The notes under the pieces: generated by a model
The model's input: the letters and a program-made list of their open reading frames with translations, nothing else
What the model was told of the DNA's origin: nothing
Databases searched by the model: none
Shown here: positions 1 through 64,000 of the stretch, one piece after another
How the letters are laid out: the number at the start of each line of letters is the position of its first letter
Numbering within the stretch: the stretch's first letter is position 1
Origin: Bdellovibrionales bacterium
GTDB taxonomy: Bacteria > Bdellovibrionota > Bdellovibrionia > Bdellovibrionales > UBA1609
Length of the DNA stretch: 64,000 bases
Assembly (NCBI GenBank): GCA_965219095.1
Contig: OZ244719.1
Span: 256,001-320,000, forward strand
Direction of reading: 5' to 3'
Program-made: the position numbers and the translations under genes

Positions 1-763
1 TTTTTCCATTGTATTTCATCTACACCTATAGCTTGTATTCCCTTTAAAACCCTTTGTTTTAAACCATATTCTACGACCCATTCTACCGAAGCATAGACCT
101 GATTCCAACTGACATGAAACTTACAAGAAACCTCTTTCCAAGACAGGTGACGACACCAGTCTGCTAAGTACTTCATGTAAAAGATCGTTAAACTCTTCTT
201 ACCATCGGCCCAAGGTAAATACTCAACTTTTACCCCACAGCAAGGACAATTAACTCTTCTTACAGCATAAACAAAGAACACCCTGTAACTTAAAATAGGA
301 AGGGATTCAAAGTCCCGTGATGATTTACTGCTGTCATACACTGAACAGGGCTTCTTACAAACACTACAAAAAGCTTGGCCATTTTTACGAGCCTTAATAG
401 GAACATTAATTGACTTTCTATCTTTTGAAAAATAAATGTCTTCGTACACAAAAGACTTCCATCTTAAACAATCATTTAGTATAGTCTTCAAAAGCATCTC
501 TTCCCTCCTTTTTTTTTTTTTTGAATAACATTTTAAGGCATCTGGGAAGTAGGTGCTTCTTTTTTAAAATTTTAATGTAACACAGCAAATAAAAGCAAAT
601 AAAATGAATGTTTTTGAGTTCAATCGCCAAAGGCGATAGAGGCCAGTAAGGGCCTCAAAGAACTCAAAAATACAAGATAGGATGTCTTACTCTTACTTTG
701 ATTAATATGAGCCTTTTTGGGGGATTTCTACTACTTTTCACCCACAGATTCCCGGGAGGAGCC
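1..763 (-). mobile_element. ISL3-family element, left part (transposase starts at ATG 497 and runs off the window)
   Basis: Near-identical to 30844-31608. The left terminus reads GGCTCCTCCCGGGAATCTGTGGG on the minus strand. The N-terminus MLLKTILNDCL has CxxC motifs and the GVDE motif typical of ISL3. Confidence 0.9.
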
Positions 764-804
764 ATTTTTTTTTTATGTTTTAATACTCATATGTTAAATT
801 TATT

Positions 805-852
805 GCCTCCTCAAAAGAATCTGTGGGTTCCCGGAGGTTCTTTTGAGGAGCC
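805..852. repeat. 48-bp hairpin derived from the ISL3 right end
   Basis: GCCTCCTCAAAAGAATCTGTGGGTTCCCGGAGGTTC matches the ISL3 end at 30088 and is closed by TTTTGAGGAGCC. The reverse-complement copy is at 47585-47633. Confidence 0.8.
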
Positions 853-2502
853 AAAAAGAAAAACCCAAAGATACGATTCAACAGATCCAAAAAAACTCTC
901 AGAAAAAAGAAAGAAAAACCGCTTCACAACCTATGAAGAAAGCAAAAAGACTTACTTATATAGTGCTTCCGTTTAGGTTTTCAGGTTCCTAAGATGGAGA
1001 AGTTATCAGTTATCAAAGTTTCTAATTTAGCTCTGTGTTTTCGTATTCCTCTAAAAAATTGACTTAAACTTCCCTTGAAATCGTCATAATTTTCATAATA
1101 GCGATTTGCTGTGACCTCTTTTTTCATAAACTTCCAAAGCCTTTCTATAGGATTTAAATTCGGTGAATACGGAGGAAGATAAACAAGTTTTATATTCAAC
1201 TCTTTCGCTAACTTCTTGACAGACTTCGATCTATTGTATCCGGCCCCATCTAAGATAAGATGAATCTCTTTTTCATCGGGATGCTTCTTAATGAATATGA
1301 TAGAGCATATCACATAGAAAAACTTCGTTAACTGTCTTATAACTCCTGACTACCGTCTTCAAACTATTGATCTCAATAGCTCCACAAACATTCACTCTTT
1401 TTCTCCAGCCTGAATTGGTCTTCACTTCAAACTTCTTACCCTCTCTTATCCAACCATATGAAATCGTAGGGCCCCACTCAGGATGTGTGGAATCAGCAAA
1501 GTAAACAGGACCGTCTTTCTTCTTAATTCTCTTGTATTTACGCACAAACTTTTTCTGCTCTTCTCTCTTTGCCTTACCCGGTATCGCTGTGGCTTTTTTA
1601 TAAGAAAAACCAAGGCGATGGAGAAGATCAATTACACCACTTGTTGAGTACGTAACACCAAAATTCTCCTCAATGAACTGAATAACGGTCTGTGATGATG
1701 GAAAAATTCTTTTCTCTAATTCCTTTAAAAGCATTTTCTCCTCTTTCTTAGTTAAAAAGGACCTTTTAGGGTTATAATTGTCGTTGATTAAGCACTCTAT
1801 CCCACCTTTGTTATAACGATCTCTACAGGCTCTTATCGTGCCCTCATCAATGAAAAGAAAGCAGGCAATATCTTTTACACAACTTACCTTTATCTAATAT
1901 GGAGAATTGTCATAATCCTTTTTGCGTATTTAATATTTTTCTCTAAAGATAGTTCATAGAGTAAATCTTCTCGCTCTTTTTTTGATAGAAACCCTGACAT
2001 ATGAAACTATTTTTAAAAATAAATGACTTTTTATCAAGGCCTTAGAATAAAAACTAGACCTCAACTCAAAAAAAACGGAAAACCTAAGCGAAAGCACTAT
2101 ATAGATGAGATAAAACAAGCTCTTCTTAACTATAAGGACCACCCACCTGAGGAAACAATTCTTGTCGATGCAGAAAGCAGAGCTTACTGTTCATCAACTG
2201 ATTGTGATCAAATCGCTCAAGTGGAAAATTATTGTCGTTATCATTATCTTTCTTTATAGAAAAAGATACAAAAACGCAGAAAAATATTAGCAGAAAACCA
2301 GATTTACACTTATTTACAGAGCCTTTCTGATTCTCACTCTTTAAGAATGATTTATGTAATTTATAAGGATCTTTCTGACGAAAGAGACTTTTTAGATGTC
2401 ATTCAAGAACTTTATTCCGATGATTTAGAGTTTTCTCAGGGCGAGGAAAGCCCTTTAGGGAGCAGTATAGAAAGTGAAATGGAGAACTTTAATAAAGACT
2501 AA
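853..2502 (+). pseudogene. Hypothetical protein gene (Cys/His motif YCRYHY) split by IS630 and carrying an in-frame TAG
   Basis: Removing 959-2103 rejoins ...EESKKTYL|DEIKQALL in frame. The frame continues past TAG 2257-2259 to TAA 2502. Confidence 0.65.
959..2101 (-). mobile_element. IS630-family element (type B), frameshifted transposase 981-2000
   Basis: TIRs TATAGTGCTTCCGTTTAGGTTTTC / GAAAACCTAAGCGAAAGCACTATA with TA duplicated at 957-958 and 2102-2103. The DDE motif LPPYSPNLNPIE is present. Confidence 0.9.
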
Positions 2503-2514
2503 AAGAACTAAAAA

Positions 2515-3051
2515 TTAAACCTTTCTTTCTTTTTTTCGATTTAAAAAAAGATGGTCAATTTGGATTTGTGTTAAAATGTCTTCTTCGTCATCTTGTGTTT
2601 GAAAGAATGATTCCTCTTTAGAGAGGTTGAGAAGCTTATCAGCTTGCTCCTCTAGACTGTCATTTTCTGTTGAAAACAAGAAAAAAATAGTTTCATCTTG
2701 AAAAGTTTGAGTTGACCACTTCCTAGGTAGATTTTGAGAAGAGTTGTTAAAATAATGCTCCATAAGACTCATACTGTAATCAACTATAAGCTCTATAACA
2801 TCTTCAGGCTTATCTGTTTTAGAAGAGAAGTCTTTAGAGATGTGAAAATTTTTTTGACTTATCTGATTGTCTTCTAAGTAACCTATTTTAAATAAAAACT
2901 CCTTAGGGCAAATAAAGCCTTTAACAAGAAATTCTCCTTTTTGAGCTGGATTTTCAAATTTCTTCTCAAAGTTCTTTTTGATTTGTTCTAACAGTTCACA
3001 AGGCCATCTAGCTCTTTTTTTAGAGGATTTGAGCCTGTAAAATACTTCCAT
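2515..3051 (-). CDS. Hypothetical protein
   Basis: 178-aa ORF divergent from miaB, no recognised motif. Confidence 0.7.
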   Translation of the reverse strand: MEVFYRLKSSKKRARWPCELLEQIKKNFEKKFENPAQKGEFLVKGFICPKEFLFKIGYLEDNQISQKNFHISKDFSSKTDKPEDVIELIVDYSMSLMEHYFNNSSQNLPRKWSTQTFQDETIFFLFSTENDSLEEQADKLLNLSKEESFFQTQDDEEDILTQIQIDHLFLNRKKERKV

Positions 3052-3109
3052 AAAGTTGACCTTTCTTAAAGGATCGTTTACTTAATAAATATAAGGGTAG
3101 TTATCGTAT

Positions 3110-4459
3110 ATGGAACTAGATGTCAATAGCTCTAAGAGAGGCCTTTTTTCTCATAAAAAGGGGGTTTATATAAGCACTTATGGCTGTCAGATGAATGTGA
3201 ATGACACAGAGAGAATGTACTCTCTTTTGGAGATGATCAATTATTTTTCTGTACCTTTTGCTGAAATGGCAGAGCTTATTATTATTAACTCCTGTAGTGT
3301 GAGGCAAAAGCCTGTGCATAAAGTACATTCAGAAGTAGGGCGTTATAAGGGTCTTAAGAAAAAAAATCCTCATATGTTAATTGGTGTCACTGGTTGTGTA
3401 GCTCAACAGGAAAAAGACAAAATTCTTAAAACAATACCTTTGTTGGATTTTGTTGTGGGAACAGACGCTATTGACAAGCTTCCTGATATAATCACTAACA
3501 TAAGAGAGCTAAAACAAAAGATCGTGGAAGTTCGTTTTGAACATCAAAAACCTTATGAAATACAAACTCTGATCCGAAACCCTAAGGTTTCAACCTTTGT
3601 AAACATTACAAAAGGTTGTGATAATTTTTGTACTTTTTGTGTTGTTCCGTTTACTAGGGGCAGAGAAAGAAGCCGACCTATGAAAGAGCTTATCATTGAT
3701 GTACAAAACTTAGTTCAAAGGGGTGTAAAAGAAGTGACTTTCTTAGGGCAGAATGTAAATTCCTATCGATCGCCTTGCGGCAGTGATTTTGCTGATTTAC
3801 TTAAAAATATAAGTTTAGAGACAGATATAGAACGTATCCGTTATACCACAAGTCACCCTAAAGATTTTAATGAAAAACTTGTAAATGTTATGAATACATA
3901 CAGAGAAAAAATATGTGAGTATGTTCATTTACCTGTACAGTCAGGAAACAGTGAAGTTTTAAAACGTATGAATCGTGGTTATTCAAGGAAAGAATATCTT
4001 TCAAAAGTCCATATGATATTAAATGAGTTAGAAGGAGTCAGTCTTTCAACAGATATCATTGTAGGGTTTCCGGGAGAAACAGAAAAACAATTTGAAGACA
4101 CTTTAAGTTTGTTAGATGAGGTCAATTATGAAAGCCTTTTCGCTTTTAAATACAGTCCTCGCCCTTTTACAAAGGCAGCTAAGTTCAGGGATCAAATTGA
4201 TGAAAAAGAAAAATCAAGACGACTCCAAACTCTTTTCGAAAAACATGAAAAAATAGCTTTTCAACTAGCTCAAAAATATGAATTGCAAACTCTAAAAGTT
4301 TTAATAGAAAACGTTAAAGAAGGAATGGCCTCAGGGCGTTCAAGACAAAATAAGTTAGTTCATTTTAAAGTCAACCAAAGTGACGGAGTGGGTAAAACAG
4401 TTGATGTTTTTATCAAGAAAGCTTTTCCTCAAACTTTGAGAGGAGAGTTATGTTCGTAG
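3110..4459 (+). CDS. miaB: tRNA-2-methylthio-N6-dimethylallyladenosine synthase
   Basis: TYGCQMN N-terminus, radical SAM motif CDNFCTFC, DIIVGFPGET and a C-terminal TRAM-like domain. Confidence 0.95.
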   Translation: MELDVNSSKRGLFSHKKGVYISTYGCQMNVNDTERMYSLLEMINYFSVPFAEMAELIIINSCSVRQKPVHKVHSEVGRYKGLKKKNPHMLIGVTGCVAQQEKDKILKTIPLLDFVVGTDAIDKLPDIITNIRELKQKIVEVRFEHQKPYEIQTLIRNPKVSTFVNITKGCDNFCTFCVVPFTRGRERSRPMKELIIDVQNLVQRGVKEVTFLGQNVNSYRSPCGSDFADLLKNISLETDIERIRYTTSHPKDFNEKLVNVMNTYREKICEYVHLPVQSGNSEVLKRMNRGYSRKEYLSKVHMILNELEGVSLSTDIIVGFPGETEKQFEDTLSLLDEVNYESLFAFKYSPRPFTKAAKFRDQIDEKEKSRRLQTLFEKHEKIAFQLAQKYELQTLKVLIENVKEGMASGRSRQNKLVHFKVNQSDGVGKTVDVFIKKAFPQTLRGELCS

Positions 4460-4974
4460 AGATCAAAGCTCACAATTCAATCAAAAACACAAAACCACAA
4501 ATAGGAGAAGATGTGTTTGTAGCAGATAACGCAAGAGTCATAGGAGATGTGGTTTTAGAGAAAGACTCTTCTGTTTGGTATCATGCTACCATTAGAGGGG
4601 ATGTTATGCCGGTGAAAATAGGAAAAGAAACTAACATTCAAGATGCAACTGTCATTCACTCTACTCATAAAAGAAATTCTGTTGTTTTAGGTCATAGAGT
4701 TACAATAGGCCATATGTGTGTGCTACATGGTTGTAAAGTCAATGATCTGTGCCTTATAGGCATGGGAAGTATTCTTACGGATGACGTAGATATCCCAGAA
4801 AAATGTATTGTAGCTGCCGGCTCTTTAGTCCTGTCTCAGCAGAAGTTTAGATCAAAAACTCTTATCTTAGGACGTCCTGCTAAAGAGTTAAGAAAACTTA
4901 CAGGAGAAGAACTTGATTTTTTGGAACAGTCAGCTAAGAATTACTTAAAATATAAACAGTGGTATAAAGTATGA
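4450..4974 (+). CDS. Gamma carbonic anhydrase family protein (YrdA-like)
   Basis: Hexapeptide repeats, IRGDV, NIQD..IH and TIGH...LHGC. Confidence 0.9.
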   Translation: MFVEIKAHNSIKNTKPQIGEDVFVADNARVIGDVVLEKDSSVWYHATIRGDVMPVKIGKETNIQDATVIHSTHKRNSVVLGHRVTIGHMCVLHGCKVNDLCLIGMGSILTDDVDIPEKCIVAAGSLVLSQQKFRSKTLILGRPAKELRKLTGEELDFLEQSAKNYLKYKQWYKV

Positions 4975-6431
4975 ATATGAAACTTCCTATAGCTTTAACC
5001 TTTGAAGATGTTTTACTTGTTCCTCAGTACTCTGAGGTTTTACCTTCAGAGGTAAGTACTCGTAGTTTTTTTGCTAAAAACATGTTTTTAGCAACACCTA
5101 TTCTATCAGCAGGAATGGATATGGTCACAGAAAGTAAAATTGCTCAAAGAATAGCTCAATTAGGAGGCTTAGGAATCATTCATAAAAATTTATCTCTTCA
5201 AGAACAGGTTTTAGAGGTCGAAAAAGTAAAAAAATATGAAAGTGGTATGATCTTAGATCCTATTACCTTATCTCCTGAAAAAAAACTTAAAGAAGCTTTA
5301 GAGTTGATGAAAAAATACTCTATCAGCGGAGTCCCCATCACAGATAAAAAGGGATTTCTTGTAGGAATTTTAACCAATAGAGATTTAAGGTTTGAAGAGA
5401 ATTTAAATCGTTCCATATCTGAACTCATGACAAAAGATAATTTAATCACAACAAAAACTCATCGTTCTTTAGATGAAGCCAAACAGATTTTACAGAAAAA
5501 TCGTATAGAAAAACTTCCTGTTGTAGATGATAAAGGTTATTTAAAAGGGCTTATTACCATTAAGGATATTCAAAAATCTATTAACTATCCCTTAGCAACA
5601 AAAGATAGCAAAGGTCGTCTTGTTGTGGGAGCTTCTGTGGGAACAGATCCTCTCAGTTATGAAAGAGCAGAAGCTTTAGTGTCTCAAGGAGTGGATGTTT
5701 TAGTTGTGGACACAGCTCATGGTCATTCAAAAAATGTTTTGAAAATGGTAGAGCATTTATATAAATCGTTTAAGGATGTGATTGTTGTAGGAGGCAATGT
5801 TGTTACAGCTGAGGGAACAGAGGCTTTGTACAAAAGAGGAGCTGATGTGGTCAAAGTGGGAGTAGGTTCAGGAAGTATTTGTACTACAAGAATGGTTTCA
5901 GGTGTAGGAATCCCTCAAATTCAAGCCGTCTATGAGTGTTCTAAAGTTACAGAAAAATATAAAAAAACTATCATTGCTGATGGGGGAATTTCTTATTCTG
6001 GAGAGATTACAAAGGCTTTAGCTATAGGAGCCCATTCTGTGATGTTGGGTTCGCTTTTAGCGGGGTGTAAAGAAAGTCCTGGTGAAATTGTCATCTACCA
6101 GGGGCGTCGTTATAAAACTTATAGAGGTATGGGAAGCTTAGCTGCTATGAAAAGAGGTTCAAAAGATCGGTATGGACAAGCAGATCATCATGATGAATTA
6201 GTACCAGAAGGTATTGAAGGTCAAGTGACTTATAAGGGTGCTTTAAAGGAGGTTGTTTATCAACTTATAGGGGGTGTGAGGGCTGGTATGGGGTATTTAG
6301 GAGCTAAAAATTTAGATGACTTACGAAAGAAAGCCCAGTTCATACAAATCACAGGTAATGGTTTGAGAGAATCTCATGTTCATGGTGTTCAAATCACTCG
6401 TGAAGCCCCTAACTATCAAGCTCCCATTTAA
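4971..6431 (+). CDS. guaB: IMP dehydrogenase
   Basis: [13 protein letters not shown] pair, GSICTTR catalytic Cys and YRGMGS. Confidence 0.97.
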
Positions 6432-6453
6432 GAAACTTTTAGGTGAAGGTAAA

Positions 6454-7005
6454 GTGACTGAAAAAGAAAAGTTAATATTTAAAATGTTAGAAGCTATAGG
6501 TGAAGATCCTAAAAGAGAGGGGTTAAAAGAAACTCCAACAAGGGTGATTTCTTCTTGGTTAGAACTTTATTCAGGCTACTCACAAGATCCTAAAGAAATT
6601 TTATGTAAGACCTTTAAAAGGACTCATTATCAAGAGATGGTTATTTGTCGTGATATTTCTTTTTACTCTACTTGTGAACATCATATGCTCCCTTTTTTTG
6701 GAAAAGCTCATGTAGGTTACATTCCTAATAAAAAAATTGTAGGTCTTTCAAAATTACCTCGCTTGGTGTCTTGTTTTTCAAGACGACTTCAGATTCAAGA
6801 AAGCCTTACAGAACAAATTGCTCAGGCTATTGAAACTTACTTAGAACCAGAAGGAGTAGGGGTATGGATGAAAGCTCAGCATCTATGTGTTTTGTCAAGA
6901 GGAGTAAGGGATCATTCCTCTAAAATGATTACAACTTCCCTTAAGGGAAGCTTCTTAGAAGATCATAAAGTTCGTCAAGAGTTTCTAAGTTCTCTCAAAT
7001 TATGA
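6454..7005 (+). CDS. folE: GTP cyclohydrolase I
   Basis: REGLKETP, CEHHMLPF, GLSKL and RRLQIQE. GTG 6454 was chosen as start to avoid overlap with guaB. Confidence 0.93.
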   Translation: MTEKEKLIFKMLEAIGEDPKREGLKETPTRVISSWLELYSGYSQDPKEILCKTFKRTHYQEMVICRDISFYSTCEHHMLPFFGKAHVGYIPNKKIVGLSKLPRLVSCFSRRLQIQESLTEQIAQAIETYLEPEGVGVWMKAQHLCVLSRGVRDHSSKMITTSLKGSFLEDHKVRQEFLSSLKL

Positions 7006-7679
7006 AACACTCAAAAGCATTAGTTGTTTTTTCAGGGGGTCAAGATTCTACAACTTGTCTTTTTTGGGCTCAAAATCGCTACTCTTACGTAGAAGCGGTT
7101 ACTTTTTTTTATGAGCAAAATCATCAAGTAGAATTAAAGCAAGCTCAGCTTATATGTAAAAAATTAAATATTCCTCAAAAAGTGATAAACTTTTCTGTAA
7201 AGAATCTTACTACATCATCTCTTTTGGATTCAAAAATAAAGATGAGCTTTTCTGAAAAAAAAATTCCTAACACTTTAGTGGAAGGACGCAATATTTTGAT
7301 GTTTACCTATGCAACTATTTACGCAAAAAACAAAAACATTGATCATCTTGTTACAGGTGTTTGTGAGACAGACAATTCAGGCTACCCTGATTGTAGAGAA
7401 CAGTTTGTTGTTTCTTTAGAGAAAACCTTAAAGTTAGGCTTAGACTTTGACATTGAAATCAAAACACCTTTGATAAAAATGAATAAGGCCCAGATCTTTG
7501 AATTAGCTAAGAAGGAAGGGTGTTTGGAATTGATTTTAGAAGATTCTCATACTTGTTACAGGGGTGAGCGTACAAAAAAACATGAATGGGGTTATGGCTG
7601 CGGTGAATGTTTTGCTTGTGTGTTAAGGCTCCGGGGCTGGGAAAGATTTAAAAGTTATAAAAATCATAAGCCCAATTAA
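7002..7679 (+). CDS. queC: 7-cyano-7-deazaguanine synthase
   Basis: SGGQDS, GYPDCR and the Zn motif CY...GCGECFAC. Confidence 0.95.
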   Translation: MKHSKALVVFSGGQDSTTCLFWAQNRYSYVEAVTFFYEQNHQVELKQAQLICKKLNIPQKVINFSVKNLTTSSLLDSKIKMSFSEKKIPNTLVEGRNILMFTYATIYAKNKNIDHLVTGVCETDNSGYPDCREQFVVSLEKTLKLGLDFDIEIKTPLIKMNKAQIFELAKKEGCLELILEDSHTCYRGERTKKHEWGYGCGECFACVLRLRGWERFKSYKNHKPN

Positions 7680-7710
7680 AATTGCAGGCCCTTCATTTTT
7701 TCTTCTAGCG

Positions 7711-7777
7711 AAGTATTTTAGGGTCACTATGAATAATAATGGCTTAAACCAGTGACTTGTCTTGTTTGATTTGACCG
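7711..7777 (-). mobile_element. Remnant of the IS110/IS1111 left end
   Basis: The reverse complement aligns with 51486-51544 (TAGGGTCACTAT...ATGGCTTAAACCAGTGAC.TGTCTT). Confidence 0.75.
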
Positions 7778-7887
7778 AGAAAGTATGTGACAATTTTTCT
7801 CACTATGTTTAAATTTTTGTCACTTTTGAATTTTTTTCAGAGTCTTAAGATCTTAACACTCTAAATTTTTAATGATTAAGTTTAGGA

Positions 7888-7916
7888 TTGACATGTTTTT
7901 TCTTTTATGCTACCTT
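7888..7916 (+). promoter_or_regulatory. Sigma70-type promoter of the RCC1-repeat gene
   Basis: TTGACA-N17-TACCTT with extended TG. The same motif is conserved upstream of the paralog at 29736. Confidence 0.55.
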
Positions 7917-7979
7917 AAAACATTAGAAAAGAAAAAGTTTAAAAAATAAACATTTTCAAATTCAAAAAAGGAGAGTAAA

Positions 7980-9428
7980 ATGAAAATAATAGCTTACTTT
8001 ATATTGGTGAAAGTCTTGTTTATACTTTCATTTTGTCTCGCTGAGGCAGAAAATATCGTCTCTATTTCCGTAGGAACTACTTATGGTATTGGTACTTATG
8101 GTATTGCTGTGAAAAGCCATGCCTGTGCACTTTCTGAAATTGGACAGGTATGGTGTTGGGGATATGGACGTTATGGTCAGTTAGGATATGGAAAAAATAA
8201 GAATCGATCTTATCCTGTACTTGTGAGAACAAAGTCTGGAATGCCTTTAAAAAATGTCATCTTTATTTCTGCAGGAAGCAGACATACCTGTGCTGTTTTA
8301 AGAAATGGTGAGGCCTGGTGTTGGGGAAATGGATATTATGGTCAGTTAGGAAATGGAAAAAATAAGAATCGATCTTATCCTGTACTTGTGAAAACAAAGC
8401 CTGGAGTGCCTTTAGAAAAGGTCGTCTTTATTTCTGCAGGAGATGATCATACTTGTGCTGTTTTAAGAAATGGACAGGCACAGTGTTGGGGATATGGATA
8501 TTATGGTCAGTTAGGATATGGATATTATGGTCAGTTAGGAGATGGAAAAAATAAGAATCGATCTTATCGATCTTATCCTGTGCTTGTGAAAACAAAGTCT
8601 GGAGTGCCTTTAGAAAATGTCATCTTTATTTCTGCAGGATACAATCATACTTGTGCTGTTTTAAGAAATGGTGAGGCCTGGTGTTGGGGATATGGATATT
8701 ATGGTCAGTTAGGAGATGGAAAAAATAAGAATCGATCTTATCCTGTACTTGTGAAAACACAGTCTGAAGTGCCTTTAGAAAAGGTCGTCTTTATTTCTGC
8801 AGGAGATGATCATACTTGTGCTGTTTTAAGAAATGGACAGGCACAGTGTTGGGGATATAATTTATTTGGTCAGTTAGGAGATGGAAAAAATAAGAATCGA
8901 TTTTATCCTGTGCTTGTGAAAACACAGTCTGGAGTGTCTTTAGAAAATGTCATCTTTATTTCTGCAGGATACAATCATACTTGTGTTTTAAGAAATGGAC
9001 AGGCACAGTGTTGGGGAAAAAACCAGCTAGATCCTGAACCTTTACAAGTAGATCAAAGCAATTATTTACGAAGGTTCAAACACCTAGATCCTGAGCCTTT
9101 ACAAGTAGATCAAAGCAATTATTTACGGAGGTTCAAACACCTAGATCCTGAACCTTTACAAGTAGATCAAAGCAATTATTTACGGAGGTTCAAACACCTA
9201 GATCCTGAACCTTTACAAGTAGATCAAAGCAATTATTTACGGAGGTTCAAACACCTAGATCCTGAGCCTTTACAAGTAGATCAAATATATCCTCCGTATC
9301 CTTTTATTATGATTTCTACAGGTACTAATTATACATGTGTGCTTTTAAATGGACAGGTACAGTGTTGGAAACATCAAAGTAAAGAAACTCCTATTCCTAT
9401 GATTATGAAATTTAAGAAAAAGAATTAG
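7980..9428 (+). CDS. Secreted RCC1/BLIP-II repeat protein with a C-terminal 19-aa tandem repeat
   Basis: Signal peptide, ~55-aa repeats CWG..YGQLG...ISAG..HTCA and RBS AAGGAG. Confidence 0.9.
   Translation: MKIIAYFILVKVLFILSFCLAEAENIVSISVGTTYGIGTYGIAVKSHACALSEIGQVWCWGYGRYGQLGYGKNKNRSYPVLVRTKSGMPLKNVIFISAGSRHTCAVLRNGEAWCWGNGYYGQLGNGKNKNRSYPVLVKTKPGVPLEKVVFISAGDDHTCAVLRNGQAQCWGYGYYGQLGYGYYGQLGDGKNKNRSYRSYPVLVKTKSGVPLENVIFISAGYNHTCAVLRNGEAWCWGYGYYGQLGDGKNKNRSYPVLVKTQSEVPLEKVVFISAGDDHTCAVLRNGQAQCWGYNLFGQLGDGKNKNRFYPVLVKTQSGVSLENVIFISAGYNHTCVLRNGQAQCWGKNQLDPEPLQVDQSNYLRRFKHLDPEPLQVDQSNYLRRFKHLDPEPLQVDQSNYLRRFKHLDPEPLQVDQSNYLRRFKHLDPEPLQVDQIYPPYPFIMISTGTNYTCVLLNGQVQCWKHQSKETPIPMIMKFKKKN
9027..9285 (+). 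repeat. 57-bp in-frame tandem repeat, about 4.5 copies (LDPEPLQVDQSNYLRRFKH)
   Basis: Units start at 9027, 9084, 9141, 9198 and 9255 and differ only at synonymous sites. Confidence 0.95.
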
Positions 9429-9967
9429 GGTATGTCCTCATTTACCTAGACCTTTTTCAAGACCTTAGGCGTGTTGAATATCTATAAAGATTGTAAAAAG
9501 CTCATAACAAAGGGAGGTGTTATGTTAAGGAAAGTTTTAACAGATTCTATGTGGAAGGATCTGGAAGCTATTATAAGAGAGAAAGGCTGTTATCATTCAG
9601 CAAACAATAGAAATGTTATAATGTTATGGAAGCAATTTTATGGAAATTACGCACAGGCAGTCCGTAGCGTGATATTCCTGAACAGTTTGTCCTTGGAAGA
9701 CAGCATATAATCGCTTTAATAGGTGGGCACAAAAAGGGTTATGGAATGATTTTTTTTTACTTTACAAGAAGAAGTTGATACAGAGTGGGTGTCCATCGAC
9801 GGAAGTTACGTATCGGTTCATCAGCATACTAGTGTTCTGACCAGTAAATTTTTTCACAATTTTCAAGACATGGTCATAGTTTTTAAAACATGCATTCGAT
9901 AATTTGATCCTTCGTAATTGTTGCCAGACTTGTTCCATGGGATTTAATTCTGGACTATAAGGAGGTA

Positions 9968-11380
9968 ATACCATTTCCAAAAATTAATTCGACATTTTTT
10001 TAACGCATTGCGTCCTGGCTTTTTGATAAAACTCTGTTAAATTTTTAGAGTCATGTCGAAAAAAGATTTAGTTACACAGATTCAAGGGTATAATTTTCTA
10101 GCTACTTACAAAGTAGAAAGAAGTGCCAACATCAAGACAAAATTATTGGCTTTGCAGCATATGCAAGAAGGAAAATCGATTCAAGAAACAGCAGGTATGG
10201 TTTTGTATCACCGTCACAGTATCAAATCCTGGTTACAGTCTTTTTTTGTAGACTTTGATTACGAGGGATTGATAGATCGAGAAGGCAGAGGACGCAAGCC
10301 TCGTTTGCCAGTGACAGAAGAGGAGAGGTTCAAAATCAAGTTAGATGAAATTCAAGACAAAAGAGAGGGAGGAAGCATAGGAGCAAAGGAAATACAGAAA
10401 CTTTTAGCAGATGAATTTGACTGTTGCTATTCTCTTTCTGGGGTTTATGTTTCTTTAGACCGCCTTAATATTGTATGGATCAGTGGTCGTTCTCTTCATC
10501 CTAAAAGTTCATTAAGAAGCTATGGAACAGTTTAAGGAACATTTTCCAGAAGAGGTGGAGAAAATAAAGGAAAAGATTCAGACTAATAAAATAGAGATTT
10601 GGTGGCAGGATGAATGCAGAATAAGCTCAGCAAGGTTCTTTGAGTAGGATTTGGGCAAGAAAAGGCACACGGCCTAGAGTTGTGAGGCAAAGACAATTTT
10701 TATCCACTTATATTTTTGGAGCAGTTTGTCCGGATAGAGATAAAGGCTGTGCTTGGATTTTACCGGAATGTAATTCAGGGATGATGCAAATTCACTTAGA
10801 TGAGATATCTAAAAATATTCAAGAAAACTATCATGGAATTGTTTTAATGGACAGAGCCAGTTGGCATACCACAGAGACTTTGATAGTTCCTAAGAATTTA
10901 TCCCTGATGCCTTTACCTCCTTATAGTCCAGAATTAAATCCCATGGAACAAGTCTGGCAACAATTACGAAGGATCAAATTATCGAATGCATGTTTTAAAA
11001 ACTATGACCATATACTGAATACTTGTTGTGAGGCCTGGAATACTTTTTGCGATCAGGAGGGCAGGATTAAAAAATTATGCACTCGATCTTGGGCAAAACA
11101 ACAAGATGAATCAAGCTTGTAAATTAATTTGAACCTATAAATTAAATTGTGTAACTGATTTTTTTCATTTTAAATTTTACCCTCACTTTTTCACTTATTT
11201 TAACCCATCAATCGATTTACACAACAAATAGATATACCTGAAATAAACTTATCTTATGAAAACTTAAACTCACCTTAAAAGAAGTTTTTTTAAAACCTCC
11301 TAACTGAAACTTTTCCTTAAGTCAATTTTAAAATTTTAAATTTGAACATGAAAATGTCGAATTAATTTCTGTAATTGGTA
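9968..11380 (+). mobile_element. IS630-family element (type A), frameshifted, inserted in an inverted fragment of itself
   Basis: Matches 62228-63469. The flanks 9866-9967 and 11381-11413 rejoin as reverse-strand IS630 sequence (GGAGG-TA-AAGGCATC). Confidence 0.9.
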
Positions 11381-11611
11381 TAAAGGCATCAGAGATAAAT
11401 TCTTAGGAACTATTACAATTTAAACCCTGATCAAAGAAATATCTATAAAAAATTAGGCCTGAAATCCATTTTAACCCCTAAAATCCTATAACGCACCGTT
11501 TAAAATGTAGTGATCACGGTTTTACGTAACCACTTGAAATCATTAGATTCTTGAAAAGAAAACGTTGAAGTCGGGACAGCACAGCCTGAGTCTTCTAAAG
11601 GGGAACAATAA

Positions 11612-12136
11612 TTGAAGAAAATAATTTTTTTAGGTATTTTAATAATATCACAACTTGCATATGCTTCAAGAGAGCCTTTGCCTAACTTCGAACTCAACTC
11701 TGCAGATGGGCTTTTTAGAATTCGTCCAACTAAAGATGGTTCGCATCTGGTGATTCATTTAAAAACCCCTTTTTATGAAGATAGTCTAGACAGACAACTA
11801 AGAAGACTTGGTTTTCCAATAGGGCAGTATGAAACGATTACGATTCGAATACCAACCACTAAGTTGAGGTATAGAGGTGATTATTTATTTTACTTTAATT
11901 CTGACCGCTTATTACCACATGAAAAAACACAGGTTGCACTTATGTTTCGTAGTGCTGAGAAAAGAGAAAATTATGTTTTAAGAGAAGAGATTGCTGATTT
12001 TTACTTGTGGACCTCTGAGGTCACTATAACAGACGCACGTTATGATGGTTTGGTAAAGAGTCAACTTAGAGTGTTCTTTCAAATTCGGTTTGAGGGTGAA
12101 GAAAATATTGGGGTTAATGTAGAAGAAAGATTTTAG
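11612..12136 (+). CDS. Hypothetical secreted protein (passenger gene)
   Basis: MKKIIFLG...AYA signal peptide, purine-rich RBS and a downstream hairpin. Confidence 0.75.
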   Translation: MKKIIFLGILIISQLAYASREPLPNFELNSADGLFRIRPTKDGSHLVIHLKTPFYEDSLDRQLRRLGFPIGQYETITIRIPTTKLRYRGDYLFYFNSDRLLPHEKTQVALMFRSAEKRENYVLREEIADFYLWTSEVTITDARYDGLVKSQLRVFFQIRFEGEENIGVNVEERF

Positions 12137-12175
12137 TGGTTAGCAGAACCCACCCATAAGATCTTTTAGAGTCTA

Positions 12176-12205
12176 ACAGGGAGCATCCGGTGGGATGTTT
12201 CCTGT
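12176..12205 (+). terminator. Stem-loop after the passenger gene
   Basis: ACAGGGAGCATCC-GGTG-GGATGTTTCCTGT, pairing with G-U pairs. Confidence 0.5.
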
Positions 12206-12961
12206 GTTGTGAAGATAGCAGTCTAGCTAGGCTGGAAAGTAACTGTAACTATCACACATTAAGTGCAAGAAGTTAAAAGCATCTTTAGTTGTAATAGACG
12301 TTATATGATCTGACAGTTACCCTTTAGCCAGTAAATTTTTTTCATAACTTCACCTTAGAAGAACTGTAAAAGAATTAACTGGTCAGAACACTAGTGGAGC
12401 TCGGCGTGGAGAAAGTAGCCAGACGACTAAGAAGCATTGGTTTTCCAATAGGGCGTGCGAATACCAACCACTGTGGGAAAATCTAGAGGTGGATCCACAA
12501 CAAAAATACACATGGCCTCTGATGCACATGGAAATCCGCTCTGTTTTAAAATCACTGAGAGTGAAGTGCACGACAGTCAAGTTGCAGGTGATTTAATTGA
12601 TGAGTTTCATAGTGAGTATTTGATTGCTGACAAGGCCTATGACTCGGATGAGATACGAGATAAGGCTCGTAGTAAGAAGGTAAAGCCTGTGATACCGAGA
12701 CGAAAAAATAGCAAAAAGAAAAATAAAGATTTTGATCGTCATATCTATAAATCTCGACATCAGATAGAAAACCTTTTTGCTCGTCTTAAGCATTTTAGAG
12801 GTATTGCCACTCGATTTGAAAAGCTTGCTAGAAATTTCAAAGCTATGCTATCTATAGCATGTATGTTTATTTGGCTTAAACTTCAAAGTAAAGGTCCAGT
12901 CAAATGAGGACACGCCTTAGTATGAGTTGTAAAATAAGGGACTAATTTACAGGCTTACCCC

Positions 12962-14086
12962 CTAAGCTTCAAGTTTTCTCAAAAAATCTTCAAAAGACTC
13001 AATAAGAACCCCTTTGAAAAATAAATTCCTGTTTAAAGAATAAACAATTTGTTTTGATGTGATTTTATGCTGTTGTGCCATATCGATAAGTATCTTTGAA
13101 ATCTGTGTATCACTTGTTTTTACTTTAAGGCAAAGATTTAATGTTCCATTTTCTGAGAGACAGAAGTCAATTTCCTTTTTATCTTTGGTGCGAATATAAT
13201 GAAGGCTTATAGGTCGTCCTGTTTTTTCCCTCACAAACTGACAGTGCTTTAAAAGGTGAATGGCTATGAGGTTTTCAAGACATGCCCTCTTAGATGACTC
13301 AACAAAGTGCGAGTTATAGAAATAAACTTTTGGTGCTTTAAGAAGACTTCTGGGTATGTTTTGAGAAAAAGGAGTGATTCGAAAAATAAGATAAAGTTCT
13401 TCAAGAATGAAAAGGTATTTTGCCACAGTACCGTGTGCAAGTTGAAGTTTTTTTGAAATGTTTTGTAAAGAGAGAGGGGAGCCTATGTTATTTTGAAGAA
13501 TATCAATAAGAAGATTTATTTTGTTATGATTGTAGATGGTATGGATGTCTAAAAGATCTCCTCTTAATAGTGAATGAAGGTACTGGTTTTTCCATCTTTG
13601 AGATTCTTGTTTAGATTTTGCAAGCAGAGGTTCTGGAAAACCTCCCCGACTCAAAAGATCAGAAAGGCCTTTTTTGGATTTTGCTTTTCTAAGCTCTAAA
13701 ACAGAAAATGGCAGGAGTGTATGTGAAAAATATCTTCCCACTAAGGAGTCTCCCCCTTTAAAGAGGGTGTTAAGTCTAGCACTTCCTGTGACAAGAATGT
13801 GAAGATTTTTTTTTCGTGTATCAAAAATACCTTTCAAGTGATCTTTCCATTCATTCATTTTATGAATTTCATCAAAAACGAGTAAATCAGTTTCAGGATG
13901 CCAAAGTTGTTCTTCTATCACATGCCTGTCTTTCTTTTGGTCATAATTAAGGTAGAGAGGCTGTTTGTAGGATTTCATGATTTGTTTTGAAAGAATAGTT
14001 TTTCCTACCTGCCTAGGTCCCATAAGAAAGACCATTTTTTTTTTGAGATCTTTTAAAATGAACTCTTTTTGAAATCTCTTGATCAT
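12962..14086 (-). CDS. AAA-family ATPase with DUF4143-like C-terminus
   Basis: Walker A GPRQVGKT, FDEIH, TGSA, GGFPE, K.YF, LEN.IA and EIDF. Confidence 0.88.
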   Translation of the reverse strand: MIKRFQKEFILKDLKKKMVFLMGPRQVGKTILSKQIMKSYKQPLYLNYDQKKDRHVIEEQLWHPETDLLVFDEIHKMNEWKDHLKGIFDTRKKNLHILVTGSARLNTLFKGGDSLVGRYFSHTLLPFSVLELRKAKSKKGLSDLLSRGGFPEPLLAKSKQESQRWKNQYLHSLLRGDLLDIHTIYNHNKINLLIDILQNNIGSPLSLQNISKKLQLAHGTVAKYLFILEELYLIFRITPFSQNIPRSLLKAPKVYFYNSHFVESSKRACLENLIAIHLLKHCQFVREKTGRPISLHYIRTKDKKEIDFCLSENGTLNLCLKVKTSDTQISKILIDMAQQHKITSKQIVYSLNRNLFFKGVLIESFEDFLRKLEA

Positions 14087-14291
14087 ACGTCCATTTTACT
14101 ATAATATGGAAAATAGTCAGGATTTTTTTATATTTTGATGGAAAATAGTCGTATTTGTTGTTGAAATCAGTGAAATAAATGTTCAACAAAGCCCACTTTC
14201 AGTATATTCAAAACGTCTAAAAGTTTAAAAAGATACAATCAAATGAGGATATACTCTAGACTTTTTTCATATTTTACGCTAAACATCGGCT

Positions 14292-15242
14292 ATGGAAAAC
14301 TTTCAAATCTTCTCAGGAAATTCTAATCCTGCTTTCTCTCAAGCGGTGGCTAAGGCCTTAGAAATTCCTTTGGGAAAATGTCAACTCAGTCGTTTTGCTG
14401 ATGGCGAAGTACAGGTGGAGATCGATGAGAGCGTAAGAGGACATCACGTATTTGTTATTCAAAGCTGTTGTCATCCTGTAAATGAAAGTTATATGGAGCT
14501 TTTTATTTTACTTGACGCTTTAAAAAGAGCTTCAGCTGAGACCATCACAGCCATCATTCCTTACTATGGTTACGCAAGACAAGATCGCAAAGTTGCTCCT
14601 AGGGCTCCTATTTCAGCCAAGCGCATTGCTAATCTTCTTGAAAGCTGTGGTGTGGATCGGATTGTGACTGTAGAGCTTCATTCAGGTCAAATACAAGGTT
14701 TTTTTGATTGCCCCGTGGATCATCTTTTTTCAATACCCTCTATAGCTCGCTACTGGGAGGAAAATCTCAAAGAAGATAAAGAGAATTTTGTGATTGTCAG
14801 CCCTGATCCAGGAGGAGTGCAAAGGGTCCAAATCTTAGCCAAAGCCATGAAAACGCCCCTTGCTATTATTGACAAAAGGCGCTCAGGTCCTAATCGAGCT
14901 AAAGCCTTTCATTTGATTGGAAATGTAAAAGGCAAAACAGCTGTAATTTTTGATGACATTATTGATACAGCTGGTACGACTATAGAGGCCTCCCAAGTTC
15001 TCCTCAAAAATGGAGCAAAAGATGTGATCGCTATTGCCACTCATGGGGTCTTTTCTCCTCCTGCATCTGAAAGGCTTAAACAAAGCTCTCTATCTCAAAT
15101 TTGGGTCACAGATACCATTCCCTTAAGACAGGAGTTAAAAAACTATGATAAGTTAAAAGTGATATCTGTTGCTCCTGTAGTTGCAGAAGCGATCAAAAGA
15201 ATTTACAATCATCAATCAGTGACTTCACTGTTTCATATATAG
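14292..15242 (+). CDS. prs: Ribose-phosphate pyrophosphokinase
   Basis: FADGE, YYGYARQDRK and DDIIDTAGT. Confidence 0.97.
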   Translation: MENFQIFSGNSNPAFSQAVAKALEIPLGKCQLSRFADGEVQVEIDESVRGHHVFVIQSCCHPVNESYMELFILLDALKRASAETITAIIPYYGYARQDRKVAPRAPISAKRIANLLESCGVDRIVTVELHSGQIQGFFDCPVDHLFSIPSIARYWEENLKEDKENFVIVSPDPGGVQRVQILAKAMKTPLAIIDKRRSGPNRAKAFHLIGNVKGKTAVIFDDIIDTAGTTIEASQVLLKNGAKDVIAIATHGVFSPPASERLKQSSLSQIWVTDTIPLRQELKNYDKLKVISVAPVVAEAIKRIYNHQSVTSLFHI

Positions 15243-15277
15243 ATTCATGTTAGGAAGAAAAATAAAGGAGTTATAAA

Positions 15278-15976
15278 ATGGAAAAACAATTTATCAAACT
15301 AAATATAAAAAGTCGTTTGCAAGGAAAGTCAATAGCAAGGAAGTTAAGAAGACAAAAACTCATTCCTGCTATTGTCTATGGCCCTAAAACCAAAAACCAT
15401 TTGTTTTTTCTAAATCACAATGATGCTGTTAAGTACACAAGTCATAAATACGATAATGTTATCTTTAAACTTGATTCTGATGATAAGCATTTAAAAAATA
15501 TTCATGCTCTGATCAAAAGTGTGGATCGAGATGCTATTAAAAACACGGCAATTCATATTGATTTCTACGCTCTTAATATGTCAGAGAGAATTCGAGTGAA
15601 TGTGGAAATTAAGTTTGAAGGGAAACCTATAGGACTTCAATCAAACGGTATTGTGAGTGTTGTAAAAAGAAATGTAGAACTAGAGTGTCTTCCTACAGAT
15701 ATACCTGAGTTCATTACAGCAGACATCTCAGAGTTGAACATCCATCAGTCCCTCAAAGTTTCCGATATCAAGATACCTGATAATATGAAACTTATCACTT
15801 CAGAAACAGAAACTCTTGTGACCATTAGTCTTATAGAGGAAGAACCTGAAACTCCTGTCGAAGCTACTGCAGAAAAAGAACCAGAAAGTTCTGAACCACA
15901 AGAGACGAAAGATGGGGAAAAACCTCCTTCTGATACCCTAACCAAAGAAGGGTCTAAAGATAAGGAAAAACCCTAA
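15278..15976 (+). CDS. rplY: 50S ribosomal protein L25/Ctc
   Basis: IPAIVYG, HIDF, acidic tail and prs-rplY-pth synteny. Confidence 0.93.
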   Translation: MEKQFIKLNIKSRLQGKSIARKLRRQKLIPAIVYGPKTKNHLFFLNHNDAVKYTSHKYDNVIFKLDSDDKHLKNIHALIKSVDRDAIKNTAIHIDFYALNMSERIRVNVEIKFEGKPIGLQSNGIVSVVKRNVELECLPTDIPEFITADISELNIHQSLKVSDIKIPDNMKLITSETETLVTISLIEEEPETPVEATAEKEPESSEPQETKDGEKPPSDTLTKEGSKDKEKP

Positions 15977-15979
15977 AAT

Positions 15980-16549
15980 ATGGTGTTTTTTGGCCTAGGA
16001 AATCCAGGCCCTAAGTACAAGAATACGAGACATAACATTGGCTTTATGATTATAGATTTTATAGCTTCTAAAGAAGGTGTGTGTTTTAAGAAAGAAAACT
16101 TATGTCTTGTAAGTTCTTTTTCCTACAAAGGACAAAGGATTATTCTTGCTAAACCTCAAACTTATATGAATCTCTCAGGTGATGGAGTCAGACAAGTTCT
16201 TAATTTCTATAAACTCTCTCTCTCTGATATACTTGTCATTCATGATGATTTAGATTTAGAGTTCTTAAATTTAAAGTTTCAAAAAAATAGAGGCTCAGGA
16301 GGACATAAGGGGATCTCTCACATCCATAAAGTTTTAAACACATCTAGTTACATGAGGTTAAAGTTAGGCATTGGAAAGGATAAAGAAAATTCTCAGAAAA
16401 CTTCTGATTTTGTTTTAGATAAGTTCTCTCAAACACAAGATCTTGTCTTAAAAAAATTCATTGAAAAAAGCACAGAAGGCCTTTATTTTCTGTTAGATCA
16501 TAACTTTCATAAAACAGCTTCCTTGTTTAATGGAGTTTTGAAAATTTGA
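15980..16549 (+). CDS. pth: Peptidyl-tRNA hydrolase
   Basis: GLGNPG, TRHNIGF, KPQTYMNLSG and HDDLDL. Confidence 0.96.
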   Translation: MVFFGLGNPGPKYKNTRHNIGFMIIDFIASKEGVCFKKENLCLVSSFSYKGQRIILAKPQTYMNLSGDGVRQVLNFYKLSLSDILVIHDDLDLEFLNLKFQKNRGSGGHKGISHIHKVLNTSSYMRLKLGIGKDKENSQKTSDFVLDKFSQTQDLVLKKFIEKSTEGLYFLLDHNFHKTASLFNGVLKI

Positions 16550-16573
16550 GTAATGATATAAGGAGTTAAAAGA

Positions 16574-17665
16574 ATGGGTTTAAAATGTGGAATTGTAGGC
16601 TTACCTAATGTAGGAAAGAGTACACTTTTTAACACCCTTACTTGCTCAAAAAAAGCTAGTGCCTCCAACTATCCTTTTTGCACTATTGAACCTAATATAG
16701 GGGTTGTTACAGTACCTGATTCAAGATTAGAAAAGATCTCAGAGATCATAAGACCTGAGAAAACAATTTCTGCTTTTATGGAGTTTGTAGATATTGCAGG
16801 TCTTGTAAAGGGAGCCAATCAGGGGGAAGGTTTAGGAAATCAATTTCTCTCCCATATCCGAGAGACCCAAGCTCTGCTTCATATAGTAAGATGTTTTGAA
16901 GATTCTCAAATTACTCACATTTATGATACAATCGATCCTTTAAGAGATATTGAAGTAATCACTACAGAGCTTTTACTGGCAGATTTAGAAAGTTTAGAAA
17001 GACAACTTGCTAAAAAAATAAAAATAGCTCAAGCCACAAAAGATAAGGACTTACAAAAAGAAGTTTCTATTCTAGAAACTCTTTTAAAACATTTAAACAA
17101 GGGGAAAAGTCCTAAGATTCTAGAGTTTCATTCAAAAGAGAAGGAATTTTTAAAAAAGCTCAATTTACTATCTTTAAAGCCTGTCGTATATGTATGCAAT
17201 ACTTCAGAGACCCATTCATCAAAGTTTGTAAAACAAGTTAAAGAATTTTCTCAAAAAGAGAAAAGTTCCTGCTTAACCGTTTCCACTCTTTTTGAGAGTG
17301 AGCTGAATCAAATACCGGAACAGGAAGCTCAAGAGTTTTTAGAGAGTATGGGCTTAAAGGAACCTAGTCTTCATCGCCTCATTCGTCACTCTTATAAACT
17401 TTTAGGTTTAAACACTTTTTTCACAGCCGGAAAAAAAGAAGTCAGAGCCTGGACCTTTAAAAAAGGTATGAAAGCTCCTCAAGTAGCTGGACTCATCCAC
17501 TCTGATTTTGAAAGGGGTTTCATCAAAGCTGAAGTTTATCATTCAGATGATCTTTTTAAACTGAAGTCAGAGGCTAAAATTCGTGCTACAGGAAAATACT
17601 TTGTACAAGGAAAGGATTATGAAGTAAAAGATGGTGATGTGATTTTTTTTAAATTCAATGTTTGA
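16574..17665 (+). CDS. ychF: Redox-regulated ATPase YchF
   Basis: GIVGLPNVGKST, NYPFCTIEPN and DIAGLVKGA. Confidence 0.97.
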   Translation: MGLKCGIVGLPNVGKSTLFNTLTCSKKASASNYPFCTIEPNIGVVTVPDSRLEKISEIIRPEKTISAFMEFVDIAGLVKGANQGEGLGNQFLSHIRETQALLHIVRCFEDSQITHIYDTIDPLRDIEVITTELLLADLESLERQLAKKIKIAQATKDKDLQKEVSILETLLKHLNKGKSPKILEFHSKEKEFLKKLNLLSLKPVVYVCNTSETHSSKFVKQVKEFSQKEKSSCLTVSTLFESELNQIPEQEAQEFLESMGLKEPSLHRLIRHSYKLLGLNTFFTAGKKEVRAWTFKKGMKAPQVAGLIHSDFERGFIKAEVYHSDDLFKLKSEAKIRATGKYFVQGKDYEVKDGDVIFFKFNV

Positions 17666-17678
17666 AAGAAGTTAAATG

Positions 17679-17748
17679 GTAAGTCGGTTTCTTAACAGCC
17701 CTTGACTCCTACAAGGAGAAGTCAAGGGCTATTAAGAAACCGACTTAC
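17679..17748. mobile_element. 70-bp palindromic MITE with 8-bp target duplication (IS66-like GTAA ends)
   Basis: 29-bp arms with 1 mismatch, flanked by direct GTTAAATG at 17671-17678 and 17749-17756. Confidence 0.8.
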
Positions 17749-17817
17749 GTTAAATGTAATAAAGTGTGATAGACGTTATATGATCTGACAGTTACCCTTT
17801 CTGGGTTGATAAAAAAC

Positions 17818-17842
17818 TGTCCACTTTTTTGGGGGAAGATCA
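17818..17842 (-). mobile_element. Solo IS3-family terminal repeat
   Basis: The reverse complement TGATCTTCCCCCAAAAAAGTGGACA resembles IS3-type TG-ended IRs. Confidence 0.55.
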
Positions 17843-18118
17843 CATGTCTTTTAGCCTCATCTTTTTTCCTTTCTGTTTTGCAAGGTTTTTTATCTGTTTT
17901 TCCATTTCCTTGCAATTATTTTTATGCAAAAATTACAAAAAAACAAGTGTTTTTAGCTGTTTGTGCATTTTTCACATTCAACTATTTACCGTTATTACAG
18001 CTAAAAACCTAAATGGAAGCACCATATACATTTCTTTTAAGTTTTTTAGAAAAGTGGTAAAGAGCTAGGCCTTTTAACACAGGATGTAAGGAAGTACTAG
18101 GCTTTTAAAAATTTTTTG

Positions 18119-18147
18119 TTGAGTAAAAGTTGGAAATTTATTATGAT
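18119..18147 (+). promoter_or_regulatory. Putative tRNA promoter
   Basis: TTGAGT-N17-TATGAT with an adjacent TATAAT, about 40 bp upstream of the tRNA. Confidence 0.45.
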
Positions 18148-18186
18148 TATAATTAAGTCAGATTTCCCTTTGGGAATATCCTTTGA

Positions 18187-18263
<77 letters not shown>

Positions 18264-18360
18264 TCTCTCACAAAAGAAACTCTCATGCGAAATTAAATCT
18301 GTATAGGGTGGTTCAAAAACTTAAGTTACGGATATCTCCAAATAAATTGTAAAGGACATG

Positions 18361-19842
18361 TCAAGAAGAATAGTTTTTACACCTTAAAGGAATTGAGATT
18401 TCTTTTGTGAAAGTAGCCGGGGAGTCTAATTCAAAGACTTGTATAGCATTGGTTTTAGCTTTTTTTTCTACAGGAAACCCAAGAGTTAAAATCACTTTCT
18501 CTCCAGGTTTTAGAAGCCCATAATGAAGCAGTCGGCATTGAATTTCACTCCAAACTTGCTCTAAACTATTATAAGGACTAATAGCAAAGGTTTGTATCCC
18601 CCACACAAGTTCCAAAGAATTTAAAGTCTGTAAAATATCTGTGACAGCAATAATACGAGCTTTAGGACGATAGCTTGAAATCTGAGTAGCTGTTTTTCCA
18701 GAAGTTGTAAGACAGACAATGGCTGAAGCATTGAGTTTTAAAGCTGAAAGACAAGCACTTGCAGAAATCGTTTCTGTCACAGTCAAAGACTCTGTCTCTA
18801 AAGACAAATTGTAATAATAGCTTCCTTTTGTCTCTACAGCACAAATGATCTCATGCATGGTGCTTATACATTCTAAGGGGTATTTTCCGCTAGCAGTTTC
18901 ATTAGAGAGCATAAGAGCATCAGAGCCATCTAAAACAGCATTAGCCACATCGGTAAGCTCAGCTTTTGTGGGTCTAGGATGATACACCATACTATCTAAC
19001 ATTTGAGTGGCTGTGATCACAGGCACTCCTTTTTTGTTGCACATTTTAATAATCTGTTTTTGCCAATAAGGCAGGGTCGCTGCATCTGTTTCAATGGCTA
19101 AATCCCCTCTTGCGACCATGATACCATCACTATACTCGATAATCTCATCTAGGTTTTGAAGAGCTTCATAACGTTCAATTTTAGCAATAATTCTAATCCT
19201 TGACCCTCTTTGTTTTAAAATCTTTTTTAAATCTAAAATATCTTGACCACACCTTACAAAACTTAAAGCAACAAACTCTAAAGAATTTTCTAAAGCAAAC
19301 TCTAAATCCTTTTTATCTTTTTGTGTTAAACAGGCTACAGGTAAAATCCCATTAGGAAAATTCATACCTTTGCGGCTTTTTAATTCTCCCCCTACGAGAA
19401 CACGGCAGTGAACCACATTATCAAATTGAGAGACCACTTCTAGCTCTAAGAGGCCATCGTCTAAAAGAATCTTTTGTCCCTTTTTAGAAGAAACTTGTAA
19501 AATTTCTTTAAAGTCTGTAGGAATTTCACCGATTCTTCCTATTTCAAAATCAGGAGAAATTCTCACCATCTCCCCTTCTTTCAAAAAAATGGAGCCTTCT
19601 TCAAACTTTCCTACACGGATTTTAGGCCCTTGAAGATCTTGTAAGATTCCCACGGGGGCCTTTAATTTTCTTGACAGCTTTCGAATCATCTTTAAGCTTT
19701 GTAAGTGCTCCTTTTTTGTTCCATGAGAAAAATTAAGTCGAGCCACATTAAGACCTTTTTTTAAAGCCTCCTCTAAAGAGGCTTCATTAGAAAGTGAAGG
19801 TCCTAAAGTCGCAACAATTTTAACTCTTCTATCAGCTAACAT
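18361..19842 (-). CDS. pyk: Pyruvate kinase
   Basis: KIVATLGP, ARLNFSHG, DLQGPKIR, MVARGDL and ATQMLDSM. Confidence 0.97.
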   Translation of the reverse strand: MLADRRVKIVATLGPSLSNEASLEEALKKGLNVARLNFSHGTKKEHLQSLKMIRKLSRKLKAPVGILQDLQGPKIRVGKFEEGSIFLKEGEMVRISPDFEIGRIGEIPTDFKEILQVSSKKGQKILLDDGLLELEVVSQFDNVVHCRVLVGGELKSRKGMNFPNGILPVACLTQKDKKDLEFALENSLEFVALSFVRCGQDILDLKKILKQRGSRIRIIAKIERYEALQNLDEIIEYSDGIMVARGDLAIETDAATLPYWQKQIIKMCNKKGVPVITATQMLDSMVYHPRPTKAELTDVANAVLDGSDALMLSNETASGKYPLECISTMHEIICAVETKGSYYYNLSLETESLTVTETISASACLSALKLNASAIVCLTTSGKTATQISSYRPKARIIAVTDILQTLNSLELVWGIQTFAISPYNSLEQVWSEIQCRLLHYGLLKPGEKVILTLGFPVEKKAKTNAIQVFELDSPATFTKEISIPLRCKNYSS

Positions 19843-19857
19843 AAAAGTGACTTTTCT

Positions 19858-20376
19858 TTAAAGACTTTCTAGCATATGGTGGGCATCGTTTTCAATAGAT
19901 AAATCTTCAGATTCTTTTAAAACCTTTCTAAGAAGAAGTTCCCCTCTTCTTTTTTTGTTTTCTTTTATATATTTTTGGCTCATTAAGAGGCAAGCTTTAT
20001 GAAAAAAGAAAGAGTGGGCATATTTTTTTTCCATGTTCTGAAATAAAATTTCTATAGAAAGGCTTTTTTGATTTATAGCAATAAAAAATTCTAAGAAAAC
20101 TACTTTTTCTATATGAGGAGAGTGGGCGAAATGGTTTTTAAAATAATGGATCTGTAAAAGAGCTTTTTTATAGTTTTTCCTCCCTATTGTTGTTCTGATT
20201 TCATCAAAAGCTCGTAGGTCATTTTGAACTGAACGATCAAATAAAGAGCTGGGACTGCGAACACCATCCCTATAAAGGGGAAAAGGAAAATCCCTTAGAT
20301 TGAAAAAAGAACAAGCTAGGAAAGAAAAAAACACAAAATACTTCATTTCTTCTTTATCGGAAAAAAACCAATTCAC
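19858..20376 (-). CDS. Hypothetical protein, possibly an exported TPR/BamD-like helical protein
   Basis: Hydrophobic N-terminus with Cys and helical repeats. The start is uncertain. Confidence 0.55.
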   Translation of the reverse strand: MNWFFSDKEEMKYFVFFSFLACSFFNLRDFPFPLYRDGVRSPSSLFDRSVQNDLRAFDEIRTTIGRKNYKKALLQIHYFKNHFAHSPHIEKVVFLEFFIAINQKSLSIEILFQNMEKKYAHSFFFHKACLLMSQKYIKENKKRRGELLLRKVLKESEDLSIENDAHHMLESL

Positions 20377-20405
20377 TTGATAAAGACTATAGTCTTGCTT
20401 GAATT

Positions 20406-21254
20406 TCAGATGTTCTCTAAGGCTACGTGTTGGGAAAAATGATTAAAATCTTTAAATATCTTAGAAAAGATTTTAAGTGAAGGATTTTTTTTAAGCTTTA
20501 GAAGTTCTAAAAAATGAGTGATGTCTGTTAAAAAAACCTCCCTTTTAAGGTGAAAAAGAAGCCAGAATTTCAGATAATATGTATCGATATACTTAACTCC
20601 TTCAGTTCCATGATCCAAATCTTTTAACCAAGAAGTCTTATGTTCATAGGAGAGTTTAGAGTGAATTTCTTTCCACATCTTCTGCGATTGGAGTCCCCAA
20701 TAACTACCACGAAAAGAGCCTACGTATTTTTTAAACTTCTTCATAACTCTTAAAATCTTCCTTTTTTCTTCTTGACGAAAAAAGGAGTTCATTTTTATAT
20801 TTTTTCTGAGTCTATCTTGAAAAGAAGCTGTTTTTCGACCTTTAAAAAACGACATCCTATAAAACACAGATCCTTCTAGAGCTAGATTAACATGGTAATT
20901 TCCTTGTGGCATGTTTTTGTTTAAATTTCGTTCTCCAGGTGATTTTACAAAAAATCTTTCTCTATAAGTCTTAGAGGACAAGATATTTTGTGGGAAACCT
21001 AAGATCTCAACTCTAATTTTTTTGTAGGAAAAATTCCCTGAAAAGATCAAATTCCCCTTTTTATAACGTACCTTGATATCCTCCGTCTTACCTAAGTTCC
21101 TCTTTGAATCCAGGTTTTTAGACCGGGAGTTTAAAGTTGTCTTATAAAGCTTTTTTTCTTCTAAAGAGGGCTTTGAAACAAATTTTATAACTGAAATCAT
21201 TAAAGACATAAGGATAAGGTAAATTAAAGCATCTAAAAAAGCTCTCATTCTCAC
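20406..21254 (-). CDS. Hypothetical membrane-anchored protein
   Basis: 282-aa basic ORF with an N-terminal TM segment. Confidence 0.7.
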   Translation of the reverse strand: MRMRAFLDALIYLILMSLMISVIKFVSKPSLEEKKLYKTTLNSRSKNLDSKRNLGKTEDIKVRYKKGNLIFSGNFSYKKIRVEILGFPQNILSSKTYRERFFVKSPGERNLNKNMPQGNYHVNLALEGSVFYRMSFFKGRKTASFQDRLRKNIKMNSFFRQEEKRKILRVMKKFKKYVGSFRGSYWGLQSQKMWKEIHSKLSYEHKTSWLKDLDHGTEGVKYIDTYYLKFWLLFHLKREVFLTDITHFLELLKLKKNPSLKIFSKIFKDFNHFSQHVALENI

Positions 21255-21305
21255 ATTATAACTAAAAAGCTTGATTTTAATACAGCAATTTTACATAATA
21301 CAGCT

Positions 21306-22472
21306 ATGAGAAATAAAAAAATTTGGGCTTTAGTACTATCTACCGTTTCTTTAGGAATCCATGCTTACTTAACCTTCCAGCATTACAGCTTAAAAAAGTC
21401 AGGGGGAAGTAGCTTCTGTTCCCTCAATAATACTTTTGATTGTGATGCTGTCTCTTTGAGTTCTTATGCGACTCTATTTAACATCCCTGTAGCCTTGCTA
21501 GGCTTCATAGCCCATTTGTTTTTTATCTTCCTCATCCTCTCTTACTTTGTAAGTTCTTTACCCGACCCTCATAAATACTTACGTCTAGGTTTTCTTACGT
21601 CCTCTCTTATAGCTTTTGCTTCTATAATTATGGGTTCCCTATCCTTTCTCTTTATGTCCATTTACTGCCTTTTATGCATAACTCTTTATCTCCTTTCATT
21701 TGCTCTTTTTGAATTGATGAGAAGAGAGATGATAGGTGTATTTCGAAATTTTTTTAAAGACTTACAAAATTCTTCTTCAGTGTTTATCACACTGCTTGTA
21801 TTTTTAGCTTTAGGTTATATGTTTCACAAACAAAGCCTGCCTCTTTCTAAATACTCTCGTTTGCAACCTCACAAAATCGCCTTAAAATGGAAAGCAAGTC
21901 AAGCTTATAACTTTACTCAAATAAAAGCACTTTTTTCCATAGGAAGTCCTAAAGAAAAATCCTCCATGATCATTCAGGAGTTTATTGCCTTTTTATGTCC
22001 TAGTTGCAAACGAGCTAATCATCCTATCTCTTCTTTTGTCAAAGCCAATAAAAAAAATGTAAGATTAGAAGTCTACAGCTTTCCTTTAGGAGCAAAAAAC
22101 TGTGATAAAAACCTCCCTCCGGGGTGTTTTTTAGTAAAACTGGTACATTGTGCTGAAAAAATCCATAAAAAAGGCTTTTCTATGTCAAAATCTCTTTTCA
22201 AATACCAAGAAGAAATTGCTAGTTACAGAACAAGTATAGAGAAATTAACCACATTTACAAAAAATTTAGCCTCTCAGTTAGATATATCTTGGCTCTATAT
22301 AGAATCTTGTCTTCAATCACAAAATACAATAGATCTTATCAATCAACAAATCCAAAAGGGAATAGAATTTGAACTCCAAGGAGTACCTTCTATTTTTGTG
22401 AATCAAAAACTTATAAGTACTTTTACAGGCATCAGTGTTTTAGAAGCCATTTACAAAGACCTCAATAAATAA
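21306..22472 (+). CDS. Vitamin K epoxide reductase-DsbA (thioredoxin) fusion
   Basis: VKOR loop C...CDAV..S.YA, TM CLLC, then a CPSC...GVP thioredoxin fold. Confidence 0.88.
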   Translation: MRNKKIWALVLSTVSLGIHAYLTFQHYSLKKSGGSSFCSLNNTFDCDAVSLSSYATLFNIPVALLGFIAHLFFIFLILSYFVSSLPDPHKYLRLGFLTSSLIAFASIIMGSLSFLFMSIYCLLCITLYLLSFALFELMRREMIGVFRNFFKDLQNSSSVFITLLVFLALGYMFHKQSLPLSKYSRLQPHKIALKWKASQAYNFTQIKALFSIGSPKEKSSMIIQEFIAFLCPSCKRANHPISSFVKANKKNVRLEVYSFPLGAKNCDKNLPPGCFLVKLVHCAEKIHKKGFSMSKSLFKYQEEIASYRTSIEKLTTFTKNLASQLDISWLYIESCLQSQNTIDLINQQIQKGIEFELQGVPSIFVNQKLISTFTGISVLEAIYKDLNK

Positions 22473-22537
22473 AACTTAGGTCGTGTTTTTTTACTAAAAG
22501 TCTAGACCATCATTTAAAAACTTGCTTAAGTTTAAGT

Positions 22538-24436
22538 ATGGAGAAAGAAATTAAACATGAAGTTTTGAACTCTCATCAAAATATTCCTCAAACTGTGCTA
22601 CATTTAAGAGAGACTAATAAACAACTGACTCAAGATCTTGCTCTTAAACAAGAACGAATCAAAAAATTAGAACAACAAGTAGAACTTGCTAAAAAAAACT
22701 TAGGACCACTTAGCTTAAGACAAAAGTTTGAAAAAAGTATTACACAACTGCAAAGAAGCTTAAAAGAAAATCGAGATCTGGAAAGGCAAAATTTAAAATA
22801 CCATCTTATCATTCAAAAACAAAATGAAAAAATCACTCACCTTTCTCAAACAAGTCAATCTTATGAAGATATTGAACAGCTTTTTAAAGATCAAATTAAT
22901 TCCTTAAAAGAACGTACAGGTTCTCTCACCAAAACTCTCGAAGAAAAAAAGAAGGAATTTGATCATTTACAATACATATCTCAAAAAAACTACAAACAGC
23001 TTAAGAAAGCAGAAGAGGATTTAGGTTCAAGCAGAGAATATTACTCTGAAAAATCCTATCATGCCCTAAAACAGCAAAATAAATTTCTTGAAGAAAAAAT
23101 CAACCAAACCTCTGATAAGTTAAATTTCTTGCAAGCTGAAAATCAAAGGTTAGAAAAAGATAATTTTAAACTTCACATGAATGAACAAAAAATCCAACAA
23201 GATTATGAAAAAATAAAAAAACAAAGCAATTTTTACTCTAGTTCAGGCTCTGTTTTAAAAGATCAACTTGAAGCTTTTAAAGAACACAATAAAACCCTTG
23301 AACTTAAGGTAAATGAACTTACAGAAAGAAACTTCTCCTTAGAGGAGAGCCTTAAAGATTCAAAAAGAAAGGAAACTTTACAAGATCTTAATGAGAAAAT
23401 TCCTAAGGAGGCTTATCAAAGACTTTCTGATCAAAATCTCACTTTAAAGAAGAAATTTGAACAAACCATTGATAAAATAGCACAACTTCAAACCGATAAT
23501 AGTAATTTACAAAGAGAAAATCTAAACACTTTGTCTAAACTTGAAGAACAGGACAAAAAATACAACAAAATGAAAGCTAACTTCGATATTTTTTCCCAAA
23601 GAGATTCCATTATGAAGGACAAATTACTTTTGCTCAATCAAAAAAATCATGTAATGAAGCAGCTTGATAAAGATCATCAAATACACATGATAAAACTCAA
23701 TGAAATGTACAAAAAAGCAGTAAAAGACAAAGAAGAGTCTGAAATCACACTTATTTCTAAGCAGAGGCATATTCAGAAGATCAATCAAAGAATTCGATCC
23801 TATGCAAAATACCATAAATTCATACGCCCCTATGTGAGAAGATTGAAAGATAAAGATAAACTTCAAGGAGAAGCTGTTGAAAGGTACGAAGAACTAAAAG
23901 CACGTTATCAAAGAGACACTTCTCTCATCCACGAAGCAAAAACTTTAAAACACAGCCTTTTAGTGGAGAAAAATAGAGCTATTTATTTCGAACGCAAACT
24001 TAAAGCCCTGAAAGACAAACAGGAAAAAGAACTTACAAAGTACGAAAATGAAAAGAAATCCTACCAACTTCGTTATCAAAAACAAAAACTTGAGTATGAA
24101 GAGCTTGAAAAAGAAATCTTTCGTACAAAAAAAGCCATTGAACAGAATCATTCTCTAAAAGAGCAAGTTCAAAATCTACAAATGTTATGGTCAGACAATC
24201 AAAAGAAATTAGAAAGACAGGAATTGCAAAATGTAAATCTACAAAAAATCAACCAAAATTTAAGCTACTGTTTAAATCAGTACCGTGAGAAAATGAAAAA
24301 ATTTAAAGATCAGATGACTCTTTCACAGGTTAGACTTTCTCAGTCTAAAGATGATAATCAAGATCCTACCTTTCAAAATGTAGATATGCTTAAAAAGCTC
24401 CAAAAACTCATAGATGAAGTCTATTCTGGGCTTTAG
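22538..24436 (+). CDS. Long coiled-coil protein
   Basis: 632 aa, rich in K/E/Q/L heptads, no ATPase motif. Confidence 0.8.
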   Translation: MEKEIKHEVLNSHQNIPQTVLHLRETNKQLTQDLALKQERIKKLEQQVELAKKNLGPLSLRQKFEKSITQLQRSLKENRDLERQNLKYHLIIQKQNEKITHLSQTSQSYEDIEQLFKDQINSLKERTGSLTKTLEEKKKEFDHLQYISQKNYKQLKKAEEDLGSSREYYSEKSYHALKQQNKFLEEKINQTSDKLNFLQAENQRLEKDNFKLHMNEQKIQQDYEKIKKQSNFYSSSGSVLKDQLEAFKEHNKTLELKVNELTERNFSLEESLKDSKRKETLQDLNEKIPKEAYQRLSDQNLTLKKKFEQTIDKIAQLQTDNSNLQRENLNTLSKLEEQDKKYNKMKANFDIFSQRDSIMKDKLLLLNQKNHVMKQLDKDHQIHMIKLNEMYKKAVKDKEESEITLISKQRHIQKINQRIRSYAKYHKFIRPYVRRLKDKDKLQGEAVERYEELKARYQRDTSLIHEAKTLKHSLLVEKNRAIYFERKLKALKDKQEKELTKYENEKKSYQLRYQKQKLEYEELEKEIFRTKKAIEQNHSLKEQVQNLQMLWSDNQKKLERQELQNVNLQKINQNLSYCLNQYREKMKKFKDQMTLSQVRLSQSKDDNQDPTFQNVDMLKKLQKLIDEVYSGL

Positions 24437-24519
24437 TCGCATAGCGAGAAAAAAAAAAGAAAGTTGAAAAAGAAAAGAGCTCCTATAAAAATGGACTTAG
24501 AACTTGTTTTGCAAAGGTA

Positions 24520-26874
24520 GTGCATTGCGAAAAATCGTCTTATAGGATTGTTTTGGAACAAAAAATATTAAGAAAAAACTCTTTCTTTCAAATTGTCTTC
24601 TTTTTTATTATCGTTATTGGTTTATCACAGACTTTTTCAGAAACCCAATTTCAATTTAAAAACCTTGTCTTAAAAGCAGAAAAAATCTCACAAGACAGTC
24701 AAAACAAAAAAATCCAACTCAAGGGAAATGTAAAGATTTTTTATAAAGACATTAAGTTTTTAGCAGAAGATGCTATTATTGATCTTAAAAAGAAAACTAT
24801 TGAAATCAAAAAGAAAGCTAAGTTTTCTTCAAAAGACCTCTCCGCTGAGGCTGAAAAACTTTTTTATAATTACGAAAAACACACAGGAATTTTCCACAAA
24901 GCCGTCATCAAGTCAGGAAAAACAACTTTTGAAGGAGAGATTATCACTCAAGAATCTCTGAAAAAATATATTATTAAAAATGGATTTTACACCTCTTGTT
25001 CAAACTGTCCTCCTTTATGGAGTTTTTCTAGTTCAGAAATCCATGCCGTCCTAGGGGAATACGCTTATATTAAACATCCTAAATTGAAAATTTTTAAAAT
25101 GCCTTTACTCTACTCCCCTGTATTCATTATACCTCTTAAAACAAAAAGACAATCAGGACTCCTACCTCCCTCTTTATACATTAACGAACTAGGAACTTTA
25201 GCATTATCTCAAAGCTATTTTTGGGCTCTTTCAAGAAGCAATGACTTAACACTAACAGGTTCCTATTATTATTCAAGAGGATTCAAATGGATAACTGACT
25301 ACCGCTATATTTTAAATGAGGATAGCAAAGGTCAACTTAAAGCAGGAACTATCAACGACAGTAATTTTAACGATAGAAAAGGGGAACAAAGACGATGGTT
25401 TGTTCAATACCAACACTATCAAAAACTTGGAAGACAAACCATTCAAAGAGCTCAGTTTTCTTGGATTGGAGATATACAGTATCCCCAAGAGTTTCCAAGA
25501 GACATTCCTTCTGTAGGAGAACCTGCTTTAGAAAATCGCATCTCTTTTACAAAAAATAGTAACACACATCATTTTCATTTAGAGGCAGACTATTATTTAA
25601 ATCTTTTAAAAAACGATGTCCCCTTTAAAAATGATGATGCTGTTCATAGACTTCCTGCTATAAGCTACTCTTTAATAGAAATTCCTTTACTTGATTCTCC
25701 TTTAAAATTTGATTTTAATGCCCTCTATACAAACTTTTTTAGACATGGTTTAAATTTTGATGATGTTGAAGAATCCTCTGTAATTGAACAAAAACAAACA
25801 GCCTGCAAAGCTCTTGACACAAAAGAAAAAATTGAGACTTGTTTGTCGCAAATTCGTTACATAAAAACAGATCCTGATGGTATTTTTGATCCTGAAAGAG
25901 ATATTCTTCGTACAGGACAAAGACTAGAATTTCAGCCTACTTTTTCACTACCTCTTCAAGTTAAAAAACTCATCAACATCACCCCTTCTTTTTCTTATAA
26001 AGGTTCTTATTATGTGTTTCCTGATTTAAATAACAACAAAAAAAGCACTTTTAGACAGTTTATTGAAACAAGTATAAGATGGGAAACACAAGCACAAGCT
26101 GTTTTCAAAAAAACAACTAAACGCTATCAACATAAATTCAAACAAATTTTTGAATACTCTCATATCCCCTGGACAAGTCATAATAATCATATTTTTTTTG
26201 GAAACTTTACAGATAAGCCTTATAGGCTATCTCAAGAAATTCTCACAGAAGATGATTTTTATTCTGAAAATCATATAGGTGAAGGAAAAGTTCAATTTGA
26301 TTACAATGACCGTTTGTTTAGAAAAAAAATCATTAGCTATACTTTAATTAATGAAATCAGGGAAAAGTACAAAAACCAATACAAAAAACTCATGGCTGTT
26401 TCTCTAAGTCAGTATTATGATTTCAATCAAAAAACTATAGGAAAACTCACCCCTTGGTCACCTTTTCTAGGGAAAATCCAATGGAATGATAACTTTTTTA
26501 CTTCCTATTTTCTTTTTAAATATTACACTTCCTTAGAACGGTTAAGTTTCTACACTCGTTTAGAATTTATTTTCAGCTACTACCTATCTATGGGAGTCTC
26601 TTATGATAAGGGGTTTTCTGTGGATTCTGAGGGAGAAGTCATAAAAACAAGCTTTAATGAAGACTGGTCTTTAGATTTTTCTTTCAAGAATTCCTTTCTA
26701 AAATTCAAAGGCAAAATCAATTATTCGACCTTATCAAAAATTATCAAATCCTGGGAATACTCCACATCTCTTTTGCTTCCAGGCGAATGCTGGCATATTA
26801 ATTTTGGACAGATTCGTCCTATCAATAGTGAGCCTATTTTTCAGCTTAATTTCCTTTTTCGATTTAACGAATAA
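24520..26874 (+). CDS. lptD: LPS-assembly protein LptD
   Basis: OstA-like N-terminus, YTSC..CPPLW, RQSGLL.P, C-terminal ECW and beta-strand pattern. The start is uncertain. Confidence 0.85.
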   Translation: MHCEKSSYRIVLEQKILRKNSFFQIVFFFIIVIGLSQTFSETQFQFKNLVLKAEKISQDSQNKKIQLKGNVKIFYKDIKFLAEDAIIDLKKKTIEIKKKAKFSSKDLSAEAEKLFYNYEKHTGIFHKAVIKSGKTTFEGEIITQESLKKYIIKNGFYTSCSNCPPLWSFSSSEIHAVLGEYAYIKHPKLKIFKMPLLYSPVFIIPLKTKRQSGLLPPSLYINELGTLALSQSYFWALSRSNDLTLTGSYYYSRGFKWITDYRYILNEDSKGQLKAGTINDSNFNDRKGEQRRWFVQYQHYQKLGRQTIQRAQFSWIGDIQYPQEFPRDIPSVGEPALENRISFTKNSNTHHFHLEADYYLNLLKNDVPFKNDDAVHRLPAISYSLIEIPLLDSPLKFDFNALYTNFFRHGLNFDDVEESSVIEQKQTACKALDTKEKIETCLSQIRYIKTDPDGIFDPERDILRTGQRLEFQPTFSLPLQVKKLINITPSFSYKGSYYVFPDLNNNKKSTFRQFIETSIRWETQAQAVFKKTTKRYQHKFKQIFEYSHIPWTSHNNHIFFGNFTDKPYRLSQEILTEDDFYSENHIGEGKVQFDYNDRLFRKKIISYTLINEIREKYKNQYKKLMAVSLSQYYDFNQKTIGKLTPWSPFLGKIQWNDNFFTSYFLFKYYTSLERLSFYTRLEFIFSYYLSMGVSYDKGFSVDSEGEVIKTSFNEDWSLDFSFKNSFLKFKGKINYSTLSKIIKSWEYSTSLLLPGECWHINFGQIRPINSEPIFQLNFLFRFNE

Positions 26875-27217
26875 TAAAGATAAAAATCCACATTTCTATC
26901 AGGGAATAAAAGTTTCAATTCATAATTTAAGCTTGAGGTGTCTATCAAAAAGCAGATTATTCCAATAGAAATTTATTCTGTTTTTTTCTCGTAAATAACT
27001 TATTTTTATAAACTTTTATTGATTTTTTTCTTTGTCTGCAGGATCTAAAATATAAATACTTTCATATAAAAAACCTAGGATAATTTTCCCATCATCCATT
27101 ATGGCAGGAGAGGGATTAATCCAACTATCTGTTTTAAAATCATCATGTGGCTTACTCTTTTCTTCTTAAGCTTATCATCCTCTGGTTGCATTACAAGTTG
27201 ATTCTGGGAAATAATGA

Positions 27218-27254
27218 AAAAAGTCTTAGAAAAATTATTTTTCTAAGACTTTTT
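27218..27254. terminator. Palindromic terminator-like hairpin
   Basis: AAAAAGTCTTAGAAAAA-TTA-TTTTTCTAAGACTTTTT, just past the stop at 27287. Confidence 0.65.
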
Positions 27255-27286
27255 ATTTTAATAAAAAACTGTAAGTTCAGGATTAA

Positions 27287-27583
27287 TTATGAAACATCAT
27301 CATATTCATAGAAATGATTATCTAAAGGACCTTCTTTTTCATCTTGTACGTTTTCCTCATTTTCTTGATTTTCTCTTATGTCTATATCATCAAATACGTA
27401 AGGATAGTCAAGAAACTCCCCTTCTTCCATATCTGCTGTGGCTTCATATTCATTCTGTAGGTTCTCAGTGAGATAACCAAAATTATCTATTACAACACCT
27501 GAACCTCCACCAGCAAAAACATCAAAAAACATAAGAGTCCAAGCTGTTAGAATCAATAAAATAACATTTTTACTTATTTTCAT
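27287..27583 (-). CDS. Small acidic secreted protein
   Basis: RBS AAAGGAG, signal peptide MKISKNV...VFA, and a D/E-rich mature part beginning GGGSG. Confidence 0.75.
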   Translation of the reverse strand: MKISKNVILLILTAWTLMFFDVFAGGGSGVVIDNFGYLTENLQNEYEATADMEEGEFLDYPYVFDDIDIRENQENEENVQDEKEGPLDNHFYEYDDVS

Positions 27584-28145
27584 TTCTATCTCCTTTCTCA
27601 TTAACTTTATCTAGCGAAGAAGTTTTCATTATATTAGAGGCTATATTATAAATACCACCTTCCTTTATAGGCTTTGACTTTTTGTAAAGCCTATCAATAA
27701 GCTTCCTATACTCTCTATTAAACCATTCTATACATGCTTCATCAGTCGCTATGATATGTGTATGACCTTGCCTTATGTTTACCATATTTGTTTGAGTTAA
27801 CATATCTTTTGTCTTCAAGAGATGATACTTCAAAATTTGTTCACTAGAAAGATCATCTCTTGTGAGAAGAAAATTCATCTTTTTTGCTTTGTAACGATTA
27901 TTATCGACATACAAAAGACCTAAGTTCTTTAAACCTTCTACAGCTTCATAAGCTTCTTCAAGAGTTACATCAAATTTTTTTGCTACAATCTTAGCTGAAG
28001 CAGGTAAAGATTGTGATGTTAAATAGGCATGAAGTGATGGCCAAAGGTTTAAAGAAAGCCAATTTTCTATCAATTCAGGATTATGACTTGTTCTTTGTTC
28101 CTTTACTTTTTTTTCAACATTTTCTATTGCATTTGTATCTCTCAT
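27570..28145 (-). CDS. DUF4423-like winged-helix protein
   Basis: The pattern VAKKF.V...EA..AV..L..LGLL, YH and C-terminal IYNI recalls the Bdellovibrio-expanded DUF4423 family. Confidence 0.6.
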   Translation of the reverse strand: MRDTNAIENVEKKVKEQRTSHNPELIENWLSLNLWPSLHAYLTSQSLPASAKIVAKKFDVTLEEAYEAVEGLKNLGLLYVDNNRYKAKKMNFLLTRDDLSSEQILKYHLLKTKDMLTQTNMVNIRQGHTHIIATDEACIEWFNREYRKLIDRLYKKSKPIKEGGIYNIASNIMKTSSLDKVNEKGDRNENK

Positions 28146-28336
28146 ATAAATCTCCTTTCTTTCCTTTGAATTTTAAAAGGATTATTCCTTTATACTTTTT
28201 TTGTACTTCTTTCTTTATTGTCATAATCAAAACCTCCTGTGTGTCAATTAATTTTATTTCTTTTATATAGTAATGAAATTTAGATTTTCATGTTATATTT
28301 TACAAAACCACTAACTTGAAAATTCAAATACACGTA

Positions 28337-28768
28337 CTATATACATGTTCTCAGATATTCTTTTAACCTAAAAAAAGAGCTATCATAATCTTCATAAGAT
28401 TCAACATATCTTTTTGTGGTTGCAAGAATATCCTTTATCATAATTCTCCTTTCATTTTTATTAAATTTTTTTAATAAATGCTCCATATCATTTCCTATAT
28501 GCATTGAAGAAACTTTGTTTTCTTGATTGAATTTCTCTTTATAAGCTCTTTCATTTAGGATACTCTTGAGATTGATGCCCAAGACTTTAAAAAGGCTAAT
28601 CAAATGCTCTGATTTTAAACTCGATTTGCCGTTTAAAAATCGACTTAAAGTGGTTCTGCTAATTCCTATAGATTCAGCTGTCACTTTAATGCTCATTCCC
28701 TTTTTTTCTAAAAGAAGGGAAATGTTGTTTAATACTGCCCAATCATTTACACATTTCATTTTCATCAT
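28337..28768 (-). CDS. XRE-family HTH transcriptional regulator
   Basis: AESIGISRTTLSRFLNGK helix-turn-helix. Confidence 0.85.
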   Translation of the reverse strand: MMKMKCVNDWAVLNNISLLLEKKGMSIKVTAESIGISRTTLSRFLNGKSSLKSEHLISLFKVLGINLKSILNERAYKEKFNQENKVSSMHIGNDMEHLLKKFNKNERRIMIKDILATTKRYVESYEDYDSSFFRLKEYLRTCI

Positions 28769-29328
28769 AGAATATATCTTAAACCAAAATCCAAAAAAAG
28801 TAAATAAAAATCCCCTTTTTTCAAATTTTTTTTATTTATTTGTATTTTTTACATAATAAAGAGCCTAACTGCAATTCACTAGTGCAACCTTTTCTTTCAT
28901 CATAACCTCATAAGGTGTTAAATAAACTACTCGTTTGTTAAGAAAATAGTACATGAAGGAAATACTAATAACAAAAAGCTCTGTATCGTTAAATAAAATT
29001 TACATCCATAACTTTTTTAAAAAATGGCTTAATAATTCTACTTTTTCTTGTTAATATCTTTCTAAGAGAAATGAGGGTTTTTAGAAATTTTTAAATAAAA
29101 ATGGAAAGGAGACAAGAATGAAAATAAGGAATAAGAAAAAAAATTCTTCATCATTATCCTCTCATAGCCAAAATTTAGGCTCTTATAATGTAGTTACAAG
29201 AGAGTTTTTTACTACCGGAAATAGACACAAAGCTACAAAAATTTTCTTTCAGGGCTGTCTTATAGAGAAAAAATATTATATTTTCGAACAATAACGAAAA
29301 ATCTCCTTTTTTTTGTTTCGAGGCCTTT

Positions 29329-29736
29329 TCATTTGAAAAGGCCTTGTTTTTCTCCTAACTGACCAGATGTTCTTATTCCCCAACACCATACCCGTCCCCT
29401 TTCTGAAACAGTACAGGTATGGTTGCTTCCTGCAGAAATAGAACTGATAGTTTCTAAGAAAAAAGAGTTTTTGCTTTGTATGTTTATTTTCACAGGATGA
29501 TGTTCTTGATAATCTGGACTAATTCTTTGACTTGTCAAGATACTTTTTCCATTTCCTAACTGACCATGGGTTCCATATCTCCAACACCATACCTGTCCCC
29601 TTTCTGAAACAGCACAAGCATGGCTTTTCAAATTAGTGATTCCTACGGAAATAAAGACGATATTTTCTGCCTCAGCGAGACAAAATGAAAGTATAAAAAA
29701 GACCTTTACCAATATAAAGTAAGCTATTATTTTCAT
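29329..29736 (-). pseudogene. Truncated paralog of the secreted RCC1-repeat protein
   Basis: Shares promoter, RBS and signal peptide with 7980 and ends after about 1.5 repeats. Confidence 0.75.
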
Positions 29737-30087
29737 TTTACTCTCCTTTTTTGAATTTGAAAGTGTTTTAAGGTAGCATAAAAAAAAACATGTCAACTCT
29801 AAACTTAATCATTAAAAATTTAGGCTCCTCAAAAGAGCCTGTAAATTAAATTGTGTAACTGAAGATAATACACTGCATAGGAATGATGTCATCTCAAGTG
29901 GAAACAACTTGATCTAAAATGCTTGTGTACAACAACGCCCAACAATTCTAAAAAATACCTCTTTTTGCTTTTTACAGAAAAATAAAGTTGAGGAGCAAAT
30001 CTTCATTACTGAAGAAAGAATGTTTTTTAAAAAAGTAAAAGAATTTGTTTCTAGGTATTCTCAAGAAAAACCTACAACAAAAAATTA

Positions 30088-31608
30088 GCCTCCTCAAAAG
30101 AATCTGTGGGTTCCTGGAGGTTCTGGCAGTTTTCCAAGGTTATGATATAAGGCGATTTTTATAGCTTTAGAGGTTCTAAAGCCGTAAGATTTTCTCATAG
30201 TGAGTTTTACTTTGTTGTTTAAACCCTCTACAATCCCTGAGGAGAAGGTTTTTTTAGCCTTGAAGTAATTAAGGATAAGAGTTTTATGTCTTCGTATGGT
30301 TTTTGCTCTCTTTTCATAGGTTCAATTTTTGAAAGCATGACTCGTCTCGTCCAACTGTCTATAAATTTACCAGCCCAAGTTGGTGAAACATAGGTCCATA
30401 ACTGTCGGAAGTCTTCTTTTAAAAGATAACAGAGGATACTTTTTAAATTGTACTGTATTAAATGCCTTAATTTTACTTTTTCATAAGATTTTAAATTTTC
30501 TGCATTTTTTAACAAGGGCCATCTAGCTTTTGTTAAAAGGGGTTCATACCCGTCTTCTTTCATTTTTTTGTGTTCTGAAGCTCTCACTTCGTCTAAAGCC
30601 TTATTGAGTCTTGCTACGATATGAAACCGATCTAATATGTGTAAAGCTCCACTTGCCCTCTCCTTTATGACTTTTAAATAAGGCTTCCACATATCAGAGC
30701 ACACAAACCATATCTCTTTTGACTTCTCTCCTAGTAAATCAAAGAATTTTCTAAAACTCTTTTCTGTTCGTTTCTCTCCTATCCACAACAAGCGTACACG
30801 GGTTTTGCTTATTTCATAGACTAAGGTGAGATACTGATGGTTCTTTTTCCATTGTATTTCATCTACACCTATAGCTTGTATTCCCTTTAAAACCCTTTGT
30901 TTTAAACCATATTCTACGACCCATTCTACCGAAGCATAGACCTGATTCCAACTGACATGAAACTTACAAGAAACCTCTTTCCAAGACAGGTGACGACACC
31001 AGTCTGCTAAATACTTCATGTAAAAGATCGTTAAACTCTTCTTACCATCGGCCCAAGGTAAATACTCAACTTTTACCCCACAGCAAGGACAATTAACTCT
31101 TCTTACAAAATAAACAAAAAACACCCTGTAACTTAAAATAGGAAGGGATTCAAAGTCCCGTGATGATTTACTGCTGTCATACACTGAACAGGGCTTCTTA
31201 CAAACACTACAAAAAGCTTGGCCATTTTTACGAGCCTTAATAGGAACATTAATTGACTTTCTATCTTTTGAAAAATAAATGTCTCCGTATACAAAAGACT
31301 TCCATCTTAAACAATCATTTAGTATAGTCTTCAAAAGCATCTCTTCCCTCCTTTTTTTTTTTTTTGAATAACATTTTAAGGCATCTGGGAAGTAGGTGCT
31401 TCTTTTTTAAAATTTTAATGTAACACAGCAAATAAAAGCAAATAAAATGAATGTTTTTGAGTTCAATCACCGGAGGTGATAGAGGCCAGTAAGGGCCTCA
31501 AAGAACTCAAAAATACAAGATAGGATGTCTTAACTCTTGCTTTGATTAATATGAGCCTTTTTGGGGGATTTCTAGCTACTTTTCACCCACAGATTTCCGG
31601 AAGGAGCC
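30088..31608 (-). mobile_element. ISL3-family element, full length, transposase frameshifted near 30300
   Basis: ORF 30228-31340 plus an out-of-frame C-terminus (GIVEGLNNKVK...YGFR). TIRs G(G/C)CTCCT.....GAATCTGTGGG and AT-rich near-duplicated flanks. Confidence 0.92.
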
Positions 31609-31751
31609 AAAATTTATAAATTGATACAAAACTCAGTACAAAAAATTCAATTAAAAAAAGTCTTTCAAAACTCTACAATAAAGTTTTTAGTTTGGCTATC
31701 TTTTTTTTTAAAAAGAGTGGAATTGCCATCAATTCAAACGAAAAATTTAAG

Positions 31752-32399
31752 TCAAATAATAATTTTCATTGGTTTAATGTTTTTTGAAGTTACAGACAAG
31801 AGATAATCTTTGTCAAAATCAACATGCTTTGAATTCCAGATTCCTTCACAATCAATAGTAAAAAAATTATTTCTTCTTTTAGGATCTATCTTGTCAAAAG
31901 AAATTGACATTCCTTTCCCTATAGCTTTACTAATAGATTCCTTTAAAGTCCATCTTTCAAAAAAATAATGACATTGACTTTCTTTGGAAACAAGTTTTTT
32001 GTAATGATTTTTTTCCTGTAAACTAAAGATTCTTTTTGCCATCAGATCAACAGAACGCTCAAAATTTTTATATTCAACATCTACACCTACAGGTGATAAG
32101 AAGCTATAGGCAATACTACAAATGTTACGAGAGTGAGATAAGTTAAAATAATACTTGTCAAAATTTTTCAAACTTGGTTTTCCATATTTGTTGTATTGAA
32201 GTTTTAAATTATAAGCTTTAATTTTTGTCTTTTCAGATAATAATTCCTTTAACCTTCCCCTACAACAAAGATAACTCATAGATATTTTTTTATTCTTCAT
32301 TTTTGAAAACCTTTCTAACTCCTCTTTTGTGAGACAGCTCTTATAGAACTTTTCATTTTTTTGAAGATTGGAGATTTTATGAATGTAAACTTCAAGCAT
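31752..32399 (-). CDS. 4'-phosphopantetheinyl transferase (Sfp-type)
   Basis: YGKP, FNLSHS, VGVDVE and WTLKESISKAIG. Confidence 0.92.
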   Translation of the reverse strand: MLEVYIHKISNLQKNEKFYKSCLTKEELERFSKMKNKKISMSYLCCRGRLKELLSEKTKIKAYNLKLQYNKYGKPSLKNFDKYYFNLSHSRNICSIAYSFLSPVGVDVEYKNFERSVDLMAKRIFSLQEKNHYKKLVSKESQCHYFFERWTLKESISKAIGKGMSISFDKIDPKRRNNFFTIDCEGIWNSKHVDFDKDYLLSVTSKNIKPMKIII

Positions 32400-32648
32400 A
32401 ATAATTTTGATTTTTTTTAAATAAGCTCATAAAAAGTTTTCTTGTTAATTTTATCGCCACTCTTCTTAAGAAAGTTAAACCTTATGGTTCTTTCATACAT
32501 CATTTGATCTAAAAAATTCTAGTTTTTTAGAGAAGCTCTTTCAACTCCTTTTTATAAAAATAACCTATAATGAATCCGAATTCATTTTTTAAAAAAAGTA
32601 GGCTGGAATGCGTTAAGAAGGGATATAAAAACTCATTGAATTTTCATA

Positions 32649-32722
32649 TATAGTGAATACGCTTAGATTTTCCGGTCGATTCTTTAGAGAAAAAACCTGA
32701 AAACTTAAACGGAAGCACTATA
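32649..32722. mobile_element. 74-bp MITE made of both IS630 type B ends
   Basis: TATAGTGAATACGCTTAGATTTTCCG...CCTGAAAACTTAAACGGAAGCACTATA matches the two ends of 959-2101. Confidence 0.75.
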
Positions 32723-32772
32723 TGAACTGGTTAGCCTTTTATGCCGTTTATGAATATAATCATAATTACGTT

Positions 32773-32796
32773 GAGCCTCTTTTATAAAAGAGGCTC
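32773..32796 (-). terminator. Perfect 24-bp palindrome after the spondin-domain gene
   Basis: GAGCCTCTTTTATAAAAGAGGCTC, 10 bp past the stop. Confidence 0.6.
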
Positions 32797-32806
32797 GTAG
32801 GTTAAA

Positions 32807-33498
32807 TCAGTAAGAAATTTTTCGTACTCTTTCAATAATAACTTTTGCTACTTTTGAAGCAAAAGCATCTCTTAGAGGCTTTAGGTCACCTATGTTCAGA
32901 AGCCCGGGGTGAGGGTGAATAAATCCTTCTCCTCCTTGTGTGCCAACTCCTGGCTTATTGCAGGGAGGAGCTGGAATATGACGACAAAGTTCTGTATTGA
33001 GTTCAGCTCCACTGTCATAAACAGAAGCTAGATAAATGACTTTATCTTTTCCAAAAGAGAGAGGGGCTTTGATAGCTAAAAAAGCATCATTTGTTCGAGC
33101 CAACATAGCTACGACAGATACCTTATTAAAGCGAGAACTGTCAGCTACAACTCGAATTTTAATTTCTGCTTTTTGTCCAGGTAAAATAATACCTTCTCCT
33201 TCTTGGATGCGAATGACTTTGAGTTTGCTCTAAGTTCATTACGAAGTTTGCTTGTGCCTCCATCTTGAGATAACTCCTTAAGACCGGAAGAAGCTTCTTG
33301 TCCTAAGTGAAATATTTGACTGTCTTGTGTATGAACAGCCACAAGGGGTGGAGTGATGGGCTGCCCCTTTGTAAGATTGACGATTGTGATTTTATATTCA
33401 TTGTGCTTGTCGCAACACTTTTTTTCAGAATCCTTGCTATGCGAAGCCAAAAGCATAGGACTAGAGAAAAAAAGTATTATAATGATAAGTTGTTTCAT
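32807..33498 (-). pseudogene. Secreted Spondin_N-domain protein, one frameshift near 33220
   Basis: NLTKGQPITP..VAVH, AS.GL..L..DG, MLARTNDAF and YDSGAE.NTE are spread over two frames. Confidence 0.75.
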
Positions 33499-33862
33499 AA
33501 TATGTTCCTCTTAACTTAGTTTTTTATTGATTTTATTTTTATTTATCGTGATTTTATTTAAGTTCTTAAAACTCTCTTCAAGACAGATCGACATTAAAAA
33601 CTCAAACATAACTTACGATATAACCTATCTTTGACAGTATGAAAGAGATGAAAAAAGCTAACAACTAAAACTTCAGTTAAGCTAAAATTAAGCTCATCTT
33701 AAGATCTAAAAGAAGGTTTTTTATCTAATCTTTTATTCAGATTAATGTACTGATGTTTGAATTTTGTCTAATCAAGGCTTTTTATTTTAGAATTCATAAA
33801 TAAAGGGTGAAAAAATAACTTTTTTAGACGCACTGCAGTTTTATTTCATTTTTTATAACCTT

Positions 33863-34429
33863 TTATAGCTTTTGAACAGTCCTCCATTTCATTACTAAAT
33901 AAAAATAAGTAGGTACAAGAAATAAAGCCATCACAAGAAGTGTATAAAATACAGGGGAGCTAAAAAAATCCACCCAAGGTTTCTTTACCCCAGAAATAAA
34001 CTCTTCATAAGTTCCTGTGTAAGTAAACCTTTGGAAACCAGTTCCATCCCAACCGAAAAATAAAATAAAAAACATACAAAAGTGACTTCCTATCACTTGT
34101 AGCTTAGCTAAAAACATTCTTCCAGAACGAATGAGACGATAAGTCACATAATAACCCAAGACTCCAAGAGCAGAATTGGTTGAAGCAAATAAAAATACAA
34201 GCCAAGAAGGAATGCTTTTATGACCAGAAGCTACAAACATAGTTTCCCAACTGGGAAACTCCCATAACAAATACACTCCTGAAGGTGCAAACAAAAAACT
34301 AAGCCACATAAGAATTTTAGGAAAGTAAGGGTTAGACCAAACATTATTTGTATTTTTTAAGAATTCAGTCGCTGATAAAGTTAAACCTGAAGCTAAACCA
34401 TAAGACCAAAAAATATCAACCTGCACCAT
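33863..34429 (-). CDS. Conserved-looking membrane protein
   Basis: MVQVDIFWSYG start, RBS AGGAGG and several TM helices. Confidence 0.8.
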   Translation of the reverse strand: MVQVDIFWSYGLASGLTLSATEFLKNTNNVWSNPYFPKILMWLSFLFAPSGVYLLWEFPSWETMFVASGHKSIPSWLVFLFASTNSALGVLGYYVTYRLIRSGRMFLAKLQVIGSHFCMFFILFFGWDGTGFQRFTYTGTYEEFISGVKKPWVDFFSSPVFYTLLVMALFLVPTYFYLVMKWRTVQKL

Positions 34430-34444
34430 AAAAACCTCCTTAAA

Positions 34445-35827
34445 TTAAAATCTAAAATTTTTATAAATCCTTTTTAAAAACTTAACCTTTTCTTCTGTAT
34501 AGGGAGGATAACGGGCCTCAAAATCATAATAGCTCAATTGCTTCATAACAGCCTTTTTATGGCTGAAAGTTTCAAAACTATGTCGCCCATGGTAGGCTCC
34601 CCATCCGCTATTTTTAACTCCTCCAAAAGGAAGATGAAAGTTATTTGCATGCAAAACAGCATCATTGATAACACAACTTCCACATTTTAGTTCTTTAATG
34701 AATTGATTTTGAATTTTCTTATCTCTTGAAAACAAATAAGATGTGAGAGGTTCACCTTGTAACTTAATCATATCAAAAGTTTTTTGAAAATCAGTGTATT
34801 CTAAAATAGGAAGTATAGGACCGAAAATTTCTTCATGAATACAGGGGCTTTCCCAAGAAGGGTTTAAAATCAAAGTAGGTTCTAAAAAAAGCTTTTCTTC
34901 ATTTTGATTACCTCCATAATAAACCTCTTGATGTTTTAAATAGTTTTGAAGTCTTTGAAAATGTTTACGGTTAACAATTCGTGAAAGAGAACAACTTTCT
35001 TCTGGCTTTTGTCCAAACCATTGCTTCAAAGTAGATTTTAATTTTTTTAAAAACTCATCACGTACATCTTTATGAATACAGACAAAATTAGGAGCAAGGC
35101 AGGTCTGACCATTATTGAGGAACTTACTCCAAGCCAATCGTGAAACTGCAGATTTTAAATGAGCATCTCTGTGAACCATGGAAGGGTTTACGCCTCCTAA
35201 CTCTAAAGTAACTGGGGAGAGGTTTTGGCTTGCAGCTTTTAGTACAAGTTTTCCAACTTGAGGATTTCCCGTAAAGAAAATATGATCAAAAGGGTGCTCT
35301 AAAAGCTTCTGAGATTCTTGAATTCCTCCTTTGACAACAGCTACATGATTTTTGGAAAAAGCTTCTGAAATCATCTCATACAACAATTGGGATGAGTGAG
35401 GGGAATGCTCAGAAGTTTTAAGAACAGCACAGTTTCCTGCTGACAAAGCCCCTATAAGAGGGCTTAGAGATAAGCGAAAGGGATAATTCCAAGGGCTTAT
35501 GATAAGAATAACACCTAAAGGACAATGGACTTCATAGCTTTTAGTCCTCCATAAGAAAAGAGGGGTTCTTACTTTTTTTGAATTCATCCAAAGCTTAAGA
35601 TTTTTTTGAGCAAAGCGAATCTCCTCTAAGAGAAAATAAACTTCACCAGAAAGAGATTCAACTTTTGGCTTTTGTAAGTCCTTATGAAGACAGTCAATAA
35701 TAGCTTTTTCGTTCCTTTGAATGACTTTCTTCAACTTTTCAAGACTATTTTGGCGATAATGAAAATTTTGTATAACATTTTGATGGAACAGGTACCTTTG
35801 GTTTTCAAAAAGAGTAGTAAAGTTCAT
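34445..35827 (-). CDS. Aldehyde dehydrogenase (class 3-like)
   Basis: PWNYP, FFTG, TLELGG, NGQTCLAP, EEIFGP and LPFGGV. ATG 35827 was chosen as start. Confidence 0.93.
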   Translation of the reverse strand: MNFTTLFENQRYLFHQNVIQNFHYRQNSLEKLKKVIQRNEKAIIDCLHKDLQKPKVESLSGEVYFLLEEIRFAQKNLKLWMNSKKVRTPLFLWRTKSYEVHCPLGVILIISPWNYPFRLSLSPLIGALSAGNCAVLKTSEHSPHSSQLLYEMISEAFSKNHVAVVKGGIQESQKLLEHPFDHIFFTGNPQVGKLVLKAASQNLSPVTLELGGVNPSMVHRDAHLKSAVSRLAWSKFLNNGQTCLAPNFVCIHKDVRDEFLKKLKSTLKQWFGQKPEESCSLSRIVNRKHFQRLQNYLKHQEVYYGGNQNEEKLFLEPTLILNPSWESPCIHEEIFGPILPILEYTDFQKTFDMIKLQGEPLTSYLFSRDKKIQNQFIKELKCGSCVINDAVLHANNFHLPFGGVKNSGWGAYHGRHSFETFSHKKAVMKQLSYYDFEARYPPYTEEKVKFLKRIYKNFRF

Positions 35828-36191
35828 GTATTGAACTATGAAAGAATATCTTAAAAAAGTCCATAAAAATGTACAAAAATGCCTTTTCTTTGTATTTTTT
35901 ACAAAAAGAAAAAATTTATTGATCATTTAATCTTTTTAATATATTATGCCTCAAATTAAGCAAGAAAATCTTAATAAAAAGACGGACTAAAGCTTAAGGA
36001 GATTTACATAATGAAGCCATTATTCAAAGCATCACTTACTAATTTTCTTGTTAAACCCTACCATTTTACTCATACTATCACAGCCCAAAAAACTCCCCAC
36101 TATCATGAGCAGTTTATGGATATCTGGATTCAATGAAAGAAGAAACCCAAAACAAACATGGAAAAATATTTACAAACAAAGGAGGCAAAAA

Positions 36192-39100
36192 ATGAAAAAC
36201 TTTAAACTCATTATTTTATTGGTTTTAATCTTACCTTTGAAGAGCTACAGTTTTCCTTTCGATAATTTCTCTAAAGTAAAGAAAGGGGTACCCGTTCGCA
36301 TCCATTCAGAAATCATACCTTCTAATTCAAGTCCCTTTGGTTCAAAAGCATTACAAAAGAAAGCAAAGCGAAATGAGATAACCTCTATTGAACAAGATGG
36401 AACTCTCATTATTAAAAGTTTCAAAAAAGACATTCTTTTCATTCCTAAATTTGATCTTCAAACTAAATCACTGGTCAATCACTATTTCTACGAAATCGGT
36501 TTTGATAGTTCCAGCAATAAAAACTTTAAAAGTATTGAGAAACCCTTAAGGCTAATATACTATTTTAAAGGGGGTCAAGAAGAAAATGACATTTCTTTCA
36601 TTCCTATTAGTACTATAGTAGAAGAATCTATAGAGGAAGCCGCATGGCAAATAATAAATAATGTAAAATTAGGCTTAAACTTTTATATACATCCTCCTGT
36701 TCATACTCAAAAGGAAATCACAGATCTTTCAGAAAATTTATTAAAACATGAATTTGAAATGTTAGAAAAAACCCTACTTTATCATATATATGATAAAGTA
36801 CAAAGACCTTTGACAGAAAAAGAGCTTGACACGTACTTAAAATATATAAGAAAAAAGCCTTTCTATCAAGATCAAAAATATAAACGTACAAATATGTTGA
36901 GAAAGTTTATCATGGGATCTGTCTCTCATAATAAACTTTACTCTTACAACAACGACGAACCTTTTTATAAAAATGTTGAAATTCAATTCTCCTCATCATC
37001 AAAAGAAATAGATAAAGATGGGAATGAAATTATCAAAATTCACCTTCATATGAAATTTAATTTATATAAAAAACAAGAAAAGAATCTAGCACCTTTAAAA
37101 CAAAACCTTTCTGATTTAATTTTTGAGACTTCTATACTCTCTTTGGCCAGTTTTTTAAGCTTTCAGAATGGAGTTGTAACTCAAAAGTTAAAAGAAGTAA
37201 AATCTAAATCTTACGAATTAAAAGAACTTTCTCCTCTCCTTAATTGTCAGCTTACTAATGATTTTATAGATTCCATGTTATACCTCAATGAATTGCTGTA
37301 TCAACCTGAAGCTACTACTTATTGGAGTTCTCGCATCCATAAAAAAAGTCAAGATGTTCATTTCCAAGGAGAAAAGCCTTTTATTATTTCTTCTTTTCTT
37401 GAAATTATTTCAAGAAAAGAAGAAATTGATTTTAAGAAAGGTGACTTTGAAAACTTTAATATATTTGCTCAAAAAATTCTATCTGAAAAAAATATTCTCA
37501 ATGAATTAATGCAAATTTTAAATCGCTCTTTTATACCTCTTTCAAATATATCAACCCCTCCTCTTTCATCCCAAGAAGTAATGCTAAAGAATTCTTCTGT
37601 TGGAAAAAATCAAAAAACGAATATGCTCATTGAAATTTTATTTACTCATAAAGACATCATTTTAAAAGATATGGAGTCCATTAGAGAGTTCATAAAAAGA
37701 AAGCAAGAAAAAAGGAAGAAGGCCTTATCTTCTTTGAAAAACTTTTACTTGAAGGTTTTTAATTCCTATGATGTTATTTTTCTTGAATCAGATATTAAAG
37801 AGTTTCATACACAGCTTTCTTTTCTAGATAACTCCACACGTCTATTTACAAAATCTATGTGTAAAAAAATTGTATCTTTTTATGCAAAAAGCCTATTAAT
37901 GTATAAAAAAAGATACAATGACTTGGAAAGTTTTATGAAACTTGATTTTGAAGAAACCAAAGACAGCTATAAACTTTCAGAAATTCAAATCAAAGAAATA
38001 AGCACACAACTTGAAGAAAATAATATGAAACAAAACCCTTCTACTATTTCAGAGCAAAGGGCCATAGCTGTAAATAAATTTAAACTCATGCTCAATACAG
38101 AAAATTTTAAGTATGAAACCCAAAGGCAAAGAGAAAATTTAATCTCTTATTTTCTAAGTGTACACGACCTTCAATTTATAGAAAAGCTTAACTTCTTGAG
38201 TGCATCTAATATAAAATTTTTAGAAAAGACCCACTTAACTTCTTTATCCGCATTAAATGTAGACGAACTAGGTAGTGAATTTAAGACCTTTGTTTATGAA
38301 ATTTTCTTAGAAGCCTTTTATCCTTTTGTTAACAAATATAATGCTTTCTTTCTAGATAGTCATTTTAAAGATAGCCTGACTGGTTCTTTTGCTGGTATAG
38401 GTGTAAAATTAGATCGCTTTGTAACTGGTTATGATAGAGTAAAAATTGATTTTGTTTTTCCAGAAGGACCTGCAGAAGAGGTCGGACTCAATGTTGGAGA
38501 TTCTATAACACATATTAAAAGTACTCCAAATAGTGCTTGGATTCCTGTACAAGGGTTAAGCATAGAAGAAATTATAGATAACATAAGGGGTTCCACAAAC
38601 ACTCCAGTTGAACTTAGAATTAAAAGAGGTGACAAAGATTTAGAAGAAGAGTTAAAAATCATTAGAAAACAAATTCAAAAAAACATATACACTCCTTTAT
38701 CTATTTTTGAAATAGAGGAAACTAATTCACAAACAGGTAAGACAAATACTCTTAAAGTAGGAGTTATAAAGGTCTTTAGCTTTCCTATGAATGTTCATAA
38801 AAAAATAGAACAAACCATTGATTTAGCAAAATCTAAAGAAGTTCAATCTCTAATTATTGACTTGACTTCCAACCCAGGAGGTCTATTAAGTGAGGCTATG
38901 TCAACTGTAGCTCTCTTTATTGAGAATGGGTTAATTGTAATAAGAAAAGGCTTTGGAGGTACCAGTTACTCTGAAGCTGTAAATACTCATAAAAAGTGGA
39001 CAGGACCTTTAACAGTTCTTATAAACAGTAAATCTGCTAGTTCTAGTGAGGTTGTAACAGGGGCTCTTAAGGATCATAGACGAGCCTTGATTGTGGGAAG

Positions 39101-39602
39101 CCCTTTTACTTTTGGAAAATTTACTGTGCAACAAATGAAACCTTTTGAAAGATTGTTGTCACATCAAGACTATTCCTCTGAACTCATGGAAAATTTAAAC
39201 AGTAAATACACTGCTAAAATAACAACAGATTTTTATTTTAATCCTAACGGTGAATTTTTAAATGGCAAAGGAGTTGCTTCTCATATTGTTCTTCCTAGTT
39301 TGAAAGACGATATGAAGAATCTTCTTGATGATTATAGTCAATCTATTACTGAACCACCCTATAATAGTCTTTACAATTATCAAGAGTTCATCCCAAGCGA
39401 TCCTCAGATTACAGACGAGAATATTCAAGTCATTCAAGGTCTTATAGAAAAAAAATCTGACTCTACTACTTATACAGTAAGACTCTTAGAATCAGGAACT
39501 TTATATAATGAGAATCTATTTGATGAAACCAATAAAATTCCTTCTCATATTTCAGAGGCCGTCCATGCTTCTTTTTATTTGTATAAAATGCAACAACAAT
39601 AA
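36192..39602 (+). CDS. Secreted S41 (tail-specific/CtpA-like) protease with PDZ and a very long N-terminal extension
   Basis: RBS GGAGG, signal peptide, GIG PDZ loop, DL..NPGG, SASSSE and TFGK. Confidence 0.88.
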   Translation: MKNFKLIILLVLILPLKSYSFPFDNFSKVKKGVPVRIHSEIIPSNSSPFGSKALQKKAKRNEITSIEQDGTLIIKSFKKDILFIPKFDLQTKSLVNHYFYEIGFDSSSNKNFKSIEKPLRLIYYFKGGQEENDISFIPISTIVEESIEEAAWQIINNVKLGLNFYIHPPVHTQKEITDLSENLLKHEFEMLEKTLLYHIYDKVQRPLTEKELDTYLKYIRKKPFYQDQKYKRTNMLRKFIMGSVSHNKLYSYNNDEPFYKNVEIQFSSSSKEIDKDGNEIIKIHLHMKFNLYKKQEKNLAPLKQNLSDLIFETSILSLASFLSFQNGVVTQKLKEVKSKSYELKELSPLLNCQLTNDFIDSMLYLNELLYQPEATTYWSSRIHKKSQDVHFQGEKPFIISSFLEIISRKEEIDFKKGDFENFNIFAQKILSEKNILNELMQILNRSFIPLSNISTPPLSSQEVMLKNSSVGKNQKTNMLIEILFTHKDIILKDMESIREFIKRKQEKRKKALSSLKNFYLKVFNSYDVIFLESDIKEFHTQLSFLDNSTRLFTKSMCKKIVSFYAKSLLMYKKRYNDLESFMKLDFEETKDSYKLSEIQIKEISTQLEENNMKQNPSTISEQRAIAVNKFKLMLNTENFKYETQRQRENLISYFLSVHDLQFIEKLNFLSASNIKFLEKTHLTSLSALNVDELGSEFKTFVYEIFLEAFYPFVNKYNAFFLDSHFKDSLTGSFAGIGVKLDRFVTGYDRVKIDFVFPEGPAEEVGLNVGDSITHIKSTPNSAWIPVQGLSIEEIIDNIRGSTNTPVELRIKRGDKDLEEELKIIRKQIQKNIYTPLSIFEIEETNSQTGKTNTLKVGVIKVFSFPMNVHKKIEQTIDLAKSKEVQSLIIDLTSNPGGLLSEAMSTVALFIENGLIVIRKGFGGTSYSEAVNTHKKWTGPLTVLINSKSASSSEVVTGALKDHRRALIVGSPFTFGKFTVQQMKPFERLLSHQDYSSELMENLNSKYTAKITTDFYFNPNGEFLNGKGVASHIVLPSLKDDMKNLLDDYSQSITEPPYNSLYNYQEFIPSDPQITDENIQVIQGLIEKKSDSTTYTVRLLESGTLYNENLFDETNKIPSHISEAVHASFYLYKMQQQ

Positions 39603-39803
39603 TAGATCAGGGATTCATACAACCCTTATGAGTCCCTCATCACTACACTTGAAAAATTAATGTTCCAGTTTAGTAGAGCCTAACTGCAATTCACTGATAA
39701 CCTATAACAAAAGAAATATATTGCAGTTACTAGAAAACTTAGAAGTTATTCAGAAAAAAGGTTCAAAGGTTACATTTAATAATGCTGGATCTTTATTTTT
39801 TTC

Positions 39804-39841
39804 GGCTCCTCCCGGGAACCCACAGATTCTTTTGAGGAGCC
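39804..39841. repeat. 38-bp ISL3 left-end/right-end fusion
   Basis: GGCTCCTCCCGGGAA (left end) overlaps CCGGGAACCCACAGATTCTTTTGAGGAG (right end). Confidence 0.8.
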
Positions 39842-39869
39842 AAATCTATTAATCTGTAGCAAAGGAGTT

Positions 39870-40103
39870 TCAAGATTGGTTTGTAGAAGTAAAAAAATCA
39901 GATTCTACAACCCTGCAAACCTCATGATTACAAGAAGTGCAATTTCCACGGATAATTAAATTCATTTCTTTGATATTCATTTTTTCTGTAGCTATACTCA
40001 CCATACCTTTACAATTCACACAATATACATTGTTGAGTATTTTTATTCTCATTTGATTAGGTAAAGCATCCCATATTTTTTTGGCTTTAAATGTCTGCTT
40101 CAT
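39870..40103 (-). CDS. Small zinc-ribbon-like protein
   Basis: CVNC...CTSC pairs. Start MKQTF follows AAAGGGA. Confidence 0.7.
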   Translation of the reverse strand: MKQTFKAKKIWDALPNQMRIKILNNVYCVNCKGMVSIATEKMNIKEMNLIIRGNCTSCNHEVCRVVESDFFTSTNQS

Positions 40104-40112
40104 TCCCTTTAT

Positions 40113-40223
40113 GTACCACACCCCTGTCTTCAAGCTAGCCGTGACACCGCTCGCCTAACAGTATGGAGGGGAGGAAATGCGAAGTCACGGGTAGTTGATC
40201 GAAGAGACAGAGGGTGTGGGTAC
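40113..40223. other. GC-rich long imperfect hairpin of unknown nature
   Basis: Arms GTACCACACCCCTGTCTTC..CCGTGAC and GTCACGG..GAAGAGACAGAGGGTGTGGGTAC. Confidence 0.6.
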
Positions 40224-40510
40224 TGAAAACTCAATTATTTCAATGAATTGCACTTACTTGTGAAATAAAGTTCCTTTTTCCAAATGTTCCAAATGAAAGT
40301 ACACTTTCATTTCATTTCATTTCACTTTCATGCGGTTTTTTTACCTCATCCCTTCCTCAAAATCTCTCAAGCAAAACTCCAACTCATTATCCATAAAAGG
40401 AGAGGAAAGTTCGGTTTCTAATATCTCAATGCAGTAAGCTAAAATAGATGTCATTTAAGTTTTTTCCCGGGTTTAAAAAAAAGTTCTTTCTCTTCATCTC
40501 TCCGATATAT

Positions 40511-42433
40511 CCTGAAATCTGTTAATTTTGGTACTAGGTTTTTATTCGGCCCTCGTAATGCGTCGCATTAGTCAGAGGGGATTTTACAACTTAAAGCTGT
40601 GTGGGATTTCCCGAGTCACATTAAAAGCTTTATAAAGGCTCTTTTGCTTACCGGACAACTCTCCTAATCTTGTTTGTCCTGTGGCCAATTTATAGAACTT
40701 TAATTTGTCTAAAATTTTATAGACCTCTGTTTTTGAAAATTTCTTGTACAGATTCTTTTCTTTCATCACATTGTTTATGTGAGAGATTAAAATTAAAGCT
40801 ATAAAGTTAATAAATAAACTTCCTCTCATGGTTTGTAGCGAATGAGTCCTCGCTCGCTTTTCATTTATATCATGCTTGAAAGACAAAAAAATCTTTTCAA
40901 TGCTATCTTTGTTTCTATACAACTCTAAGATCTCATCTTTTGAAAGCTTTTGATCGCAATCGGTAAGTAAAATCAACACACCCATTTTTCGCATCTGCTT
41001 TTTAATATAATCCAAATCTCTCAAAATAAAAAAACCCCCCTTTTTCTTGACAACTGTAAAGCGCTTCTTGGCACTCTTTAAGGTTTCTGCTATGCACTCA
41101 TCGCACTCTTTCTTTGTCCTAAACTTCTTCTTAGAAAATCTTCGCTCAAAATAATCCAACTTCAATAGCATTTCATTTTTTTTAGACACCCTTCTCTTTT
41201 CATCCAAATATATATGAGCCATACAACGAGTCTTTCCAATTTTAATTTCTCGTTTGCAGTAAGAATAAACTTGACCACGGAATACAAACGAAGAGGGAAT
41301 TGAATCAACTCCTTACTCACAGATCCCAATAAAGCATGGGATAGACTCGTACTAAAGCTCATAGGGACGATATACGATGAAGCCTCCCTGTTTAAATCTT
41401 TTATGTTTTCTTGGCTGTAAAACCCTTTATCTAAAACAAAACACTTCAAATCTAAATTGTATTCCTTGGCTAACTGTAACACGCTCCTTAATGACACAAC
41501 ATCAGTAATACTGCCCGGATACAATCGATAACCCAAAGGAAGGCTTGAATTTCCTTTGCCTAAACTTTCCTTGCTCTGACTTAAAACTCCTAAATTGACT
41601 TGATCCAAAAACTCACCATCTCGATTATAACCCCTTTCTAAAAACTCATTCTTAACACCATAAGAAGATATAGATGTAATATCAAACATAAAAACTCTGG
41701 AGCTTTCTCTGTGTACACCAACCCACTCCATAAAAAATCTCTCCACTCTCTGCTCGTCTAAACCTATAGATAAAAGAAAATTACTTATGTCCGGTGAATT
41801 AAGACAATTCTTGGAAGAAACAAAGGATTCTTGACACCAATACGGATAAAGATAATAAGCTTCCCCCCTAATCACTTTAAAAAAAGACAAATAAAGAACC
41901 TTCTCATATTCTTTCGGAAAAACTTTCTTTAACACCTTCACTAAATTTAATTGCTTGCTGATCTCTCGCAAAAGATGCACCCCCCAACACCTACAGAACC
42001 TATAGGATGTTTGTTCAACTTGGCTTCAAGCTTCCCCGTAGATTGATTCTTCTTGCCCAAATAAACTCTTCTCTGACGAGATTGTTTTTTTTCTTTGTCC
42101 CAGTAGCTGCTTATCTCATATACATAGATGCTTCCATTTCTTTTCTCTTCATACCTATAAGACATAGTTCAAATTGAACTATGTTTTAGGGGCTTTGTCA
42201 ACTCCCTGTTGATGGCTCAAAACTCTTAACGACAGGATCAAATTTCAATCCAAAAACAGAGCCTATGAAAAACATAGCTTTAAAAAGACCTATAAAAATA
42301 GTGTGTTATAAGTTCTCCAGAAAAACTCAATGAGACTAAATTAACTCGTTCTTATGATTTATCAGGAGTATTCTGTTGAAAAAAAACAGGCTCTTAGTCC
42401 TGAAACCTAGTACCAAAATTAACAGATTTCAGG
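40511..42433 (-). mobile_element. IS1634-like (IS4 superfamily) element, transposase in three frames
   Basis: Perfect 31-bp TIR CCTGAAATCTGTTAATTTTGGTACTAGGTTT. Motifs FDITSISSY, GYNRD, LDKGFYS and Y..KD.IEK.F. No target duplication. Confidence 0.88.
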
Positions 42434-42799
42434 AAGGTATAGGAGTATTCTTACAAAAGGCTTAAAAGAGCTTCCAGAATTTCCTAAGAAAAATGGCAAG
42501 AAAGGACAAATAAAGCATACACAAGCTCAGAACCTTTGGCTGCGATTTAAAAAGTATGAAGCAGAAATACTGTATTTTGCTAAAAGAAAGAACGTAGATC
42601 CTACTAATAACAGAGTTGAAAGAGATCTAAGAATGACTAAGGTGAAAAAGAAAGTGTCAGGGTGTTTCAGAACAGAAGAAATGGCGAAATATTTTTCTCG
42701 TATTACCAGCTATGTTAAAACAATGAGAAATAGAGGATATTCTTCTTTAGAAGCCATCTCTATGGCTTTAAATAAAAACTTACGAGAGTGAGCAGTTAC
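42434..42799 (+). mobile_element. IS66-family transposase 3' fragment and right end
   Basis: PTNNRVERDLRMTKVKKKVSGCFR. Ends in GAGTGAGCAGTTAC (GTAA terminus). Confidence 0.85.
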
Positions 42800-42884
42800 A
42801 GAAAAACAAGCTATTAGAAAAGGATGGTTTTTGGAACAAAATATGCTTATCCTATAAAAGAGGAGTAAAAACAGAGATTTAACT

Positions 42885-43163
42885 ATGAAAAGACATGGAA
42901 CTAAAGCCATCTTTACTACAATGATTTCAGTATTTATAAGCTTGTTTTATTTTTGCTATGGAGGAGATAAGCTCAGAGACCATCATTATGATAGTGTGGA
43001 GACCCATCATGAAAATATAAAAACTCTTAATCATCGTAATAAAGCTCTTAAAGTGATTGATTCAAAAAATCCTTGTCATAAAAATTACAAAAAAAATGAA
43101 TCTTATGATAAAAACTCTGACAACAAATGCTCTTTGAAATCAAAAGTAGATGGGAAAAAATAG
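42885..43163 (+). CDS. Small hypothetical exported protein
   Basis: 92 aa with a hydrophobic N-terminal segment and upstream AGGAG. Confidence 0.5.
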   Translation: MKRHGTKAIFTTMISVFISLFYFCYGGDKLRDHHYDSVETHHENIKTLNHRNKALKVIDSKNPCHKNYKKNESYDKNSDNKCSLKSKVDGKK

Positions 43164-43265
43164 ATTCCTTTTGTAGTGTTTCCATCTGAATCTTCTGATG
43201 AATACTTTGTTTTTCTAGAAAGAGAAACTTAAGAAATCCAAAAACCAAAGTTCGACAACTATAAT

Positions 43266-45662
43266 TTATTTACGAATCGAAATGTTTAATTTTTTACTTA
43301 CAGACGAAATAAGATTTTCTTGAAGCAAGCTCAGCTGTTCTTCAGATAAAGTTCCCTTTTCATCTTGAAAAACCATTCGGAAAGATAAAGAAAGCAAACT
43401 ATTCTCAAGAGGGTAAGAGTCAAAAATCTCTATAGATTTTAAAAGGCGACCTGCTTGTTTTTTAATCTCATTTTGAATCTCTAAAGCCGATACTTTCCTG
43501 CCTACCACAAAAGATAGATCTCTATTTACAGAAGGAAACTTAGAAACTGTTTGAAATTGCTTTCTTTTCAAAGAAGAAAGCTCTTCTTCCTCCATCACAA
43601 GCTCCACTTCAGCCAAAGCCACACTCTCTTTTATTTTATACTTCTGTTTAAGAGAAGGATGAAGGGTCCCTAAAAACCCTATGGGGTTTCCTTTAAAGAA
43701 AACCTCTAAAGCTTGATAAGGGTGTATCAAACAAGGAGGCAAACCCTTTTGAAACTCTTTTAATTTAAAAAATTTAGGGTTCCAGGTTAGGAACCAATTT
43801 TCAAAAACAGTTTTTAAATCATAAATCACTTGTCTCTCTGACTCTTTTGACCAAAGGTTATCTTTTTGTCCCCAAAAACTGCAACCTAAATGGGACTTTT
43901 CTTTTTCTAAACCTTGAAACACAGTTCCTACTTCAAAAAGTCTTCCCTTATGATTACCATAGCGAATGTTATAGAGCATGTTTTTAAAAAGATGAGGGAG
44001 AAGGCTTTTTCTCATCACATTAAAGTGTTCGTTAAGAGGATTTTCTATAAGTATTTCTTCTCCTTCATAACCTTCCTTTAAAAGATCATCTTGAAACGAT
44101 TTATTTGTAAAGTGATAATTAACAGCCTCCAGACAACCTTGACGAGAGAAAATTTCTTTTAACTCTTTTTTCAAGACAAAGGAATTCTCTGTTTTCTGAG
44201 GAGGATGGGACATTGAGGGAAGAGTTTCAGGAATTCTATCATAACCTTTCAATCTAGCACATTCTTCTAAAACATCCTCTTCAAGCTGGAGATCTTGTCT
44301 ATAAAGAGGAGGTGTGATTTCATAATGATCGTTCTTAAGCTTCTTACACTTACAATTTAAACTTTTCATAAGTTTTTCAAATTCAAAAGCGGATATATCA
44401 TAAGACAGACGTTGAAGAATCCCGTTGAGTGATACTTTAAAGGATTGAGGTTTTGCAGGTTGAGGATAAACATCTAAAGCTTCTTTTGTTGTTTCACCAC
44501 CTGCTATATCTAAAATCATTTGCGTAGCAAGATTTAAAGCTAAAAGAACTCCTTCACAATCAACTCCTCTTGTAAAGCGATAAGAAGAGTCTGTTTCAAG
44601 ACCATACTTACGAGAGGTTTTCCTTACAGTCTCTAAATTAAAAAAAGCACTTTCTAAAAAAATGTTTTTTGTACTCTCTGTCACGCCAGAGTTTTCACCG
44701 CCTATAATTCCAGCTAAAGCTACAATTTTTTTACCATCACGAATGACAAGTTCACTTCCATCACAACAAAGCTCATCCCCAAAAAGTGTTCTAAATCTCT
44801 CCTTCCTTTCAGCTAATTCCACCTGAATCAAGTTCTTATCTATCAGATCAGAATCAAAAGCATGGAGGGGTTGCCCTCTATCAAACATAACATAGTTTGT
44901 AATATCAACTACATTATTAATAGATTTAAGTCCTACGGTTTTCAATTTTTTCTGTAGCCACTCAGGACTTCTTTTGATTTGCACCCCTGAAATAGAACGC
45001 CCTGTATAACGAGGACAAAGTTGAACTTGCTTGACCTTTACACTGATTCTTTCTTTAACTTTACCAGAAAGTTTTATGTCCTTTATAGGTTTAAGAGGTT
45101 TTCCTAAAAGGCTTGATAACTCTCTTGCTAAACCATAATGACTTAAACAATCAGATCGGTTAGGAGTCACATTCATATCGAAGCATCTATCTTGGGTTTT
45201 TTTTAAGACTTCAAATAACTTCGCTCCCACAGGAGTTTTAGAATCCAAAATCCATATACCTTCTTCTTTTTCTCCATCTAAGCCCAACTCTTTTTGAGAA
45301 CAAAGCATACCATAACTTATCTCACCTCTAATTTTGGTCTTCTTAATTTTAAAATCCCCCGGTAGACAAGCTCCCTCCAAAGCCACTATCACTTTGTCTT
45401 GTTTTCTATGGTTTTTAGCCCCACACACAATAGATAAAAGATTTTTCTTCCCCACATCTACCTGACATAGAGTGAGTCTATCAGCCTGAGGATGTTTCTG
45501 AAGCTCTACAATCTGACCCACAAGCACATACTCTTCAAACTCTTGCTTTCCACCCTCCTCTACTTCAAGCCCTGCTTGAGTTAACTTTTGAGCTATAACT
45601 TGAGGTTCTAATTCAAAAGGAGAGGAAAAAAAACCTTCCAACCACTTCAAAGAAATCTTCAT
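43266..45662 (-). CDS. pheT: Phenylalanine-tRNA ligase beta subunit
   Basis: HPQADRL, IVCGA, TPNRSDCLS and a C-terminal FDX-ACB domain. Confidence 0.96.
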   Translation of the reverse strand: MKISLKWLEGFFSSPFELEPQVIAQKLTQAGLEVEEGGKQEFEEYVLVGQIVELQKHPQADRLTLCQVDVGKKNLLSIVCGAKNHRKQDKVIVALEGACLPGDFKIKKTKIRGEISYGMLCSQKELGLDGEKEEGIWILDSKTPVGAKLFEVLKKTQDRCFDMNVTPNRSDCLSHYGLARELSSLLGKPLKPIKDIKLSGKVKERISVKVKQVQLCPRYTGRSISGVQIKRSPEWLQKKLKTVGLKSINNVVDITNYVMFDRGQPLHAFDSDLIDKNLIQVELAERKERFRTLFGDELCCDGSELVIRDGKKIVALAGIIGGENSGVTESTKNIFLESAFFNLETVRKTSRKYGLETDSSYRFTRGVDCEGVLLALNLATQMILDIAGGETTKEALDVYPQPAKPQSFKVSLNGILQRLSYDISAFEFEKLMKSLNCKCKKLKNDHYEITPPLYRQDLQLEEDVLEECARLKGYDRIPETLPSMSHPPQKTENSFVLKKELKEIFSRQGCLEAVNYHFTNKSFQDDLLKEGYEGEEILIENPLNEHFNVMRKSLLPHLFKNMLYNIRYGNHKGRLFEVGTVFQGLEKEKSHLGCSFWGQKDNLWSKESERQVIYDLKTVFENWFLTWNPKFFKLKEFQKGLPPCLIHPYQALEVFFKGNPIGFLGTLHPSLKQKYKIKESVALAEVELVMEEEELSSLKRKQFQTVSKFPSVNRDLSFVVGRKVSALEIQNEIKKQAGRLLKSIEIFDSYPLENSLLSLSFRMVFQDEKGTLSEEQLSLLQENLISSVSKKLNISIRK

Positions 45663-46696
45663 ACAAACTGCCCTAAGAATCTCAAATCATTTTCATTAAA
45701 AAGACGAATGTCACTAATTCCATATTTAATCATTGCCATACGTTCCACTCCAAAACCAAAAGCAAAACCTTGCCATTTTTTGGGATCAATGCGAACGGAT
45801 TCAAACACCTTTGGATGAACCAAACCGCTACCTGCAATTTCAATCCACCCTAAATAAGAGCAGATTCGACATCCCTTAAAATCACAAATAGGACAAGAGC
45901 AATCCACTTCAGCAGAAGGCTCTGTAAAAGGAAAAAAACTAGGACGAAATCGCACTTTTGTCTTGTCACTAAAAAAAGCTTTTGCAAAATAAGAGATCAC
46001 ACCTTTTAGATCCGACATAGATACTTTTTGATCCACCCATAAACCTTCAACTTGAAAAAAGTTAGGCGAGTGAGTTATATCAGAATCACAACGAAACACA
46101 GGCCCTGGAGATAAAATCCTCAAGGGTAAAGATTCTTTTTCCATAGTATGAATCTGAACAGGACTTGTTTGTGTTCTTAAAACAAAGTTTTCTTTCCTGT
46201 CACTTTTAACATAAAAAGTGTCCTGCATATCACGGGAGGGATGATGAGGCGGAAAATTCAAAGCTTCAAAATTGTACCAATCCCTTTCCACCAAAGGCCC
46301 TTCTCTTACAGAAAAACCTAGGCGAGATAAAATTTCAATCATTTCATAAGTAACTAAAGAAAGTGGATGTAAAGCCCCTAGTTCTTTTTTCGCTCCCGGT
46401 AAAAATAAATCAAGCTTTTCTTCTTCAAGTTGTTCTGAAAGTTTTCGTTCCTTTAACTCTGTTAATTTCCTCTCATAGGCCTCTTGTAAATCTTTCTTCT
46501 TTTGATTCACAAGCTGTCCAAAGATAGGTCGCTGGTCTGAGGACAACTGTTTTAACCCTCTCATAAGATAAGAAAACTTTCCCTTTTTACCTAAAAACTT
46601 CACTTTCACATGATGATAAAGAGAGTCGGGATCTTTTGTTTCTGAAATCTTCCTTAAAGCTTCCTCATAAATATGTTGGATCTGTTTTTTATCCAT
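45659..46696 (-). CDS. pheS: Phenylalanine-tRNA ligase alpha subunit
   Basis: HPSRDMQDTF, LRTQTSPVQ, FPFTEPS and GFAFGFGVER. Confidence 0.97.
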   Translation of the reverse strand: MDKKQIQHIYEEALRKISETKDPDSLYHHVKVKFLGKKGKFSYLMRGLKQLSSDQRPIFGQLVNQKKKDLQEAYERKLTELKERKLSEQLEEEKLDLFLPGAKKELGALHPLSLVTYEMIEILSRLGFSVREGPLVERDWYNFEALNFPPHHPSRDMQDTFYVKSDRKENFVLRTQTSPVQIHTMEKESLPLRILSPGPVFRCDSDITHSPNFFQVEGLWVDQKVSMSDLKGVISYFAKAFFSDKTKVRFRPSFFPFTEPSAEVDCSCPICDFKGCRICSYLGWIEIAGSGLVHPKVFESVRIDPKKWQGFAFGFGVERMAMIKYGISDIRLFNENDLRFLGQFV

Positions 46697-46798
46697 AGAC
46701 CTTAAGTTTATCAAACTTAATTATGTTATGGCTTAATTGACGCATGCTGTAATCTATTCTCACAAGCTAGACTAAAAAATGATAAAATCACCTCATCT

Positions 46799-47554
46799 AT
46801 GAATGTCTTAAGTGAAAAAAGCTCGCATTTTAAAACATGGAAGCGTCTGCTTTCTTCTAAAGGGCAAAAGGAAGAGAAAAAATTTCTTCTTTCAGGAAGA
46901 AAAGCTGTAGAAGATTTTTTTAAAACCCCTTTGATAAGAGAAATTCTTTATACCAAAGAACATAAAAAACTCGCACCTCAGTTTTTCAAAAATTCTCTCT
47001 TAAAACCTTACGAATTAAGAAAATATCTTTTTAGACAACTTGATCCCTTCAACACAGACTTTCCTCTTCTTATAGGAGAGCAACCTCAAATTCCTGTTTT
47101 TGATCTTAAAAAAGATCCTAAAGGGTTAGAAGTACTATGTGCTTTAGGGGATCCTTCTAATTTGGGAGCTTTTTTAAGAAACTGTTGTGCTTTTTATGTG
47201 TCAAAAGTAATTCTTTTAAAAGAATCAAGTTGGCCTTTTTTACCTAAAAGTCTCAAAACCTCCAGTGGCCTTGCTCTTAAAGCACCACTTTTTCAAGGGC
47301 CTTCTCTTCTAACTCTTAAAGACAACAAACACCTTACAACCTTAGACCCTAAAGGAAAAAATCTTTACCACAAGCCTTTAGAAAAAAACATAAGACTTCT
47401 TATAGGAGAAGAGGGACAAGGACTTCCCAAACTCTTAAGAAAAAAAGCTCTTAAAATTCCCATTCACCCTCAAGTGGAATCTTTAAACGCTATGGTGGCA
47501 GGAAGTCTTTTCCTCTTTTATTACCAAACTCTTCACAGTGAAAATAAAAAATAA
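46799..47554 (+). CDS. TrmH/SpoU family RNA methyltransferase
   Basis: DPSNLGA..R, IGEEGQGL and IP...ESLNA. Confidence 0.88.
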   Translation: MNVLSEKSSHFKTWKRLLSSKGQKEEKKFLLSGRKAVEDFFKTPLIREILYTKEHKKLAPQFFKNSLLKPYELRKYLFRQLDPFNTDFPLLIGEQPQIPVFDLKKDPKGLEVLCALGDPSNLGAFLRNCCAFYVSKVILLKESSWPFLPKSLKTSSGLALKAPLFQGPSLLTLKDNKHLTTLDPKGKNLYHKPLEKNIRLLIGEEGQGLPKLLRKKALKIPIHPQVESLNAMVAGSLFLFYYQTLHSENKK

Positions 47555-47556
47555 CT

Positions 47557-48111
47557 GTAACTGCTCACTCCTGTAAGTTTTTTCGCCTCCTCAAAAGAAC
47601 TTCCGGGAACCCACAGATTCTTTTTGAGGAGGCGAAAAAATAAGCTCTGAAGCTTCAGAAAGTCTTAAAGAAGCTCATTTAGAAACATTGACAGTCCTTC
47701 ATTTAAAAGCTCCTCCTTTTTTACGAAAGACTTTAAGCTCTACGAACCCAATAGAAAGTGCCTTCTCTATCGTTCGTCAACAAACAGGAAGGGTGAAGAA
47801 TTGGAAGAAAAATCCTCGACAAATCTCCTTATGGGTCGCAGCTTCCTTGTTACATGTCGAGAAAAAGTTTTGCACTATCAGGGGACATAAACAAATACTT
47901 CTATTTATGGAAGAAATAAATAAAATAAACCTTGAAAAACAAATGGAGATAGCTTAATTATGAAAAAGTCCCTTCTGAAAGTCTAACGGAATTACGGACA
48001 TCCTCTCAAAAGAAGTTTTTTTAAAATCTCCTAACCGAAGCTTTTCCTTAAGTTAATTCTAAAATTTTAAATTTGAACATAAAAATGTCAAATTAATTTC
48101 TGTAATTGGTA
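47557..48111. mobile_element. Stack of IS remnants: IS66 end (47557-47584), ISL3 mini-hairpin (47585-47633), IS256 3' fragment (47642-48005), IS630 type A right end (48007-48111)
   Basis: GTAACTGCTCACTC is the reverse complement of the end at 42799. LSSTNPIES is an IS256 motif. The last part matches 11277-11380. Confidence 0.8.
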
Positions 48112-48446
48112 TAAGTAGCAAAAAGCAAGAGATTCTTTGTCAAACCCTTAAGAAGAAGTTTTTATCCTAAAGACAAACCATTTTACTTTAACATTAAGAA
48201 AGCTTTTAGGACACAGTACTCTCAAAAGAGAAGTTAGAAAACTTAGAAAAAATGGTTGCAAAACAAAGAAAGGCCGCTTAAACATGAAATCGCCCTCTAA
48301 AATTCCACCGAGAAATGGGACATCCTCTCTATTCCCTCTAGGAGAAAAAACTGGAAACCTAAACGGAAGCATTATATACGTACTTACTACACTTCAAAAA
48401 CCCCCTTTTTATCTTGCTAGAAAAAGGGACTTTTGAAACACGGTTA

Positions 48447-49317
48447 GGGCGTGTCCTCATTTGACTGGACCTTTACTTTGAAGTTTAAGCCAAATAAACA
48501 TACATGCTATAGATAGCATAGCTTTGAAATTTCTAGCAAGCTTTTCAAATCGAGTGGCAATACCTCTAAAATGCTTAAGACGAGCAAAAAGGTTTTCTAT
48601 CTGATGTCGAGATTTATAGATATGACGATCAAAATCTTTATTTTTCTTTTTGCTATTTTTTCGTCTCGGTATCACAGGCTTTATCTTCTTACTACGAGCC
48701 TTATCTCGTATCTCATCCGAGTCATAGGCCTTGTCAGCAATCAAATACTCACTATGAAACTCATCAATTAAATCACCTGCAACTTGACTGTCGTGCACTT
48801 CACTCTCAGTGATTTTAAAACAGAGCGGATTTCCATGTGCATCAGAGGCCATGTGTATTTTTGTTGTGGATCCACCTCTAGATTTTCCCACAGCACGACT
48901 TTCTCCACGCCGAGCTCCACTAGCATGCTGATGAACCGATACGTAACTTCCGTCGATGGACACCCACTCTGTATCAACTTCTTCTTGTAAAGTAAAAAAA
49001 AATCATTCCATAACCCTTTTTGTGCCCACCTATTAAAGCGATTATATGCTCTCTTCCAAGGACAGAACTGTTCAGGAATATCACGCCACGGACTGCCTGT
49101 ACGTAATTTCCATAAAATTGCTTCCATAACATTTCTATTGTTTGCTGAATGATAACAGCCTTTCTCTCTTATAATAGCTTCCAGATCCTTCCACATAGAA
49201 TCTGTTAAAACTTTTCTTAACATAATACCTCCCTTTGTTATGAGCTTTTTACAATCTTTATAAATATTCAACACGCCTAAGGTCTTGAAAAAGGTCTGGG
49301 CAAATGAGGACACGCCC
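48447..49317 (-). mobile_element. IS5-family (IS427-like) element, apparently intact, two ORFs overlapping at a T9 run
   Basis: TIR GGGCGTGTCCTCATTTG with TA flanks. Motifs LRTGSPWRDIP, IDGS, ADKAYDS and YKSRHQIEN.F. Confidence 0.92.
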
Positions 49318-49640
49318 TAGTATAATTTGCTTTGCCTTATAAAAAATCCACTATTGTATCAAAACAAAGCTGAGAATAGTCTGTGAGGTTGTCAAAATGA
49401 AAAAGAGTCTAAACCCTCATACTGGACCACAGAGGAAGGAATACAGACCTCTTTTGTGCTTTTTTTATACTTTGAGGAAGAGGATTAAAAAAAATTCAAT
49501 TTTTTTGTAAATTTTCTAGAGTAAAAAACTTTTTTACAGGCTCTTTTATAGGCCTTTTAAGACATGGAATGTCATAAGATTTTTTGATAATGAATGTCAA
49601 TTGTGCTATAAAGTTCTCATCATAAGTAAAGGAGTTGTTT

Positions 49641-50144
49641 ATGTCTTTTAAAGTTGTTACAACTTTCAAAAAAGGGGATCATGTTGTTTATCCAGGACAT
49701 GGAGTGGGTAAAATTGTTGGTATTGAAGAAAAAAAAGTCATGGATACTACTCTTGTGTTTTATATGATCAGTATTCTAGATACAGGAATGAAAATTATGG
49801 TCCCTCAAGATAAGGCTGATTCTGTGGGGTTAAGACATCTCATTTCCAAATCGGATGCAAACAAAGTGATGGACATTCTTCGTCAAAAGAATGTAATAGT
49901 AGATCAGCAAACTTGGAATCGTCGTTATAGGGAGTATATGGAAAAGGTGAAAACAGGCTCTATTTATGAAATTGCAGAAGTTTTAAGGGATCTGATGTTA
50001 TTGAAAGTGGATAAAGAGTTGAGTTTTGGAGAACGTAAAATGCTCAGTATGGTAAGAAACCTTTTAATGGATGAATTAACCCTTGTCACAAGCAAAGAAG
50101 AACTGAAACAGCAGAAAGAAATTAAAAGCATGTTAGGGCTTTAA
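49641..50144 (+). CDS. carD: CarD/CdnL family RNA polymerase-binding factor
   Basis: FKKGDHVVYPGHGVG, TWNRRYRE and LSFGERKM. RBS AAGGAG. Confidence 0.93.
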   Translation: MSFKVVTTFKKGDHVVYPGHGVGKIVGIEEKKVMDTTLVFYMISILDTGMKIMVPQDKADSVGLRHLISKSDANKVMDILRQKNVIVDQQTWNRRYREYMEKVKTGSIYEIAEVLRDLMLLKVDKELSFGERKMLSMVRNLLMDELTLVTSKEELKQQKEIKSMLGL

Positions 50145-52795
50145 ATTTCTTCTATTTTATAATATTATGCCAATTACAGAAATTAATTCGACATTTTTAT
50201 GTTCAAATTTAAAATTTTAAAATTGACTTAAGGAAAAGCTTCAGTTAGGAGATTTTAAAAAAACTTTTTTTGAGGGGAGGTTGAGTTTTCATAAGATATG
50301 TTTATTTCAGGTATATCTATTTGTTGTGTGAATCGATTGATGGGTTAAAATAAGTGAAAAAGTGAGGGTAAAATTTAAAATGACAAAAATCAGTTACACA
50401 ATTTAATTTATAGGTTCAAATTAATTTACAAGCTTGATTCATCTTGTTGTTTTCCCCAAGATTAATCCTGCCCTCCTGATCGCAAAAAGTATTCCAGGCC
50501 TCACAACAAGTATTCACTATATGGTCATAGTTTTTAAAACATGCATTCGATAATTTGATCCTTCGTAATTGTTGCCAGACTTGTTCCATGGGATTTAATT
50601 CTGGACTATAAGGAGGTAAAGGCATCAGGGATAAATTCTTAGGAACTATCAAAGTCTCTGTGGTATGCCAACTGGCTCTGTCCATTAAAACAATTCCATG
50701 ATAGTTTTCTTGAATATTTTTAGATATCTCATCTAAGTGAATTTGCATCATCCCTGAATTACATTCCGGTAAAATCCAAGCACAGCCTTTATCTTTATCC
50801 GGACAAACTGCTCCAAAAATATAAGTGGATAAAAATTGTCTTTGCCTCACAACTCTAGGCCGTGTGCCTTTTCTTGCCCAAATCCTGCTCAAAGAACCTT
50901 GCTGAGCTTATTCTGCATTCATCCTGCCACCAAATCTCTATTTTATGAGTCTGAATCTTTTCTTTTATTTTCTCCACCTCTTCTGGAAAATGTTCCTTAA
51001 ACTGTTCCATAGCTTCTTAATGAACTTTTAGGATGAAGAGAACGACCACTGATCCATACAATATTAAGGCGGTCTAAAGAAACATAAACCCTAGAAAGAG
51101 AATAGCAACTATCACAATTCATCTGCTAAAAGTTCCTGTATTCCCTTTGCTCCTATGCTTCCTCCTTCTCTTTTGTCTTGAATTTCATCTAACTTGATTT
51201 TAAAGTTCTCCTCTTCTGTTTCTGTCACTGGCAAACGAGGCTTGCGTCCTCTGCCTTCTCGATCTATCAATCCCTCGTAATCAAAGTCTACAAAAAAAGA
51301 CTGTAACCAGGATTTGATACTGTGACGATGATACAAAACCATACCTAGCTGTTTCTTGAATCGATTTTCCTTCTTAAATATGGTGCAAAACCAATAGTTT
51401 TGCCTTGATGTTGGCACTTCTTTCCACTTTGTTAAATAGCTAGAAAATCATACCCTTAAATCTGTGTAACTAAATCTTTTTTCGACGGTAAATCAAAAAG
51501 ACAGGTCACTGGTTTAAGCCATGATAGTGACCCTAAAGTACTTGCAGAAGGAGGTGATTTTTGAGACAAATTCTAAACCCTTTAGCTGGCCTGGTTTTTA
51601 AGGCCTCAAAGGGTGTTTTCCCTTTTTTTCGATTAAGCCTGTATTTTTGTGAAGGCTTACTCGAAAAAAAGGAAAAAGCAAAAAAAAGATGTAAAATAGG
51701 ATTTCAAGACTTTATTTATAAATAAACCAACAAAGGAGGAAAATAAAATGTATGATCACTATATAGCCGTAGATTGGGCACAAAGTAACATGGCCATTAA
51801 GGATGACAGGCAAATCAAAAGATATTAAGACTATGGACACGATTTCAGATCTTGGGAATCTTCGTGCCTATTTAAAAACCCTGAAAGGTAAGAAGATATT
51901 GACTATCGAAGAGACTACAACTTCGACAGTGGTTGTATTCAGAATTAAAGGATAGTGTTGATGAGCTCATAGTCTGTGATCCTCTTCGGAACAGACTTTT
52001 AAGTGAAGGGGCTAAAACTGATAAAATTGATGCTGAAAAACTTGTTTTATTGTTACGCTCTGGCCTTTTGAAACCAGTCTTTCACTCAGGTGATGAATTC
52101 ATTTACCTTCGTAAGATTGTCAGTGGGTATGAAGATGTAGTTAAAAGAGGAGTTCGTGTTAAAAACCAAAGATCAGCTCTGTTTCGAGCTTCCCATCTTG
52201 ATGCTAAGAAGCAGACTCAATTAAAACGGGCAGAAGAGATATATTTGTTCTAGAAGGCTTAGATAAAGCTATCAGTGCTTATGGGGAGGAGAAAGCACGT
52301 TATGAAGCAGAGTTTAAGAGGCTAAGTAAAAAACACAAAGATATTAGAAATCTTAGTAGCATTCCAGGAATTGGTTCTATCAAGGCTATCAAGATTGTAG
52401 CCAGGGTTGTAGTGCCTCACCGATTTAAACGTAATTCCTGGTGGAGTGGACTGCGGACTTGTAAAGCTACATAAAATGAGTGGTGGAAGGTCTTATGGAA
52501 CTAAGAAGTCTAGGTTTTGCCCACAAATGAAAAGTGTTTTTAAGATAGCTGCACTCTCAGTTATAGGAAATAACAATAAATTTAATGATTTTTATGAAGA
52601 ATTGATCAAAAAAAATTTACCACCACACACTGCTAGAAACGTTACCAACTAGAAGAATTGCAGCTTTAACTTTAGGTGTTTTCAAGTCTGAAAAAAATAT
52701 AAACCTTATGGAGAACGTAAAAATGTAAATAATAATAAAACAACCTTATAAAATCATCTGTTTAAAGTTTCTTGCATAGTAAGTAACAATACAAA

Positions 52796-54714
52796 TAATG
52801 ACTTTATGAGGTGAGGATAGATAGCTTAATTACCTGAGTTCGTGCTCAAAAATGTACACTACAGACGGACGTTTTTTTGACAAGACTTTTTCCAATAGAT
52901 CTTAGTATTTTTTCTTGAACTTTATTCAAAGCTACTGTTTTGATAAGTCTAGTTTTATTTTTTCGGTCATAAAGATAGACATTATACATGCTACCGAGTT
53001 CTTCAAGAGCTTCCTCTGGAGACATCTGCATCTTTTCAAGCTTCATTTTTAGAATTGAAAGTATCAGACAAGATAAATAGCATATAAAGACATGTGATTG
53101 AACTCTGTTGTAAAGCCAATGACGAATTGGTCTCAAATTTGTTATTCCCTTTAAGGTCCTAAAAGATTTTTCAATTATCTCTTTCTTATAGTACAAATTA
53201 ACAATATCTTTTGCAGAGATCTTTTTTGTAGAAAATATACAAGAGTAACCATCAAACTCAGATTCTAAATTCAACCGATCTCTTCTTAATCTTCCTGTTG
53301 GAGTAAGGTATTTTTCCAAACCTGGTTTTATATTTTTATTTTTAGACAAAAGAATTTGTGCGTTTGCAATTTCGTCCAAACGAGATTCTCTTATATCTAA
53401 AGCTCTCCTTTGATTGTAACAAACAACTAAACGTCCTTTGATTTTTCCAACATTGTGATTAATGCTCTGAGCATACAAGGTACCACTTGATAACCTGATG
53501 CGATGGGATACATCAACAATAGAGTCTAGCCTTATCATTTTTCTAATCAAATCCTTCTCTTTTTTTCTGAGAGCAATCCCACAAAGCGTATTCCAGCCCA
53601 AATCATTGATTTCATTGAGGTTTCTCTCTGAAAAAATGCCTCTGTCGTAAACAAACATTCCTCCACTTAGTCCATAGTTTGCAAATCCATCGGATAAACT
53701 TAGTAGAGTCCTGCTATCGTGTATGTTTCCACTAAAAGTTTTATGAAACACTGGTATTCCTTCTTTTTGAGTTGTCACCAAACCAATTTGAATCAAAGGA
53801 TTTCCACGTTTCCCATCCTTACTCTTTCCTAATTTTCCAAGCTGACATTTGCTACCATAAAGGTATGTATTGGTAACATCGTACACCAACCCTTTTAGCT
53901 CAAGATTGTACCTTTTCTGAACACCTTGAAATATTTTCTTCTGTAAATTTTCTGGATCACTCTCTAAAGAATCTAGAGCAGAAAGCAAACGACTTTCGGT
54001 TAGATCCTCTAAATTTAGCAAAGTGTTTAAATCTGTTCTCTCATACCATTTTGGCATTTTTCTAAGGCTTTTGTAATCTAAACAGTGAGCATAGACCATG
54101 CTTAATATTTCATTGGAGTATTGGCCAAGAGATTTTTGCAAATCTATTTCCCTAGTATTTTATCTAAAACAAGCAAAGGACCATAAACCTTGACCTTTTC
54201 TATTTCAAGATCAGATGAACTCATTGAAATTACAGTTTCACCATTCTCTTCCTTCCCGATGTACCGAATATGCTTTTGGATAACTTTTCCATCAACCCTT
54301 TTGTTCTCTACTTCTGCAAGATATGTTACCTTTCCTCTTTTTATTCTTCTGATAAAGCTCATATTTCTCCCTCCTATAGTGTAATATATTACACTACAAA
54401 GGAAAATGCAAGGCAAGTTATTTTTTGTGATTTTATCTAAAAATCGAAAATTCCCCTATGAAAACTGAGATTTTTATGGAAAATGGGAAATTATAGCTTT
54501 GTAGTGTACATTTTTGGTCACGAATTTAGGTTAATTAGAGTGATATTTATAAAAAATTCATTTCGACGAATAGCACATCCTCTATTCCTGAAATTTACTA
54601 TAATCTAAGGTTTTAAATCTTCGGAATAAATTCATGATTTAAAACTAAAAAAGGTTTAGATAGACGCATGATAGGAATATGTTTTTTTTACAATGTGTAA
54701 AGGAAGAGTCATTA
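52796..54714 (+). ncRNA. Predicted bridge/seekRNA (52796-52832 + 54538-54714), interrupted by IS1634
   Basis: The rejoined sequence has nested stems enclosing loops that match both strands of the target and of the donor junction. Confidence 0.65.
52833..54530 (-). mobile_element. IS1634-like element with 7-bp TSD, frameshifted transposase
   Basis: TIR CCT(G/A)A(G/A)TTCGTG...AAAAATGTACACTACA with TTAATTA duplicated. Motifs YDVTNTY, YDRG, IEKSFR.LK and RPIRHW. Confidence 0.9.
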
Positions 54715-54940
54715 AAAAATGGAAAGGAAATGCAGGAAGTTTTTTCTTAGGTGATTAGAATATTCGTGACCGTATGCAAAAAAAATTTTTTATATTTTTT
54801 GTAAATGGAGAAGTGTTTTTTCTTGACATACTTTTTGATAGACACTCTAAAAATTTATAACAGAGTTTGATCAAAAAGCCAGGACACAATGTGTTAAAAG
54901 AATGTCGAATTAATTTTTGGAAATGGTATTATAAAATCCT

Positions 54941-56449
54941 ATGAAGTCCGTACGTCTCAGGTTTGCTCCTAGTCCTACAGGTTATTTGCATGTAGGAGGA
55001 GCGAGAACAGCTCTTTATAATTACCTTTTTTCTAAAAAGAAAAAAGGTAATTATATTCTTCGTATTGAGGATACAGATGAACAAAGAAGTTCAAAAGAGT
55101 TTTTAAAAGATCAAATGCGAGATTTGAAGTGGTTAGGGCTTTGTTGGAATGAAGGTTATGAAAAAGGCGGTAAATGGGGGCCTTATTTACAAAGTAAAAG
55201 GCGTCAACTCTATCAAAACTATGCTGATCAGTTAATTTCTGAGAAAAAAGCTTATTATTGTTTTATGACTGACGAAGATATATTAGATCAAAAAAGAAAA
55301 CAAAAAGAAAGAAAAGATATATTTCAGGCAGTCAGTCCTTACAGAAATCAAAACATTACAAAAACTGAAGCTGAAAAAAGAGGCCTTTATACGGTTCGTT
55401 TCAAAATAAAAGAAAAAAAAGAGGTTTATACTTTTTTTGACGAGATTAGAAAAGAAGTAAAGTTTCCTTCTGATATGGTAGGAGATTTTGTGTTGATACG
55501 TTCAAATGGCATGCCTGTTTATAATTTTTGTTGTGTTATCGATGATCATAAGATGGCTATAACTCATGCATTCCGTTCAGAAGAACATCTTTCTAACACT
55601 TTGAAGCAACTTATGATCTATGAAGCTTTCGGCTGGACTCCTCCTCGGTGGGTCCATCTATCTATAATTCTAGGCGACAACCGACAGAAGTTAAGCAAAA
55701 GACATGGGGCTGTAAGCTGCCATGAAATGCGTTCTAAAGGTTATCTGCCAGAAGCTTTAAACAATACTCTTGCTCTTTTAGGCTGGAGCCATCCTGAGGG
55801 AAAAGAGGTATTAGACAAAAAAGAACTTATAGAAAGTTTTTCTTTAGAACGTCTACAAGCCTCCCCCGCTGTTTTTGATCTTAATAAACTCAATTTTCTT
55901 AACAGCCAACACCTTTGGCATTCAGGTGAAAGTCAGGACAAAATTTTTACAAAAAAAATTCTTCCCTTTTTCAAAGAAATAAAGAATATAGAATTTAAAA
56001 AAATAAATCCCTCCTATTATGAAACAACCGTTAATAATAAGCCATTTGTTTTGCGATCTGAAATGTTTGTCGACACCTGCAAAGCTGTAACTCAGACTTT
56101 ACAACAAGTTTATGAGGTATTTGAAATCATAACAAAAGAGAATTTGGAACTTGATAAAAATGATGACTTAACAAAAGAAGTTTTAAGTTGGCCTGAAACT
56201 AAAAATGTCATTTACTTTTGGAAAGAAGAGCTATCAGGGTTTAACCAACAATTTTTTAGCAAAGAAAGTTTTCTAGAGGTACAAAAAAAGATTCAAAATA
56301 CATTTAAAATCAAAGGAAAAAAGCTCTTTATGCCCTTAAGATTAAGCATTTTAGGAAGACCTCAAGGTTTTGAGATTAAAGAAATTGTCCCCCTTATTGA
56401 GATTTCAAAATTAAAAGCAAAGGCTCAGTATGTCGCTCAGTATTTATAA
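54941..56449 (+). CDS. gltX: Glutamate-tRNA ligase
   Basis: RFAPSPTGYLHVGG, LRIEDTD and KLSKRHG. Confidence 0.96.
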   Translation: MKSVRLRFAPSPTGYLHVGGARTALYNYLFSKKKKGNYILRIEDTDEQRSSKEFLKDQMRDLKWLGLCWNEGYEKGGKWGPYLQSKRRQLYQNYADQLISEKKAYYCFMTDEDILDQKRKQKERKDIFQAVSPYRNQNITKTEAEKRGLYTVRFKIKEKKEVYTFFDEIRKEVKFPSDMVGDFVLIRSNGMPVYNFCCVIDDHKMAITHAFRSEEHLSNTLKQLMIYEAFGWTPPRWVHLSIILGDNRQKLSKRHGAVSCHEMRSKGYLPEALNNTLALLGWSHPEGKEVLDKKELIESFSLERLQASPAVFDLNKLNFLNSQHLWHSGESQDKIFTKKILPFFKEIKNIEFKKINPSYYETTVNNKPFVLRSEMFVDTCKAVTQTLQQVYEVFEIITKENLELDKNDDLTKEVLSWPETKNVIYFWKEELSGFNQQFFSKESFLEVQKKIQNTFKIKGKKLFMPLRLSILGRPQGFEIKEIVPLIEISKLKAKAQYVAQYL

Positions 56450-57848
56450 TAGTTTAACAAGAAAAAAAGAGTTGTTTAGGCCGGTTAAAGAAAAAAAAGT
56501 GACCATGTATGTTTGCGGACCTACTGTTTATGATTATCTTCATGTAGGTAATTTCAGAGGAAGTGTGTTTTTTAACATGGTACGTAGCTGGCTTGAAGAA
56601 CTAGGTTACAAAGTCATTTATGTGTTTAATTACACAGATGTAGATGACAAGGTCATTGAAGCATCAAAGAAAGAAAAAATAACAGCTTCAGAGGTAGCCG
56701 ATAAGTACATTAAAGCTTTTGAAGAGGATTATAAGTGCTTAGGATTAAAGCCCCATGATCATAACCCTCGCATTACAGAGTTTATGGGAGAAATCATTTC
56801 TTTTATTGAGGATTTGCTCAAACAAGATAAGGCCTATGTTGTGAAAACTGAACATGGAAAAGATGTGTTTTATGACATAAAAGCGTTTAGAAATTACGGC
56901 AGATTAAGTAATAAGAAAATTGAAGAATTAGCTAGAGGTGTACGTATTGATATAAGCGAGGGGAAGAAAAATCCTAGTGATTTTGTGTTGTGGAAATCAG
57001 CAAAACAAAATGAACCTTTTTGGGATTCTCCTTGGGGGAGAGGACGTCCTGGATGGCATATTGAGTGCTCAACTATGAGCCAAGCTCTTTTAGGTGATGA
57101 AATTGATATTCATGGTGGAGGCTTAGATCTGATCTTCCCCCATCATGAAAATGAAATTGCTCAAAGCGAAGGACGCACTCAAAAAACTTTTGTTAGGTAT
57201 TGGATGCATCATAACATGCTTGATTTAAAAGGTGAAAAAATGTCTAAATCTTTAGGAAACCTCATTAAAGGAAGGGTTTTTTTTAGAACCTATGATTCAG
57301 AAGTTTATAAATACATGATTTTATCCTCCCATTATAGAAGTGTAATTGATTTTTCAGAAAAGCAAATCCATATAGCTATTAATAGATTAGCTCGTATTTA
57401 TTCAGCTTTAAAAGAATCTAAAGAAAGCTCACATGAAAATAAGTTTGATCCTGTTTTAGAAAAAGCAGACAAAGGTTTTAAAGATGCTCTTAATGATGAT
57501 TTTAACACAGTCGAAGCTTTGGCTCGTGTTTTTGAAGTGATAAGAGAGTTTAACAAACTTCAGGACCATAAAAAAACTAAATCCTTTTACACTTGGCTTG
57601 TGAAAAAAGGGGAACTTATGTCTCTTTTTCAAAGAAAACCTCATGAGTACCTCCAATTTTTAGATAATTTTCTCTTAAAACAAAAAGAACTTTCAAGACA
57701 GAATATTGAAAAGTTAATACAAGAAAGACTTCAAGCTAGAAAAGAAAAAAACTACATTCTTTCTGACAAAATTAGAAATAAGCTTACAAATTTAGGTATT
57801 TTAGTTAAAGATCTGAAAGATACAACTGTTTGGGAGGTCAAAAAGTGA
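56430..57848 (+). CDS. cysS: Cysteine-tRNA ligase
   Basis: [18 protein letters not shown] and KMSKSLGN. Confidence 0.97.
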
Positions 57849-59848
57849 GGCCGTTTAAGATCCACTCCCCTTTTAAACCTTGTGGAGATCAACCTCAAGC
57901 CATTCAATCTTTGGTTGAAAATTTTAAGAAAAACAAGAAGAAACAAGTTTTGTTAGGGGTTACAGGTTCGGGAAAAACTTTCACTATGGCTGGAGTTATA
58001 GAGCAACTTAAAAGGCCTACTTTGATTTTAGTTCATAACAAAACTCTAGCAGGTCAGTTGTATGCTGAATTTAAATCCCTTTTTCCTGAAAATGCAGTCG
58101 AATACTTTGTGAGCTACTACGATTATTATCAACCTGAAGCTTATATTCCTTCCACTCATACTTTCATAGAAAAAGATTCTTCCATTAATGATCAGATTGA
58201 TCGTATGAGACATGCGGCAACCCGTGCTTTAATAGAAAGGGAAGATGTGATTATTGTTGCAAGTGTTTCTTGTATTTATGGCTTAGGAAGCCCTGATATT
58301 TATAAAAAGCTTGTTTTAAATGTGAAAGCTGACACACAGATGAATAGGAACCATTTTTTAAGAGATTTAGTAAAACTTCAGTACTCAAGAAATGATATAG
58401 ACTTTAAAAGAGGAACATTTAGAGTGAGGGGTGATAGTGTGGAGGTCTTCCCTCCTTCTGAAGAGGAACGTATTGTGAGAGTTGAGTTCTTTGGTGATTT
58501 TATAGAACAGATCTCATGGCTTGATTCTTTGAAAAAAATAACTTTGAAAAAAGTAGATGAGATAAGTTTTTTTCCTACCAATCATTACATAGGAACAGAG
58601 GAAATTAACAAAAGAGCTATAGAAAGCATTCGCAAAGAGCTAAGAGAGATGATTCAAAAATACAAAAGGTCTGTTGATATGCTCAAGGCTGAGAGAATTG
58701 AACAAAGGACATCCTATGATTTAGAACTTATGGGAGAGTTGGGCTTTTGTCCTGGTATTGAGAACTACTCACGACATTTTAGCGGAAGGCAAGAAGGAGC
58801 CCCTCCTCCTACTTTATTAGAGTACTTTCCTGAAGACTTTCTTTTAATCATTGATGAAAGTCATGTGAGTGTACCTCAAGTCGGAGGTATGTATAGAGGT
58901 GATAGAGCTCGAAAACTCACTCTTGTAGAACATGCTTTCCGTCTCCCTTCGGCTTTAGACAACAGACCTTTGAACTTTCAGGAGTTTGAAGATTTTTTGG
59001 ATAAAACTCTTTATGTCTCTGCTACACCAGGAGAGTATGAACTAAGAAAAAGCTCTGGTCTTATTGCAGAACAGATCAATCGTCCTACAGGGCTTCTTGA
59101 TCCTCAAGTAGAAGTAAGAAAGGCTAAATATCAGGTTGATGATCTCTTAGATGAAATTAAAAAATGCGTGTCAAAAAAACAAAGAACTTTAGTGACAACT
59201 TTAACAAAAAAAATGGCTGAAGATTTGACCCATTACTATTCCAGCATAGGAATTAAGGTTAAGTATTTACACAGTGATGTTAAAACCATTGAACGTATGG
59301 AAATTGTCAGAGATTTAAGATTAGGTGTGTTTGATGTTTTAATAGGCATCAACCTTTTAAGAGAGGGTCTTGATCTTCCTGAGGTGAGTTTGGTAGCAAT
59401 TTTAGATGCAGATAAAGAAGGTTTTTTAAGATCTCAAACTTCTTTGATCCAAACCATAGGAAGGGCTGCTCGTCATATAGAAGGAAAAGCCCTGCTTTAT
59501 GCTGACAGACAAACAAATTCTATAAAAAAAGCTATTGAAGAGACAAGAAGAAGACGGAAGATTCAAGAAGAACATAATAAAAAACATCATATCAAACCTC
59601 AAAGCATAAAATCTGAAATCAGACAAGGACTTATGGAAATTTTCACTAACACTGAAAAAGAAAAAGAGTTTTTAGAAAAAGAAGCTCAGAAGTACAAAAA
59701 AGATAGCAAAGCCCTAAAAGAAGACATCGCTAAGCTTCATGTCCAAATGAAAAAAGCTGCAGCTGAATTGAATTTCGAAGAAGCCTCTCGTTTAAGAGAT
59801 GAGATCAAAAGATGTAAGTTTTTAGAGCTTGAACTTTTAGACCATTAA
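57845..59848 (+). CDS. uvrB: Excinuclease ABC subunit B
   Basis: [18 protein letters not shown] and DESH. The GTG start overlaps the cysS stop. Confidence 0.97.
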
Positions 59849-59857
59849 ACTTCTTTT

Positions 59858-61711
59858 ATGACAAAGCCTGAGAAAAAATCATTTTTGAAAGCTCTTAAGG
59901 AGAAATCCTTAAAATTGCCTTTAGTATCAGGGGTTTATTTTATGAAAAGCGATAATAAAATTCTTTACATTGGAAAGGCTAAAAACATCAAAAATAGAGT
60001 CCAGTCTTATTTTTCAAGTTCAAGTTTGAAAACTTCCTTTCTCCTAAAAAACACAAAGGATATTGATTATATTATAACCTCTAATGAGGCTGAGGCCTTG
60101 TTATTAGAAGCTCGTTTAATTAAAAAACATCAACCTCGTTACAATATAAGACTGAAAGATGACAAAGCTTACCCCTATATAAAAGCCTCTTTAAACCATA
60201 GTTTTCCTCGGTTTGAGTTGGCAAGGAAAGTACAGCGTAAAAAAGGTCATATGTATTATGGCCCTTACTCTAGCAGTGCTTTAGTAAGAGATCTTATAGC
60301 TTTAATAAGTCAGGTTTTCTACATCAGAGATTGTAAGGACGCTTTTATGAAAAATAGAGTCCGTCCCTGCTTAACTTATCAGATTGGTCGCTGTAAGGCT
60401 CCTTGTGTGGATTTAGTTTCAAAAGACAAGTACCATGAAGATTTCCAAAAAGCTCAAGCCCTTCTTAAGGGACAAAATAAGAAGATTCTTAAAGAGTTAG
60501 AACGAAAGATGAATGAAGCTTCTGAGGAAAAAAAGTATGAGGTGGCGGCACATTTTAGAGATCAAATTAGAGCTATTCATTCTTTATGGGAAAAACAATC
60601 TGTTGTAAGAATCAAGGATGAATCTAAAGACATAGATGTTTTTGGTTTTTATGAAGATCAAAGAGGGTTTTTGGTAGAGCTTTTGTATGTGAGGGGAGGA
60701 GGGGTTTCAGGCCATCGTTGTTATTTTTTCTCATCCACAAGGAATCGAATCGATGATAAGGAGGAGTTTTTTGTTTCCTTTTTAACACAGTATTATACAG
60801 ACAATCTTATTCCTCAAGAAATATACCTTCCTTTAAGCCTTAATACATCCATTCAAAAAACTTTAGAAGAGGTTTTAAGTTCTTTAAAGCAGTCAAGAGT
60901 TTGTATTTCAGAACTTCCTCAACACAATGAACTTATGAAAACTTGTTTTGAAAATGCTAAAAACCATTTTGATAAAAAAGTAAGTCTTTATGAAACACAG
61001 CAAAAAGCTCTTTTAGAAATACAAAGGAAATTGCATCTAGACAAAATCCCTTTTCGTATGGAGTGTTATGACATCTCCCACCTTCAAGGAAACCAGACTG
61101 TGGCAAGTTGTATTGTCTTTGAAGATGGAGATCCCAAGAAACAAGATTATCGTAAGTACAAGCTTAAAACAAAGGGAGGTGATGATTATGCCTCTATGAG
61201 AGAGGTTTTTGAAAGACGGTTTTCAAAAGAAAGTGCAGGACCTGATTTGATTTTAGTGGACGGCGGAAAAGGACAATTGTCTGTTGCTATAGAAGTTTTA
61301 AGGGAATTAGAAAAGTCTCATTTGCCCATCGTAGCTGTTGCGAAACAGAGAACTGAAAAAGCTTTTCAAAAACAAGAGATCTCTCAGAGTGAAGAAAGAT
61401 TTTTCCTACCTAATCGTAAAAACCCTGTTTTGTTTAAAACCTCCTCTTTGAGCTTTCGTATTTTAGTACAATTGAGAGATGAAGCCCACAGATTTGCTCT
61501 TAGCTTTCATAGAAATTTAAGGAAAAAAAACTACTCCATGAGTGTTTTAGATTCTGTTAAAGGTTTAGGTCCAAAAAAAAGGAGGGTTTTATTGGAAAAA
61601 TTTGGATCCATAGAGCTTTTAAAGAAAGCTTCAAAAGAAGAACTCTTAAAAGTTCCCTCATTGAATCAAAAAATAGCTCATGACATTTATGAGCTATTAA
61701 AAAACATTTGA
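59858..61711 (+). CDS. uvrC: Excinuclease ABC subunit C
   Basis: GVY...YIGKA GIY-YIG domain, ECYDISH, DGGKGQ, RDEAHRFA and HhH. Confidence 0.96.
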   Translation: MTKPEKKSFLKALKEKSLKLPLVSGVYFMKSDNKILYIGKAKNIKNRVQSYFSSSSLKTSFLLKNTKDIDYIITSNEAEALLLEARLIKKHQPRYNIRLKDDKAYPYIKASLNHSFPRFELARKVQRKKGHMYYGPYSSSALVRDLIALISQVFYIRDCKDAFMKNRVRPCLTYQIGRCKAPCVDLVSKDKYHEDFQKAQALLKGQNKKILKELERKMNEASEEKKYEVAAHFRDQIRAIHSLWEKQSVVRIKDESKDIDVFGFYEDQRGFLVELLYVRGGGVSGHRCYFFSSTRNRIDDKEEFFVSFLTQYYTDNLIPQEIYLPLSLNTSIQKTLEEVLSSLKQSRVCISELPQHNELMKTCFENAKNHFDKKVSLYETQQKALLEIQRKLHLDKIPFRMECYDISHLQGNQTVASCIVFEDGDPKKQDYRKYKLKTKGGDDYASMREVFERRFSKESAGPDLILVDGGKGQLSVAIEVLRELEKSHLPIVAVAKQRTEKAFQKQEISQSEERFFLPNRKNPVLFKTSSLSFRILVQLRDEAHRFALSFHRNLRKKNYSMSVLDSVKGLGPKKRRVLLEKFGSIELLKKASKEELLKVPSLNQKIAHDIYELLKNI

Positions 61712-61727
61712 ATTGTTTGGGGGGCGA

Positions 61728-61934
61728 TTACTGTAAAGAGTGTGAGGTTTTTTTGTTTTTCACTCCGCAGTTAGGACATGAAGCTTCTTCTTCTACATAA
61801 TTTCTCAAAAAATCACTGATATGAGTAAATATCAACTCCTTTCCGCAGAGAATGCACTTTTCTTCTTCATAAAGAGTTTTTTTCTCTAAACTTTCTTTTT
61901 CGTACATGTAAATCTCGTGTGTTTTGTCTCTCAT
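61728..61934 (-). CDS. Small zinc-ribbon protein
   Basis: CILCG...CPNCG with RBS AAGGAGG. Confidence 0.75.
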   Translation of the reverse strand: MRDKTHEIYMYEKESLEKKTLYEEEKCILCGKELIFTHISDFLRNYVEEEASCPNCGVKNKKTSHSLQ

Positions 61935-62227
61935 ATAACAACCTCCTTCTTAAAAACTTCTTCGGTTAGAACAGAAAAGAAGTTAAAGAAAAATAGGATT
62001 TTCTAGACCTTAGATATGGAAAACTATGAAAAAAGTTGCACTAGTGAATTTCCAGCTATGGAGATGCGTCCTATACCAACACGCACCAGTCCCATCAAGC
62101 CCAGCTCTAATGACCGTTTTTGATTCGACTATCCGAGACCTTAATCCACCTTTTTTAGAAGACAGATCATCTCATGGTTTTATTCCTTGTTTATCAAGTT
62201 CTATCCGACTAACGAGCTTTTTTTGTA

Positions 62228-63469
62228 ATACCATTTCCAAAAATTAATTCGACATTTTTTTAACGCATTGCGTCCTGGCTTTTTGATAAAACTCTGTTAA
62301 ATTTTTAGAGTCATGTCGAAAAAAGATTTAGTTACACAGATTCAAGGGTATAATTTTCTAGCTACTTACAAAGTAGAAAGAAGTGCCAACATCAAGACAA
62401 AATTATTGGCTTTGCAGCATATGCAAGAAGGAAAATCGATTCAAGAAACAGCAGGTATGGTTTTGTATCACCGTCACAGTATCAAATCCTGGTTACAGTC
62501 TTTTGTAGACTTTGATTACGAGGGATTGATAGATCGAGAAGGCAGAGGACGCAAGCCTCGTTTGCCAGTGACAGAAGAGGAGAACTTCAAAATCAAGTTA
62601 GATGAAATTCAAGACAAAAGAGAGGGAGGAAGCATAGGAGCAAAGGAAATACAGAAACTTTTAGCAGATGAATTTGACTGTTGCTATTCTCTTTCTGGGG
62701 TTTATGCTCTTTTAGACCGCCTTAATATTGTATGGATCAGTGGTCGTTCTCTTCATCCTAAAAGTTCACAAGAAGCTATGGAACAGTTTAAGGAACATTT
62801 TCCAGAAGAGGTGGAGAAAATAAAGGAAAAGATTCAGACTAATAAAATAGAGATTTGGTGGCAGGATGAATGCAGAATAGGCCAGCAAGGTTCTTTGAGT
62901 AGGATTTGGGCAAGAAAAGGCACACGGCCTAGAGTTGTGAGGCAAAGACAATTTTTATCCACTTATATTTTTGGAGCAGTTTGTCCGGATAGAGATAAAG
63001 GCTGTGCTTGGATCTTACCGGAATGTAATTCAGGGATGATGCAAATTCACTTAGATGAGATATCTAAAAATATTCAAGAAAACTATCATGGAATTGTTTT
63101 AATGGACAGAGCCAGTTGGCATACCACAGAGACTTTGATAGTTCCTAAGAATTTATCCCTGATGCCTTTACCTCCTTATAGTCCAGAATTAAATCCCATG
63201 GAACAAGTCTGGCAACAATTACGAAGGATCAAATTATCGAATGCATGTTTTAAAAACTATGACCATATACTGAATACTTGTTGTGAGGCCTGGAATACTT
63301 TTTGCGATCAGGAGGGCAGGATTAAAAAATTATGCACTCGATCTTGGACAAAACAACAAGATGAATCAAGCTTGTAAATTAATTTGAACCTATAAATTAA
63401 ATTGTTTAACTGATTTTTTTCATTTTAAATTTGAACATGAAAATGTCGAATTAATTTCTGTAATTGGTA
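62228..63469 (+). mobile_element. IS630-family element (type A) with an intact 354-aa transposase (62313-63377)
   Basis: Single ORF with QDE, MDRASWH and PPYSPELNPME. TIR TACCA.TT.CA.AAATTAATTCGACATTTT with TA flanks. Confidence 0.95.
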
Positions 63470-63470
63470 T

Positions 63471-64000
63471 AAGGCTATGTTTTATGTAAAAGAGAAAGGG
63501 CATCCAGTGCTTCGCATTTGCGAATTATTAAGAGGATCTCGTTCTTGTTTTTATAGTTTTTTAAAAACCAGGGGAAAGCTTGAAAAGGATAAAAATCTGG
63601 AGAAAAACATAGAATCTATTTTTAAAAAAAATAAAGGCTGTTATGGTTCCCCCAGGGTGTATAGGGAATTAAAGCGTTGCGGAGTGAGTGCTGGAGAAAA
63701 CAAAGTAGCTCGAATTATGAAACTAAAGAATCTCAGTGCCCGTCAGAAAAAACCCTATGTTCCTAGAACAACAAAGAATAACCCTCTCATGATTAAGTCT
63801 CCTCGGTTGTTTAAGACAGGACAGAGCCAAGCAGGAAAAGAAAACCAGGTATGGTGTTCGGATTTAACCTATATTCCTTTTAGAGATAAATTTCTGTATT
63901 TGGTTGTATTTTTAGATGTCTATAATCGAGAGATTAAGTCTTGGAAGCTCTGTGAGAGCTTGGACGGGGTTCATTCAAAACAGGCTCTGAGAGCCGCAGT
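63471..64000 (+). mobile_element. IS3-family OrfB transposase region, 5'-truncated by IS630 and running off the window
   Basis: The open frame from 63471 has YGSPRV, WCSDLTYI and LYLVVFLDVYNREI. Confidence 0.85.

Follow-up and report, generated by a model that had tools for sequence, protein, structure and literature searches.

Structure of the locus

The window, a stretch of 64,000 nucleotides (G000:C1:256001-320000), belongs to an assembly of 3.11 Mb that is 94% complete. At the locus, an IS110-family element, hereafter termed the invader, lies at the start of the transposase gene of a decayed IS630 copy and is itself interrupted by an IS1634-family element (Table 1). The IS630 host has terminal repeats and a DDE_3 transposase, and an intact relative at 62313 scored 215.9 bits with NF033545 (IS630, cut-off 100). 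Matching TAA or TTA flanks were present in 47 of the 55 full-length copies, and the duplication is 3 bp long and AT-rich; the usual IS630 target duplication is TA.

Table 1 Features of the locus and of the uninterrupted IS630 copies in the window.
Feature	Position	Strand	Basis or remark
Invaded IS630 copy, decayed	50168..54928	-	3-bp TTA flanks agree (50165-50167 and 54929-54931)
Second target near IS630 right end, TTCGAC-ATTTTTA	50180..50200	+	Free match to the other guide allele
Target left arm TTTCGAC	51480..51486	+	IS630 gene codons 1-3, opposite strand
IS1111-group element (invader)	51487..54843	+	Ends from genome-wide left-end and right-end rows
DEDD transposase pseudogene	51749..52730 (end approximate)	+	PF01548, 31.2 bits
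Nested IS1634-family element	52833..54530	-	NF033559, 250.9 bits (cut-off 100)
Guide half TTAGAGTG	54535..54542	+	Complementary to right arm, top strand; 8/8 pairs with CACTCTAA
Guide half TTTCGAC	54561..54567	+	Same letters as left arm; pairs with bottom strand
Candidate donor-binding stretches AAATTTAC (54591) and GATAGAC (54659)	54591..54665	+	Match the element's own ends
Target right arm ACTCTAA	54844..54850	+	GTG allele, without CAT
CAT allele in frameshifted IS630 copy (two 160-aa frames)	10045..10060	+	Sequence reading
CAT allele in IS630 copy with intact 354-aa gene	62305..62320	+	Sequence reading

Comparison of rows across the genome, 44 covering left ends and 37 covering right ends, defined the ends of the invader. 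Its 5' end reads GGTAAAT followed by the subterminal repeat CAAAAAG, and its 3' end reads CTTTTTG-ATAG-AC, the AC being common to element and target. CAAAAAG is exact at both ends after a left extension of 7 nt, with imperfect matching beyond it. On the right, the extension measures 3-4 nt according to where the AC/GAC common to the target is placed. The transposase pseudogene contains the DEDD (RuvC-like) domain by which the IS110 family is recognised (PF01548 cut-off, 29 bits), and intact homologs of up to 84% identity, a value reached by the element at L033, have both PF01548 and PF02371. NF033542 stayed below its cut-off of 140 both for the window fragment (50.7) and for the intact homolog P0121 (114.8). 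An un-nested copy has an IS1111-type 3' non-coding region of about 400 bp downstream of the gene, with both guide halves inside. The order of the guide halves is also IS1111-like, with that at 54535-54542 preceding that at 54561-54567, and the homologous locus L037 agrees. In PMC11187229, the IS1111 group is described as having a long 3' non-coding region with a seekRNA, in which the complement of the top strand lies 5' of the match to the bottom strand, and subterminal inverted repeats of 11-13 bp with extensions of 7 nt on the left and 3 nt on the right. In its anatomy the invader belongs to the IS1111 group, and its guide is encoded 3' of the transposase.

The nested element is bounded by a 7-bp duplication, TTAATTA, at 52826-52832 and 54531-54537, and interrupts the guide RNA gene of the invader just ahead of the first guide half. 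Folding of 54530-54700, a stretch without the 5' stem owing to the nested element, supported no special structure (z = -1.27), and the un-nested guide RNA folded to a simple stem of -13.2 kcal/mol (without a shuffle control). The positions of the guide slots were compared with nine homologous loci outside the genome. In L033, L037 and L038, the TTTCGAC-type slot agrees with the left flank of the respective element; this second-half slot equals the left flank in L053 also, and in L035, the twin of L053, it matches with one mismatch. The slot of TTAGAGTG is supported by L037, in which it matches the right flank, and it showed no clean fit in L035 and L053. The guide region was lost or broken in the remaining four loci. 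Stretches comparable to the candidate donor-binding ones were present in L033 and L037.

Decay of the invader

The longest open frame among the 39 transposase pieces in the assembly was 149 aa. Relative to P0121, four frameshifts are shared, being found in 17/19, 13/13, 14/14 and 16/16 of the pieces scored; they extend to copies whose targets are unrelated and whose guides differ, and the window pseudogene has all four together with a private one. No intact invader transposase was found in the assembly (94% complete). The invader is dead, with no unbroken transposase piece in the assembly. Its dead copies nevertheless sit at precise junctions of at least four targets, which points to a helper recombinase acting in trans or to wide gene conversion. 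No circle junction of the invader was present in the assembly. In contigs from four runs of one study, the CAT join described below was present and the circle joint was not found, and such contigs cannot show absence. Among the matches listed in these short-read contigs, no indel occurred at the shared frameshifts and the private indel of the window was listed, a pattern that lends weak support.

Start-codon alleles of IS630 and occupancy by the invader

The original prediction held that uninterrupted IS630 copies differ from the invaded copy by 3 nt exactly at the insertion point and that this difference could be an escape allele. Both uninterrupted copies of the window read TTAGAGT-CAT-GTCGAA, in base-by-base agreement with it. 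The invaded copy, read on the minus strand, rejoins without CAT from TTAGAGT (54850-54844) and GTCGAAA (51486-51480); the rejoined GA-GTG-TCG preserves the frame with a GTG start, and the guide half TTAGAGTG pairs fully with this short allele, also as predicted. The equation of uninterrupted copies with CAT held within the window and failed genome-wide. Among 131 IS630 left ends in the genome, 124 could be classed at the site and 7 were truncated before it; the former comprised 62 with CAT, 41 free ends without CAT, one with an extra GAC and 20 invaded ends, so that 41 of the 104 free left ends lacked CAT. Counts include one invader twice unless stated, because the last 8.6 kb of contig C2 duplicate part of C1. 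The 41 free CAT-less ends consisted of 25 perfect guide targets and 16 mismatched sites.

The existence of a free GTG allele shows that insertion did not remove the 3 nt. Loss at or after insertion, or an assembly artefact, would agree with the presence of CAT in both free copies of the window; the guide, however, itself encodes the short form, and 14 of the 25 perfect free GTG sites accompany intact genes, which makes this explanation hardly credible. It is refuted by the free GTG copies unless all of them are products of precise excision.

Neither of the two outcomes named in the original prediction as refuting it was observed: a free GTG allele exists, and the two alleles are used unequally. 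All 20 invaded junctions at the start site were of the GTG type, CAT occurring in none of the 20 right junctions, whereas CAT was carried by 62 of the 104 free ends; the junction expected from insertion into CAT was absent from the whole assembly. At five of the 20 invaded ends, the outer bases of the invader right end were joined to leader sequence from a further IS110-like element. CAT displaces the right arm by 3 nt from the register of the guide, and the lack of CAT junctions together with the guide match suggests that the CAT allele is probably refractory to the start guide of the invader. The predicted immunity thus fits both the guide assignment and the junction alleles, as read from sequence. 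In IS621 (PMC10849738, PMC11208160), an rG:dT pair is accepted and mismatch tolerance is otherwise low; similar properties in the invader would account both for the exclusion of CAT and for the reach of the start guide to two sites. Occasional IS621 off-targets in which the target contained an insertion are described there too; immunity of CAT therefore need not be absolute.

Guide alleles of the invader

Among 22 guide rows, seven had TAAAAATG, seven had TTAGAGTG, two had GTAGAGTG (one of them an assembly duplicate), two had TAATAGCG (both also altered in the second guide half) and four had others. Several guide alleles are present among invader copies that are approximately 98% identical within one genome. 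With TTTCGAC as its second half, TAAAAATG would direct insertion to the right-end site of IS630, with which it pairs at 8/8 positions about 25 bp inside the end. With the same second half, TTAGAGTG would direct insertion to the GTG start codon: it forms 8/8 pairs there and 2 pairs plus 1 wobble with the CAT allele. With the right-end site it forms 5 pairs plus 2 rG:dT wobbles, through which that site might still be reached. Judged by complementarity, one guide switch is on a G:T wobble path between the two IS630 sites. The occurrence of near-identical invaders with different guides is a stronger finding than the arms race.

Comparison of guides in cis with their flanks gave no clean association, the right junctions at the start site having the start guide in four cases and the other guide in three. 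Since the guide in cis often misfits the flank, the assignment of guides to sites rests on complementarity; such misfits are in keeping with the ability of guides to act in trans (PMC11187229, section 12). For the third guide (TAATAGCG with TGTTAAC), no perfect target was found in the genome, and two candidate sites fit partly. As a control to which no escape story applies, the first guide fits the left terminal repeat at 7/8 positions in 46 free copies, and no junction was found there.

Shells and number of insertion events

With the main element only and the duplicate removed, outer junctions outnumbered inner ones at the start site (15 vs 4, p = 0.019) and at the right-end site (23 vs 6, p = 0.002). 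Simple insertion gives left and right junctions in equal number, so the outer excess at both sites points to shells, that is, IS630 ends that carry the invader. One whole shell (right end, invader and 87-bp left end) lies at C2:1748080-1749672 with matching TAA flanks; only one other whole shell was seen, and its flanks are unmatched. A doubly invaded IS630 copy with both invaders in the same direction was found at C2:1421822-1423889. Recombination between the two invaders of such a copy may remove the interior and leave a shell, which the IS630 transposase probably copied around the genome. One marker was common to 16 of the 20 invaded left ends, and most junctions look like amplified copies of few events in the form of IS630 shells carrying the invader. 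Because the junctions are non-independent, the naive p of 2e-7 overstates the preference for GTG; at the present allele share, the probability that all insertions fell in GTG is 0.15-0.009 for 2-5 independent insertions.

Origin of the CAT and GTG alleles

We consider the following account, taken as a whole, to be probable. An IS1111-group element would have inserted into resident IS630 copies by means of its 3' guide RNA, and the refractoriness of CAT would be a by-product of guide specificity. CAT and GTG would form a standing polymorphism, derived from two IS630 lineages between which recombination has shuffled the alleles, rather than a demonstrated sweep. The invader, apparently already frameshifted when it spread, would have been a passenger, or have relied on a helper recombinase now lost or unassembled. 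In a tree of the 55 full-length IS630 copies, itself mosaic and built without an outgroup, both alleles occurred in each of two clades. A frameshift was common to 23 of the 37 full-length CAT copies, in which the start codon is consequently irrelevant. The 22 intact IS630 genes include 14 with the susceptible GTG allele; an intact gene was found in 14 of 25 perfect GTG copies and in 8 of 61 CAT copies. At the right-end site, 21 of 23 copies with the TTCA variant also carried CAT (p = 0.0014), a linkage attributable to shared descent.

Several results run against the by-product account, the linkage of TTCA with CAT among them. First, the older A/TATC left-end lineage (31 ends) has 16 invaded ends, and none of its 15 free ends is a perfect target (8 mismatched GTG, 6 CAT and 1 extra GAC); that all of them break the guide match is the pattern differential survival would give. 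Second, the median distance to the nearest neighbour was 0.29% for invader copies and 0.64% for CAT copies; CAT copies are thus at least as old as the invader copies and were probably exposed.

CAT could instead have been selected as an escape allele. The IS630 transposase would no longer be expressed after an insertion at its start codon, autonomous copies that gained CAT by mutation or gene conversion would have outlived the others, and TTCA would have done the same against the earlier guide. We regard this as possible and doubtful. Consistent with it, the invaded AATC lineage has no intact full-length survivors other than a young CAT clade, although the surviving CAT copies go back to one burst and most of the invaded ends belong to a single shell family. 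A guide mismatch was found in 16 of 41 free GTG-length sites and in 1 of 62 CAT sites, but many of the mismatched sites are duplicates or have one common synonymous TCA variant. The inner junctions of invaded right ends were TTTA in 7/7 cases (one a duplicate), with TTCA in 37 of about 90 free ones; free targets are nevertheless still standing, 25 perfect ones at the start and 47 at the right end. The indel begins at most 1 nt from the insertion point. Common variants of the IS630 family number 83 SNPs and 6 indels, and a common indel lies within 2 nt of 2.4% of positions, which puts the chance of this coincidence at about 2.4%; on the other hand, some common polymorphism falls within 51% of all 14-nt windows of IS630. 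An IS630 relic of 77% identity is of the GTG type, whereas two relics of 75% have the long ATG form and the outgroup L023 starts with ATG. Also against escape are the shared frameshift of the CAT copies, the susceptible allele in most intact genes, the relation of allele to age (p = 0.13) and the absence from the assembly of any guide matching CAT or TTCA. Only two further carriers turned up among 41 genomes searched. Rooting of CAT against GTG gave no answer with L021 and L022, which are without the start region, or with L023, whose left end differs; protein homologs begin with MSKKDL or similar, and the codon cannot be told apart from them.

A stepwise chase, in which a right-end guide left TTCA survivors, the guide then moved to the start codon by two A-to-G wobble changes and one more, and CAT survivors followed while the dead invader hitch-hiked in IS630 ends, seems unlikely to us. 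CAT would in that case have been gained by conversion, perhaps from a recombinase scar. A scar of this kind, left by faulty excision or insertion and spread by IS630 copying and conversion, might by itself explain the 3-nt difference. An extra GAC does occur exactly at insertion points of two targets (C1:350167, C2:966265 and C2:1423831), and the free extra-GAC site has the left-end and body haplotypes of the young intact CAT clade. The extra letters differ, however (GAC vs ATG on that strand, three changes apart), no template for them was found when one was looked for, and the greater diversity of the CAT copies (mean pairwise 2.8% vs 1.5%) shows that CAT is not recent, all of which leaves the scar quite improbable as the source.

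As regards the arms race originally proposed, the survivor pattern holds in one lineage, whereas the missing counter-guide, the non-independent junctions and the 14 of 22 susceptible intact genes tell against it. An arms race between the two insertion sequences is not yet demonstrated, and we found no sign in this genome that CAT spread because of protection; guided insertion, with refractoriness as a by-product, remains our preferred reading.

Relation to known elements

Like ISEc11, ISKpn4 and ISPa11 (PMC11187229), the invader combines a DEDD transposase with a long non-coding region 3' of the gene and the same order of guide halves, and its subterminal repeats are preceded on the left by an extension of 7 nt. 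It differs from them in its short subterminal repeat (7 exact bases), the frameshifts in all copies and the several guide alleles within one genome. IS621 (PMC10849738, PMC11208160) has a 5' RNA with the opposite guide order, and the RNA of the invader is 3'.

Targeting of mobile elements by the IS110 family and natural guide redirection between related elements are already known. IS3-family elements are hit by ISEc21 in their transposase gene (PMC11187229, section 12), and the terminal repeats of Tn21 are the target of IS4321/IS5075 (a reference title in PMC11187229). Like these, the invader is aimed at another mobile element; unlike them, its host is an IS630 with two sites, both polymorphic, and the host ends seem to carry it as cargo. 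As with the pairs ISEc11/ISXne4 and ISEc21/ISMch6 (PMC11187229), a few guide-base changes accompany a changed target, but those are distinct elements (ISMch6, 72% protein identity), whereas here one element in one genome appears to follow a wobble path. The ISPpu9/ssr9 module likewise spreads by an IS110 transposase not its own (PMC12288879); that module consists of a small RNA gene, whereas here an entire dead element is involved, for which IS630 ends probably serve as carriers too. In the limited set of titles and abstract openings covered, no report of target escape from IS110/IS1111 guides or of IS630 shells was found.

These results bear on how IS110/IS1111 guides change target in nature and on whether targets respond. 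They suggest that an RNA-guided invader may turn its host IS into a vehicle. The near-identical guide alleles, with the predicted wobble path between two sites, provide a ready test set, and the IS630 copies provide a natural panel of targets: GTG, CAT, extra GAC and TCA at the start site, and TTTA and TTCA at the right end.

Insertions in the guide gene of the invader

The guide gene of the invader, a dead IS1111-group (IS110-family) element, was interrupted by an IS1634-type element in five of the seven copies carrying the TTAGAGTG guide, each time at an identical TTAATTA. As the five interrupting elements lay in both orientations and had three end types, at least four separate insertions must have occurred at this motif. 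AT-rich 7-mers are the preferred target of IS1634, and TTAATTA was absent from the reference invader copy, which has the other guide. The guide region was likewise broken near the same place in two homologous loci from other genomes, L034 and L052 (G266); by its motif, the interruption in L052 resembles a group II intron start.

Guide variants and targets

Additional second-half guide variants were found in the source assembly (G000; contigs C1 and C2), together with invader left junctions ending in TATC and a guide slot adjoined by an inverted invader left end. Besides IS630, an abundant repeat, TCATATAAC-GTCTATTACA, holds the invader in its end and offers 37 free sites (e.g., C1:229762), and the three-copy repeat CTGGTTAAC-GCATTAAG was also occupied. 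The third guide, a rarer allele with a changed second half (TGTTAAC), matched TCATATAAC-GTCTATTACA only if a one-base bulge was allowed. An extra GAC, found for both IS630 targets, is possibly a footprint of excision or insertion. In a second IS110-like element, the altered leader suggests inversion or exchange at subterminal repeats.

Positions of features in the window and in G000
Feature	Position
IS1634-type element inside guide gene at TTAATTA	window 52833-54530
Further IS1634-type elements at guide-gene TTAATTA	C1:171193-172885, C1:526972, C2:1475214, C2:2072309
Extra GAC precisely at invader insertion point	C1:350167, C2:966265, C2:1423831
Second-half guide variants TTCTATC, GCTTTATC	C2:1617280, C2:625726
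Leader of second IS110-like element, outer bases replaced by invader right-end bases	C1:327049, C2:599902, C2:890892, C2:959416, C2:1136251, C2:1317774

IS630 copies

TTCGACAT was present in both IS630 terminal repeats and, inverted, across the CAT start codon (window 62305-62320), where it could be an internal transposase-binding site; CAT would then have a role independent of the invader. A one-base insertion near codon 150 was common to 26 of 55 full-length IS630 copies and a second to 24 of 55 (window region 10500-10640). The copies sharing them are a defective lineage, apparently copied in trans.

C2:2388495-2397094 and C1:220448-229047 were 99.99% identical over 8.6 kb, probably reflecting an assembly overlap.
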